A model generated the notes under the pieces. The model was not told the DNA's origin, did not search any database, and saw nothing but the letters and a program-made list of their open reading frames with translations. This document shows positions 1 to 64,000 of a stretch of 64,000 bases of DNA, one piece after another; position 1 is the first letter of the stretch; each line of letters begins with the position of its first letter. Both the position numbers and the translations under genes were made by a program. Source of the DNA: Octopus sinensis (taxonomy: Eukaryota); the NCBI RefSeq assembly GCF_006345805.1, contig NC_043010.1, positions 40,548,001 through 40,612,000 of the forward strand. Direction: 5' to 3'.

Positions 1-980
1 CTTCGGGTCAGTGTCCGTAAAATTAATAAATACACAGGTGGGAAAGTTATTTGTGTGTTTATTACAGATAAACTGCCTCAAAATGTAGCTTAGGATCATG
101 TTTTATTTACCCGATCAGTGAGTTACACTAACTGCTCCAAATCTGTATACAATGACATGAAATGGTATAATTATTAATAAATACAATAAGTAAATACATT
201 GGTAAGGCTGGAGTTCCAACAGTGTTCCAATGTAATATAGTCTGGCTGCTTCAAATTTTATTTCATTGAAACTCCATTCTAAAACATACCAGTAAAGATA
301 ACCATCACAAGTTAGCTTCAGTCTTCTTTTAGAAATGATTGTTTATACTTCAAAGCCATGCCATGACATCATGAATTTATCGTGAATAATACAAATAGTA
401 ATAAATACAATAATAATATCTTCGAGATAGAAACGTTAGCAATATCTACCGGTGTCTGCAAAACACAACTATTTCAATGAACAGAAATGAAAGAAATACA
501 ATTGTTATATCATCGACATTCAATGTCAAATAGATATAATAAAGTTGTCAATATATTCCCAAGAGGCAATCGTATCGAACCAAAATCAAACATATCGCTC
601 TCATAAATAACAAATTAAATACAGAAAACCGATACATGCAACGCGTAGACCTTAACCACAGTAGGAGCAACAACATAGGTTATCATTATTTCTCAAGACA
701 TAAGCATTGACAACAAGTGTTATCGACAACATGTCAGTAATTTAACAAATAATTATAACAGTTATCTAATACGTTTATCGATCAAAACTCTCATCACTAG
801 TTGCTTTTTTGTTGATGTTTGTGTTGAAATTGATGCTGTTGTTGGTGGGGTTCATCTTTTTTTTAACGCGAATTGAACAACGAATTTCTTCTTTCTTCTT
901 ATTTTTATTTAAATCTTTTCCTAATATTATTGACGTACGTTATATTACTCACTTCTACATGACACAGCGCCTCAAGCAAA

Positions 981-981
981 C

Positions 982-1031
<50 letters not shown>

Positions 1032-1221
1032 TGTGTGTGTGTGGTGTGTGTGTGTGTGTGTTGTGTGTGTGTGTGTGTGTGTGTGTTGTGTGTGTGTGTC
1101 TGTATATATATGTATGTATGGATAGATGGATATATATGTATGTGTGTGTATATATGCTTATGTATATGTATACATATATTTATATATACCTTTATATATA
1201 TGAATATATATATATATATAT
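981..1221. repeat. Compound (TA)n/(TG)n/(TATG)n microsatellite; representative of dozens of similar tracts across the window (e.g. 4274-4500, 8112-8600, 22990-23365, 30095-30785, 45420-45620, 52530-52710)
   Basis: Direct reading; produces the [12 protein letters not shown] pseudo-ORFs. Confidence 0.95.
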
Positions 1222-1222
1222 A

Positions 1223-1390
1223 CGTGGTCTGATCAATAAGTATCCGGAATGTTGTCATAGTAACGATGCTAAAGCGCGCAAAGTAAAGTCGCTTGGTACA
1301 GATTGATCTTGAACTCTGCTGTGCATGCGCACTAAATTTTAACTTTCCAACTCAATTCCGCTGTTTGCAGCAGTGCTTAGAAGGAAGGTG
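1223..1390 (+). mobile_element. Mariner-like transposon terminal fragment
   Basis: TA followed by CGTGGTCTGATCAATAAGTATCCGGA, resembling mariner TIR starts; no partner TIR found. Confidence 0.5.
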
Positions 1391-1519
1391 CTTGGATACT
1401 GTCTCATAAGGAGCAAGCAATAATCGTCACTATTTTCATCTTCAACAATTTCCATTGTCGGGCAATCTCCTATTTTTCCCCTTTCCACTTGACTATTCAT
1501 GGGTCATATATATATAATC

Positions 1520-1551
<32 letters not shown>

Positions 1552-1665
1552 AAAAATATATATACATATATATATATATATTATATATATATATATATAA
1601 TAGTGTGTGTGTGTGGTGTGTGTGTGTGTGTGTGTGTTGTGTGTTGTGTGTGTGTATTTATAGAA

Positions 1666-1980
1666 GGTGCGTGGCCTAGTGGTTAGGGCATTCGCCTCAC
1701 GAACGTATGGTCGTGAGTTCATTTCCCGGCGACGCGTTGTGTCCTTGACCAAGACACTTTATTTCTTGTTGCTCCACTTCATTCAGCTGGCAAAAATGAG
1801 TTGTACATATATTTTAATGGGTCAGCCTTGTCACATTCTGCGTCACGCTGGATCTCCCTGACAACTACGTTAAGGGTTCTCATGGAGTGTGCTCAGCCAC
1901 TTGCACGTTTATTTCACGAGCAAGCTGTTCCGTTGATCGCATCAGCTGGGAACCTCGTCGTCGTAACTAACGGAGTGCTC
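1666..1980 (+). mobile_element. tRNA-derived SINE, family B head + tail shared with family C
   Basis: A box TGGCCTAGTGG, B box GAGTTCATTTCC, GTGTCCTTGACCAAGACACTTTATTTC core; 3' half matches 32953-33125 in reverse. Confidence 0.8.
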
Positions 1981-2012
1981 CTATATATATATATATTATA
2001 TATATATATATA

Positions 2013-2074
<62 letters not shown>

Positions 2075-2139
2075 ATATATTTCTATATATTTAGTATATA
2101 TTTCTGGTACTTAATTTTCAATAAGATGGAATATATATA

Positions 2140-2228
2140 TATATACTGAAGAGTGGCTATATTTATATTGAAGTGATTTACCTATTATGATTTCTTAAAT
2201 ATAGCCACGAAACACGTGTCGTTATTTT
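2140..2228 (+). ncRNA. Type I minimal hammerhead-ribozyme-like motif (Penelope/retrozyme type), stem I eroded
   Basis: CTGAAGA 2146-2152, 13-bp stem II GTGGCTATATTTA/TAAATATAGCCAC, GAAAC-ACGT-GTC 2209-2220. Confidence 0.6.
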
Positions 2229-2571
2229 ACCAGATAAATGCATTTTATATATTATTTTGCACATTACTTAATCATCGTTATATGTTGTATCTTATATTCA
2301 ATCTTTCTATAATATGTAATCTTTCTAAATGGTATATTTTAATTTTTCATTATTGAATTGATAAAAGGTGGGGTATTTTTCTAATTTATATATATAATAT
2401 TTTGTGAAATTTGATTTAGTATTTCTAAATTGAATTTTTCCCTTGTAGGTTTGGAATAATATTCCCTCATATTACATATATAATATATATGTGTGTGTGT
2501 GTGTATGTGTGTGTATGTGTGTGTGTGTGTATGTGTGTATGTGTGTGTATGTGTATGTGTGTGTGTGTATA

Positions 2572-3822
2572 TTGCGTTGTCTGGAAAGTTCGTGCCGATT
2601 TTTAAAGGAAAGAAAAATGTCAATAAACACTTGCCCTTATCAACCAAATATGAACCAGTTTGTTGCACAATGCGTCTCCATATTTCCTTTAACTTGAGGT
2701 GGTTTCATGGCAAAGAATTCATCACCTTATGTTTTTACGTCATCCAAGGAATTGAAATTTTTACCATTAAGACTATTCTACAGAGACCTGAATAAGGGGA
2801 AATCCGAAGGAGCAATATCTGGTGAATATGGAGGGTGGAGTAACATATCCCAGCCGAGCTGCAGCAATTTTATTCTGGTTCCCAAAGAAATGTGCGGTCT
2901 TGCATTATCATGTTGAAAAACAGTACCCTCCTGTTGGTCAATTCTGGACGTTTTCTCTTTAATTGCTACTTTTATCTCGTTCAGCTGTGTGCAGTATTTC
3001 TCAGAATTAATTGTCTGGTTACTTTGGAGAAGCTCATAGTACAGAATTCCTTTCCAATCCCACCAGACACAAAGCAAGACCTTTTTTAGGGTGAAGACCC
3101 GCTTTTGGGGTGGCTATGGGTGGCTCATATGGCTTAATCCAGGATCGCTTTCTCTGAATATTTCGGTAGATAATCCATTTCTCATCACCTGTCACAAGTT
3201 ACTTTAAAAAAGGCGCGTTTTCATTCCGATTATGAAGCGAATCACAGCTGGAATTGCGATTCAAAAGGTTCTTCTCACTCGAGTCATGTGGTGCCCAAAC
3301 ATCGTACGATTTGTGTACGCAAGCTTTACCAGTTGCTCATTAACAACGGATTTTGATAGGTTGAGGCTTTCTGCCAATTCTCAAGATGTGCAATGTGGGT
3401 AATTCTCAATCAATGATTTGATTTGGTCATCATCTGTAGTGTATGGTCTGCCTGATCGCTCTTTATCAATATGGCTACAATCTCCAGCGCGGAATCTTGC
3501 GAACCACTTCCGTACAGTTCTTTCGGATAAAGAAACATCACCGTAAACTGCACATATTTCTTTTGTTGCTTGTGAGACATTTTTTCCCTTACGGAAAAAG
3601 AAAAGCATCAAGTGCTGAAGATGAACTTTCTTATCTTCCATTTTAGAGGGTTACAGAATTAACACAGGTCATAGGAACATAAACCTACTTCCAGGAAAAG
3701 ATAGCTTAAAGTGTGCTCTAAATGTAGGTGTAGTCAAATCCTATTTTATGGACTCAACCATGTTCTAAAATAAGTCGAAAGATAAGCTACTATAAATCGG
3801 CAAGAACTTTCCGGACAACCCA
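2572..3822 (-). mobile_element. Full-length decayed mariner (DD34D) transposon with TIRs and TA target duplication
   Basis: TIRs TTGCGTTGTCTGGAAAGTTCGTGCCGATTT / AAATCGGCAAGAACTTTCCGGACAACCCA flanked by TA; ~1.25 kb. Confidence 0.93.
2620..3641 (-). pseudogene. Mariner transposase pseudogene (stops/frameshifts)
   Basis: N-terminal HTH (ATKEICAVYGD..VRKWFARFRAGD..RSGRP), WAPH, VTGDEKW, LCVWWD, FQHDNARPH, HPPYSPDIAPSDF. Confidence 0.92.
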
Positions 3823-3866
3823 TACATACATACATACATACATCATACATACATACATACATACAT

Positions 3867-3909
<43 letters not shown>

Positions 3910-3963
3910 CAAATCAAATTGCGATAACAATAAAAAATAATTATAATCGCTGGTATTACTAAC

Positions 3964-3994
<31 letters not shown>

Positions 3995-4295
3995 ATATAT
4001 ATAATATATATATATATGGTGGTGTGTGTGTATATATGATACAAAGGAATATAGAAGTTTTAATATATTCTTGAACAGATAAGACGTTGTGAAAACATGT
4101 TTTGATTGCATTGCAAAATCTTGTCTTATAATGACAAAGGATGTTAAGTTTGAATTAATCTACACCACTATTATATACAGATGTGTTCGTAAATAAAGCA
4201 TGATTTAATTATAAAGGGACTACATGCACATTCACACGTTTATAGATGTAGGTGAAAGGATGAGACAGAGAAAAGAGATTAGATGCACTGTAAAT

Positions 4296-4361
<66 letters not shown>

Positions 4362-4563
4362 ATATATGTAATATAATATAATATATATATAAGTATATAT
4401 AATATAATATATATATAATTATAAAAAAAATAATAATATATATAATATATATAATATAATATATATGTGTGTGTCTGTGTGTGTATATATATATATATGT
4501 TTATATGTGTATGTGTGTTTGTATAGATATATAATTATATATTATACATATATTCTAAATGTC

Positions 4564-4609
<46 letters not shown>

Positions 4610-6369
4610 TTGATTGATAGATACATACACTCATACATACATACGTACATATATATATATAGATACATTCATACATGCACACATACATGCATGCATACAT
4701 ACATACATATATGCATGCATACATATATAGGTGCCTGTATGCCTACGTATGCGTACATACACAGGCACACACACAGGCATACACACACACGCACGCACAC
4801 TCACACATAGTTATCTAACGGTAACGGTATCAGAGTAATAAAATAAAAATATCACATATATTAGTAATAAGAGAAATTTCATATAGACAAAAATATTTTA
4901 TTATAGATTTTACATTCGCCAACCCAAACGATAGTTACCAATAATATAACATAATTGCATTTCAGTGTGGAGAAATTGTCATACATACACCCACGCAGTC
5001 TCTCATCTAGTTTCTCCATCGTTTGCCGTGTCTTTTAATAGGAGAAGAAAAGAGTGTGCATTACTATGATATTTATTAAACAAATTCCAAATTACTATTT
5101 TTTTCTTTTATATCATCTTTTATTTATAATCCTATGAAAAACAACATCATTTAATTATTAGTCTTAAGTACGCATCACTTCAGATATTCCGTAAGTTTTT
5201 CTCTTTTATAATAAAGTAGGAATTTGTAGGGCTGTAAAATTTAATGACAACTTGTGTATAGTTGAATTATCTACTAGTTATTTGCTTGTATTCAAACTAA
5301 CACAATATAATTTTATTTACTACGTTGATGTTTATTTTGCTTTTTTTTTTATTTGATATTTTCGTCTGAATAATCTTAGATTTATTCAATCCCGAATCAT
5401 TAATAGGAAATCGTGATTGAAAGATAATAATTTCCCTCATCATAATTGCATCATCCTCTGTCTAAACCGAAAATTGAAGATGCCTGTCTTAAAAGTTTTC
5501 GTGAACGACACTCAATTACTATCAGCTCTAACAAGATCAAGAAAATTGGAAAATTCTAAAGTGCGCTGAAGAAACGTAATTGGGTAACGCTACAGTATGT
5601 TGACGTGTGCAGAAATAGAGGAATATATACGCCCAAAAGCACACATATACATATGTATATATGTGTGTGTACATACATCCATATATATGGATATATATAT
5701 ATTTATATATATATATAAAACATATATATACACACATACACACAAACACACACACACTCACAAACATATATATTTACTCACGTAAACATACATATATTTC
5801 TATATACATACATAGATATTCATATGCGTATATAAATATTTATAGATGTATGTAAATATATATATATATATATATATATGCGTGCGTGTCTAGGTATATA
5901 CATACACACGTAGACATACACACAGAGACATACACAGTCACACACACACACACACGCACACACACACTCTCATTCACACGGACAGCTCAAAAGCGCTGAC
6001 AATTACCGATGATAGTGGAAGCCGAGCGACAATTGTGAAAATATAAACGTATATAATTTATGCTCCAAATTATAGCTAACAGTACAGTTGAAACAGTTGT
6101 CTCTTTATAAATTCTATGTTACAATAACTACCTTCGTTAAAGTGAAAATGTTAGTCACAAATGCAGCTTCAATTATATACACAGTTAACTATTCTAAACC
6201 GAAACACAAACAGTGTAAGTTTCCAGTCTTCCATATAAATAGACCAGTGTACAGTTTCAATGTAAAGACGGAGAAATCCGTATATATTTGGATCGTAATA
6301 TATGAACAGGTTATGTAAATGTTGAAATAAATGCTGAGCATTTATAACAAAATCATTTATATATATATA

Positions 6370-6756
6370 CTAGCAGTATCGCCGGCGTTGCTCGGCTTTG
6401 TAAGGGAAATAACTATATAAGCATTTTTAGAGATGTAAAGTATAACAGCCATCTCAATATGGCTAACCACAAGGGGGGTGTTACTGTAGCTTTATACGTT
6501 CTGAGATTTAACAATAAATTTTTAGAGAGTTACTTCCCTTATATATGCCAAAAATGGATTAAAAATGGGGAAAATTGATTTGTAATTTTTTTTTTAAATC
6601 GTAGACTCATGGTAGACGCGCGCTAATACCCAGAAAGGCTTGATATGAATCACGACTATAAGATACCCGGTTTTGGTTAAACTGCACCGCAAAATGTGGG
6701 AGTAGTTAGGAATCTAAATCGTAGGAGACAGACAGCACACAACCTCACTTTTATAT

Positions 6757-6759
<3 letters not shown>
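6370..6759 (-). mobile_element. Non-autonomous Helitron, family H1 copy 1
   Basis: Minus strand A|TCTATATAAAAGTG ... hairpin CCGAGCAACGCCGG ... CTAG|T; same family at 9428, 22215, 33775, 45622. Confidence 0.8.
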
Positions 6760-6800
<41 letters not shown>

Positions 6801-7017
6801 GGTATTGTTCCATGTCGGTAAAATATAGAAAAGTAGTCCATTTGGTTAGAAAAAACGCCATTTGATAAACACAGTATATGTATATAATTTTTATGAGTAA
6901 CTAATATTTTCATGCGATGAAACACCTCGGTATTTTATAACACTTCTGTTGGCATATGTACATATATACGCATTCTATATACATGTCTACAGACAACACA
7001 CACACACACACCCACAT

Positions 7018-7086
<69 letters not shown>

Positions 7087-7399
7087 TATGTATATGTTTA
7101 CACATTATATATATATAAGTGTAGCTGCGGGCTGACATATACATTGAGAGGTGAATGATGAAATAAGGATGATATTGATGCTAGAGGGCAAAAACGCCCG
7201 CCGATTTTCTTCTCTAAAACATTGCTTTGTTTTTTAAACAAAATAAATAAAGCGAGGTATTGCACCTCTCACAACAGTTTTTACTGTCTTTCGACTTAAT
7301 AGTCCATTACAAATATTAACATGCAAATAATATTCAATATACAACCAACACTAGTCCATTTACAAATGAGGCGCTGGGCCTCTTACACATTATAACACA

Positions 7400-8107
7400 G
7401 GCTTTTCAACCTCTTGTCAAATTTCAACCTCATAATCGCTTGTGTCCATGTACTCCGCCATAACCAATGCTTCGATTAAAATCACGAGCGATATTACTCT
7501 TTTAGTCCGTCCAGCATTATAAACAGGCGCAACGTTATGTCCTCCACAGCTATCTGCGGAGGCCATTCGGGGTCCTGTGTGAAGACCAAAGATATCCCCT
7601 CGTAGTGTTCTTTCACTATCTTTTCCACCTCTCGGCCTCTATAAAAGAAGACCAACAGGTTTTCGTCCATCGTGTGCGGAGTGATCAATTTTACCGTTGG
7701 CGGCACAATTCCCGCCAATGGTGCCCTCCCCCCCACCTCCGGTGGTACAACCGACGAGGCTCCGTAACACTCCGGCGTCATGGATCCGACTACCGGCAAT
7801 GTCACGTTTCTCCTCCTCTTCCTCTTTTTTTCTTCTCGACTACGGGAGGGTGCGTCTTCTCCGTGACCCGGGGATTTGCCTCCCCTTCCCTCATCCCCAT
7901 GATCCCTCGGTGAGCACCCATTATTGCTCTCCTTCTTCCTTTAGAGCTCTTCTTTGAGGAATCCTCCGTCTCTTCGCCCGCCTTCATTCCTTCCTCTACA
8001 GAGGTCTCCGTCAATCGCTCCAGGACTTTATTTGCCCTGGAGAACAGTTCTTTTTTATATGGCCAGGCTTCAAGCACCGATGACACTTGGGGGTGAGCGT
8101 CCCTCAA
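7400..8107 (-). pseudogene. GC-rich coding remnant, probably C-terminal part of a retroelement ORF1-like protein
   Basis: Overlapping ORFs 7802-8107 and 7494-7805; charged/Pro-rich linker then LVFFYRGREVEKIVKEHYEGISLVFTQDPEW, similar in pattern to the C-terminal domain at 51506-51805. Confidence 0.45.
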
Positions 8108-8393
8108 AAATTATATTATAAATTATTTATATAGATACATAATACACGCATAAATATGCATAGTGTGTGTATGCATACATATATATATATATATATATAT
8201 GTGTTTTTGTGTGTGTGGTGTGTTTGTGGTGTGTGTGTGTGTGTGTGTGGGTGTGTGTGTGTGTGTGTGTCTTTGTGCGTGTGTATACATATATACATAC
8301 ACACGTGCGCACACATTTGTTTCACTGTGTGTATGTATATATATATATATATAATATATATACATACATGCATATATATATTCATATATTATA

Positions 8394-8424
<31 letters not shown>

Positions 8425-9427
8425 CCATACATGCATATATATTTCATATATATATTCATATATTCTTTTATTCTTTTATATATATATATATATATATATA
8501 CAGAGAGAGAGAGAGAGAGAGAGATTGAGAGAGACAGACAGACAGATAGGTAAATAGGTAGATAGAAATATAGATATATATATACATATACATACGTGTG
8601 TGTGTACCCGCGCGTGCGAGTTTTTATATATTGAGATATTCTGTAAGATATATTAATGTGCACACGTGCTCTTGAGAAATCTACGAAGACAATCATTAAA
8701 CAATTCTTGACGTTATCAAGCTTGAAAAAGAAAAACTACATATACCGGGGGCACTCAACACTCAAGCAACGAAACACATGCTGTACATATCTCAGCTGTA
8801 TATTCCGCTGATTCATTCTTTTAATTGCAATTGTATTCAAAGACGAAAACTCTTAATTGTTACTTCATTGTTTCCTGTACACATTCGTAAAATAGAAATC
8901 ACACATTTATTCGTCTGCAAACTCGTACACAGTCACATACAGAATTTGGCAGATACAGGCGAACATAGTCCACACACGTATACATGCAGACCCTCCCAAA
9001 TGTAATCATATATAAATACATATATATATACATACATACATACATACATACATACATACATACATACATACAAACATACATACATATAATATATATATAT
9101 ATATATATGATATGTAAAAAAATACAAACTGTGACAAGAACGCATAACACTTAGAAGACGATACAACAAACACAGACAGGACATTCGAAGCCCTCAGTCT
9201 TCAGTCAAGAACCGGATCATCGTAGTAATTTCGGAAGGTGACCCACTCTACGCGCGGGTAAGAGTGTGGTTGTTACTTTCTGTTGCTTCTTTTGTTTCTT
9301 ATCGCCACATTTTCCCTCTTTGTTTCTCTCTCCTTTCTTTCTTCTTTTCCCACTCTCCCACTGTCCCACTCCCTCGATTTCTCTTACTCTCTATCTTTCT
9401 CTATCTTTCTCCCATTTATAACAAAAT

Positions 9428-9888
9428 CTAGCAGTATCGCCCGGCGTTGCTCGGGTTTGTAATATAGCCAAAAAATACCAAAAAAATGGAAAAAAAATGA
9501 TGGTAATTTTTTTTTTACATCGTTGACTCATCGTACACATTTTTAGAGAGTTACTTCCCTTATATAATAGCGAAAAAATGCATTAAAGTGGAAAAAAAAT
9601 GATGGTAATTTTTTTTTTACATCGTTGACTCATCGTACACATTTTTAGAGAGTTACTTCCCTTATATAATAGCGAAAAAATGCATTAAAGTGGAAAAAAA
9701 TGATGGTAATTTTTTTTTTAAATCGTAGACTCATCTTAGACGCGTACTAATACCCAGAAGGGCTCGATATGAATCACGACTATAAGATACCCGCTTTTGG
9801 TTAAACTGCACCGCAAAATGTGGGAGTAGTTAGGAATTTAAATCGTAGGAGACAGACCCTCACACAACTTCACTTTTATATATAAAAA
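9428..9888 (-). mobile_element. Non-autonomous Helitron H1 copy 2 with internal ~100-bp tandem amplification
   Basis: CTAGCAGTATCGCCCGGCGTTGCTCGGG end; GGAAAAAAAATGATGGTAATTTTT...CATCGT unit repeated at ~9488, 9590, 9692. Confidence 0.8.
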
Positions 9889-10138
9889 TTAGATTTCCGC
9901 GCTTAAATTACAAATCCGCTTCCACTTTACCATGTTGAAAATTTGATTGACATCGAGCAAAAGGTTTCCAATCTAGACCCCCGAGTGATCAATAAAACTC
10001 TGTTTTCACACCAATTTCCCAATCAATTTATCACCTCAAGTTACACCCTCCTGTAAATTTCAATCCCATTCCAGCCCCATTTAGACCCATTTATACATAA
10101 AAATCCAAATTGTATCAACGTCCGCCTTCTTCATTCAA

Positions 10139-11206
10139 ATAACTTCGCGGTTCGCCATAGATAATCGATAAAATAACTTAGCCATTCGCCAAACATGATC
10201 GATTAAATACTTAGCGGTTGGCCAAAGAAATCGATAAAATAACATAGCGATTCGCCAAACATGATCAATTAAATAACTTAGAGGTTGGCCAAAGAAATCG
10301 ATAAAATAAGTTAGCGGTTCGCCAAAAGAGATTGATAAAATAACAACTCATTTGGCGAACTGCTAGGTAATTCTATCGCATCCCTTTGGCGAGCCGCTAG
10401 GTTATTTTATTGATATCCTTTTGCGAACAGTTATTTTATCGATCTCCTTTGGCAAACCGCCAAGTTATTTATCGTTATCCTTTGACAAAATGCTAAGTTA
10501 TTTTATCGATCACGTTTGGCGAACCGCTAAGTCATTTTATCCATAGCGATTGGCGAACAGCTACAGTTTTATCGATCTCCAAGGCGAACCGCTATCTTAT
10601 TTTATCGATCTCGTAGCGAACCGCTAAGTTATTTTATCGATCTCTGGCTAACCGCTAAATAATTTTATCGATTTGCTTTGGCGAACAACTAAGTTATTTT
10701 ATCGATATCCTTTGGCGTACCGCTAGCGTATTTTATCGATCCTGTTTGGCGAACTAATAAGTCATGTTATCGATCTCCTTTGGCGAACCGTTAAGTTATT
10801 TTATCGATTTTCTTTGGTGAACCGCTAGGGTATTTTATCGACCTTCTTTGACGAACCACTAAGTTATTTTCTCAATACTTTTAGCGAACCGCTAGTGTGT
10901 TTCATCGAACTCCCTTGGCGAACCGCTAGCTTATTTTATCGATCACCTTTGATGAACCGCTGAGTTATTTTATCGATATCTTTTGGCGAACCGCTAATTT
11001 ATTTTATCGACCTCCTTTGACGAACCGCTATGTTATTTTATCGACCTCCTTTGGCGAACCGCTAGGATATTTTATCGATAACGTTTGATGAACCGCTAAG
11101 TTATTTTTTCGATTTTGATTGGTGAACCGCTAAGTTATTTATTCGATTATGTTTGGCGAACCGCTTAGTTATATTATCGAACTTCTTCGAAGAACCGGTA
11201 AGTTAT
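10139..11206. repeat. 34-bp minisatellite with an internal inversion (~6 units one way 10139-10344, ~25 units the other way 10351-11206)
   Basis: Consensus TAACTTAGCGGTTCGCCAAAGGAGATCGATAAAA and its reverse complement. Confidence 0.92.
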
Positions 11207-11458
11207 CCCAGGCCTTGCACAGGCTTAAAATAGTTTATTATTGTTTTTTCTTCTTCCGGTATTAAAACCCGATTTCATTCTGGTCTATGCGGGCCACAGT
11301 TTTAAAGATGAGAAATTTTACCCTAGACGCTATGCCTTTCAATTGAGCAAACTCAAAGTTGCCATGCAAACTCGCTACCACTTTCAACATCAATCCAAGC
11401 ACATATGCACATAATATATATACATATATATATACGCATTATATATACATGTCTACAG

Positions 11459-11491
<33 letters not shown>

Positions 11492-11507
11492 AAGCTATAC
11501 ACTTTAT

Positions 11508-11552
<45 letters not shown>

Positions 11553-11789
11553 GTTATATATATGTATACACATTATATATATTTACATACACACATATAT
11601 ATATATAAATTAACACAATATATCTGATTAATAATAACTGCTATGATTGTGCAGTGCTAAATTCACCGTACTAAAGACCTGTGGCGGGAATATTTAAACT
11701 TTTACGGCTGTCAAAGATTCCTCTCTATAGATACAGACAGACGCACAGTGAGATAGGTGGTGGGAGAAGAGTGACAGAGAGAGACGGCG

Positions 11790-11980
11790 AGACCGGTAAA
11801 ATAACTAGCGGTTCGCCAGAGAGCGATAAAATAACCTAGCGGTTCGCCATCAAGATCGATAAAATATTTTAGCGGTTCGCCAAAGGAGATCAATAAAATG
11901 GCATAGCGGCTCGCCAAAGGAGAGCGATAAAATAACTCAGCTGTTCGCCAATTGAGAACGATAAAATAACTTAGCGGTTA
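11790..11980. repeat. Third block (~5 units) of the 34-bp minisatellite, inverted relative to 10351-11206
   Basis: AAAATAAC(C/T)TAGCGGTTCGCCA..GATCGAT units. Confidence 0.9.
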
Positions 11981-12770
11981 TTTATGTAATATAAATTATA
12001 TAAATATGAAATTATTTCTATATTCTCCATCCCTATATTGTGTAAAATACTAAAATTATTCTGATTCTTTGAAAAATCTCTTTAAAATGTACCTCTTTAT
12101 TTAAATCACCATTAGGATTATGGCTGTTAAATGGTTAAGTATTATAAGTTTTTTACTCTCCCTACCCCATCAGCTTTAGCCTACTAATTTTTTCTGAAAT
12201 ATATTCTACTGAACCCAAATGGTTTCTACTTCAAAGGGATCTTGATTTATGGGTCTACCACTTAAACTGTCTTGTTTTTCCACTAGACCTAGTAAACTAG
12301 TCTTAACCTCCCCCGCCCCCAGTAGTAAATCTAAATAACAAAGTAAAATCAATGATAAGCAGTGTCTTCATGAAACAATATCAGTTACTACTATGATTTT
12401 GTTGACGAAACTTGTTTCTCTGTCTACCTACTTACGTTCTTTGTGATTTTGGTTAATGGAATAACTATAAAAATGAACGATTTAAATTTAACTAAATTCT
12501 ATATTTTTATGCAGCTGAAGATTGCTCTACATTTTAAAACTGATGTAATACTTGCATTGTTCAATTAAATGGAGTCGCATGAAACGGTCGTACTGCATTA
12601 CCTCTGGATATTCTTGTTGCTTATTTTGATCATATATATATATATATATATGTCTGTCTGTGTATACTATACCTTGCTGTGTTTGTACGCGTTATCCTAC
12701 GCAGATAAAACTACATACCCACTCGTACAAACTCAAAGATGCACACACTTTTAGGTAATCGAACGCTTCT

Positions 12771-12790
12771 CTAGATAGATAGGTAGATAT

Positions 12791-12861
<71 letters not shown>
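12771..12861. repeat. (GATA)n microsatellite (also 15368-15710 compound GATA/GACA/GATG)
   Basis: Direct reading. Confidence 0.95.
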
Positions 12862-12862
<1 letters not shown>

Positions 12863-13244
12863 CATTAATACTTTCGCACGCTTTCTCATTGTACAGGCAT
12901 GAAGAATGATCTACTCATTTTCATTGAGCTAAAGTTCAAACTTTAAAATTTCTTCCTTAATTCTTCCTTTATTAGTTTTGAACAGGAACTTTCTTAAATG
13001 TATCAACGTCTCAAGATCTTTCAGAAAGACAATCAATTACATGTTAGATCTGGCAAATACCGTAGTTTTGCGAAGTGAAAGCCACAAATTGCATAGCAGC
13101 GCATTCTCTGGTAGCTGATTCAATTACATTTTAAAGTCCGCGCAATGTGAAAGCAATATGGAATAAGCGCATATACATACATACATACATACATATATAT
13201 ATATTTATATATATATATATATATTAATATACATATACATATAC

Positions 13245-13275
<31 letters not shown>

Positions 13276-13614
13276 TAGTACGAGAAGAGATGTTAGATAG
13301 AAGTACAAGATTTGAGTGAAGTTATGTAATATGTAGCTGAATGCATCGTCATAGATGTTGAAGTGTCATTTTTCATGTATTTCTCTGTGGACAGATAAAG
13401 GACAGAGATAAGAAACGAATCGCGAGGTAAATTATTCCAACCATTTTCATGTGTACAAAAATTAGGAATGTTTAAGTTTGCCATTTACATATTACGTATT
13501 ACACAGATTCCCTTACAACTTATCCTGTTTCTGTGTCACTCTCAGTTATCTCCTGTCTTAGCTGCCTAAATAATTGATTAGTACTTAATTGAATTAACTT
13601 AACTGACATTTCGT

Positions 13615-13895
13615 CAGTTGCGACGATGACTGTTCTAGCTGACCCAATCAACGGACCACTCTGCTTGTGATATCAATGTGCACGTGTCGGAGCATTCCAC
13701 AGACACGAGTGACCTTAACTGAGTTTTCAGGAAGATTCAACGTGACAACGTTACAGGTACAACTCATTTTTGCCACCTAAGGGGACTAGAGCAACATGAA
13801 ATGAAGTCTCTTGCTTAAGGCAACAATGCACCTCCAGGAACCGAACCCACAACCTTGAGATTGTGAGACGAATAACCTAACCACCAAGTTACATG
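13615..13895 (-). mobile_element. Old diverged SINE family B copy (similar copies 31485-31700 +, 41620-41800 -, 42640-42790 +)
   Basis: Reverse-complement similarity to 1666-1980. Confidence 0.6.
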
Positions 13896-14289
13896 CAAAA
13901 GTACCAACATCATCTAACCGCTTGCACCATATGAATTATTGTTTCGCAGGCCTCTCTACCCATCAGTAAATAGCTTCCTTTCTGATTTCTATAAATAAGT
14001 TATCGTGCTAGTGTGAGATTCATCGGTTCAGGCGATGGGTAGCTTCAACAGTGGAGACATACAACGAGGCCGAAACACTTCAGTGCCTAGGAGCCTCCTT
14101 ATGCCGAAGAGTTAACGAATCATGAGTGTTAAAGACACACATCGTCTAAATGAGAGTAATCAGATATTCATGTTTGAACGAAATAAGAATACACAGACAC
14201 TTCAAAATTATAGAAGTTGGGGTGGGCTAAGTGACTGAATTGAGGACGTACAGAGCCATGTAAACATTGATGTCGTGTTCAATTCCCAG

Positions 14290-14476
14290 TTGTTCGAGCC
14301 ATTTTTTAAAATGCTTAGCGATATTTCGTCTGTCTTTACGTTCTGAGTTCAAATTCTGCCGACGTCGATTTTGCTTTCATCTTTTCGAGGTTGATAAATT
14401 AAGTACCAGTTATGTCATCGACTAGACCCCCCTCCACAAAAATCTCGGGCCTTGTGCCTAGAGTAGAAAAGAATGT
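14290..14476 (+). mobile_element. Meta-domain SINE with tail type 2 (GGCCTTGTGCCTAGAGTAGAAAAGAAT); further diverged copies on minus strand at 16075-16445, 38440-38580, 39550-39730, 43835-44280, 57635-57735 and plus at 40595-40795
   Basis: B box GAGTTCAAATTC followed by GC(C)TTTCATC(C)TTTCG(A/G)GGT(C/T)GATAAA..AGTACC, the Meta core pattern. Confidence 0.7.
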
Positions 14477-14483
14477 TATAGAA

Positions 14484-14870
14484 GGCGCAGGAGTGGCTGT
14501 ATGGTAAGTAGCTTGCTTCCAACCACAGGGTTCCGGGTTCAGTCCCATTACGTGGCACTTGGGTAATTGTCTTCTACTATAGCCTCGGGCCGACCAAAGC
14601 CCTGTGAGTAGATTTGGTAGACGGAAACTGAAAGAAGCCTGTCGTATATATGTATATATACATATATGTGTGTGTTTGTCCCCGAACATCGCTTGACAAC
14701 CTATGTTGGTGTGTTTGCGTCCCCGTAAACAAGCGGTTCGGCAAAAGAGACCGATAGAATAAGCACTTGGCTTACAAAGAATAAGTCCAAGATTCGATTT
14801 GCTCGACTAAAGGCGGTGCTCCAGCATGCGCGTAGTCAAATGAGTGAAACAAGTAAAAGAGTAAAAGAGA
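14484..14870 (+). mobile_element. tRNA-derived SINE family A (internal (TA)/(TG) microsatellite, (AAAAGAGT)n-like tail)
   Basis: GGCGCAGGAGTGGCTGT..GGTTCAGTCCC head; ~12 copies in window. Confidence 0.88.
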
Positions 14871-15367
14871 GAGTAAGCTGGAATTATGTATTCTTTGATT
14901 TAGCTTATTTGATCGGTGATATGCCCATTAGTTACGCATGCTACAGCGAGAAGAATAAAGCGTACACCGTATCCACGGGTAGCTCTAATAAGGCTGAAAT
15001 GTTCTACCATATGGCTCCCTCAAATTCTGTCCACAGAGATATATGCAAAAAAAAATATCACATGTAGTTTGTCATTTTAAAGGGCACCGTCAGTCATATC
15101 TTGTACAGTATATATACATTTATGAGCACCGTATTTAATTGTAACAAACTTAGGACAATAACACAGACAGGCGCGCACATACGTGCGTGCATGCACACAC
15201 ACAGACGTCATTTCGAAATGCAAATGCAGAAATTCAACTCAATACTTGAAATAGTTTATGTATTAGTTTCAAATGAAATGATTAATTCTGGATTAACTCA
15301 GAATTTCATGCCTTGGTTTTACACGCACGCACACACACACACGCACACACACACATACACATATACG

Positions 15368-15415
<48 letters not shown>

Positions 15416-15460
15416 CAGACACACAGACAGACAGACAGACACACAGACAGACAGACAGAA

Positions 15461-15491
<31 letters not shown>

Positions 15492-15560
15492 TAGATAGAT
15501 AGATGGGTGGATGGATGGATGGATGGATGGATGGATGGATGGCTAGAGTGATAGATAAAG

Positions 15561-15644
<84 letters not shown>

Positions 15645-15978
15645 GGGTGGATTGATGGATTGATGGACAAACGGGTGGATGGATGGCTAGATAGATAGAC
15701 AGATAGATAAACAATTCCAACCAAAGTGTTTCCTAACACCATTTTCTACACGCTATTGTTTGTTCCTTTATCTATCTTCAAAAAACGGTTTATTCATATC
15801 AAATAACCAAATGTTGTAACACTTCATGTCATATATTTGCCTGTATGTGCGTCCTTGCGTGTATTCACATGTATATGTGCGGTGTGTGTTTGTGTGTGTG
15901 TGTGTGTATGTGTGTGTGTAAGCGCGCGTCCGTATGTGTGTGTTTGTATGTATGTGTGCGTACGTGAGTGTATGTATG

Positions 15979-16012
<34 letters not shown>

Positions 16013-16868
16013 TGTATGCATGTATGTATGTATGTGTTGGTTCTAAAGACCTGAAACTTTGGGTTTTGACTTAGCTAATAACGTCGACCCCAATATTCAA
16101 ATAATACTCAATTTATCGACCCCGAAATGATGAAATACAAACTTGGCCCCAGCGGAATTTGAACTCAGAAAGTGAAGACGGATAAAATTACGCTAAGCTT
16201 TTTGCCCGTACAAACAACGATTATTACCAGCTCGCTGCTTTATGAGCCAGAAATATTTATATTTTTTTTCTAATTTTTGCACAAGATGAGCAAGTTCGGG
16301 TGGAGGGGTAAGTCGATTACATTGACCCTTAGTGCTCAACTGGTACTTATTTTATCGTTCCGGTAAGATGAAACGTAAAGTCGGCCTCGGCAGAATTCGA
16401 ACTCAGAAAGCGCCATATCAACGATGCTACCAGCTCGCTGCTTTAAATGAGCTGGAAATATTAGTAAAACATTTTAGCAAAAGTGATGTCTCATATCTTT
16501 TGACAAAAGTATGCCGTAAATGTTTCTTTTCATGGACATGTAATCCAGGCTCATAACAATTAATATTTTCTACAGACATATCTTTTCAGGCCACCAATAG
16601 ATTAACAATGTTCATTAAATGATTGTTGGCTACATATTATTTCAGGCGGCGAATATCTATTATTCATCTGCTTTAGTTAATGTCTCCTTTTGTGGCTAAT
16701 GGCGTCAGTTTTAAAAGACAAAACACGTTTTCTAGTTAAACACTCAAGAGCATTTTAATCTGTTCTTTTCTTTCTCTTTTTTTTTTCTCATAGCACCTGG
16801 TATCAAGTTTCCTTGATTAATGTGAGCGTGCATCTATATATGTTTATTATATCTATGCTTCTATAGTT

Positions 16869-16904
<36 letters not shown>

Positions 16905-17286
16905 ACAGCAACACACATACAGAGTGTTCTTGAATTATTTTTACAGTTTGGAAAATTCAGATCCAAAATGGAAAATGAGAATAAGTCTACAAAGTTTCTT
17001 CGAAGGCATTGGCAAATAGATAAAAGTTTAATTGGACACGTAAGAACACTTCAACACTGTCTCCACTGTTGACTACTACACATCTAGTAAAGATGATTAT
17101 GGACACCCTGTATATACACGCATATATATATATATATATATATATATGTTTTGTGTGTATGTTTGTGTGTGGTGTTCTTAACATTATATACTATATATAC
17201 TATCTAATCATATATGTATGGATATATATATATACATATCACACCCACACCACACCAACACTATATATATATATAAACATATATAT

Positions 17287-17625
17287 AGCGCAGTGTGACT
17301 GTGTGGTAAGAAGCTTGCTTCCCACCACATGTTTCTGGTTCGGTCCACACGAGCCTTTGTAAGTGGATTTGATAGACGCAAAGTGAAAGAAGTTTATACA
17401 TATATGTATGTATAAATTTATGCGTTTGTCTTCTACCCAACCCCCAACGCCACCCCATCGCTTGACAACCGATGTTGGTGTATTTATGTCTCCATAACTT
17501 AGCGGTTCGGCAACACATATCGATAGGATAAATACTTGAATAAGTCCTGGATCGTTTCTTTTGACTAACAACCTTTTAATGCGTTGCACCTGCCGTCAAG
17601 TGATTGAAATAAGTAAAGAATAAAA
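17287..17625 (+). mobile_element. SINE family A copy
   Basis: Similarity to 14484-14870. Confidence 0.8.
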
Positions 17626-18104
17626 TAATTTATACATATATATTATATATATATAATATAGATATATATATATATAAATTATATATTATATTATTCAAAG
17701 AATTCCAACTCTTCTGGTTTTTATGTTTTATTTATATTATTTTAAATATTAATGTAGAATATAGAATATATAGTATAAATAGTAATATGAAATGAAGTAT
17801 TGATTGTCTTATTGAATTGATGAAATATTGAACATCAAATATTAAGGGACTAGTATACTTTCTTGCATTTAAGCAGTCTTCAAGGTCCCAGATCGTGACA
17901 GGAATGTTTCAACTGTAGTTGACTGGCTGTCTTTTGTCCTTTATATACGTTCCTGTGGATAGCAGTAGGAGCTGTTTGGCTATTTTCAGAGATGATGCCA
18001 TATCATATATGTATATCATACATCATATATATCATATATATATATATATGTGTACATATATATATATGTATACATACATATATATATGTGTGTCTGTGTG
18101 TTTG

Positions 18105-18155
<51 letters not shown>

Positions 18156-18852
18156 ATATGTGTGTGTGTGTCTGTATGTATGTATATATGTATGTATGTA
18201 TCTATGTGTGTGTGTGTGTGTCTGTATGTATGTATATATGTATGTATGTATAAAAGAAAATCGAACAGCGTGGATTAAGTATTCATGTACCAAATGTTTA
18301 TTATCTGTTGAGACAAAATTAAAACATTAACCTCTTTCCTAGAAAGTAGAGCAAACTAAACTGTGTTAATCACTATCAGTTATATGCATGAGAGAATTCT
18401 TAATTGCAATTTACGCCAATATATCTTCCGATTAAACATTTTCCTTCTTTTTCGCTCATTTGAAGCCATCTCTTCCTTTTTACAGACCCCAGGGAGTCCA
18501 GTGTTGTCCCGCAACTATTTTAGAAGACAACCAGCTAGAAAATGCTTTCCCTGTCACTCTAAACACTCCCAATGTAGCAATGCGCCACATGCCGTGTTAT
18601 TAGATAGTATGTTTAAAGCCTTCTATAATAAATTGTGTTGTTATCGAATATATTCAAATGTATAACAATTCAGAAATTGAAACTCAACTCTTGCCGATGA
18701 CACGTTTATAATTTGTTTAACATATCGACCATTCACTATAAAATATTTACGTATGCAACAGTCGTATGGATCGTATAGTAAGAATTTGTCTACACGCACG
18801 CATGCGCACAGGCGTGCACATACAAGCGGATATAAACACGTGCGTACTTATA

Positions 18853-19077
18853 TATTACTTTACTACCCACAAGGGGCTAAACACAGAGGGGACAAACAAT
18901 GACTGACAAACGGATTATGTCGATTATACCGACCCCAGTGCGTAACTGGTACTTAATTTATCGACCCTGAAAGGATGAAAGGCAAAGTCAACCTCGGCGG
19001 AATTTGAACTCAGAAGGTAACGGCAGACGAAATACGGCTACGCATTTCACCCGGCGCGCTAACGTTTCTGCCAGCTC
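18853..19077 (-). mobile_element. Meta-domain SINE monomer with Tx1-like tail (type 1) and 11-bp TSD
   Basis: TSD GCGTACTTATA at 18842-18852 and 19078-19088; tail TTGTCCCCTCTGTGTTTAGCCCCTTGTGGGTAGTAAAG. Confidence 0.88.
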
Positions 19078-19330
19078 GCGTACTTATAGTCTACTGATCC
19101 GTTATTGGTAGGATATACGAAAATTATTCAATCCAGTGAAAGATTAATATCATTTAATATACACAGGTCTGAAAAAAAGAACAAGCTACAATAAGTGACA
19201 TTCCTCTGATAATATACAAAAAATGCATGAGCTTGTATAGTGTGCCATGCATTTTTAGGCAAACATATAACTGCTCGTATTTAAAACCTGAGTATATTGA
19301 AAAATATAAGTAGATAGATAGATAGATAAG

Positions 19331-20714
19331 TTTCTTTATTGGCCACACAGGGCTGCACACAGATGGACAAGTTTACAGGTAGAGCTTTTCTTTTGGGGGA
19401 TGAAGAGAACAAAAAACAAAAGAAAAAAAAGGGGTGGCGTAGGTTTTCGATCAAGATGGATCGTAATAGGAAGAAAAGAACAAAAAACAAAAAAAATTGA
19501 ATAAAATAAAAATAATAAAGAAAAAAAAAAGAAAAGAAAAGGAACAAAGAAAGAGAAATGAAAAAAGAAGAAAAAGGGGAAAAAAAGGGAAGAGGAAAAA
19601 AAAAAGGAACGATCAATAGGGTATCGTGTATCACAGTGTTATGATATATTTGTAAAGGGGAAAGCAAGTAAGGTTTATGCGTGGAAGAAAAGCCTACGAA
19701 AAAGACCACGGTAACCTTGGTCAATATTGTTATATGTTACCACATTTGTTTGCAAGTGGGTACCCTCTGTTTTCAATTTCTGGGTTCATAGGATTATGCT
19801 CAAGGTGGCTTCGTCATTCATACGTGCCATGCTTGCTACATTCACCCATCTTTTTTTAAAACATTCGCTAGACAAACTTTGCCTCTCTACTCTCACTTTC
19901 CTTTTCAAGTGGTGACTTGAAGAAGTTGATGAGAGATTGACCAGAGAGGAAAGTGTTTGTCTCCAATCCTTTCAGACGCGTCCACCAGATACATTCTTTT
20001 TCGCCATAGCCACAAGGATGATGAAAATAGCTCTTCCTTCCCGTTTGAAGGAAGGAGGTGTGACAATATTGACGATAAACCGACTCGTCCCACACGTGAC
20101 AGCAGTTGTTCGACATAAGCCCACAGGTCGGAAATTGTTGGACACTGCACGAGTGCGCGCAGAACGGTTTCGTCGCTCTGACCGCATCTCGGGCAGGTCG
20201 GCCCCGTGTTTCTCGAGCCGTGTCTGTAGAGCTTATCCCGAACGGGTAGCGCTTCTCGTAACACTGCCAGGCCAGGGATCTCTGGAAGTTGTCCATGGGC
20301 CCTGGCCCGAAGTCGTCCTGAACAGGCGGGTCAGGTACTCCTCGTCGACGTCCAGGTTCGCCCCGAGCTCGTCGTCGTACCTCCCCTCCACTAATCCCCT
20401 GTAGAATGCTTTGGTTGTGTTGAAGTCACTCAAAGTCGACCCAGGACGGCAGAGTTGCTTGAGAGCAACGCGACACTCGCGGTGCCATTCGCCCTTCCTC
20501 GGCCTCTTTTTGATCCACGACTGCAGTTCGGTCATGGAGACGAGCTGCGGGAAAGCGTGCCTCACAAACGGCGACCACACCTGTTCACCGTCGTCTATAT
20601 AGAGCCAGAGATGTCGCAGTCTCAGCGCGTGTCTGCGCATCATCAACCACGGCATGCTCAGCCCTACTTTTAACGGGTGTTGACAGCAAATGGATCGCCT
20701 GACCATCGGGACGC
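19331..20714 (-). mobile_element. 5'-truncated L1/Tx1-clade LINE (C-terminal ORF2 + 3' UTR) embedded in (GATA)n
   Basis: PLKVGLSMP motif, LAW..ALPVRDKL, zinc motif CPRCGQSDETVL(R)ALVQC, terminal FKKRW; stop at 19786; ends GCCCTGTGTGGCCAATAAAGAAA then (TCTA)n. Confidence 0.85.
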
Positions 20715-20755
<41 letters not shown>

Positions 20756-20757
20756 TG

Positions 20758-21058
20758 TTTCTTTATTAGCCACACAGGGATGAACACAGAGGGGACAAAT
20801 TACAAAGTAGACCTTTTCTTTTGGGGGAGAAAAAGCGGGGGTAGGTTTTCGATCAAAAGGGATCGTAAAACAAAGAAAGAAAAACGAAGGAATAAACGAT
20901 CAATAGGGATCGTGTATCACAGAAATGGCATGATGTAAAGTGTAAAGGGAGAAACAGATAAGGTTTATCCGTGGAAAGAAAAGCCTACGGAAAAACCACG
21001 GTAACCTCGGTCAATAATGTCACATGATAACACATTTATTTGCAAGTAAGTAACTCTA
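20758..21058 (-). mobile_element. Second, 3'-UTR-only copy of the same Tx1-like LINE family, in tandem and flanked by (GATA)n
   Basis: Colinear similarity to 19331-19770; (GATA)n at 20715-20755 and 21072-21121. Confidence 0.85.
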
Positions 21059-21072
21059 AAGAAACTTTATTG

Positions 21073-21123
<51 letters not shown>

Positions 21124-21299
21124 CAGACAGACATAAACACGTACATACATTCACAGACAGACACACAAGTAATTTAAATATAGATATCAGTATTTATGTA
21201 TCACTGCTGTACTAGATTACTGAAATTAAAATCTGTGGTTTTGCATATTTGTTAGCAATGTTTATGTTCTATCAACTGACATGATTTCTATTAACGCAC

Positions 21300-22180
21300 A
21301 TGTTTGCTTTCAGCGAAGTTCAAACATCTGATGTGCAAACTGTGGGTTTTATCAGGTTTAGAGAGAATAGATTGTATGAGAGTTTGATATGTGAGGAGAC
21401 AAGTCTTTCCACAAACGTTTCAAACCCATCCATTACAAAATTATTTCTAAGCAGAGACTGTCTACTCGATCTTTCTTACAGAAGTAAAGGAAGGAAGGTG
21501 AACTTCACGACAGACTCGATTGATACTCAATTTGCTCTTAAGTGGAATGAATTTAAGTATTTGCATTCATACAAATACTAATATTGTTATAGTAGCATAG
21601 AGCTGAGATTTGTTATGCCCTTTCTAGACTATGGTTATGAACACAACCTGTTTCCTTAATGTACGCCACTGATGTTGTTTCTATGTTGTTGTTTTTTTTC
21701 TTTTGGTAACTTAAGCTCTGTTAACTGCAATGATCTCAACGGTTTGCTTTTAGATACGGTTGACTTAACCCAGGTTTTCAAGAGATGCATTTATTTCCGA
21801 TTTGTAAGCTCTAACACTTCTTTCGTATTCGATATCATTATGATATTGCGTAGTAATCAAAATTCTCTATCACGAGATATCTTCTGTCCACACGAGTTCC
21901 GTGTCTATGATTACATGCTGGATTCCAAATTTCATTTTTTTTTTGTCAATATTCACAGTTCTGAACATCAAAATAAATTGTGATGGTCTATATTTCATTG
22001 ATAGAAACGTTGCTTTGCACTTCGACATTGAAATAAAAATGTCCAGTCATCCGTCCTCGCTTTTTGACATAACATAAACTTTGATGTTGAGACCTATGGC
22101 GATTTCAACATTTTTCTCATACTTTCGTACACACTGACACCATCTGGTGATTACTTTAAATCTGTTTTTCAGTTTCTCTC
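21300..22180 (-). mobile_element. Possible very old LINE (RTE-like) 3' remnant
   Basis: Only faint residual motifs on the minus strand (..R..GH.., CGKTCL); heavily decayed. Confidence 0.25.
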
Positions 22181-22214
22181 ACTGTCACCAAATGAGAAAG
22201 TCAATTATAACAAA

Positions 22215-22598
22215 CTAGCAGTATCGCCCGGCGTTGCTCGGGTTTGTAAGGGAAATAACTATAAAGCATTTTTAGAGAGTTATAGCCAAAAAATAGCAAA
22301 AGATGCATTAAAAATGGAACAAAATATGATGGTAAAAATCGTTGACTCATCATAGACATTTTTAGAGAGTTACTTCCCTTTAAAAAAATATACCTTAAAA
22401 TGGAAAAAAATGATGGTAAATTATTTTTTAAATCGTAGACTCATCGTAGACGTGTGCTAATACCCAGAAGGGCTCGATATGAATCACGACTATAAGATAC
22501 CCGGTTTTGGTTAAACTGCACCGCAAAATGTGGGAGTAGTTAGGAATCTAAATCGAAGGGGACAGATACTCACACAACTACAGTTTTATATATAAAGA
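22215..22598 (-). mobile_element. Non-autonomous Helitron H1 copy 3
   Basis: A|TCTTTATATATAAAA 5' end, hairpin + CTAG|T 3' end on minus strand; two internal ~100-bp units. Confidence 0.82.
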
Positions 22599-23664
22599 TT
22601 TCGGAATATTTTTTTTTTACAATACTTTTTTACAATACTTTTTTACAATACTTAACAACAGCTTCGGTCACTTTCTAAAGAACAAATCTAGCACTGAAAA
22701 AAAATATTGACGTGGTATTCAGCCCAGCTGCGTTTAGTAACAGCAGGAAGTGTGTTCTTAACTGTATACGAGAGACGGATGAGGAACAATGCAGTTATAT
22801 GTGTGTCTTAAGTTAATCGATTAATCAATAGGATATTGTATTGCAGTGGCAGACGGTTGTGATTCTACGGTTTTATTGTTTTGGACATCGGATTTCGAAA
22901 AGTTTAAAATTGTTGGTAACTAAAACTTTTTATGAGGATTTTAATGGTCTTTGGTAGAGGAAGAAGGGAGACGCCTATGAACATTATGAAAGAGGTTGGA
23001 GAACGTTGAATGGAAATAAGTCGAAACGCACACATATAAGCGCTTTCGCAGTAGGGAACAACATACACATATGTGTATGTGTATATATGCACACACACAC
23101 ACTTATCTATACAAACTTCCACACATATCCATATATACATATATGTATATGTGTGTGTATGTGTGTGTGTTCGTGTATATATATATATGCGTGTATATAT
23201 ATGTATATATATATATATATATATGTATGTATATATGTATATATATGTATGCATGTATATATATATGTATGCATGTATATATATATGTATGTATGCATAT
23301 ATATATATATATATATATTTATATATGTATGCATATATATATATGTATGTATGTATGCATGTATTTATCAACGATTTTATTGCTGGTTTTTTAAACCAGC
23401 AGTCGCAAGTTCCATCAGCCCTAGGCGTTTTTGGTAAAATTATACTTTTCGGAAGAGGCTAAGATGCATAGTTAAGATATTTGATTCGCTGTCATCGGTT
23501 ACTTCGCCTTCAATGCTACTTTGTGGCGACTTCAGTAATTTTCTTCTACTATATATTACCTTAGGCCACCAATTTATCTCTGAACGAATTTGATAGACGG
23601 TAACAACGGAAGTCCGTCGTAGACGCACGCATTTACATATACCTATGCAAAAAAGTTCCTGCTT

Positions 23665-23843
23665 TCAAAGGCGTGGTTGAGTTCTCAAACTTCTGAATTT
23701 TTTTTTACAGGGCTTATAAAAACTGAAGAACCGCTGCAATAAGTGTGAGAGCTGAGGGGAGTATATGTTGAATAAAATCATAATTAACTGATCCGGCTGT
23801 ATTTCATTTTACCCAAATACGGGAACTTTTCAGCATCCCTTGT
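23665..23843 (+). mobile_element. 3' terminal fragment of a mariner element
   Basis: KAWLSSQTSEFF..G..KL.NRCNKC..LRG.YVE* followed by TIR-like GGGAACTTTTCAGCATCCCTTG. Confidence 0.7.
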
Positions 23844-23989
23844 GTGTTTGTGCTTGAGTACATGTCTGTGTGAGGGAGTGCAAAAACAGGAAAATCAAAA
23901 GAACGGATAAACATTTCATATGTCATAATAAGCCTTGATATTTTCTTGCTCACGGACTTGATTTGTGATGTATTCAGCGTTTAACGTAT

Positions 23990-24918
23990 TGTTGTGAATA
24001 GTTCAGTTCAGGGACAGTACTTCTTGACCTACTTTGCTTGGGGTGGAGTCTGAGTGATGGCTTTTGGAAGGACCCCTCCCTTTTTGCCGGTCAAGGAAGG
24101 GTCAAAGAAACTATCTTATAAAAAGGAGCTGTGAGTCTGTAGATCAGTTCCAGCCGAGAGATTGGGGTAGTAACATGGCAGAAGCGCAGAGAAAGACAGA
24201 CATACAGTCATGAGAGATGACAGACGAGAGTATAACAGTAGAGTGAAGGGATGAGGGGCTAAGGAAGATATACACATAGGATTAAGCAGCTAATAGAGAT
24301 GGACTACGTTGTGAGGCATTGACTGTTGTACGGTATGTGTTGATTATTGAGTTGTGTTACTTATGTAAAAGAATTGAACAATATGAATTGAGTAAAGGAC
24401 TTGTTGATGTGTTATAAAGAACAATGTGAATTGTATTGATACGTGTTACAAAAAAAGAAGGAAAAAGACAAGAAAAGAACTCTGAACTGTATCGTTAATG
24501 TGTACGTTAATTGAACGTTATTTGTTTTAATTGGATTCGAACTATTGTCTCTGAACTGTTTATTGTAGCTGCATGTTTAAATGCTTTGATCTGTTGCATG
24601 CTGTTGATTCTTTGATTTATTTGATTTGTTGTATTTGATTTGTTGTTTCCTTCTTTGATATATCTGATGTATATTTAAATGTATTTGATGATGTAATAAT
24701 TGTCATAAGCTGTGGTTAAATGTAAGCCGATTGCCTCTGTGTGTCTCTTCCTGCTGCTGTTGTTGTTGTTGTTATCTCTCTCCTCTCTGAGTTCCGTGGC
24801 GAACTTTCCCCGACCGATCGAGCCTGGTCAATCGTCGTCGCTCGACTTGATGGGATCCCGGGTTCAAGTTCGAGCGACGGCAGGTGGGATTCCGTAACAA
24901 CTTTGGGATTCCGTAACA
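23990..24918 (+). mobile_element. Solo LTR (929 bp), Gypsy-like 4-bp TSD
   Basis: Starts TGTTGTGAA, ends TTCCGTAACA (imperfect terminal inverted repeat), GTAT on both flanks, TATAAAAAGG near 24117. Confidence 0.7.
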
Positions 24919-25079
24919 GTATTATTTCCCGACATTTGTAACGTATTTTCTCGTTGCAGTTTTTTAATATCCTGTTATTAAATTGCGTCCCTTGTTTAGT
25001 CTTATTTCATTAATCTGCTCCTTTCGCTAAATACTTTCTGTTTTATACAGAATGGCAACAAATTTGTAGTGAAAAATTA

Positions 25080-25155
25080 AACACACCAGCATCGGTTGTC
25101 AAGTGATATTGGGGGGGACAGTCACAGACACACAAACGTATACACACACACACAT

Positions 25156-25190
<35 letters not shown>

Positions 25191-25350
25191 CGACGGCCCT
25201 CTTTCAGTTTCCGTCTACCAAATCCACTCACAAGGCTTCGGTCAGCCCGAAGCTATAGTAGAAGACACTTGCCCAAGGTGCCACGCAGTGGGAGTGAACC
25301 TAGAACCACGTGGTTTGTAAACAAGCTACTTACCACACATCCACTCCTCG
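25080..25350 (-). mobile_element. SINE family A, 3'-truncated
   Basis: Reverse complement of family A head and body. Confidence 0.82.
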
Positions 25351-25619
25351 GCGTATTCATTTTATATTTATATTCACATCAACTAACGCGTGTTTCACTT
25401 TAAACCAGTAGATTTTGCATTGAGATTTGGACCGATAGTTAGTAGAGTAATGAGGTAGAAAGTTACCGGTTAATACAGCAATAGCGCACTGCATCTTGAT
25501 AGATTGGATAAAGATTAAATATGTTTCTGCCTAAGCCGTTGACTACATTGCAAGAAGCTTTACGGGAACACGAAATTCAAATTCAATACAACAAACTACG
25601 TACATGCCCCTTTGCCTTT

Positions 25620-25799
25620 GCTGGGAGTGGCTGTGTGGTAAGTGGCTTGCTTACCAACCACATGGTTCCGGGTTCAGTCTGTATCTTGGGCAATTGTCTT
25701 CTACTATAGCCTCGTACCGTCCGAAGCCTTCTGAGTGGATTTAGTAAACGGAAACTGAAAGAAGCCCATCGTATATATGTATGTGTATATATGTATGTG

Positions 25800-25846
<47 letters not shown>

Positions 25847-26066
25847 TGTGTGTGGTGTGTGTGTCTGTATTTGTTCCCCTAGCATTGCTTGACAACCGAT
25901 GCTGGTGTGTTCATGTCCCCGTCACTTAGCTGTTCGGCAAAAGAGACCGATAGAATAAGTACCAGGCTTACAAAGAATAAGTCCTGGGGTCGATTTGCTC
26001 GACTAAAGGCTGTGCTCCAGCATGACCACAGTCAAATGAATGAAACAAGTTAAAGAGTAAAAGAGT
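25620..26066 (+). mobile_element. SINE family A copy
   Basis: Similarity to 14484-14870. Confidence 0.88.
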
Positions 26067-27915
26067 GGCAAAATATTTTATTAAGCACCAGTACAACTCT
26101 ACTCAAACAAATCTGTGATCATTGACACTCCAGCCGTAACCAACTTGTATGTTTTTTTTTCGGTATCTAGAAATACATTACACTTACATTTGTTTACTTG
26201 TTTAAGACAGTGAAGTAGGATGTGAGAGAAATTCAACTGCTGTTTCTCGCAGATCTATTCAGTGTGATTTACCTTTGTTGGCTGGCCGCAGTGAATTAAA
26301 TAAAAAAGAACTATTCAAGCTAGATAGGATTTGGTCGTTATAGGGACTTTGTCTTTGTGTCTTGGTTTCAGAGTAGTACTAGTGAAAGAAACGAGCCAGT
26401 TAACAGCCCAGTAGTATATCGATTATATCATCAATTTTGCTTTGTTTAAATTTAAATTTCTCATCCGTCAGTCTACCGTTGCAAGCATTGGTGGGGCGCC
26501 AGGCAATATATTTCGCAGTAATCAGTCACATTTGTGTGGAACAGCATTGTATCATTTTCTTTTTTTTTTTTTTGGCGAGGGGGGGGATCAAACCCGCGGA
26601 GTCGACATAACCTTTCATTCCTCTCACTGTAATATCAATCGATTTTACTCTCATCACCAACTTAGAGTGACCATTCGTCTAATCTTATACCAAAAGAAAA
26701 TATTATCAATATACATTAATAAAATCATTATTGGCACACATGCCCCAATATGTGTGTGTGTGTGTGTGTATGTGCGTGCGTATATGTGTGCAAGTATGTG
26801 AGTGTATGTATATGTATGTATATGTGTGTATGTATTTCAGTCGTGCAATTCATCAATGCTCTTTTTTTTCCTTCATCCTTCCGGTCGCTGCAGACGCTTC
26901 TTTATTCTACACTTTCATTCAGTCGTCTGCTTCCACAAGTCGCCATCTTTGCCGAAGCAATGCAATCGTTCTTAACAATAATCCATTGGGTTAATGGATC
27001 AGTATATAATTGGTGTTTTGTATAAGCAAAAATAGTTCTCTTTGGCACGGAACCTAAATTTTGAATAGTCGACTGAGTGATGATTCATTTATCTATATAT
27101 CGACTCATTAGCCTACTTTTTTTTCTTTCCTTTTCCTTTTCCAGACGAGAAATCTTCATATTTATTTTCATCCTGATTATTTCTTTGTCAATAGTCTGTG
27201 CTGGAGATATCTTAAGCAAGTAAAGAAAACTTCTTCGAATTCGGAAGTTGGTAATAATTTAAAGACTTTTCCATCATTCTTTTCTTTAAAGTTGTGCATT
27301 TAACCAGTATCCTAAGAGTAATATTATATGCTGTCTCGTCATATTTCTATGAGTTGTGCGGCTCTGAATAAGCAGCTAAATCCGTTTAAATAAAACCCAG
27401 CTTTAGTTTGTTTTTATTGACTTTTTGTACTCATAGTTGCAGGCTATAATATGGTCATTCTACAGCAGGGGTAGATAAGTTATTTGAGAGGAACAGACTC
27501 ATATGCTTTTCTTTTTTACGTTCAAGAGCCGCAACGAATATTTTAAAAATTATATTTAAAAGCAATAAAGCGTTCTGCTCTACATTGTTATTCACTGAAG
27601 TAAACTGACAAATCTCTGCTTGCTGGAAGCGCTGCCCTCCTTGCTTCGTTTTAGCAGTGTATATTTGAAAACCAGCCATGTTTAAGTTTCAAGTTGTTTT
27701 AGGTTAAAAGAAGTAAAAAACATTGAAAACCCTATATTATTTCGGGAGTGTTACATATTCGCTCTGAGAGCGGCATGTGGATTTCCAGCCTTAAATTATG
27801 CAACACTGCCATACTGCAAAAAAGCAATATATATGTGTGTATGATATATATATATATATACATACACTTACTTGGAAGAGGATGTGTTGGGTTCAATCAT
27901 ATAATAATATAAATA

Positions 27916-27952
<37 letters not shown>

Positions 27953-27955
27953 TAT

Positions 27956-27992
<37 letters not shown>

Positions 27993-28059
27993 ATGTGGAC
28001 ACAGGACGTCAGGAAACGTGTACAACCAAAATGTACGAAGCAGAGAATCTGTGATCTCC

Positions 28060-28564
28060 ATGATGATGATGATGATGGTAGTTGTGGTTGCAGTTGTTGG
28101 TGGTGGTGGTAGTTGTGGTGGTGGTGTGGATGATGGTGATGATGTGATGATGATGATGATGATGATGATGGTAGTGGTGGTTGCAGTTGTTGTTGTTGTT
28201 ATTGTTGGTAGTGGTGGTGGTGGTGCTGCTGCTGCTTCTGCTGGTGTTGGTGGTGACGACCACGACGACGGCGACTACGAAGGGAACATTGATGTTCATG
28301 GTGTGGTCGCTGATCTTGAAGAAGATAATTCTCCTGACGTTACTATCGGTATTAATGATGAAGATGGCGACAACGAGCATAACGACCATTACGGTGACGA
28401 GAACAATACTGCTGTCGCTACTGCTGCTGCTGATAATGATGATCATGATCATGATCATGATGAGTATAATGACGACGACGACGACGACGACGAGGATGAT
28501 GATGATGATCATTATGATGATGATGATGAGGAGGAGGAGGATGACGACGACAACGACGACGACG

Positions 28565-28598
<34 letters not shown>

Positions 28599-28830
28599 CG
28601 ACAACGACGACGAGGATGATGATGATGAACATTATGATGATGATGATGATGATTATGATGATGTAGAGGGGGAGGAGGTCGACGAAGCGGACGAGGATAA
28701 CGACGATAATGACGACGATGATGATGATGAAAGCGTAGATGTTGGTGCTGCCTGCAATCATTATGACAGTTGTCATGTGTACGATGAAGGTGATGGCGAT
28801 GAAGGCGATGAAAGCGACGAAGGCGATGAA
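28060..28830. repeat. Compound trinucleotide low-complexity tract (GAT/GAC/GGT/GTT/GAG)
   Basis: Direct reading; open in several frames (poly-D, poly-M, poly-H, poly-I). Confidence 0.85.
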
Positions 28831-29046
28831 TGTTTTTTGTGCGCCCCGCCACGTTTTCTGCCACTTTGCAACACTGACACCATCAACTCAGCCTCTTCTC
28901 GGTTAATATATTGACGTCTATTCAATTACATTTACTCCTTAAAAAGCTCAAAAGCTTCTCGTAAAAAGGACAAAAAACAACAACAAAAAAACACCAAGCA
29001 AAAACACAACTAAATATAAAACATGAATAAAAACATTGTTGACTTT

Positions 29047-29146
29047 NNNNNNNNNNNNNNNNNNNNNNNNNNNNNNNNNNNNNNNNNNNNNNNNNNNNNN
29101 NNNNNNNNNNNNNNNNNNNNNNNNNNNNNNNNNNNNNNNNNNNNNN
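29047..29146. other. Assembly gap (100 N)
   Basis: Run of N. Confidence 1.
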
Positions 29147-29679
29147 ATATAAATGAGTTTCAGAAGAAAATTTAAAACAAAAGAACTAGAAATAAATAGA
29201 TTTTCAATTTTTAAAAGAAAAGTACAATATAATCGATATAATTAAATTATGAAAAAGACAATCTCATCTCTGCAGTGAATTTTTTGGATTATTTTAAAAA
29301 CAATCAGGAATTTTGCAGGTGTTCCAAAATATGTTATGGTCGGCAGTACGCTTATATAGACAGATTGCAGAGACACACATGGATATATTGATGTAATATA
29401 CGCACTTTAACTCACAGAAATATATACGCAAACATGAGCATATGCAGGTATATGAACTCATACGCATATTCTTGCATAAGAATTTGAAATAAACTACATG
29501 CACTTTCTCCCTTCTTTCTCTCTCCCACTCTCTTCAAACACATGCGCATATATATATATATGTATATGTATAAGTATATGTATATTTATATATGTATGTA
29601 TGTATATATATATATATATATGTGTGTGTATGTATGTATGTATATATATATATGTACATATATAATACGTAGGTGAAAG

Positions 29680-30070
29680 CGTAGGCGTGTACCAACAAGA
29701 TTGCTTCCGAAGCCCATCATTCATAGTTCAATCCCACTGCGTGGCACGTTGGGCGAGTGTCCTCAACCATAGACACGGGCCGACCAAATCATTGTGAGTA
29801 GGTTTGGTAGACGAACACTAAAGGTAGCCTGTCATATAAACATATGTGTGTGTATGTGTGTGTGTGTGGATACGCATTGGCCAGTGGTCGTAGGATCGCG
29901 GTTTCGATTCTCGGACTGGGCGTTGTGAGTGTTTATTGAGTAAAAACACCGAAAGCCCGACGAGGTTCCGGCAGCGGGTGGTGGCGAACTCTGTTGTACT
30001 CATTCACCACAACTTTCTCTCCTTCTTCCCGTTTCTGTTGTAGCTGTTCCATTGATCATATCAACCGAAC
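29680..30070 (+). mobile_element. SINE family A 5' half followed by deleted SINE family C copy
   Basis: A-type body 29680-29840; C-type GGATCGCGGTTTCGATTC..GTTGTGAGTGTTTATTGAG from 29870. Confidence 0.7.
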
Positions 30071-30103
30071 GCTCGACTGAGTGCCACTATATCTATCATA
30101 TAT

Positions 30104-30140
<37 letters not shown>

Positions 30141-30585
30141 TATATATATAATATATATTATATATATATATATATATATACATATATACACATACATATA
30201 TATATGTGTGTGCGTATATATATATATATGCTTATATATGTGTATGTGTGTGCGTGCGTGCGTGCCTGTGTGCCTATGTCTGTATATGTGTTTGCCTGTG
30301 TATGTATGTATATTTTAAACTGTATTACATTGGCGTGACCTTTTGTAATAACATGTATGACGTATACACAACTGTAGAACGGCAAAAGGTGTAAGAGTTT
30401 GATTTTAAGAAACTTTGCACGTATAAACGTTGGAGATGCTATAAACATCGTTATTTATACACACATACCGACATATAAACAGATATGCATATATATATAT
30501 AATGTATCTATATGTATATTTATATATATATATATATATTATATATGTATATATATGTATATATTATGTCTATATGTGTCTGTAA

Positions 30586-30622
<37 letters not shown>

Positions 30623-31849
30623 ATATGTCTATATGTGTCTGTAAATATATATACATATATTTATATATATGCCTATATGTCTATATTTATATATATGTAT
30701 ATCTACGTGCATACATGTATACATACATATATGTGTGTGTGTGCGTATGTGTGTGTATGTGTTTGTGTATGTGTGTGTATGTGTGAAGCCGAATAAATAT
30801 CGCTCGTTTGAATTTAAAATCATAAATTTTAACACATCGCTTCATTCCTAGTGATTTATCAACTTCCTTTTTCTAGATTTGATGGGATATCTTGTTATGT
30901 TTTACTGTTTGTCCTTTTCCTGTTCGTTTTTCCTTTTTCTTTATTTTATTTTATTATTTTTTTTTTGGTTATGTTCTTTATTCCTTCAATGTTCAAATTT
31001 CGAAACGTATAATGTCTATTTAACATCTAAAAATAGGTTTTGTGTGTTTTATGGATTTTTCTAGAATGAACTTAGAACAATACGTTCAGATATAAATGAG
31101 TTATTTATTAATCCGATATTTTTTTTTTATATACATCAATTTCCGATTATCACTTCACGTGGCTTCATTTGTTGTTTTGGCTGTTGTCATTGCTGTATGT
31201 TGCAGTTGTTGTTGTTGTTGTGATTGTTGTTATTGATGTCGTTGTTTTTGTGGTGGTGGTGGTGGTGGTTGATAATGTGGTTTTTGTTGCTTTTTAACTT
31301 TTTGTTGTTTATGATGCTATTCGTGTTTACGTTGTTGTTGTTGTTGTCATTGGTTCGCTAGTTTTTCCTCCATATCAGCCTTGAGAGAAAGCTGACCTGT
31401 AATCGACCATCACATAAATTTTACCACACGGAACAAATCATGTGTATGTTTTAACCCCATCTCCCACACTTTATTGAGTTGAAGCTGGTGGCTTGGTGGT
31501 TATGGTGTCGGACTCCTAATCGCATGACTGTGGTTTCGATCCCTGGAACGGACGAGGCTTTGTGGTCTCGAGCAAAACATTTCATTTCATGTCAACCAAG
31601 TCCACTCAGCTGGCAAAAATGAGTAACGCTGTGACGGAGCAGCATCCCCTCCGCGGGCAATGAATGCCTCACAGAAACCACTCCGATGAGTCTATATGAC
31701 TCAACAAGTATCTTTATTACTTTGTCCCCATTATTGAGACTACAGCATTCGAATGGAAGGCGGGCATTGCTCCTATAGCAAGCGAATCTATTGACAACAC
31801 AGAGTTACTCTCAGCGGCTAAATGTATATCATTTCTTTTGTGAAATATA

Positions 31850-32247
31850 TCTCTTTCTCTTTTCTCTTTTACTTGTTTCAGTCATTTGACTGCGGCCATG
31901 CTGGAGCACCGCCTTTAATCGAGCAACTCGACCCCGGGACTTATTCTTTGTAAGCCCAGTACTTATTCTATCGGTCTCTTTTTTGCCGAACCGCGACGTA
32001 AACACACCAGCATCGGTTGTCAAGCGATGCTAGGGGGAGAAACACAGACACACAAACACACATATATATATATATACATATATAGGACAGGCTTCTTTCA
32101 GTTTCCGTCTACCAAATCCACTCACAAGGCATTGGTCGGCGCGGGGCTATAGCAGAAGACACTTGCCCAAGATGCCACGCAGTGGGACTGAACCCGGAAC
32201 CATGTGGTTGGTTAGCAAGCTACTTACCACACAGCCACTCCTGCGCC
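31850..32247 (-). mobile_element. SINE family A, full length
   Basis: Reverse complement of 14484-14870. Confidence 0.9.
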
Positions 32248-32952
32248 TGAGATTTTATATGCATGAGATTTTATAAGTAAATATCCCCCTGTTTATTTAT
32301 TGATCTTTGTAACTGCATAAATAAAAGAAAATATGGCATATAAAGTAATGTGGCAACATAACAGTTTTATAAAATAAGGAAAATTCTAGGAGAGTTTCCA
32401 ACATTTCGATCTGTCTTCATAAATAAACAGATGTCGAAAATCGTAAAAAAGATATGAAATAAACTTAGTTTAATTTCCCCTTTCTGACAGTTTTGCACAC
32501 ACATGTACGCACGCACACGCACAACACACGCGCATACGTTTATATGTGTGTGTGTGTGTGTGTGTTGTGTGTCTGCGCGTGCGCGCGCGTGTGTGTCAAT
32601 GTGTGTGTGTATGTATGCATGTATATACATACATGTATATATATATGTGTGTGTGTGTGTGTGTGCGTGTGTTGTGTGTGTATGTATGTAGGTATATATG
32701 TACATATATGTCTATATGTATGTTTAAAGCTGCAACCACCTATATTAATGCTGCTGTTATTATCAACTATTAATGCAACCTTCAATAATAATACCAATAT
32801 TAATATCTCTATAAATATTCAATCGTTAACATTTGCTCCTGACACACACACACACAAAATGAAGTAGATAAAATCCAGACTACATAGAGGTTACTCGGAC
32901 GCAGTATTTACCCAAACGTGGGGAAATCCACTCGCTATTCGTCTGGCCAAAT

Positions 32953-33342
32953 GGATGGATGGAAGCACTCCGTCGGTTCAGACGACGAGGGTTCCGGTTG
33001 ATCCGATCAACGGAACAGCCTGCTCGTGAAATTAACGTGTAAGTGGCTGAGCACTCCACAGACACGTGTACCCTTAACGTAGTTCTCTGGGATATTCAGC
33101 GTGACACAGAGAGTGACAAGGCCGGCCCTTTGAAATACAGATACAACAGAAACAGGAAGTAAGAGTGAGAGAAAGTTGTGGTGAAAGAGTACAGCAGGGA
33201 TCACCACCATCCCCTGCCGGAGCCTTGTGGAGCTTTAGGTGTTTTCGCTCAATAAACACTCACAACGCCTGGTCTGAGAATCGAAACCGCGATCCTACGA
33301 CCGTAGTCCGCTGCCCTAATCACTAGGCCATTGCGCCTCCAC
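32953..33342 (-). mobile_element. tRNA-derived SINE family C, full length with 11-bp TSD
   Basis: TSD TCTGGCCAAAT at 32942-32952 and 33343-33353; A box TGGCCTAGTGA, B box GGTTTCGATTC; (TCCA)n tail. Confidence 0.9.
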
Positions 33343-33774
33343 TCTGGCCAAATATACCTTAATCAAATGAAGTATTTCGATCAAATCTCCTGCGATTCCC
33401 TGGCAACAATGTAAACTTTATTTCATTAATGTATATTTGGCCCGACGACTATCTAGCGGTTTATCCGTCCTTTGGGTAATTACTATTTCCGAGGTTCCGA
33501 TAGTTATGAAGCATATGTAACCTAGATTTTAATCCACTCCATTTCCTAATTTTGGATTTTTATTCGCTTACACAGCAACCCCACCCGACAACAGTGAACA
33601 ATAAAGTAACTTTTTCTATCGCATCGAACTCCGATATGGAAAAAATTTGCAAACTTGTACGTAAATAAACCAAAACTATTCCTGAAAGATTTTGTTTTTC
33701 ATACATTTTACGGACGGCTCGAAGTTTCCTATCTTCTTATACCTTGACACTTGGATCTTACCTTTATACATATA

Positions 33775-34170
33775 CTAGCAGTATCGCCCGGCGTTGCTCG
33801 GGTTTGTAAGGGAAATAACTATATAAGCATTTTTAGAGATGTAAAGTATAATAGCCAGCGCAATATGGCTAACCACAAAGGGTGGGTGTTACTGTAGCTT
33901 TTTATGTTCTGAGATTTAATAATAAATTTTTAGAGAGTCACTTCCCTTATATATGCCAAAATGCATTAAAAATGGGAAAATTGATGGTAAAGTTTTTTTT
34001 AAATCGTAGACTCATGGTAGACGCGCGCTAATACCCAGAAGGGCTCGATATGAATCACGACTATAAGATACCCGGTTTTCGTTAAACTGCACCGCAAAAT
34101 GTGGGAGTTGTTAGGAATCTAAATCGTAGGAGACAGACAGCACACAACGTCACTTTTATATATATAAAGA
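33775..34170 (-). mobile_element. Non-autonomous Helitron H1 copy 4
   Basis: A|TC...hairpin-CTAG|T termini on minus strand. Confidence 0.85.
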
Positions 34171-34207
34171 TATGATTCAACATTTGTATATTGTATATAT
34201 GTGTATG

Positions 34208-35066
34208 CAGGGTGCGGTGAATAAACTGTCGTCTAAATTACGCAAAAATGAAAATAACACTAAGATATATATTTATCAAAATTACAGAAAAATATCTTGA
34301 AATAGTAAAGAGCAAATTTATTCAATAAAATTGCCATTCGCTTCAAAGGTAACCTCCAGATGACTTCGGAATCTCTTGCGAATCTTCTGGATGATCTTAT
34401 TTAAGTTGGTGAATGCTGTGATAATCCTTGCATTCAGTTCATCTTTAGTGTTACAAGGAGTTTTGTTGGTTACTCGCTCAACTGTTACCCACACATGATA
34501 GTCAAGGGGGTTGCAGTCTAGGGAATTATGTGGCCAGATGTTAGGGTTGATATGGTCGTAGAAATTGTCTGACAGCCATGACCTTGTTCTACTTGTGTGG
34601 CATGGCGGAGAGTTCTGTTGCCAGACACTGGATCTTCCAGCAGCCAACCTCTTGACCCAGGGCAGCTCTACCTCTTCCAGGCACATGATGTAGGCCGCCG
34701 CGTTAAGACTGAAGCCATGCGGGGAGATGAATGGAGGCATAACTTCGCCATCGCTAGTGATCACTCCAAATATCATGATGTTGACTGGATGTTTGATTTT
34801 ATCACTCTCGATACATGTCCTCAGGTTGCACTGTCCTCAGATTGACACCGAAACATTCTGAAATGTTCGTATTGGAGCTTCCGGTGCGAATGCTCAGCAG
34901 TACAGCATGTCGTTTCCAAATTTCTGGCAGAGTGAATTGTGTCATCCTACTGTTCTCACATACGGTGCCCATCTGAACTGTACTGACGGTACTCAACTGA
35001 AACTACTGTGTAAAACTACTGCGTGAAATGAAATATGTATAATGGCACCAATTTACCCATCACACC

Positions 35067-35069
<3 letters not shown>
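34208..35069 (-). mobile_element. Internally deleted Tc1/mariner-superfamily element, maT (DD37D)-like
   Basis: TIRs CAGGGTGCGGTGAATAAACTG / CAATTTACCCATCACACCCTG-TA; ORF 34318-34776 WQQ(N)SPPCH...WPHNSLDCNPLDYHVW; N-terminal HTH start at ~34945 joined directly to the C-terminal half. Confidence 0.85.
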
Positions 35070-35100
<31 letters not shown>

Positions 35101-35181
35101 TTGGAAAAGGATGTGTGACGTTCGATCATATATATATGTATGTATGTATATAAACTATAATGATTCAACATATATGCATGC

Positions 35182-35219
<38 letters not shown>

Positions 35220-35716
35220 TTTGTATCGAAAGACTATTCACAGACAAGACGCTGACATGCTCTCTCATCATCAATTATCGTTAAAAAAGGTGGCGCCCAC
35301 AGCCACAAGCTGCCGGGAATAAATGAGCGAGCGTAAAGAGCTGTGACGAAGATATACAAACGACATAGGTTCGAATATAAACATACATGCAAAATATAAG
35401 CCTTACGTCTATGAGACAGTATTTAAACAAGACGTTGCAGAATTAACGCTAATGGAAAATGATGTCCTATGGGATTTGAAAATGAAAGTAGACAGATGGC
35501 AATATACAGAGATAGACAGAACGAAAGATGGAAATCAAAGACGAAATTGTGTTGGGCTGAAGGTGAATTCGATGCATATACATGTATATACTCACATGCA
35601 CGTGCATAAATGCTTCTACTACCTATATATAGAGAGAAAGTTGTATACATACACATGCACATACGTATATATATTATATATTATATATATTATATATATA
35701 GATATATACACATACA

Positions 35717-35751
<35 letters not shown>

Positions 35752-36839
35752 TATTTATATATATATATATATATTATTATAAATACATATATATATACAT
35801 ATCGATATATATATATATATACACACACACACATGTAAAAGGTACATGTATTCATCTAGAGTATGCATTATTTATGAGTGTTGGACATCAACCACTCATC
35901 TACTCTCTAACACACACAAACAACAAATCAATTTAAATTGAATTTTCTATACCTTTTGTATTGAATTTGTTTTCGTTTTTGCTTTCAGTAAAATGCGTTG
36001 TATTTCCTGTAAAAAGAAAATTGTGAACGCATTTCCTGTTCAACGAATGAAAAGACAGAGAGATAAAGAGACAGACAGATAGACAGAGGGAAAGAGAGTG
36101 ATGCAGCGAAAAGAAATAGAGAGGGGTTGAGAAGCAAAAAGAAAATTGGATCGAGAGACAGAGTAATGGAGAACGTGTGTGACAGGTGTACTGTTAATTA
36201 TGGATATGTACGAGTAGATGTGGACGCTTTCTTAAAAACATCGTTGAATCTTTTCTTGGCCTCATTTTGTGAATAATAAAATCAAGAACCAATGCCAATG
36301 ACAGCTAGTTAAGTGAGTTAGAAATAACAATCCAAAAACGGAACACGAAGTCCGGGGCTGACACAGAACTGTTGCACATCTGGCCGTTTCTGATTTGTTT
36401 TTTTTTTTTTGTAAAAGAAAAAAAAATGGAAAAATTAATGAAAATATATTAAACTTTTGCAGAAAGAAAAATCGCTCGCTTCTCCTATTTGTTTTTTTTC
36501 GATATTTTTATTACGTTTATCAAGCTTTCACGTTATGGTAGATAGTGTTGCATCCTCAGATGTGTTCTGATATTTCAGAAATTTTATAAATTACGTACGC
36601 ACACACACACACATACTGTATCTGATCTCTCTCTTTCTCTCTCGGCCTCCTCTTTGTCTTAATATATTATATAATTTAATAACATATAACATGATTACCC
36701 GAAACTGTGATATCTCGATGGTGTCAATCATCCGACTGGTAGAAACGGCTAAATCTCATTTAGACCATGTAATTGCTAGTTTAAAGAAAACCAGAACCGT
36801 ACGTGAAGATATATATAAGAATAAAGCATATAACTATAA

Positions 36840-36871
<32 letters not shown>

Positions 36872-36879
36872 GCTTTAAT

Positions 36880-37268
36880 CTTTTTTCAGTCATTTGACTG
36901 TGGCCATGCTGCAGTACCGCCTTTAGTCGAGCAAATCGACCCCAGGGCTTATTCTTTGTAAGCCTGGTACTTATTCTATCGGTCTTTTTTGCCGAACCGC
37001 TAAATTACGTGAACGTAAACACACCAGCTTCGGTTGTCAAGTGATGTTGGGGGGGGGACACAAACACAGACACACAAACATATACACAGACATACATATA
37101 TATATATATATATATACATACTGGTGGCTTTTTTAGTTTACGTCTACCAAATCCATTCAAAAGGCTTTGGTCGGCCCGAGGCTATAGTGGAAGACACCTG
37201 CCCAAGTGCCATGCAGTGGGGCTGAACCCAGAACCATGATTCGTCAGCAAGTTACTTACCACACAGCC

Positions 37269-37270
<2 letters not shown>
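36880..37270 (-). mobile_element. SINE family A copy
   Basis: Reverse complement of family A. Confidence 0.85.
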
Positions 37271-37313
<43 letters not shown>

Positions 37314-37322
37314 TATATATAG

Positions 37323-37366
<44 letters not shown>

Positions 37367-38594
37367 GTATGTATGTATGTATTATGTATTATTTGTTTGT
37401 CTAGTTATTTATTGTATGAGTTAATTGTAATTTTTCTTCCACTACAAAACCTCTTTTGAACGCAGCACACACAATACTTTCAGGAAAATGTATACACTAA
37501 AACGTCTTTTCCATACAAAAGGCTCTACGTAAAACGAAATTCTTTTGTTTCCTTCCCTCACTTTTACTTGTGTATTCACACACCTATTACCTTCCCAGTA
37601 ATATAAGTGAATAAGGTGAGTAAAATCATTTATTTGCTAAGTTCAAAAATTAAATTTGATTTATTTAAGCACAAAATATATTCATCACATGCGCACATTT
37701 TCTGGGTATTTTTTATATATATACATACATCCCCCTCACACGCAATCACACACACACACACACACATGTTTAATAATTCGAAAATATAATACTCATAACA
37801 AATAAAAGAGCTGCAAAAGATTGCTGAAGATATTTCGTTCCCCCAACCCACCACATGTACAATGAAAAGTTAGTCTATTATATTTTGATTATGCTCCCTT
37901 AAAATGTTATTTACAATGACACCTGACCAATAACAAACAAAGAAAAGGAATACGTATTAAAGGATCCACGGGGAACATGTAAATACTAAACAAACTAACT
38001 TCAAACCATTGCTATTCTACACATTGAAAAACGTGATAAATAATATAAACAGGAAACTGAATCAATGGAATACAACGAAGGACTCGTGAGGAACGTCGTA
38101 ATGCGACCTTAATGAGATCACGCTATGGAATTTTATTCAAAGTTTGTGCGAACGAGGAAATGGTGGCTTTTCAAAATACTAGATACCAATACAATGCCCC
38201 AATTCATATTGGTTGCGTGGATAAAAATATAATTAGATGTTACAGTGGAATCTCGAAGGAAAGAAACAACATTTGCAAGTGTTGCACGTATAATATTGAG
38301 CCCCCTTAGATGCTTCTATGAGGTCATACAATCTACTAGAAATATGATAATTTTCAAAATCTCCTTCACATAATGCCCCAATATAAAACGGAGGTGTTAA
38401 TGTAATGGTATGCTGTTTAGGTACAAAGTCTGTAATATGGAGAGTAGTGTGTTGGTCAATATCATCGAATCTGGAGGTATTAAATATGAATTTGACATTA
38501 ATGGAATTTGAACTCTGAGCTTAAAGAGCGAAAGTAGCAAAGCATTGTTTTTTCGGCGTCCTAACGATTCTGTCAATCCACCATCCAGGAAACT

Positions 38595-38997
38595 AAGGCG
38601 GCGAGCTGGCAGAAACGTTAGCACACACGGCGAAATGCTTTGCCGTATTTCGTCTGCCGCTACGTTCTGAGTTCAAATCCCGCCGAGGTCGACTTTGCCT
38701 TTCATCCTTTCGGGGTCGATAAATCAAGTACCAGTTACGCAGTGGTGTCGATATAATCGACTTAATCCGTTGGTCTGTCCTTGTTTGTCTTTTCTTTGCT
38801 TAGCCCCTTGTGGGCAATAAAGAAATAGGTATTTCGTTTGTCTTTAGGTTCTGAGTTCAAATTCTGCCGAGGTCGACTTTGCCTTTCATCCTTTCGGGGT
38901 CGATAAAATAAGTACCAGTTGAACACTGGGGTCGATGTAATCCACTGTTCCTCTCCCCATCTCCCAAATGTCTGGCCTTGTATCTAGAATAGAAAAG
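38595..38997 (+). mobile_element. Dimeric Meta-domain SINE with 20-bp TSD
   Basis: TSD AATCCACCATCCAGGAAACT at 38575-38594 and 38998-39017; monomer 1 has tail type 1, headless monomer 2 has tail type 2. Confidence 0.88.
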
Positions 38998-39826
38998 AAT
39001 CCACCATCCAGGAAACTTCGGATAGCAACGTAAATTATTACACACTGTCTGATTGAGGAACGCTGGTCGTATTTGAAATGTCTTTGAACATAAGTCTATC
39101 TCATAACAGCGTATTCGGAGATAAATAACAACAGTAAAAACAATAACTTCCACATCATCAACAACAACCATATGTGTGTGTGTGTGTACTAAACAGCCAT
39201 GTTATAACCCAGCAGACACTATGAGCATAAAGAGTCACATGAGAGATATGGAAATGACGAAAAAAATACCGTTGTATCACAGTGAACAAAGGAACGAAAA
39301 TACAAATATATTGACAATCGTGTATTGTTTAATAATGATTTCTAACGTAGACACAAAGCTGCAAATTACAGGGGAAAGAGCAATTGACTACATAAGCAAA
39401 AGTTTTGGAATTGTATTTATTTATTGTTTGCGAAACGATGAAATGGAATTTGACCTCTGCAGGTTTTTAAATGAAAACGTTGAGCGGCGTGAATATTTTC
39501 AAGCAAATAATCTGTCGCTCACTAGAAATAATTCTTTTTCTTTCTAATTTTCGATTAAATACAGCACTTTTGAAGGGAAGAGAAAGTTAATTACATCGAC
39601 CCCAGCACTTGACTGGTACTTTATTTCAGCTAACTCGAAAGGTTAAAAAGCAATGTTAATATCGGCGGGATCTTAAAGACACAATGTAAACAGTCGAAAC
39701 AAATAGCGCAATGCATTTTTTTTCTTTCGCCAAACGCTGAAAATAAATTTAGAGAGTGTCAGAAGGTAGTGACACAGAGAGTTAAAGACAGATACAGACT
39801 TAAATTGATATATACACACACAAATA

Positions 39827-40423
39827 CGGTGAGCTGGCAGAAACGTTAGCACGCCGGGAGAAATACGTACCCATATTTCGTCTGCCGTTACGTTCTGAGT
39901 TCAAATTCCGCAGAAGCCGACTTTACCTTTCATCCTTTCGGGGTTGATTAAATAAGTACCGGTTACGCACTGGGGTCGATATAATCGACTTAATCCGTTT
40001 GTCTGTCCTTGTTTGTCCTCTCTGTGTTTAGCCCCTTGTGGGTAGTAAAGAAATAGGTATTTCGTCTGCCACTACGTTCTGAGTTCAAATTCCGCCGAGG
40101 TCCACTTTGCCTTTCATCCTTTCGGGGTCGATAAAATAAGTACCGGTTACGCACTGGGGTCGATATAATCGACTTAATCCGTTTGTCTGTCCTTGTTTGT
40201 CCTCTCTGTGTTTAGCCCCTTGTGGGTAGTAAAGAAATAGGTATTTCGTTTGTCTTTAGGTTCTGAGTTCAAATTCCGCCGAGGTCGACTTTGCCTTTCA
40301 TTCTTTCGGGGTCGATAAAATAAGTTCCAGTTACAAACTGGGGTCGCTGTAATCAACTTGATCCCTTTGTTTATCCTTTTTTTGTCCCCTCTATGTTTAG
40401 CCCCTTGTGGGCAATAAAGAAAT
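39827..40423 (+). mobile_element. Trimeric Meta-domain SINE (one full + two headless 184-bp units, all with Tx1-like tail)
   Basis: Units restart at GTATTTCG at 40057 and 40241 after AAAGAAATAG. Confidence 0.88.
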
Positions 40424-40961
40424 GTTAGAAACGACTAAAAAGCTGAACTCTATTTTATTGAAGAGAAAAAATAATAATAATTGAACATTAAATATACGTT
40501 TTCTTTTTAATGTAACCTAGAAATGATTTCCTCCTTCTAATGGTAAAATGACCTGAGACAAAACACGTATTCAACACACTTCCAAATTTCAAACAGGCAA
40601 CTGGCAGAATCGCTTGCACGCCGGGGTAAATGCTACCCAGCATTTTATCTTACTTTTATGTGTTGAGTTCAAATTCCACCGATGCTATCTTTACCTTTCA
40701 TCCCCTCGCAGTCGATAAAATAAGTACCAGTTGAGTACGATGAGATCAACAACCCACTCTCCACGCAATCGCTTGGCTTGTACTAACATTTGAGAGCATT
40801 ATACTAGTAAAGTTACCCGTTATATAACGGATAACACTCCACTATATACATGTGTATGCATAAACATTTATACATACACATACAAACGCATACACTCATA
40901 CACAGGCACGTACACGCACATACACACTCAGAGATACACACACAGAGATACACACACATAT

Positions 40962-41010
<49 letters not shown>

Positions 41011-42934
41011 TAAGCATGAAATGTGATAAGAAAGAAATGCCTGGCTGGTGATGCATGAAATGTATTTGATTGATCTAGATGTGCACCATTAATGCCAACT
41101 TTGATCTAAAGAACAGCAACAACAACAGCAATAATTAGAAACAAATGGTTCTTATTTTATGTCTTCCTCATCTTGATGTTGCTTAAAGTACATTGTTTAA
41201 GATAACATGTAACGCCGGCCAACACCGAGGAAATATTAACGGAACACGTGATGCTAAACAAATCAATTTGCTACCATCCCTATACTTATATATTGAAAAG
41301 GTGATTAATACTAAAAACTGCAATCGGATCAATAGAATCCTATGAAGCTTTTGTAAGGAAGGTCTTAGCTTGTTCTTAATGGGATCACGCTACAAAATAT
41401 AGCTAGGATCCAGTGAATGAGAAAACGAATTTCTTACAAAAGATTAATAGCCATCAAAAAGACCCACGTTCGTATTAGTGAGTGAGCGAGTGATTGTAGT
41501 CTTTTGTAGTCCGAGAAAGAAGATTCTGCAGCTTCTAGCTGAACAACCTGCACATAGGATTGTTTATAGTGATCAAAATGTATGTGCTGCATATTAGCTC
41601 ACTCCCTCGAGCCATCAGACCATTATTGCCTGGACAGGTGCGCCGTACGCCACATCTCAGGTGTTCAAGTGATTGTATTGTAAATCAATGTGAGATGAAG
41701 TGGTTTGCTCAAGAACATTATGCACCATCCAGTACAGGAATCGAAACTACAATCTCGATATTGGGAGTGCAAAAACCTTAAGCTCTGGGCCATGCACTCC
41801 CGTTCTTATTACAAACAAGCATAAAAAATGCTACGGGCGAAACACGAATCCAACAAAATAACATTAACGCGTGCTAGACTAAGAAGAATCTACGAAGTCA
41901 TTGTTAGAAATAACAGCCAAATCTCTTTTACATTATACATTATCTCCTAAAAAATTAGGTCTGGACATGAAATTCATGCTACATTATTGTTTGATTTAAA
42001 ACGACGTATTGTTACAGAAAGAAGAGATTATTAATTGACATATGTTGCGGACAAATTTGGAGTATTTTGTGTTGTATTAACTGCCAAAGTTTTTAATTCA
42101 TACTTTTTGGCTTTGTTAGGTGTCTCAGGAGGCAAAAAAATATATAGTATTTAAATTTTCTTTATATGCGAATTATTTTGGAAATTATGATAAATTTTTC
42201 GGAAAGTCTGATATGGGAATCACTCAAAAAAGAAATTAGCATATCTATCTTTTTCTGTACAATTGCAATTATAAACGTTTTAGTTTTTTCTTTAAACGTA
42301 ATACGCCAACCGGTCATCGAATGCGAATGTGTATGAAATATGAATGAATGATACAGATGGGAAATGCAAAAAAAAAAAATAATAATAATGAAAGTTTTTA
42401 AAATAGTCGATATTTTTGTTGTTCAAAAATTGCGATTTATGACATAAAATGTCCTCTATAATTAGCCAGAGCTAAAAATGACAAACTTTAACTTTACTAA
42501 ATATTGTTAAATACGCCTCTGCTAATGCAATGTACATAAGCAATTCACTTTAAATACAACGAACAACCGGCAGTGAGACTGTCTTTAGCAGATCCCCAAA
42601 TGAGACTCATTGCAGACATTGGGTTAATTAGTGTGAAAACTCGTGGCCTTGTGGTTAGGACAATGCACTCACGCTCGCTAAATCATGGTTTCGATTCTTA
42701 GACCGGTTGGCGTTTTGCGTTCTTGAGCAAAATACTTTATTTCACGTTGTTCCAGTCCATTCAGCTGAAAATGGATTACCTTGTGACAAAATAGCCTTCT
42801 GGTCAGGTAGAAAGTTGGCCTACTGATCTAGCAAGCGACATAGTGATGTATAACGACATTCAATAGTCTGGGCGGTATGGCGTGTGCCGTGATATTAATT
42901 CTTAAAGGTTTGGTTTATACAAATCATACGGCCT

Positions 42935-43272
42935 ATGCGCATGGCTCAGTGGTTAGAGCGTCGAGATTACGATCGTGAGGTTGTGAGCTCGAATCCCGGA
43001 CCGGGCTGCGTGTTGTGTTCTTGCGCAAGGCACTTTATTTCACGTTGCTCCAGTTCACTCAACTGTAGAAACGAGTTGCGACGTCACTGGTGCCAAGCTG
43101 TATCGACCTTTGTCTTTCCCTTGGATAACACTGGTGGCGTGGAGAGGAGAGGCTGGTATGCATGGGCGACTGCTGGTCTTCCATAAACAACCTTGCCCGG
43201 ACTTGTGTCTAGGAGGGTAACTTTCTAGGTGCAATCCCATGGTCATTCAATACCGAAGGGGGTCTTTACCCT
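42935..43272 (+). mobile_element. SINE family B head/core with an alternative tail (GGAGGGTAACTTTCTAGGTGCAATCCCATGG...GAAGGGGG)
   Basis: TGGCTCAGTGG A box, GAGCTCGAATCC B box; same element reversed at 54428-54737. Confidence 0.85.
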
Positions 43273-44333
43273 GTGTGGAGTTATTGTTCAGTCGCGGTTC
43301 AGGTCTGATGAAGTAGACAAATAACGAAAGGCGTATCAACTGTGACCAACCATCTTTTTATTTAAGCAAAATGAATCAAGAATTTACAATACACAACGCT
43401 TCCCTTTTTCGGACGGGGATTAATTGTAAGGAGATTTGGCTACTATTACAAGCAGGTCGAGAAACCAAGTAGCTACTATCCAATTTAAGAATTGTATCTG
43501 TCGTTCGCTCATTCGTTTATTCTTTTGTCGATCCGCTGTAGTGTTGATCTGCATTATGAAGTTACACTGCTCATAAGATTCCTTGGTTGATGATTAATCT
43601 TTTGAAAACATTCCATTTCTCCTCACTGGATATTAAATAGGCTTCGCAGCGTGATTCCAATGAACTCATATTACGACATTCTTGACAAACTCTTCATAGC
43701 ATTCTTACATTTCTAGCATGATAGCATTTATCATTTGTAGTATTAATCACGTTCTCGATAAATAATTAACAATAGAAATAATAACAACACCACCAACAAC
43801 AACAACGACAACAATTATAATAACAGTATCAACTTTTCTCAAAAAGCCTGCAGTTTCTGGGGAGGGGGTTGGTCGATTAAATCAAACACTGAGCGCAACG
43901 GGGACTTATTATATCGAAAGCCAAAGGATGAACGACAAAGACGAACTCCACGAAATTTGAACTCAGAACATAAAAGCGGAGGAAATACCGCTAAGCACTT
44001 CGTCCGGCGTGCTAACGAATCTGCCAGCTTGTCAACTAACAACAAAAAGATTAACAATAATAATGATGGTTTCGAATTTTCGCACAAGGCCAGCAATTTT
44101 GCGGGAGGGCACAAGTCGATTACATCAACCCCAGTGTTCAACAAGTATTTATTTTATCGACGCCGAAAGGATGAAATGCAAGGTCGACTCTAGTGTCATC
44201 TCATCTCAGAACTTAACGTCCGAAGAAATGGCACGAAGCATTTTTTCCGGTGTGCTAACGATTCTGCCAGCTCATCGCCTTATTAACAACAACAACAACA
44301 ATAATAGTAATAATAATATAATAATAATAATAA

Positions 44334-44878
44334 ATGCCCTGATGCAGCACCAGGCAGTGGCTCTCGTGGCTTCTGATCTTAACTGATTGAAAGTGTCATC
44401 ATGTACATTGTTCTGTCTTGGTATAAAAGATAGGCTACAGCAAATATTCCTCTAAATGCTTGTCAGTTGTTTGACCTTAACCAGTTGAGCAAGTCCCCAA
44501 ATGACTGACGATATGTGCATCTCTGATCACGAGCAGAAGTAGTGGGGAAGCATCATAGCCATGTGTTGAGAGGAAATCTTTGGGGTTTGGATAATTCACC
44601 TTTGGAAACATGGGTGTTTCGTTCAAGATCGTTAAACAACCCTTATTCAGGGACCTTTAGAGCGGGATGGGCTACTCGACCAGAGGAAAATTCTAGCCGG
44701 GCCCCACCTGCAAGGTCATGTGCTGTTTATCTTGATATGAGATCACCATGTCGCGCACATATGGTTGTGATGCATGTGCTTGGTGTACTCTTATCAGACG
44801 GGTAGTCATGATAGGTATACTGGGCTTCGTATATTTTACCCCAGTGTCACTGTGATGGCATGCACTGCTCTCTCACTC
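44334..44878. mobile_element. Unclassified interspersed insert bounded by (TAA)n on both sides; short second insert 44905-44983
   Basis: Abrupt compositional shift inside a (TAA)n tract; no coding motif recognised. Confidence 0.45.
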
Positions 44879-45417
44879 AATAATAATAATATAATAATAA
44901 TAATTCTCTTTATCCCCGTCTGTCTTGATAGACAATGGGTTGCGCCAAGGGTGGGGCCTACTTTGGTGATGTGCAGCGTCTGCTAATAATAATAATAACC
45001 GCAATAACAACAACAACAACGTTAGAAATTTATATATCATATATCGCTAGTCGGTACAACCTAGTGATTAGCGCTACTTTGCAGTATCCTGTCATTACTT
45101 TTTTTCGGATTTTCTTCTTGCTGTTACACATCCTATTTACTGGTTATTAAGAGTGATATATGTTCTGCTCTGTTTCATTAGATTTTAATATCTTATTCAT
45201 CCAATACATAATCAAACTACATTTGATTTTTGTACGCTACAATACGTGTGATACTTGTATCTTTACTGGCATTTAACGCCATTGCTTCATTTCCGGGCAA
45301 TTTGATTTTCTAGTGGTAAATGGCTTATTCTAGTCGTCTAAAGGAGTTATCATTAGTAACGTTTGTTTACATGTAGGTCTTTTTCAATGAAACCTTCATT
45401 AATGGTTGATCATTGAC

Positions 45418-45461
<44 letters not shown>

Positions 45462-45490
45462 ATATATATAAATAATATAAGAATATATAT

Positions 45491-45537
<47 letters not shown>

Positions 45538-45542
45538 TATAA

Positions 45543-45594
<52 letters not shown>

Positions 45595-45621
45595 GTATAT
45601 ATATATACGTATATATATATA

Positions 45622-46010
45622 CTAGCAGTATCGCCCGGCGTTGCTCGGGTTGTAAGGGAAATAATTATATAAGCTTTTTAGAGATGTAAAGTATAATAGC
45701 CATCTCAATAGGCTAACCACAAAGGGGGAGGGGTGTTACTGTAGCTTTTTACGTTCTGAGATTAATAATAAATTTTAGAGAGTTACTTCCCTTATATATG
45801 TCAAAAATGGATTAAAAATGGGAAAAATTGATGGTAAATTTTTTTAAAATCGTAGACTCATCGTAGACGCGCGCTAATACCAGACGGTCTCGATATGAAT
45901 CACGACTATAAGATACCCGGTTTTGGTTAAACTGCACCGCAAAATGTGGGAGTAGTTAGGAATCTAAATCGTAGGAGACAGACACACAACCTCACTTTTA
46001 TATATAAAGA
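45622..46010 (-). mobile_element. Non-autonomous Helitron H1 copy 5
   Basis: A|TC...hairpin-CTAG|T termini on minus strand. Confidence 0.85.
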
Positions 46011-46172
46011 TTTCCTCTATTTACATAATATTGAGGTCTCTTTCTTTCTTTTGTTATCTTACTGTTTTTACCAATATACATATATATATATATATAAATA
46101 TATATATAGTTACAGAGATGTACTTGCATAGCAAGTGACTTGATCTGAGATCGTGTGCTGGAACGAAAACAG

Positions 46173-46428
46173 TTGCAGCGTGAAGGTGTTTATAAGCCAT
46201 TTAAGAAACACACAAAAACCGTTAGATTCACTTCAACATTTAAATTTAATTTGTCAAAAATTTTCGTCGCTTTGAGACCGCGACCTGTTAGCACGATATT
46301 TTTGTCAGTGAACAGGTCGCGGTCTGAAAGCGACGAAAATATTTTGGCGAATTAAATTTAAATGTTGAAGTGAATGTAACGGTTTTTGTGGTTTCTTAAA
46401 TGGCTTAGAAACACCTTCCAGGCTGCAA
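46173..46428. repeat. Long palindrome (~117-bp arms, ~20-nt loop); single arm also at 56633-56737
   Basis: TTGCAGCGTGAAGGTGTTT...GACCGCGACCTGTT vs AACAGGTCGCGGTC...AAACACCTTCCAGGCTGCAA. Confidence 0.9.
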
Positions 46429-46789
46429 TATATATATACACACATATATATATGTATGTATGTATGTATGTGTGTATATGTGTATGCATGTATGTGTGTG
46501 TGTGTGCGTGTCTGTGCTTGTGATGTCCTCCACCACTGCTTGACAACGAATGTTGGTTTGTTTACATCCCTGTCACCTAGTGGTTTGACAAAGGAAACAG
46601 ATAGAATAAGTACAATGCTTACAAAAATAAAACTGGAGTTGATTCATTAAACTACAATTCTTCAAGGCCTTTGCCCCAGCATGGCCACAGACCAATGGCT
46701 GGAAAAAGCAGAAGAATAAAGAATACATTCTCTGCTTTGGTCATATGTTGAAGGCATGAGAAAGCTTGAGTTTACATGAGAAGGCCTAA

Positions 46790-47268
46790 CAGACCTGGTA
46801 GAAACAGCAGCCAAATCTCCCTCAAATCACACCTTACTGTCTATGTATGTATATATATATGAGCCAATGAGGGGGACCTCTACATGGTAGCTAGACCTGG
46901 TAGAAATAGCAGCCAAATTTCCCCCAAATCACATCTTACGTCTTATCTATGTATATATGTATGTATGAGCCTATGAGGGAGACCCCTACATGGCAGCTAG
47001 ACCTGGTAGAAATAGCAGCCAAATTTCCCCCAAATCACACCTTACCGTCTTATCTATGTATATATGTATGTATGAGCCTATGAGGGAGACCCCTACATGG
47101 CAGCTAGACCTGGTAGAAATAGCAGCCAAATTTCCCCCAAAACACACTTTACTGTCTTATCTATGTATATATGTATGTATGAGCCTATGAGGGAGACCCC
47201 TACATGGCAGCTAGACATGGTAGAAATAGCAGCCAAATCTCCCTCAAATCACACCTTACTGTCTTATC
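46790..47268. repeat. 107-bp tandem repeat, ~4.5 units
   Basis: ATGAGCCTATGAGGGAGACCCCTACATGGCAGCTAGACCTGGTAGAAATAGCAGCC recurs at 107-bp spacing (ORF starts 46990, 47097, 47204). Confidence 0.93.
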
Positions 47269-47494
47269 TTTCTGCTACTTGGATATAGGTGTTATATTCG
47301 TCGTAAAAAAACTTTCCTGTCACACACTCACGCACACGCACACACACACACACACACGCACCCTCACACACACACACGCGCGCACACCCACACACACCCA
47401 CTCACACACACGCACGTTAGCTTACAATTTTATTTATATATTTGCGTGTCTGTGTGGAAAGAGGAAGTGGGAGGCAGAGTGAAAGAATCACTCA

Positions 47495-47779
47495 CTACAG
47501 TAAGTCAATTACTTTCATTTTATTCGTTGCCCACTGTGTGTGTGCGTTTGCGTGTGCTGTAAACCAGACTAAGAAAAGCATTTGACACACACACCAGAAT
47601 GTGAGTTTTCTGTAAATTTTGCTTAACTGGAGTTTAAATTTTAAAAACTGGACCTGGCATGACGCGATGCATTGTACTCTTAAAAATGCAAGGTAAATTG
47701 TAATTGAAGAAATCCTATATTGTAGATTTGTATAACTCCCAAAGGGAGGCAGATAAAATCTGCCTTTTATAATAAGAGA
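47495..47779 (-). mobile_element. Helitron-like 5' terminal fragment (second family)
   Basis: Minus strand A|TCTCTTATTATAAAAGGCAGATTTTATCTGCC. Confidence 0.5.
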
Positions 47780-48358
47780 TATAATATAAGAATATATATA
47801 TATATCTTTATATATATAAAACTGAGAATGTGTGTCTGTCTGTCTGTGTTTCCCTAAAACTTGAGAACCACACAAACAATTTCATTCAAATTTTACACAT
47901 GCCTTACTTAGGGTCCGGGAGGTGTCATGGGCAAAAAGAATGTTCAACTTCCTGCCTAGAGCGAGCCCATAGCAATATCATATCTTCTCCACTATTTCAG
48001 TATTACGTGCTAAACGTGAAACAAAAACGTTTCTCTATTTTATGTCAGATACTTTCACTTTAACAATAAAAATAATAATAACAATTTAATTATATGTAGT
48101 AAGTAATAATTAAAATCAAACTAAAGTATAATATAATCGTAACATAACAAAAGTAAAAATAGCAATTGGTATAAAATTGCATCAATCACTTGAACGTGAA
48201 TAAGTGGTTTCACATGAATGGGAATAAATTAAAAATAAAATTAGCGTGCAGAAATGGAATAGACCAGATGGATAATAAAAAATTAAATTAAAGAAAACAC
48301 TATTGTCTATAAAGTATACAATGTAGAGAAAAAAGAAGATTTGAACAAGCGTCGGAAA

Positions 48359-50266
48359 TCTATCCACGTGTGTTGTGAGTTGTTTTGTATGTGAGGGTTG
48401 GAAAGGGGAACTGTTAAAAATTGTCAAAGGGTTGAGTCGCGCGAGGCGTTTGCCGCTGCGTGTTTGAACCTTTTATGGAGGGTGTGTCGACCCTCAAGTC
48501 GTGCAGACTTGCGCGGGGGTCGCCACAACAAAAAGTGACGAGTCTCTTGGAATAAAAGAGGTGTTCTTTGGAAAGGAACAATTGAAGGAGTGCGAGAGGT
48601 TCGTCAAGGGGGGGGGGTGACAGCGTGAAGCTGGTCCCGCCTGTGGAAACAGTGGAAGAGAGGAGTAGCGGGACGATAGCGTGTAGAACGCAAGATGGAA
48701 GCGCGTGGGGGCTGGTGGGAGTGACGATTGAAGAAATAGAGAAATGTCTGGGGGACATCATGAAAAAAGCGACTTTTGTAGACAGAGGAAAGAAATATGG
48801 TACGGTGGAGTGAGATGCGCAACAAAGGAAGTGGCGGCCTCATTGGCTTCCACTGTCCTGAAAGCGGAAAATTTCACCATGTGGCCGACGTATAAAGGAA
48901 GACGTGGGGTACGGGTAAGAGTCCCAAAGGTGCCCCCAGATATTAAAACAGAAATGCTGGTAACAGCCATTATTGGGGCAGCAAAAGAGGAAGTAGAAAT
49001 AGGGTCAATTAAGGAGAACGAACGTTGTAAATTGGAAGGAATTCGGATAGAGTTGTGGCTGATGGCCACAATGGAAGACATCGAAAGATTTCCCTTCCAA
49101 ATAGAAATAGAAAACGAGAAAACAATTAGTGTAATAGTGGAAGGCAGAAAACCGAATTGCTACCTGTGCGGATCAAGAGGGCACATAAAAAAGGAATGTC
49201 CGCTGTATGAATTCACAGCGGAGCAAAAAGAGACACAAAGTGGAGAGAAGGAAAACGAACACGAAGGAAAGAACAGCGAAAACAAGGAAAAGGAAATAAC
49301 GGAGAAACAACAAGAGAAGGGAAGTAACAGCGCACTGAAGGAAAATGAAAACAAAGGAAGAAGATAGTAGAAAAGGAGCAAAATTCACAGGGTGCAGAAG
49401 TAGTGGAGAAGGAGCCAAGGCAGAAGCAAGAGAAAGAAAAGGAAAGTACATTAAAGGAAAGAGAAAAAGCAGGAAAAGAACAAGAGAAGGAACAGAACCA
49501 AGAGAAAGGAAAAGATGGTATGCAAAAAGGAAAAGAAACAACAGGAAAGGAACTTAAGCACAGGGTAGAGAGACGGCAGACAAAGAGCCAAAAGACAAGA
49601 GAAGGAAAAGAAAGAGAGAAAGCAAAAAGAGAGAAAGAGAGAGACCGAGGGAGGAGAAAAAAGAGGAAGTAAGTCCTAAGAGAAAAACTAGAGAAAACGT
49701 AGGTACGAATAGAAAATTCAAATACTATGGAACGTTGATCCATCACAGGCACTGTGAGGAGATGGAAGATTTAATAAACGTAACAAACGGATATACGTGG
49801 GTCAGGATGGGCACCGAATGGAAAGAAACAGGTGCACTCGTCCACGAGAACGACGCCGAGGCGTTCATCGAGGCAGCTGGCAAGAACGTGTCAAAACATA
49901 TGAAATGCCGACTTACAAGGTGGCCTCGAACGATGGAAGTTTACTCAGATTTGGTAGACATAATGGAGTATATATAAAAGAAAAGGTATTGTGAAAACTT
50001 TAATTTGGAAATGATAAAAAGAACTTTAAATTCTGAAAAAAAAAAAGAAATGTTGAACTTTGTAAAACTTTTGAAATGTATGTTGAAAATGTATAAAATG
50101 TTTTATTTGGAAAATATTGTTGACGAATAAAAAACAAATGACGAAATGTAACCGCTCGATTTCGGGGATCGAGTGGGCATTACACCACATGTACAACTTC
50201 ATAATTCATTATTCATTTTCCCGATTATATTGTCCCATCTATGTAGCCCCTAGTGGGTAATAATAA
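48359..50266 (+). mobile_element. ORF1-only non-autonomous non-LTR retroelement, copy 1
   Basis: Starts TCTAT; single disrupted ORF; 3' UTR hairpin; ends TTGTCCCATCTATGTAGCCCCTAGTGGGTAATAATAAA; colinear with 50282-52037. Confidence 0.82.
48501..49977 (+). pseudogene. Gag/ORF1-like zinc-knuckle protein, copy 1 (start ATG->GTG, frameshifts)
   Basis: VRVRVPKVPPDI..VIVEGRKPNCYLCGSRGHIKKEC (CX2CX4HX4C), K/E-rich linker, C-terminal domain ending IMEYI*. Confidence 0.85.
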
Positions 50267-50281
50267 AACAAATGGAGGAAA

Positions 50282-52037
50282 TCTATGCGTGTTGTTATCT
50301 GTGACTAGACGGTGAAATTTTTTCTGTGTAACTTGATTTGATATCGCGCGTGGCGTTTGCCTCCACGTGTGGAAACCTTCCGAAGAAGGTGAATTGACCC
50401 TCTAGTCATGGCGACTTACGTGGGGGTCACCGGGAAAAATAACGATTCGTCGATAATCATAAAGGAGGTTTTCTTTGAGAAGGATAAACTCAAAGAATAT
50501 GAAAAGCTCTTCAAAAGGGAGGGTGATAGCGTAAAGCTAATCCCCCCCGCGAAAGCAAAAGAGGATAAAGAAAGCAAGACAGTGACATACAGAACCCAAG
50601 ACAAAAATACGAAGAAACTGGCAAGAGTGGAGATAGTCGAAATTGAAAAATGTCTGGGAGACATAATGGGGAAAATAACCTACGTGAGTAGCGGCAAGAA
50701 ATTTGGTACGGTGGAGGTGAGATGTGCAACGGAAGAAATTGCGGCATCACTGGCTACCACCGTACTAAGAGCCGAAAAATTCACAATGTGGCCCTCATAC
50801 AAGGGAAGAAGAGGGGTCCGGGTTAAAATCCCGAATATACCCCCAGAAGTGAAAACAGAATGGCTGGCAACAGCTATTCTAGGAGCAGCAGAAGAGGAAG
50901 TGGAGGTGGAATCAATTACGGAGTCCAACGCGGTAAACTGGAGAGGATATGGGGAAGAATTGTGGTTGATGGCCACAAAAGAGGATATTGAAAGGTTCCC
51001 ATACAGAATTGAAATTGAAGAGGAAAAAACCCTCAGCGTAATTGTAGAGGGGAGAAAACCAAACTGTTACTTGTGTGGGACAAGGGGGCACATAAAAAAG
51101 AGTGCCCGTTATACGAATTCGTAGCGGAGTGCGAGCAGAACTTGAAGAAAACAAGAATACTGTAAATGAGAAAGAAAACATAGAAAAGGAAACAAAACAA
51201 CAAGAGAAAGGAAATAATAAGTCAATGAAGGAAAAAGAAATAAAAGAAAAGAAAGAAATAGAACCAAAACAGAGTCAGGAAAAAAAAAAGGAAAAGAAAC
51301 AATAGGAAAAAACAAGAGAGAGATCAGAATCAAACGAAAAGAAAAGACGGCACACAAAAGGAAAAGAAAAGGAACATAAAACACGAGAGAAGAGAGAACA
51401 GAGAAAGAACCAAAAAGACAAGAGAAGGAAGGAGAAAGAAAAGAAGGCAAAAAGAGAGAAAGAGAGAAACAAAGAGAGGAGAACAAGGAAGAAATAAGCC
51501 CGAAAATGAAAATGAAGGAAAACGTAGGACGGAAACAAGATTACTATTACTACAAGTTAGTAACCTTCCATTTCTGCCCTGAAATGAAAGACTTGACATG
51601 TAAAACGGAGGGACATATATGGGTCAACAGGATGACCGATCGGTGGCAGGAGACTGCTCTAATCCCCGAAGAAAGAGTCGCTGAGTTCCTCAGAGCTGCC
51701 GGAGAGAGTGTAATATTTTACACGAAGGTTCGAGTGAGAGAGCGGCTGCCTGAGGGCTCAGTGATGGACTTCAGAGAAGTGGAAACTATGATAGAATATG
51801 TATAGAATTGTGAGAAGAAGAAAAAAAAAGAGAAAAAAGAAAATTTTGTGAAATATATGTGACGAAAATGTAACCTCTCGATTCCGGGGATCGAGTGGGC
51901 ATTTACATCTCATTGTAAATATTTTCATATGTCATTTTTTACTTTTATTTTTTCCTTTTCTTGTCATTCGCTTTCTTATTTTAAGTTCTCCGATTGTATT
52001 GTCCCATCTATGTTCGCCCCTTGTGGGTAGTAATAAA
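50282..52037 (+). mobile_element. ORF1-only non-autonomous non-LTR retroelement, copy 2
   Basis: Starts TCTAT; ends TTGTCCCATCTATGTTCGCCCCTTGTGGGTAGTAATAAA. Confidence 0.82.
50408..51805 (+). pseudogene. Gag/ORF1-like zinc-knuckle protein, copy 2 (frameshifts fall in A-runs, may be assembly errors)
   Basis: ORF 50408-51124 to CYLCGTRGHIKK(EC), K/E linker, ORF 51506-51805 ending MIEYV*. Confidence 0.85.
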
Positions 52038-52040
52038 ATC

Positions 52041-52340
52041 AAATGGAGGAAAGCACCTTCGAAAAGTGTCTTGGCGCGACTATGAAAGGTATCTAATCAG
52101 AGGCGGTAAATTCGCCACAATAGAAGCAAGGTTCGAGTCAACGGAGCGTGCAAGGGAGTACTCGACTCGAACTTGCAAAGTGGAAATATTTTATTTTTAC
52201 CTTTATATCTGTGACGTAGGACGTCCCGGAAAAAAAATTTAAATGCCCCATCCCCCAGAAGTAGAGGTAGGATGGATTGTAGCCACACTTCTATACAAGA
52301 GGGAGGACAAGATACAATTTATCGAAATTACAAGAGACTG
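52041..52340 (+). pseudogene. Right half of an older, diverged ORF1 homolog (left half at ~48270-48358) interrupted by copies 1 and 2
   Basis: Left ENTIVYKVYNVEKK.RFEQ joins right MEESTFEKCLG..RGGKFATIEARF..IPPEVEVGWIVATLL, aligning with copy 2 SKTVTYRTQDKNTKKLARVEIVEIEKCLG..GKKFGTVEVRC..IPPEVKTEWLATAIL. Confidence 0.75.
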
Positions 52341-52963
52341 GCTAACAATTCCAGTCTGTTATATATTTTGAGTATTGTTATCACTAGCGATATCAAGATG
52401 TAACTTTGTATTTTGTATATTATGTGTAGATGTATATATATCTAGATGTACATGTAATATGTACACATATATATACACATATATACATGCACTAGACTAT
52501 GACCCGGCAACGACGGATCTTTAATGCTAGTATATATATAAATATACATATAGATATAATACATATACAATACATATATATATATATATATACATATAAA
52601 TATATATATAATATATAGGTATATATATACATATAAATATATATATAATATATAGGTATATATATATATATAATATATATATATATAGATATATATATAT
52701 ATATATACACATATATGTATAAGATGTATTGGTATCTAGAAGACCCAAAGAGTGGCAGGTAATGAGTGCGATGGGCAGACCGTAGTTAAACTCTTGGTTC
52801 GATAGTGATACGAGTTAGGAGTCTATGTGGGTCTTGTATTAGCATTCATATATATATGAATTTTGTCTAAGATATATATATACACACTCACACTTACATC
52901 CACAAACACACGAACTCACACACGAACACACACATACATATATGTACATATATATATATATAC

Positions 52964-53017
<54 letters not shown>

Positions 53018-54419
53018 TATTCTTCAACCATGTGTACTGGACCTTATGAGAAGAATAGTGTCCAATATGTAATGGGTTATGTAAACTATGGATATTTCAA
53101 TTGCAATCCTTGTAAGATGAGTATGAGTTTGTGATTGTGCTTGTTTGTGTGTGTACACGAACACGTGTGTGTGTTGTGTGTGTGTGTGTGTGTTGTGTGT
53201 GTGTGTGTTTGTGTGGCTGCGCACATATGCATTTGCATGGGCAAAGGAGAACCTGAGTAATCGGTTTCCCGTTATGTCTTCTTCTATTCAATACGAAGAA
53301 TTATGTCGCAGTTACTTTAAAACTCAATCAGTTTTCCGTCCCAAATTTCCCTGTCAAAGACTCAAGAAACAACGATGCCAGGAATAATCAATCTTAGTTT
53401 CTTCTTGTATAAACTTAAAGATAAAATCAACAACTAAAAACATCGATTTATTGCCTGCATTTTGCTTTCAGTCGCGGTAAGTCAATCGATAGCAAGATTC
53501 TACAAAGATTTTGGAAGAATGCATTATCAAAAGCAACTTGCTTCTACTTCCATTCAGAAAGCAATTTCTCATTCAATCTTTCTTAATTGTTATATTTACG
53601 AAAATACCGTCTCAATTGTTAGATTTAACCCATCATATCATATTGCAGTTATCGATTTTTTTTACGGTGCATACATTATCGATTAAACACAGAGCTTTCA
53701 TACACAAAAACTTTATATACCCACATTGAAGTAAAACTGATCCATAGACGATTAAATCACAAGCCACTCCAGTAGATGTCTGGTATTTATTTTATCAATT
53801 CTTTTCATGAAAATCAAAATAACTTCTGTAGTCTTCGAAAGCAGAAATTAAAATTTCTTAACTAATGTAGTCGATGAGCGTGAAGATATTTGATTAGAGA
53901 CATACAAATGGTACCCATGCTGCAATAAATACAGAACCACTGAGGCGTTATCTCTCTCTCTTTCTCTCTCTCTCTCTCTTTCTCTCTCTTTTTCTCTCTC
54001 TCGCAGTATTTCAGCTCAGCATTTAAAGTTTCTTGACAGCTCAGCATTTAAAGTTTCTTGACTAAGGTAGTCCTTGGACACGGAGATATTAGCTCACAGA
54101 CGAACAATAGAAATAAATACATCATGCTTTATATTCAGACCCATTGATTAATATAGAATTAAAAACATCAGTTTTAGCAGTATTCGAACTCAGAAATTCA
54201 AGTTTGTTACCTAAACGCCACAAGATATTTTCCCGGTATTCCACTGTGTTAAAAATTATGAACATGAAATTTCACGGGCAGAAACGACTGAGAAACGACC
54301 AAACAAATTATATAGTGATGTTTTACTCTTTAGCTCGGCAATCTGAGTTCAAGACCCGTTGCTACCGACCCTACCGTTAAGTTTACTTAGATTCATGCAC
54401 TAATCTACGATGTGAAATA

Positions 54420-55147
54420 TTATGTTGTGACCCCCTTCGGTCATGAATGACCATGGGATTGCACCTAGAAAGTTACCCTCCGAGGCACACGTCTGGGCAA
54501 GGTTTTTAGTACACGCATACCAGCCTCCCTTCTCCACGCCACCGATGTTATCCAAGGGAAAGGCAAGGGCCTATAAAGCTTGGCACCTGTGATATAACTA
54601 CTCATTTCTACAGCTGAGTGAACTGGAGCAACGTGAAATAAAGTGTCTTGCTCAAGAACACAACACACAGCCCGGTCCGGGATTCGAGCTCACTACCTCA
54701 GGATTGTAAGCTCTAACCACTGAGCCATGCATCTTCAGTATGGGACTACAGTATCCAATATGTCCACGCCACCGATGTTATCCAAGGGAAAGGCAAATGC
54801 CGATACAGCTTGGCACTAGTGACATCGCAGCTCATTTATTAACGTGCAAGTGGCTGAGCACTCAACAGACACGTTTACCCTTAACGTAGTTCTCGGGGAG
54901 ATTCAGCGTGACACAGATTGTGACAAAGCTGGCCCTTTGAAATATAAGTACAACAGAAACAGGAAAAAAGAGAGAAAGTTGTGGTGAAAGAGTACACCAG
55001 GGTTCACCTCTACTCCCTGCCGGAGCCTCGTCGAGCTTTAGGTGTTTTCGCTTAATAAATACTCACAATATCCAGTCTGGGAATCGAAACCGCGATCCTA
55101 CTACCGCGAGTCTACTGCACTAACAACTGGTCCATTACGCCTCCACG
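54420..55147 (-). mobile_element. Composite SINE (family C head + partial B tail + spacer + complete family B) within one 12-bp TSD
   Basis: CGATGTGAAATA at 54408-54419 and 55148-55159. Confidence 0.75.
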
Positions 55148-55361
55148 CGATGTGAAATAGGATTTCTTTATTCATGCTCCTTGATGCGTCTTATACAATT
55201 TCTTGGCTTTGTGAGCAATTCATGATCTTTGTTCCAGATATTAAAATTCTATTATACTAATTATACTAATTCTACAACTCCGAATATATATCCAATCTTA
55301 ACGAAACTCTCGTATTCTGAATGGCTTTCTAACTTCCTACCGATTAGAAATAGCAACGTCT

Positions 55362-55795
55362 ATGTGTGTGTGCGTGTGTGTGTGTGTGTGTGCGTGCGTG
55401 TGTGTATCTGTCTGTCTGTCTGTGTTTGCGTGTGTGCGCGCGTGTGTGTGAGTGTGTGTGTGTCAGTCGGTATCTGTGTGTGCTTGTGTATGCGCGTGTG
55501 CGTTAGTAGGTGTGTGCGTGTGTGTACTTGTGTGTGTGCGTGTGGGTGTGTGTACTTGTGTGTGTGCGTGTGTACTTGTGTGTGCGCGTGTGTGTACTTG
55601 TGTAGTGTGCGTGTGTCCTCGTGTGTGCGCGTGTGTGTACTTATGCGTGTGCGTGTGTGTACTTGTGTGTGTTCGCGTGTGTGTTCGCGTGTGTGTACTT
55701 GTGTGTGTGCGTGTGTGTACTTGTGTGTGTGCGTGTGTGTGTGTGTGCCTGTCTGTGTCTATTTATGCGTGTTTGAGTGAGTGTATGTATGTGTG
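55362..55795. repeat. (TG)n-derived compound repeat with recurring GTGTGTACTTGTGT motif
   Basis: Direct reading. Confidence 0.9.
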
Positions 55796-56374
55796 TTTTC
55801 ATTTTCTCCTGTTTTCTCTCACCCTTCTTCCTCTCCCCCCACTCTCTCTCTCTCTCTTTCTGTATATGCACAGTTTGATGGGTTTCATTTTTCATTCGTA
55901 AATAGTACTTCGCCGTTTTATTATCGTTGCTATAGTCTAAAAAGATATTTTGATTTTCATGAATAGAATTAATAAAGTATATACCAGATATTTATTGAAG
56001 TGGGTGATAATTTAAATTTCTATGGATCAGGTTTAATCCAATGTATGAGCACAGTTTGTGACAGACCATGCCTTTATTTTACTGGGCTCAAATATCATTC
56101 GCAGCCCCATTTAAAACAAATTTCTACCAACTACTTTGCCTATATATATATCTAAGTACACCTTTCAATGCCGTGTATGGCATAAGGTCTGCAGATCTAA
56201 GAGAGGCATCGAAAGACATTTTAAGATCCACAAAGATCAGAACTTAACTGCAGCTCTTGGTGTCTAGATCGGATATACAAATTATGTGGGTGTTTTTCAA
56301 TACATTGTCTAGTATAAAAAGCCACATCACACGCCATGATAGATCTAAGGTGCGGGTACAAGAGGTGTTCAGTC

Positions 56375-56416
<42 letters not shown>

Positions 56417-56503
56417 TGCATCTATTTTCTTTCCTTTCCTCCACCTCACTCTCTATTTTGTATCACATCTAAACTAACTATGATTTAACCATCCTCTCAC
56501 ACC

Positions 56504-56555
56504 GTCACCGATGAAGGGATATAATTAATAAATATCCTGGAAACAGCTGTAAGAC
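56504..56555 (+). ncRNA. Degenerate minimal hammerhead-like motif
   Basis: GTCA-CCGATGA-AGGGATAT..ATATCCTG-GAAAC-AGCT-GTA-AGAC. Confidence 0.5.
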
Positions 56556-56755
56556 CTTCTATCTATGAAAGCTCTAATATCTACACAACCTTGGTTTTTT
56601 TTATCTCATTACGCAAAAATTCTTACATATGTAAAGCGACGAAAATATTTTAACAAATTGAATTTTAAATGTTGAAGTGAATCTAACGGTTTTTGTGTGT
56701 TTCTTAAATGGCTCATAAACACCTTCCACGCTGCAATTGTATTTATACATATTAG

Positions 56756-56796
56756 CTGCATTGATAAAGGGCAACAACCCTGAAACATGTCTGCAG
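56756..56796 (+). ncRNA. Degenerate minimal hammerhead-like motif
   Basis: Stem I CTGCA/TGCAG, TTGATAA (CTGATGA variant), stem II AGGG/CCCT, GAAAC-AT-GTC. Confidence 0.55.
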
Positions 56797-57016
56797 ATGT
56801 CTAACTAGCAAGGTGAAGCGGCTGACCTCCCCTGTTCGAAGGTTGTAATGGACGCAGGTTCGTGTGCCATATAGCTAGCTAGAGGCGATGGTCTATTGGA
56901 GCTAATCAGCGACAACTTTAGTCTTATATTTAGACTGCCATATTAGTATGGCGATAACTATTAATATCCAGTAACGCTGCCGTAATCTCCTTTAGAGATA
57001 CTTAGTAATTTTAATA

Positions 57017-57060
<44 letters not shown>

Positions 57061-57219
57061 GTATATATATATGTATGTGTGTATGTATACATATGTATAT
57101 ATTCATATGCATGTATGTATATATATACATTTATATATATATACATATATATATGTATAGCATTTATATTACACACCTACACACACACGCACACACACAT
57201 ATATATATGTATGTATATA

Positions 57220-57520
57220 AGCGCGTGACAAGAAACTTGCTTCCAACCACATTGTTCCGGGATCAGTCTCACTGCGTCGCACCATGGGCAACTGTATTCT
57301 ACTATAGCCTCGGGCCGACCAAAACCTTGTGAGTGGATCTGATAGGCGGAAACTGAAAGAAGCACGTTGTATGTATATATATATATATATTGTTGGTGCA
57401 TTTACGTCACCGTAACTTAGCGGTTCGGCAAAAGAGACCGATAGAATAAGTACTAGGCATACAAAGAAAAAGTCCTGGGGTCGGTTTGTTCGACAAATGG
57501 CGGTGATCCAGCATGGTCGC
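57220..57520 (+). mobile_element. SINE family A copy (further partial copies 46500-46720, 59672-59730, 60700-60898, 63870-63995)
   Basis: Similarity to 14484-14870. Confidence 0.8.
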
Positions 57521-59857
57521 GCGCATGCGCGCTAATTGTAATGTGCTCGAATGCAAATGGTGCTATAAATGATTATAAATGATTGAGGCAGAAATACGAT
57601 CGAGACCACCAGAAGTGAGCGATAAAGATGAATCGATACCATCGACCCCAATGCTTGACTGATATTTCAATTTGTCGACCCCGAGAAAATGAAAGACAAA
57701 TTTGGCTTTGTAGGGGATTTGAACGCAGAACGGAATGACGTAGAATGAAAGTTAAAATGATTTCAGGTGCTTAGATGATGATGATGATGATGATGATGGG
57801 GATTTGTTGGAATGTTGGCGATGATGATATGATGATGATGATGACAACGACTATGACGATGGTGATGGTGGTGGCGATGTTGAGAATGATGACAAATATT
57901 GATTTGGACGTCGGTTTTCTTTTTCCAAGAATGTATTGAAAACCGAAGCCTAATTATCTTTTTTAGACTGTTGCGTCGACAATAAAACGACGAAGAACTT
58001 TTTGGGAAGGAAAAAACATCAAAGTGTCAAATTTAGTTGGGAACGACTCGGCGCAGGGTGGTTACTGAGATTGATATGAAGTCAGGTGTTAAAATCACGT
58101 AGATTCTGTGAGAGAAAATGAGAGAAAAGAGTAATGGTAAGGCAATCAATGAATGGCACTACGATATTGATGGGACTTCACTGCAAAATACGAGCAATAT
58201 AAACTGTGTTATGATAGCAATAATGGTTATAATAGCGCATCGTATATATAAAAAAAGGTAATTCTTTCTTGTTCTCCCTCAGCCTATTATTTCAAAGAAT
58301 TGGACATTTATTTTGTCTTTAACGCAAGCAAAACCATAAAGAAGAAAACGAAGAAAGAAAAACCTATTTTCACAGAGAATCAGATTTCGTTGCAATTAAA
58401 GCATTGTTTCGAGGGGCAATTTCTCCATGACTTGTAGTAAAAAGGTTGATATCAAAAGAATTTCGAATAACGTTGGGATTTGCTATACATTTACTTCTAT
58501 ACTGGAACTTTCGTTTCCCAATCTAACGGGAAAATTTACTCTACACAGAATAAAGATCAGGTTTCAATTTAAGAATGCAATTTAGTATTGTTCTTTGTTC
58601 CTTGATTGCCTAAAGGACATCAATAACGTTTGATCCCTATTCTCTGACATCAATGCAGATGAATTTTAGAAGTTTCTCATGTTCCCCCTTCATTCCCTTC
58701 CAATTATATGAAACCACCTCTAGGTTAATGAAACGAAGTATAGCAATTTATTTCCCAGGCAAAAGCTCATGACCAGAACTAGTTAATAGTGTGACTGCAA
58801 TGAGTTAATCACAGTATTAATATTGGTGATTATTGATCTCTTTTTGTAATTCATTATGCGAGGTTTTATTAGCTAAAGGCTCTGCACAGCTAAATTGTTC
58901 CCTGTATATTGTTGCTACTCGTCAATCGCAGCATGAAATTAACTTCAGCATGGTATGAATATTTTCTACAGCTTTCATGTAACAAATTCTATATGAGAAT
59001 AAACTGGATCATTAAAACCCTTATAATAAACATAAGAACCACCGAGGGAGCTTCTTTACAATGTCCGTCCAATCATAGTCTACCGTTGGAAAAAGGAATA
59101 TACTGGGAAATGTAGTTTAAGATACATTTTGAGTCGAACAATGAGACGGGATGGGCATGCATGGATTGTGGTTATTGAAGGGAAATTTCGGTTAAAAACA
59201 GTATACCAAAAATAGGGTCTCATCAAGGATTGAGGCACACTGCATTAGTCGAATTGTTTCAGAATCTGTCAGTATTCAGAATATATATTAGGATTGCGTG
59301 ATTTAACAATAATCATACGAAAATAACTATGTAACACACTATAGGTCTTAATCTTTAACTAAATCTGTATAAAAGCTACGTTTGGCATTTTTTTTTTTCT
59401 AAATTTAACAGAGGAGAAAGGTGTATCTTTCCTTCGGAATATAGTTTAAGCGTGTGAAAGGCAGTTACCACTCAGGAGATTCTGCAAATAGAGCAATTCT
59501 CTATAGTGAAACATGCAAATACATTTGTACAAATGAGGGATTGGTGTTTTTTTTTAATGCTACTTTCTGTTTCTTTAAAAGCGATGCAAGAAACCGAACC
59601 GTAGCATATTGTCCAGAAACACATGATGAATATATCTCTCAATTGCTCGATGTATGGCAGGTTATATATTACTTTCTTCTTTTACTTGTTTCAGTCATGT
59701 GACTGCGGCCACGCTGGAGCACCACCTTAAAAAGAATTACACTTAGCAGCGCTTAGTTCTGCTAAGTGCGCATATGATTAGTAAAATATATATATATACA
59801 TACATACATATATTCGTTTTATAAGATTTCTTGATGTGAATTCGTGTGTTAAAACAG

Positions 59858-60635
59858 GTATTGTTGAATTTGGGGACGGTCATGTTGCCAGTTTAGCCAA
59901 TGAAAACACACGCACTATATATTTGGTGTCCACTTGCGTTAGCTTCATTTTATATTAATTGTATTTCGGCCACAGATCTTTCGTGACACTTCTGTCCTCT
60001 CATTAGTGGTCTTTGCTTTCTTCTTTTTTTTCTTGTATGTGTCTCTCCTTACTAATGATCTGCCATTTTGTATTCGTATTACATGTGTCGTTATTTGCGC
60101 ATGCATATATCCCTGTGTGTCTATGACAGAATAAGATCCCCATAAACTGATAATAATATGAATACAATATAATACACAGATAAATAAATGGAATTAAATA
60201 ACTATATGCATAAACAAAATAAATAAAATTAATACAAAAAATAGAAAGAAAAGATAAAGTAAGTAGATAAAAACAAATGAATAAAATAAATAAAAGTAAA
60301 TTAAACGAACGTGTATAAACAGGGGATTCTGATAATACAGGCACATTCCCCCCACATACTCACATACTAAACATAGACACACAGGGATATACACCTGCGC
60401 AAGTAAAGACACATACAATAGGAATACAAAATGACATGTCATTAGTAAGGAAAGACACACACAAAAGAAAGAAGAAGCCAAAGAACCACTGATGAGGTCA
60501 GAGAAGTGTGACGAAAGAACTCTGGCTGAAATACAATTAATATAGAATAAAGCTGAAGCAGGTGAACACCAAATATATAGTGCGTGTGTTTATATTGGCT
60601 AAACTGTCAACATGACCATTCCCAAATACAACAAT
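59858..60635. mobile_element. Inverted repeat pair (~265-bp arms 59858-60125 and 60371-60635) with hammerhead-like core, Penelope pLTR-like
   Basis: Arms are reverse complements with scattered mismatches; CCA-CTGATGA-GGTCA..TGAC-GAAA..TC-TGG at 60486-60525. Confidence 0.65.
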
Positions 60636-60898
60636 ATATATATATATATATATATGCGAGTGTGTATGCGAGTGTGTGTGTGAGTGTGTGTGTGTATGCG
60701 TGGCTGTGTGGCAAGTAGCTTGTTACAAACCACATAGTTCTGGGTTCAGTCGTACTGTGTGGCACCTTGGGCAAGTGTCTTCCACTATAGCTTCGGGCCG
60801 ACCAAAGCCTTGTGAGTGGATTTGGTAGCCAGAAACTGAAAAAAGCCCGTCGTATATGCATATGTATGCGTGTGTATGTTTGTGTGTCTGTGTTTGTC

Positions 60899-61092
60899 AT
60901 TTTGAAATACAGATACAACAGAAACAGGAAGAAAGAGTGAGAGAAGGTTGTCAGGAAAGAATACAGCAGGATTCGCTAACACCCGCTGCCGGAGCCTGGT
61001 AGAGCTTCATGTGTTTTCGCTCAATAAACACTCGCAATACCCAGTCTGGAAATCGAAACCGCGATCCTACGACCGCTGCTCTAACCACTGGG
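60899..61092 (-). mobile_element. SINE family C 5' half, fused tail-to-tail with a family A 5' half
   Basis: Matches 33128-33330. Confidence 0.78.
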
Positions 61093-61849
61093 CTATATAT
61101 ATATATAGCAAAACTGGAAACTGTAAAATATTTTGGCATTATTTATTCACTATTACCCATGTTTCGTTTGCTAGTAGGAATTACGAGGTTTTACATGTTA
61201 GATAAACGCATAAGAAAATTCCTGGCAGCAATCTGTCAAACAAAGAAACAAATAATACAGATAACATGTTATTTGTTTCTCTTTCTGAAGAAGTTCTAAT
61301 AGGAAATATCATACATGTTTATCTAACATTTAAATCTAACAAGTGCAATGGTAAATAAATAAAAACAAATAAATAAAACCAAAACATTTTTCCAATGTGT
61401 TGTTTTGTTAAATAAGTCTGCAAACAATATTTTCAGAATTTTAGCATTAATATCTACCTTGCGTCAATGCAACAATGACAGCATCTACACACTGAATTAT
61501 AATACTGGAACAAGCAGATGTGCTTCGAGAGAAAACTTTGGATTTATAAATGTGTGTGTATATATACACATATATATAAGTTCAGTCAAATTTGGATTTA
61601 GTTGAATATGGTACTTAAGTTAAAGGCACCAGAATTTAGTATGGTATTATCCATATAATTCAAAATGGCGTGATTACAATCAAAATAAGCAACAAGGATA
61701 TCCAGAGGTATATATATAATTGTTACTATAGAATTACTACAATGATTGAAATAAGAACTAAAACGCTCCAACGTTGTATTTAAACCACATAATTGTATAC
61801 ATATCTATTGGCAGGGACTGTAAGTACTCGAGAGCACTAGTCGAGTATT

Positions 61850-61902
61850 CCTTATACTTACGTGTTAGTTTCGGCTAATTCCGTAGCCTCATCAGTAAAG
61901 GG
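61850..61902 (-). ncRNA. Hammerhead-like motif, stem I weak
   Basis: Minus strand CTGATGA-GGCTA..TAGCC-GAAAC-TAACAC-GTA. Confidence 0.5.
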
Positions 61903-61910
61903 TTAAAATA

Positions 61911-61962
<52 letters not shown>

Positions 61963-62276
61963 ATTATATATGTATATGACTAGGGCGTTAAAACACTTAT
62001 TCGCCATAAATATCTATGGATGGATTACAGCCCCTGTCAGTACATATGTATATTATTACGTCCTTTAACTACAACATGAAAGGTTTTGTTTCTTATTTTT
62101 AGCAACGTAGGTGTTCTAACACACTTGTCACATATAGCGACAACTGTAGTTTTCCTTTTTGGTAAAATATTGCGGACAGGTGTCTATATTTTTTTTATAT
62201 ACATATTAGCGACTCGCTAAATCAGACCTAGATTTTTATGGTAATTTTCCCCATAAATTTCAGGCCTTGTGCCCAT

Positions 62277-62470
62277 AGTAGTAGTAGTAGTAGTCACGGT
62301 TTGCAAAAATGTGTTCTATTCGGATTCAATGTCCTTGATTCCAAGTCAAAACCAGCTTCCTTAGATATCGAAAACCTTTCTTACATTCCCTGCTGTTTCC
62401 AAGAGAACAGATTTCTGAATCAATGCAACTCTTGTAGTTACACCAATCTCAATAAGCGATGCATGGCAGA
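62277..62470 (-). mobile_element. 3' remnant of a restriction-like-endonuclease non-LTR element (R4/Dong-like) ending in (CTA)n
   Basis: C-terminal LIQKSVLLETAGNVRKVFDI* resembles the QKxVLLGTAxxxRKVL terminus of this clade; short 3' UTR then trinucleotide tract. Confidence 0.6.
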
Positions 62471-64000
62471 GTTTATACAACTGCGAACAGAATGCATTGT
62501 AGTACAAAGTTTGACCAATCTCTATCCTTCGCGGATCGACTTTTAGTTTTGGTTTTCTACCCTTCCCCCCGACTTCAATTACAAATATAGCCAAAGAAGG
62601 ATATATTATATACATTTGTTGACAAAGTTTGAAAAGCATAAAACATGTAAAGGTAGCGTGAATTAGTAATGAATATATATACAGTCGTTTGATGAAGGCA
62701 TACTCCATATTCACTTTCATTTATGCACAACTGGAGATATGGAAAAAAACTCTGTTTCATATGTATATAATATATAAAATATATGTATATATATATATAT
62801 ATATATATGACGAGAGAGCGAGAAAAAGAGTGATATGTATGTGTGTATATATATGGCGAGAGAAATATATATATACATACATACGTATGTATTTATGTGT
62901 GTATGTAGGTAGGTATGTATGTGAGTATGTATGTATGTATGTATAAAAAAAGAATATATTTATACATATATCTATGGGGAGAGGGAGAAAGAAAGAGTGA
63001 TGTGGGCATGTTTATATATATATATACACACGTACACACATATATATTTATATAAATTCCTATGTGTATGCATGTACATTGAAGCGTTGGTAGGGAGGGA
63101 TTATTTCGCCTTTTTCTTCTTGATATGGCATTTAAAAATCCCAATATCAAATTTCCAGAGATGCTGGAGTGTTGGTTATAATAATAATGATAACACTTAA
63201 TACGTTTATATATCACTCTCTACATGTGTGTTTGTGCGCGTGTTTGAGTGTGTATTTTATGTCTTTCCATATGTGAGTGTGTGTATGTAAGATATTCCAC
63301 CACTTGTATTTACATAGATTTTTATCTAGTAACCCCTTCGCCACCGCATCGTTAACCTCTATGATAACTGTCTAGATTCACATTAGTTGGTTTCAAAACA
63401 TTAGTGAGTTTTCGGTGTGTAATTGGTCCATTAGTCAAATTTTCTATCTAAAAATTCGAAAGACAATAATTCAACTAATATAGCGTATGCTACCGATAAT
63501 GTTCAATAACCGATTGACACATTTGATCTCCAGCATAGCAAATCAAAGAGAAACTCGACTGCAATGTTCATAATTTATAATGGCGTAATACAAAATTCGC
63601 CGACCTCAGCTGCGTAAAAGTATTACGTTTAAAAAGAAAAAAAAAGAAATAATAAGGCTTTAGGTGTTTAAAATATAGGAAAATGGTTCTATGATTAGTA
63701 ATGGTATACGAAGTTTTCGAATTCGGTGTTAATTCAGGATGTACTACACGTGAATTCCGGTTGTTATTTTTTTTAGATAATATATAATGTAAAAGTACCA
63801 CTTTGAATAGATGTTCAATATTTGATTCCAAACTTCTTACCATGAGGTTAATATTGAACATTTATTAAAAGCACATCGTTGCGGGTTGAGTCCCGCTGCG
63901 TAGCACCTTGGGCTAGTGTCTTCTACTAAAGCCCCAGAGCTAGTGTTTTTTTAATATAGCCCAGGGCAAGCAAAGCCTTGCGAATGGAAACTGAATGTGT

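Follow-up and report, generated by a model that had tools for sequence, protein, structure and literature searches.

Retroelements that share one insertion site within another mobile element have been described in crocodilians, where Tx1-Mar LINEs and the snRNA-headed SINE SINEU-3 target Mariner-N4_AMi, and in Xenopus, where Tx1 targets the non-autonomous DNA transposon Tx1D (PMC4494074). HAL1, HeT-A and Ag-Sponge are precedents of another kind: they encode ORF1 alone, under purifying selection, and have their 3' end in common with an autonomous LINE (PMC5753468, PMC5786205). In the accessible text of the Octopus vulgaris repeat paper, L1-Tx1 elements and Helitrons appear just as counts (PMC13282606).

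The window analysed here is a 64,000-nucleotide stretch of the Octopus sinensis genome, in which two ORF1-only non-LTR elements, U1 and U2, lie head to tail at one site; all features are given on the forward (+) strand. Our main reading, to which we assign a probability of roughly 0.8, is that they represent two ORF1-only families stacked at a fixed site in a Helitron-borne dead ORF1, and that their mobilisation in trans is likely the work of an L1/Tx1-group LINE that has the same tail and the same site. As far as the accessible text of the cited papers goes, the arrangement is reminiscent of the crocodilian and Xenopus systems. There too, a LINE and its non-autonomous dependants use one site in a DNA transposon that is abundant and itself non-autonomous, form tandem stacks in which the target is duplicated, make use of two host regions and include some copies with a 5' extension resembling the host (PMC4494074). 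However, the host here is a Helitron, and the main site falls within an ORF1 that was captured from an older relative. In place of snRNA-headed SINEs, the dependants are elements that code for an ORF1 protein only, and a copy of the target makes up the regular 5' end of full-length elements. U1 and U2 resemble HAL1, HeT-A and Ag-Sponge in coding capacity, selection and shared 3' end, but are site-specific inside another transposon, comprise at least two ORF1 lineages together with their kin, and have an ORF1 that is distant from that of the present partner. In the accessible sources, precedents are published for every ingredient save the edited retrocopy, and the combination was not found in the literature searched. 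Nor did the openly accessible papers covered by that search describe this system or genomic LINE copies edited by ADAR; supplementary figures S3-S6 of PMC4494074 list Tx1 targets, among which there may be Helitrons.

The ORF1-only families U1 and U2

U1 (48359-50266, 1908 nt) and U2 (50282-52037, 1756 nt) both begin with TCTAT and end in the same type of tail, just as the earlier note had delimited them. The two units are 74% identical (1248/1678 aligned bases). The remains of ORF1 span about 48468-49974 in U1, with a CCHC knuckle at about 49155-49202, and 50393-51802 in U2. Frameshifts break ORF1 in both window copies, and open frames of 473 aa and 504 aa are found in other copies elsewhere in the genome. 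That the units code for an ORF1-like CCHC protein only was confirmed by Pfam zf-CCHC matches (8e-6 for U1 and 0.08 for the frameshifted U2) and by a search of the partner's ORF2 against the U1 and U2 reference copies, which gave no match below E 5. The end of the U1 ORF was also considered as a leftover of an ORF2 start and was ruled out, as no similarity was found. A repeat finder run over the whole window reported microsatellites only.

U1 and U2 are members of two dispersed, young, ORF1-only non-LTR families. For U2, the genome holds 390 candidates, with 93-100% identity in the 40 that were scored, and 120 exact tails were counted; the 40 scored copies of U1 show 97-100% identity. Full-length copies measure 1877-1923 nt for U1, with ORF1 open in 3/39, and 1729-1777 nt for U2, with ORF1 open in 9/56. 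ORF2 is absent after 61/61 U-type ORF1 matches and present after 36/36 partner-type matches, overlapping loci being counted separately in both figures. The families proposed in the earlier note, non-autonomous, dispersed and site-specific, are supported by these counts, and its worry that full-length relatives might all possess an ORF2 does not apply to the U-type elements.

The tail in common with a two-ORF element and the broken state of both window copies could also be taken to mean that U1 and U2 each arose separately by deletion from an ordinary two-ORF LINE, or that the pair stems from a tandem duplication in place. We consider this scarcely credible in view of the fixed lengths (39 and 56 copies), the copies with an open ORF1 and the missing ORF2, as well as an ORF1 that is just 27% identical to the partner's. 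Moreover, the ORF1 core yields a dN/dS of 0.14 at a dS of 1.3 between U1 and U2, which points to purifying selection having kept ORF1 functional through the history of the families. The system bears on why non-autonomous LINEs keep ORF1 under selection. U-type ORF1s form a clade of their own (support 100/100), and the ORF1-only elements of this genome fall into two or more distinct ORF1 lineages (U and C/D).

The predicted structure of ORF1 has a mean pLDDT of 77 with a confident fold over residues 21-270, and the model places mixed alpha/beta domains ahead of the knuckle. When the L1 ORF1 family was sought in Pfam for 73 aligned relatives, CCHC knuckles only were returned; a PDB sequence search with the U-type ORF1 likewise gave CCHC knuckles only and no L1 ORF1p. 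HAL1 proper, a mammalian L1 derivative, was rejected on the lack of an L1 ORF1 match in Pfam or PDB.

The Helitron and its dead ORF1

Two features had escaped the earlier note, namely the Helitron around the flanks and the A-to-G hypermutation of the first 360 nt of U1. The host Helitron (47805-52530) is non-autonomous, about 1.03 kb long when empty and split here by a 3.7-kb insertion. Its 5' end at 47805 is a TC that follows an A; the 3' hairpin lies at 52501-52519, and the terminal CTAG at 52527-52530 precedes a T. In the 5' TC, the 3' hairpin with CTRR, the A|T insertion site, the lack of a duplication and the internal gene fragment, it matches non-autonomous HLE1 Helitrons as characterised in the accessible text of PMC11417382. 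The fragments of those elements are captured host exons, whereas the one here, which we call family X, appears to be what is left of a LINE inserted into the Helitron, as a long Helitron form also contains the family X leader, 5' UTR and first half of ORF1.

The carried ORF1 is divided into a left piece (48287-48358) and a right piece (52053-52344) that stops ahead of the knuckle. It is a truncated half, broken by stops and frameshifts. The flanks do rejoin once the units are removed: the right flank follows a single 15-mer in 25/29 other left-flank loci, and the rejoined stretch is an ORF1 homolog (HMM E 1e-12). Its identification as the ORF1 of an older relative also proved right, with 33% identity between the family X and U2 ORF1s (E 3e-22). 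Genome-wide, 1938 and 2079 candidates were obtained for the two Helitron arms. Uninterrupted host copies, which had been called for as a check, exist in number, with 980 exact empty sites and 142 exact occupied right edges (0 in reversed-pattern controls).

The earlier note envisaged half-LINEs that specifically target the ORF1 of related elements and may thereby disable them. The site indeed lies in frame within the ORF1 homolog, and the long Helitron form, with its family X leader, 5' UTR and ORF1 first half, fits such a target. However, the ORF1 that is hit is a dead half amplified by a non-autonomous Helitron. Among 300 scored of 9809 + 1783 candidates for an intact family X, no long open frame was present (the longest being 207 and 155 aa); flanks were inspected at 50 plus 30 loci. 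A longer protein carrying the host fragment was also sought, with one candidate and none scored, which is weak evidence. Moreover, the same families are found at non-ORF1 positions of the Helitron, in an unrelated repeat and at the elements' own leaders, and the site is used by the autonomous partner as well. We thus regard targeting aimed at ORF1 as very improbable.

Among 44 U2 arrays, on C1-C14, 29 lie in the window's Helitron family; the Helitron is therefore a safe-haven target, not a gene-disabling system, and acts as a multiplier of LINE target sites. Of the other 15, 6 lie in a different repeat and 6 at unique sites, with 3 unresolved. One further position within the Helitron family is a second insertion site of the element group at 52345-52360, which is empty here and used at L180 and L182. 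Four loci of the repeat that serves as a second target were compared with Rfam and gave no match. At L190, L191 and L188, arrays have formed outside the Helitron.

Leader, arrays and the two-ORF partner

The three 15-mers at 48344-48358, 50267-50281 and 52038-52052 are present exactly as first read. The 15-mer is both the target and the 5' leader of the elements themselves. The suspicion that it might be an internal part of the element unrelated to the host ORF was thus half correct: it is the element's own 5' end, but it is also the host target. Of 8 full-length copies located at unique sites, 7 carry a duplication of 15-18 bp that includes 7-17 nt of the leader. Variants of leader type occur at 11/27 left edges, 0/35 right edges and 0/62 empty sites. 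In the window, junction 1 (48344-48358) joins the host start of the site to a leader-type variant that was likely brought by U1, since the same variant type precedes the nearest relative of U1, L146. Junction 2 (50267-50281) is a duplicated target that has a rare C-to-A variant in common with junction 3 (52038-52052), where the element end meets the host copy of the target. The system offers a countable natural setting for 5' junction completion by APE-type LINEs, in which leader variants mark the strand that was kept.

R2Bm RNA likewise retains upstream target sequence (27 nt), and its cDNA can pair with the target top strand, according to the accessible text of PMC6895275. R2 employs a restriction-like endonuclease in rDNA, whereas the elements described here are associated with an APE-type enzyme and 15-18-bp duplications and reuse the carried target as a landing site.

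Alternatively, targeting may rarely have recurred, and rolling-circle transposition, segmental duplication or unequal crossing-over may have multiplied a few loaded Helitrons or whole arrays. Several observations favour this reading: the arrays L208 and L209 are near-identical, L181 and L182 agree at 97.5% over a stretch including the left arm, the units of two C3 arrays follow one and the same order within unrelated outer flanks, and the median identity is 98.5% within arrays vs 94.6% between them. Many arrays also have a single junction variant throughout, across families, so true duplication or whole-array copying is needed besides leader transfer. As the general explanation, however, copying is improbable. 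Unit order changes between loci, the two C3 arrays reside in different Helitron sub-forms, and variants private to a single locus flank an insertion on either side, as duplicates (window junctions 2 and 3; L189). In addition, for 40/54 U2 units the closest relative is found outside the array to which the unit belongs, and for 14/54 inside it.

The search for a two-ORF element with the same 3' tail was successful. The partner is a 5.2-kb two-ORF LINE that shares its last 45-46 nt and its insertion site with U1 and U2. The tail of U1 (50221-50266) has 45 nt in common with it, at 96% in reference copies, and that of U2 (51990-52037) has 46 nt, at 93% in reference copies. The partner possesses APE endonuclease, RT and zf-RVT domains, is found at the same junctions as U1 and U2, and has L1 ORF2p as its best PDB match (E 5e-65, vs 2e-24 for R2). 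These similarities place it in the L1/Tx1 group; none of its 120 homologs is a named Tx1 reference. Membership of the Tx1 clade proper would be in keeping with a CCHC knuckle in ORF1, a tail that is not poly(A) and the target preference. With 29/44 U2 arrays in the Helitron family, target preference exceeds the >20% of flanks used to define it in PMC4494074, a comparison that samples U2 arrays, with the partner seen at the same junctions. Given the shared tail and site, the partner's ORF2 is the likely source of trans-mobilisation for U1 and U2. Two further two-ORF families are present in arrays and could serve as additional helpers.

We propose that the partner ORF2 protein would bind the shared 3' tail of U1 or U2 RNA, nick at sites starting ACA(T/C) and prime reverse transcription there. 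The 3' junction would retain the host copy of the site as a consequence of this priming position. The leader-bearing cDNA end would then anneal to the upstream target, such that the 5' junction can adopt leader sequence. Each full-length copy would present a fresh landing site at its own 5' end, and arrays would therefore grow head to tail. In the window, U2 likely arrived first, because junctions 2 and 3 have the rare variant in common; U1 would have followed at the 5' junction of U2, its template being an RNA in which ADAR had probably hyper-edited the first 360 nt.

On a wider reading, this LINE group may seed its own targets: an old member died in a Helitron and was spread as thousands of safe sites, and all living members, with or without ORF2, carry the site at their 5' end. 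Germ-line ADAR editing of their RNA would in addition become heritable DNA, and the arrays would log in what order the families were active as well as the editing by the host. We are evenly balanced on this extension.

A-to-G hypermutation of U1

Within 48382-48718 of U1, 39 of 202 conserved A positions have changed to G, with 3 other changes. Compared with its nearest relative, U1 shows A-to-G at 43/50 differences in the first 400 nt vs 2/8 in the remaining 1510. A residues that follow G are spared (3/58 vs 36/144 changed, p 0.0007); G is reported to be depleted just upstream of ADAR A-to-G sites in the accessible text of PMC2873906. The stretch is a probable ADAR footprint, in which RNA edits would have been written back into DNA. 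The A-to-G changes affect the sense strand, and the element is of the non-LTR kind, so that deamination of RNA rather than cDNA is indicated. The cluster is comparable to those of APOBEC-edited LTR retrotransposons in being one-way, strand-biased and apparently fixed in a genomic retroelement copy, but differs in both the type of change and the class of element; according to its accessible text, the APOBEC screen was directed chiefly at G-to-A clusters of LTR elements (PMC4866542). The locus bears on the question of whether retroelement RNA edited from A to I passes its edits into an animal genome.

In sequencing run X2, a 110-nt contig at depth 17, which may derive from the assembled sample itself, matches 48351-48460 letter for letter. 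Positions 48476-48740 are touched at most by 31-38-nt high-depth pieces from unedited gaps, which leave the edited letters uncovered. No RNA record was listed as containing the stretch, a result that has no bearing on its expression. No internal inverted repeat was found inside the element as a source of double strand; the 400-nt segment folds at -98.7 kcal/mol, vs -80.6 +/- 5.1 kcal/mol for 30 plain shuffles. Across the full-length copies, the A-to-G filter was passed by 1/39 of U1 and 0/56 of U2.

Two ORF1-only families and a two-ORF partner

The window (C14:40548001-40612000, in a genome of 2.72 Gb) carries two head-to-tail ORF1-only non-LTR units, U1 (48359-50266) and U2 (50282-52037), whose coordinates, motifs and structure, as described in the earlier note, were all borne out on recheck. 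The units share 74% identity; each encodes a CCHC knuckle in a broken ORF1, and no trace of an ORF2 was found in either. Both are families. The 5' half of U2 has 390 candidates genome-wide (40 scored, identity 93-100%) and its exact tail pattern occurs 120 times, while the 3' part of U1 is present in at least 40 copies, those scored being 97-100% identical. Full-length copies are uniform in length, at 1877-1923 nt for U1 (n=39) and 1729-1777 nt for U2 (n=56), and an ORF of at least 430 aa is open in 3 and 9 of them, respectively. The ORF1 core shows a dN/dS of 0.14 at a dS of 1.3. In 60 stretches of 10 kb, ORF2 was absent after all 61 U-type ORF1 hits with the tail in view and present with all 36 partner-type hits, where hits below 60% identity or at an edge were excluded and overlapping stretches counted separately. 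In the tree, U-type ORF1s form a single clade (support 100/100), separate from the C/D clade, which is likewise ORF1-only, and from three families with two ORFs.

The arrays also hold a 5.2-kb element, the partner, with an ORF1 and an ORF2 bearing endonuclease, RT and zf-RVT domains. The closest solved structure to its ORF2 is L1 ORF2p; by resemblance, the element may belong to Tx1 rather than L1. Its last 45-46 nt are common to U1 and U2 (93-96%), and a further 49-nt patch is common to the partner and U1. Because of this common tail, and because the partner is found between the same junctions, we infer that it mobilises U1 and U2 in trans. Such dependants would be HAL1-like (PMC5753468, PMC5786205).

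A Helitron host carrying a dead ORF1

The host split by the units is a non-autonomous Helitron (47805-52530). Its left and right flanks have about 2000 candidates each. At other loci, a single 15-mer is all that separates the two flanks in 25 of 29 found with the left flank and in 22 of 29 found with the right. The host repeat measures ~1.03 kb, with a 5' end at A|TC and a hairpin followed by CTAG|T at the 3' end, which are marks of HLE1 Helitrons (PMC11417382). Exact patterns matched 980 times as empty sites and 142 times as occupied right edges, with no match for the controls. Even at 10,000 copies of 1.6 kb each, this Helitron would by our estimate make up 0.6% of the genome. Just upstream, at 46790-47270, a 107-nt unit is repeated in tandem about four to five times.

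The middle of the Helitron is homologous to ORF1. A longer form retains the leader (target-like sequence at an element's own 5' end), 5' UTR and first 176 codons of an older relative, family X; this remnant ends before the knuckle, carries a stop after codon 53 in most copies and is 25-37% identical to living ORF1s; none of 300 scored matches had a long open frame. The older ORF1 proposed at this site is thus real, yet it was truncated, dead and Helitron-borne before U1 and U2 inserted. We reject the suggestion of a system that disables related ORF1s. At one locus (L187), a third U-type family sits at family X's own leader in the long form.

Target preference was assessed from 84 exact U2 tails listed from C1 to the start of C14, which fall into 44 arrays. 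An exact occupied edge lies within 25 kb in 16 of these; after flank reading, 29 of the 44 were placed in the Helitron family, its other sites included, 6 in a second repeat and 6 at unique sites, with 3 not placed. Insertions also occur elsewhere: 10-25 nt upstream, in the leader of family X itself and, 290 nt downstream, at another site. The second repeat (L176, L177, L184, L185, L188, L191, L291-L310) exceeds 2.5 kb, has 167 candidates and no Rfam match, and contains insertions of these same element families at several sites close to one another.

Proposed leader pairing and array growth

Of 8 full-length copies at unique sites, 7 are flanked by a 15-18-bp duplication starting ACA or TCACA, inside which the element begins with a 7-17 nt target-like leader. 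Of 27 left edges, 11 carry a leader variant, as against none of 35 right edges and none of 62 empty sites (a few loci entered twice). Arrays form on the leader at unique sites too (L190). The pattern fits a mechanism in which priming would occur at the host's copy of the site and the 5' end would be joined by pairing of the cDNA with the upstream target, as PMC6895275 proposes for R2Bm. Two observations speak against a strict form of this model: many arrays carry one junction variant throughout, and for 14 of 54 U2 units the nearest relative lies in the same array. True duplication therefore takes place as well, along with some copying of arrays.

In the window, U2 likely inserted before U1, since junctions 2 (50267-50281) and 3 (52038-52052) share a rare variant and junction 1 (48344-48358) is similar to the leader carried by the closest relative of U1. 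Similar compound arrays on C4 (L180-L183) have their left edge near the main site; in L180 and L182 the right edge lies at the second insertion site in the Helitron and ~300 bp of Helitron are gone. These arrays possibly moved whole as one RNA. Six to seven U2, followed by U1 and the partner, are found on C3 (L194-L197, 72.15 and 72.26 Mb) and C24 (L100), with the same junction variant, unrelated outer flanks and, on C3, different Helitron sub-forms.

A-to-G clusters and other repeats

At 48382-48718 (first 620 alignment columns), the window's U1 shows A-to-G at 39 of 202 conserved A and 3 other changes, compared with A-to-G at 3 of 564 in the rest. Compared with its nearest relative, it differs at 50 positions in the first 400 nt, 43 of them A-to-G, and at 8 in the other 1510 nt. 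Within the cluster, A after G is spared (3/58 vs 36/144, p 0.0007), a signature of ADAR according to PMC2873906. One contig from run X2 matches 48351-48460 exactly. Among the 39 U1 and 56 U2 compared, a sample picked by similarity and hence biased against edited copies, no other copy shows such a cluster. A C/D-type ORF1-only copy (L103; G000:C10182, about 43700-46300, minus strand) is similarly skewed: its 5' part differs from L097 by 71 A-to-G changes and 3 G-to-A. The window's U1 is a probable ADAR-edited retrocopy, and L103 a second probable edited one.

The system works like Tx1-Mar and SINEU-3 in Mariner-N4 (PMC4494074). What is new is how the parts combine: the host is a Helitron, several ORF1-only families are site-specific, the elements bring a landing site with them, and one retrocopy was probably edited by ADAR.

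Elsewhere in the window, short repeat copies at 18853-19086, 38594-38827 and 39831-40420 end in a tail like that of these LINEs and probably represent a SINE using related machinery. A 34-nt minisatellite array occupies 10338-11249, with a related inverted stretch near 11819-11973.

Follow-up and report, generated by a model that had tools for sequence, protein, structure and literature searches.

Clustered sense-strand A-to-G changes in an octopus ORF1-only retroposon: a probable genomic trace of ADAR hyper-editing

Retroposons at the locus

The window (the whole stretch of 64,000 nucleotides of Octopus sinensis DNA that was analysed) contains two non-LTR retroposons, copy 1 and copy 2, which follow each other head to tail and interrupt an older repeat (Table 1). 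The element represented by copy 1 consists of one ORF1-type frame with a zf-CCHC match, without endonuclease or reverse transcriptase (EN/RT) and without LTRs. Protein searches with this ORF returned 9 relatives, all annotated as Octopus vulgaris, and no longer homologs; the resemblance of its product to ZCCHC3-type RNA-binding proteins is considered as a lead only. No ribozyme match at the Rfam gathering level was found in 47500-53500. The start of the target repeat, at 47780-47830, presumably resembles a non-autonomous Helitron-type element.

Table 1. Features of the locus, in window coordinates
Feature	Position	Strand	Remarks
Target repeat, upstream half	47780..48344	+	ends in an older ORF1-like remnant (TIVYK)
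Copy 1, full-length 1.93-kb ORF1-only non-LTR retroposon	48345..50271 (about)	+	97-99% identity to paralogs outside the tract
5' junction of copy 1	48345..48363	+	14/19 bases equal to the 3' junction (50268-50286)
A-to-G hypermutated tract (end of 5' UTR and ORF codons 1-73)	48382..48718	+	private changes relative to 29 paralogs
Gag/ORF1-like frame	48501..49977	+	RNA-binding domains, CCHC zinc knuckle, K/E-rich linker, C-terminal domain
Conserved 3' UTR hairpin	50139..50200	+	common to copy 2
3' tail	50221..50271	+	common to copy 2 and to the full-length LINE of the same arrays (94% over 50 nt); looser in other octopus LINE/SINE ends
Copy 2, sister ORF1-only family	50270..52045 (about)	+	68% identical to copy 1, head-to-tail behind it, not hypermutated
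Target repeat, downstream half	52041..52340	+	older ORF1-like remnant goes on

A 17-nt motif of the element has 125 matches in the assembly G000. Differences between the copy 1 and copy 2 families are concentrated at third codon positions (108, vs 38 and 34 at the other two), a bias that indicates selection on the ORF, which is intact (477-525 aa) in only 14 of 118 copies. Dispersed copies L006, L025 and L026 have target-site duplications of 15-18 bp and an A-rich end. Most copies sit at one short preferred site, present in the older ORF1-like remnant and at the element's own junctions, and this preference together with insertion at own junctions results in mixed head-to-tail arrays.

Arrays composed of several ORF1-only families and a full-length LINE were observed in the window (47780-52340) and at G000:C1:69.53 Mb (at least 9 units), C8:44.0 Mb and C14:23.86 Mb. 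The array insertion site lies within the older ORF1-like remnant, itself borne by another repeat, and the upstream half of the target repeat adjoins the element in 42 of 101 segments. Junctions (window 48345-48363; loci L002-L030) show a hypervariable five-base core between fixed ends, mostly the same at both ends of an insertion. The two junctions of copy 1 differ in 5 central bases and may be considered as an imperfect target-site duplication, the middle of which resembles junctions at other loci. A few source-locus bases are present at the 5' end of some dispersed copies and hint at read-through transcripts.

The full-length LINE of these arrays encodes APE endonuclease and RVT_1 domains (L228), and its ORF1 is homologous to that of the element (35% identity, E=3e-31). 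Frames are broken in both copies that carry ORF1, APE, RT and the common tail (L228:129-5150 and L092:1-5095). It is provisionally placed in the L1/Tx1 clade, a label derived from domain order, a CCHC-bearing ORF1 and motifs. This LINE is likely the autonomous partner of the element; the latter, an ORF1-only derivative, would be mobilised in trans in the manner of HAL1. A 45-nt motif of the same tail, at window positions 18860-18900, 19330-19370 and 40009-40054, ends an abundant LINE and SINE-like repeats; the abundant LINE with the common tail has a zf-RVT fragment at 19905-20330 and gave 1725 first-look candidates. Many octopus retroposons may thus have one common 3' recognition signal. The window also contains an array of 34-bp tandem units at 10338-11249, with an inverted counterpart at 11819-11973.

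Definition of the hypermutated tract

Copy 2 is a poor comparator, because it is only 68% identical to copy 1. Since it represents a sister family, the subfamily of copy 1 itself was fetched from G000, and a change was considered as private when 85% or more of the 29 closest paralogs differed from copy 1 at that position. Over the whole element, 52 private differences were obtained. The tract accounts for 43 G-for-A changes, 2 extra G in G runs and 2 other substitutions (48504 and 48706), with no private change in the reverse direction (A-for-G); the remaining 1.5 kb holds 5 private differences, 1 of them G-for-A. Changed A sites amount to 42/121 in the tract vs 1/661 downstream (polymorphic sites left out; Fisher p=3e-36).

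The same contrast was obtained with a single copy of the subfamily, L007. In 48585-48720 copy 1 differs from it by 24 G/A positions, 1 extra G and 1 T/A, with none in reverse, and in the control stretch 48820-49015 by 1 difference. Over the entire tract, 45 of the 48 substitutions relative to L007 are A>G, with A>T found once and A>C never, which is not the A-to-any-base pattern of diversity-generating retroelements (DGR). The initial annotation, which relied on copy 2, had counted 33 positions with G in copy 1 and A in copy 2 vs 5 in the opposite direction in 48585-48720, and a balance of 11 vs 11 in 48820-49015; the recount gave exactly these values, and 9 of the 33 were found to be subfamily divergence. 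It had placed the tract at 48501-48720. This tract is real and longer, beginning about 120 nt further upstream.

Among the first 73 codons of copy 1, 25 are altered, 20 of them non-synonymously. The start codon ATG has become GTG at 48501, three Tyr codons have become Cys (48511, 48592 and 48683), and a pure G run occupies 48608-48618, all as previously noticed. The frame of copy 1 is broken by single-base indels at about 48608, 48809, 49017 and 49049.

From the sequence comparisons, the polarity of the changes is considered as settled: they are derived in copy 1 according to the 29 paralogs plus copy 2. The direction is thus A>G, and not the sense-strand G>A expected of APOBEC-type enzymes. 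The argument first used for polarity, namely the Tyr retained in the TIVYK motif of the older remnant, is valid and weak, as it concerns one residue of a remote ORF1 remnant. Three observations that the initial annotation had named as contrary to its reading did not occur: the G-rich version forms no subfamily, copy 2 is not a derived G>A version, and the spectrum against the subfamily is asymmetric.

Search for other hypermutated copies

A search with the edited stretch led to G000:C8:44.004 Mb, where another copy is hypermutated. Of its 73 rare differences, 69 are A>G changes, all at element positions 182-788 and none beyond; a looser count, including a few lineage variants, gave 74 changed A's out of 280. 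This copy lies in the middle of an array of three, in which both neighbours are unedited and the same junction of about 15 bp is found on either side.

Such a tract is present in 2 of 131 distinct copies (122 of which cover the 5' region), in a sample drawn partly by similarity. A motif count independent of editing agrees with this frequency (2/125): a motif requiring TGG in place of the TAG at 48696-48698 matched copy 1 and the second copy, the all-purine version having 125 matches, 100 of which were enumerated, and a motif requiring TGG instead of the TAG at 48548-48550 matched copy 1 alone. Two TAG-fixed motifs designed for the copy 2 family, the total size of which was not counted, had 0 matches. 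The edited-version motif for the abundant LINE had 4, all in old diverged copies with symmetric spectra. An all-against-all comparison of 113 segments (375,393 covered positions, copy 2 family included) revealed no further cluster of any mismatch type (T>C, C>T and G>A included). A density of 7-13 A>G per 200 nt was also seen in four copies (4/131), which were rejected as edited copies, since their G>A changes are equally numerous and they are subfamily mosaics. In these copies (L146, L154, L166 and L150) the zinc-knuckle region, at element positions of about 800-1130, has a mosaic composition that involves a diverged subfamily.

The two edited copies fall in different sublineages. They share 18 edited sites, where 14.8-15.6 are expected from context alone (p=0.11-0.17). 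A common edited ancestor was therefore ruled out, and the two editing events are considered as independent. Neither edited copy has daughter copies. Within each of them, a single sublineage accounts for both the edited 5' part and the unedited 3' part, and no sign of a template switch between sublineages was seen in either.

These data also bear on the possibility that an edited cDNA fragment, of the same ADAR origin, overwrote the 5' end of an already inserted copy by cDNA-mediated gene conversion. Both tracts are 5'-limited with sharp ends, the two junctions of copy 1 differ in their centre, and the mosaics mentioned above occur among the copies, which speaks for gene conversion. The single sublineage of the 5' and 3' parts in both edited copies and the matching junctions of the second copy speak against it, and the junction mismatch of copy 1 would also be explained by a transcript leader replacing the junction, as judged from L006 and L025. 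Gene conversion is thus considered as improbable. The confinement of both tracts to the 5' side is only suggestive, with n=2.

Neighbour preference and candidate enzymes

In the two copies pooled, the editing rate depends on the 5' neighbour: 27/54 (.50) after U, 72/187 (.39) after A, 11/47 (.23) after C and 6/113 (.05) after G. The depletion after G (6/113 vs 110/288 for the other neighbours) has a p-value of 1.4e-12 and is significant in each copy alone (p=4e-4 in copy 1); the UAG context is edited in 15 of 20 cases. The 5'-neighbour preference of ADARs follows the order U>A>C>G. Upstream G depletion is reported as a rule common to all ADARs surveyed (PMC5625713). The 3' neighbour shows a weak lean to G (37/95, p=0.02 pooled; p=0.17 in copy 1 alone). 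Of the two preferences that the initial annotation had expected of ADAR, depletion of 5' G was found; for enrichment of 3' G, the pooled lean is weak. The 3' G lean fits a vertebrate-type rule and is mildly discordant with the assignment of invertebrate hyper-edited sites to an A-downstream group in the same survey (PMC5625713).

Spectrum, strand and 5'-neighbour rule hence agree with the proposal, already made in the initial annotation, of an ADAR-type hyper-editing fossil polarised to copy 1 and lying on the RNA-sense strand of the retroposon. Hyper-editing is described as exceptionally high in octopus (PMC5625713), and coleoid editing as hitting repeats in all tissues (PMC9068888). In G000, the adenosine-deaminase domain PF02137, which covers ADAT1 and ADAD besides ADAR, has 17 matches on 7 contigs. 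The match at G000:C2502:263721-264758 spans the full-length domain in one stretch with 6 stops, and may be an ADAR-family processed pseudogene.

If the LINE RT, late in first-strand synthesis, had misincorporated C opposite template A in a burst (e.g. at low dTTP), the result would likewise be sense A>G limited to the last-copied part, and no double-stranded RNA would be required; no duplex was found. Such a burst accords poorly with a spectrum restricted to 1 of 12 substitution types, with the 26-35% of A's that are changed, with a tenfold depletion after 5' G, or with the order U>A>C>G; moreover, the extreme 5' end is unaltered in the second copy, whose tract starts at position 182. Mutagenic RTs acting on template A, as in DGR, produce A>N and not A>G alone, which also counts against this mechanism, considered here as very improbable. 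The same low probability is given to deamination of DNA adenines on the sense strand during or after integration, either by ADAR acting on an RNA:DNA hybrid or by an unknown DNA adenine deaminase. This would produce the same context if the enzyme were ADAR, and would dispense with an RNA partner. First-strand cDNA is antisense, however, and its deamination would be read as sense T>C; in both copies the changes are A>G on the sense strand, with no T>C cluster. A regional process would be hard to reconcile with tandem neighbours and flanks that are unedited.

Support from DNA-run contigs

Contigs from four DNA runs were compared with the locus. These runs possibly come from the source sample of the assembly, so they exclude a consensus error where they cover the tract and do not represent a second animal. 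In run X2, a 110-nt contig with a depth of 17.4 matches 48351-48460 with 0 mismatches; over the same interval the unedited copy L007 shows 15 differences, 14 of them G-for-A. A contig of run X3 (depth 22.1) has 17 differences from copy 1, which is exactly the number for the second copy, with the same pattern at the listed sites. Record 19 of X3 (window 48621-48735, depth 20.3, as for a single copy) is a third G-rich version, with 13 differences from copy 1 and, from the depth columns, 10 of the 15 G's of copy 1 in 48655-48712; its changes are for the most part a subset of the copy 1 edits. It has no motif match anywhere in G000, and may be a third edited insertion, an allele or the true version of the copy 1 locus, or a step of serial editing.

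No contig of the four runs spans 48501-48720 of copy 1 itself, and the exact list of sites there rests on the assembly; consensus error is excluded only for the part of the tract matched by contigs. An assembly or polishing artefact might draw on this situation, as the 3' half of the tract is without an exact contig match, the X3 version differs there, and the second copy, which has G at 4 of the 7 sites lacking G in the third version, might have contributed some G's. Nevertheless, given the exact X2 contig, the faithfully reproduced pattern of the second copy, the three versions all with clustered G at ancestral A, and the enzyme-like context, such an artefact is scarcely credible. The tract of copy 1 is considered as a real and well-supported variant of the deaminase footprint in retroelements.

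Search for a double-stranded RNA substrate

Self-BLAST and folding of an unedited copy revealed no internal helix above 17 pairs; in the folded copy, 30% of the A's at positions 30-790 are paired. No inverted partner copy was found in the window or in the 113 segments. The 10-kb flanks (16) of 8 candidate source loci likewise lack an inverted 5' region and have only short tail matches in inverted orientation. Among the copies examined, the nearest opposite-strand pair lies 430 kb apart. The true source locus may be absent from this assembly. Pairing in trans is a weak fallback, because sense-antisense (cis-antisense) duplexes are described as rarely edited in a systematic search (PMC13445718). 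The lack of an identified duplex, the 3' G lean, the imperfect duplication of copy 1 (14/19), the contig situation at 48501-48720 and the human-cell results cited below count against the ADAR reading.

Proposed course of the insertions

The reading retained here, considered as quite probable, is that an RNA hyper-edited by ADAR was reverse-transcribed into germline DNA, with inosine fixed as G. A source copy of the ORF1-only retroposon would have been transcribed, and about 370 nt at the 5' end of the transcript would have been engaged in a long duplex, in which ADAR would have deaminated about 35% of the adenosines, as the spectrum, the strand and the neighbour rule suggest. The endonuclease and RT of the partner LINE, presumably acting in trans, would then have started target-primed synthesis at the unedited 3' end of this RNA, reading inosine as G. 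Insertion would have taken place at the preferred target of the family, in front of copy 2, in a cell of the germline, as the single-copy depth suggests. The same sequence of events would have occurred independently at G000:C8:44.004 Mb.

The outcome would be that of a rare heritable mutator, affecting about 1.5% of copies, which generates ORF-dead copies and does not stop insertions, and this view is held with good confidence. The existence of a second independent case supports the heritable mutator proposed in the initial annotation, at about 2/131 copies. The restriction factor on retroelements proposed with it found no such support: neither edited RNA was prevented from inserting in its entire length, only some 1.5% of copies are affected, and even without editing the ORF is broken in most copies. 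A role of ADAR in restriction here is considered as unsupported, keeping in mind that edited RNAs destroyed before inserting would leave no trace.

Whether ADAR edits RNAs that subsequently insert has been an open question. In human cell assays, ADAR1 and ADAR2 restrict L1 independently of editing and L1 RNA showed no edits (PMC5224506, PMC8677026), and editing was seen neither in ectopic L1 RNA (PMC5224506) nor in de novo Alu inserts (PMC3415434), i.e. restriction occurred without editing and no edited inserts were obtained.

Comparison with known systems and implications

The closest analogues in genomes are the fossils of APOBEC 'DNA editing' in LTR retroelements (Knisbacher & Levanon, PMC4866542; Zaranek et al., PMC2873906). 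They share with the octopus case a strand-specific cluster of one mismatch type in a single genomic copy relative to its subfamily, attributed to a host deaminase acting during retrotransposition. The octopus case differs by A>G instead of G>A, by an RNA instead of a cDNA substrate, and by a non-LTR element in an invertebrate. In the LTR-element screen, clusters other than G>A and C>T occurred very seldom, and invertebrates served as negative control (PMC4866542).

ADAR hyper-editing of repeat RNA (Porath et al., PMC5625713; Albertin et al., PMC9068888) has in common with the tracts dense A>G, upstream G depletion, repeat targets and very high activity in octopus. It is described for RNA only, whereas the octopus changes are part of the DNA; a fold-back duplex, the usual substrate, was not found here, and the downstream preference departs slightly from the one given for invertebrates. 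As an ORF1-only, non-autonomous LINE derivative, the element resembles HAL1 (half-L1), as described in PMC5753468, from which it differs by an independent origin, a strong target preference and mixed head-to-tail arrays with its partner LINE.

No ADAR-edited retroelement copy fixed in a genome was found in the open-access papers searched; subscription papers or supplements may contain one. Retroviral proviruses hypermutated from A to G were reportedly described by Hajjar & Linial in 1995 and by Kim et al. in 1996. They are similar in that A>G was attributed to a double-stranded RNA deaminase and passed by reverse transcription into integrated DNA, and differ in that they concern exogenous retroviruses in cultured cells, whereas the octopus case is a germline-fixed endogenous non-LTR element.

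Two independent copies with a clean ADAR context imply that reverse transcription of edited RNA can occur and that its product can be inherited. A simple screen, comparing each copy with its own subfamily for sense A>G clusters and 5'-G depletion, makes the question testable in any genome. Such copies date germline ADAR activity, and they mimic hyper-edited RNA reads, which calls for caution in editing studies. The effect on the host is apparently small, with 2 of 131 copies and no daughters. In a broader reading, to which about even chances are given, octopus germline ADAR would be a general RNA-to-DNA mutagen of non-LTR retroposition, with some 1-2% of insertions of susceptible families carrying tens of ADAR-patterned substitutions. 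As the counterpart of APOBEC footprints at the RNA level, these would preserve ADAR activity and specificity in a fossil record that can be dated, and their 5' confinement would point to an undescribed 5' duplex in array-forming elements.
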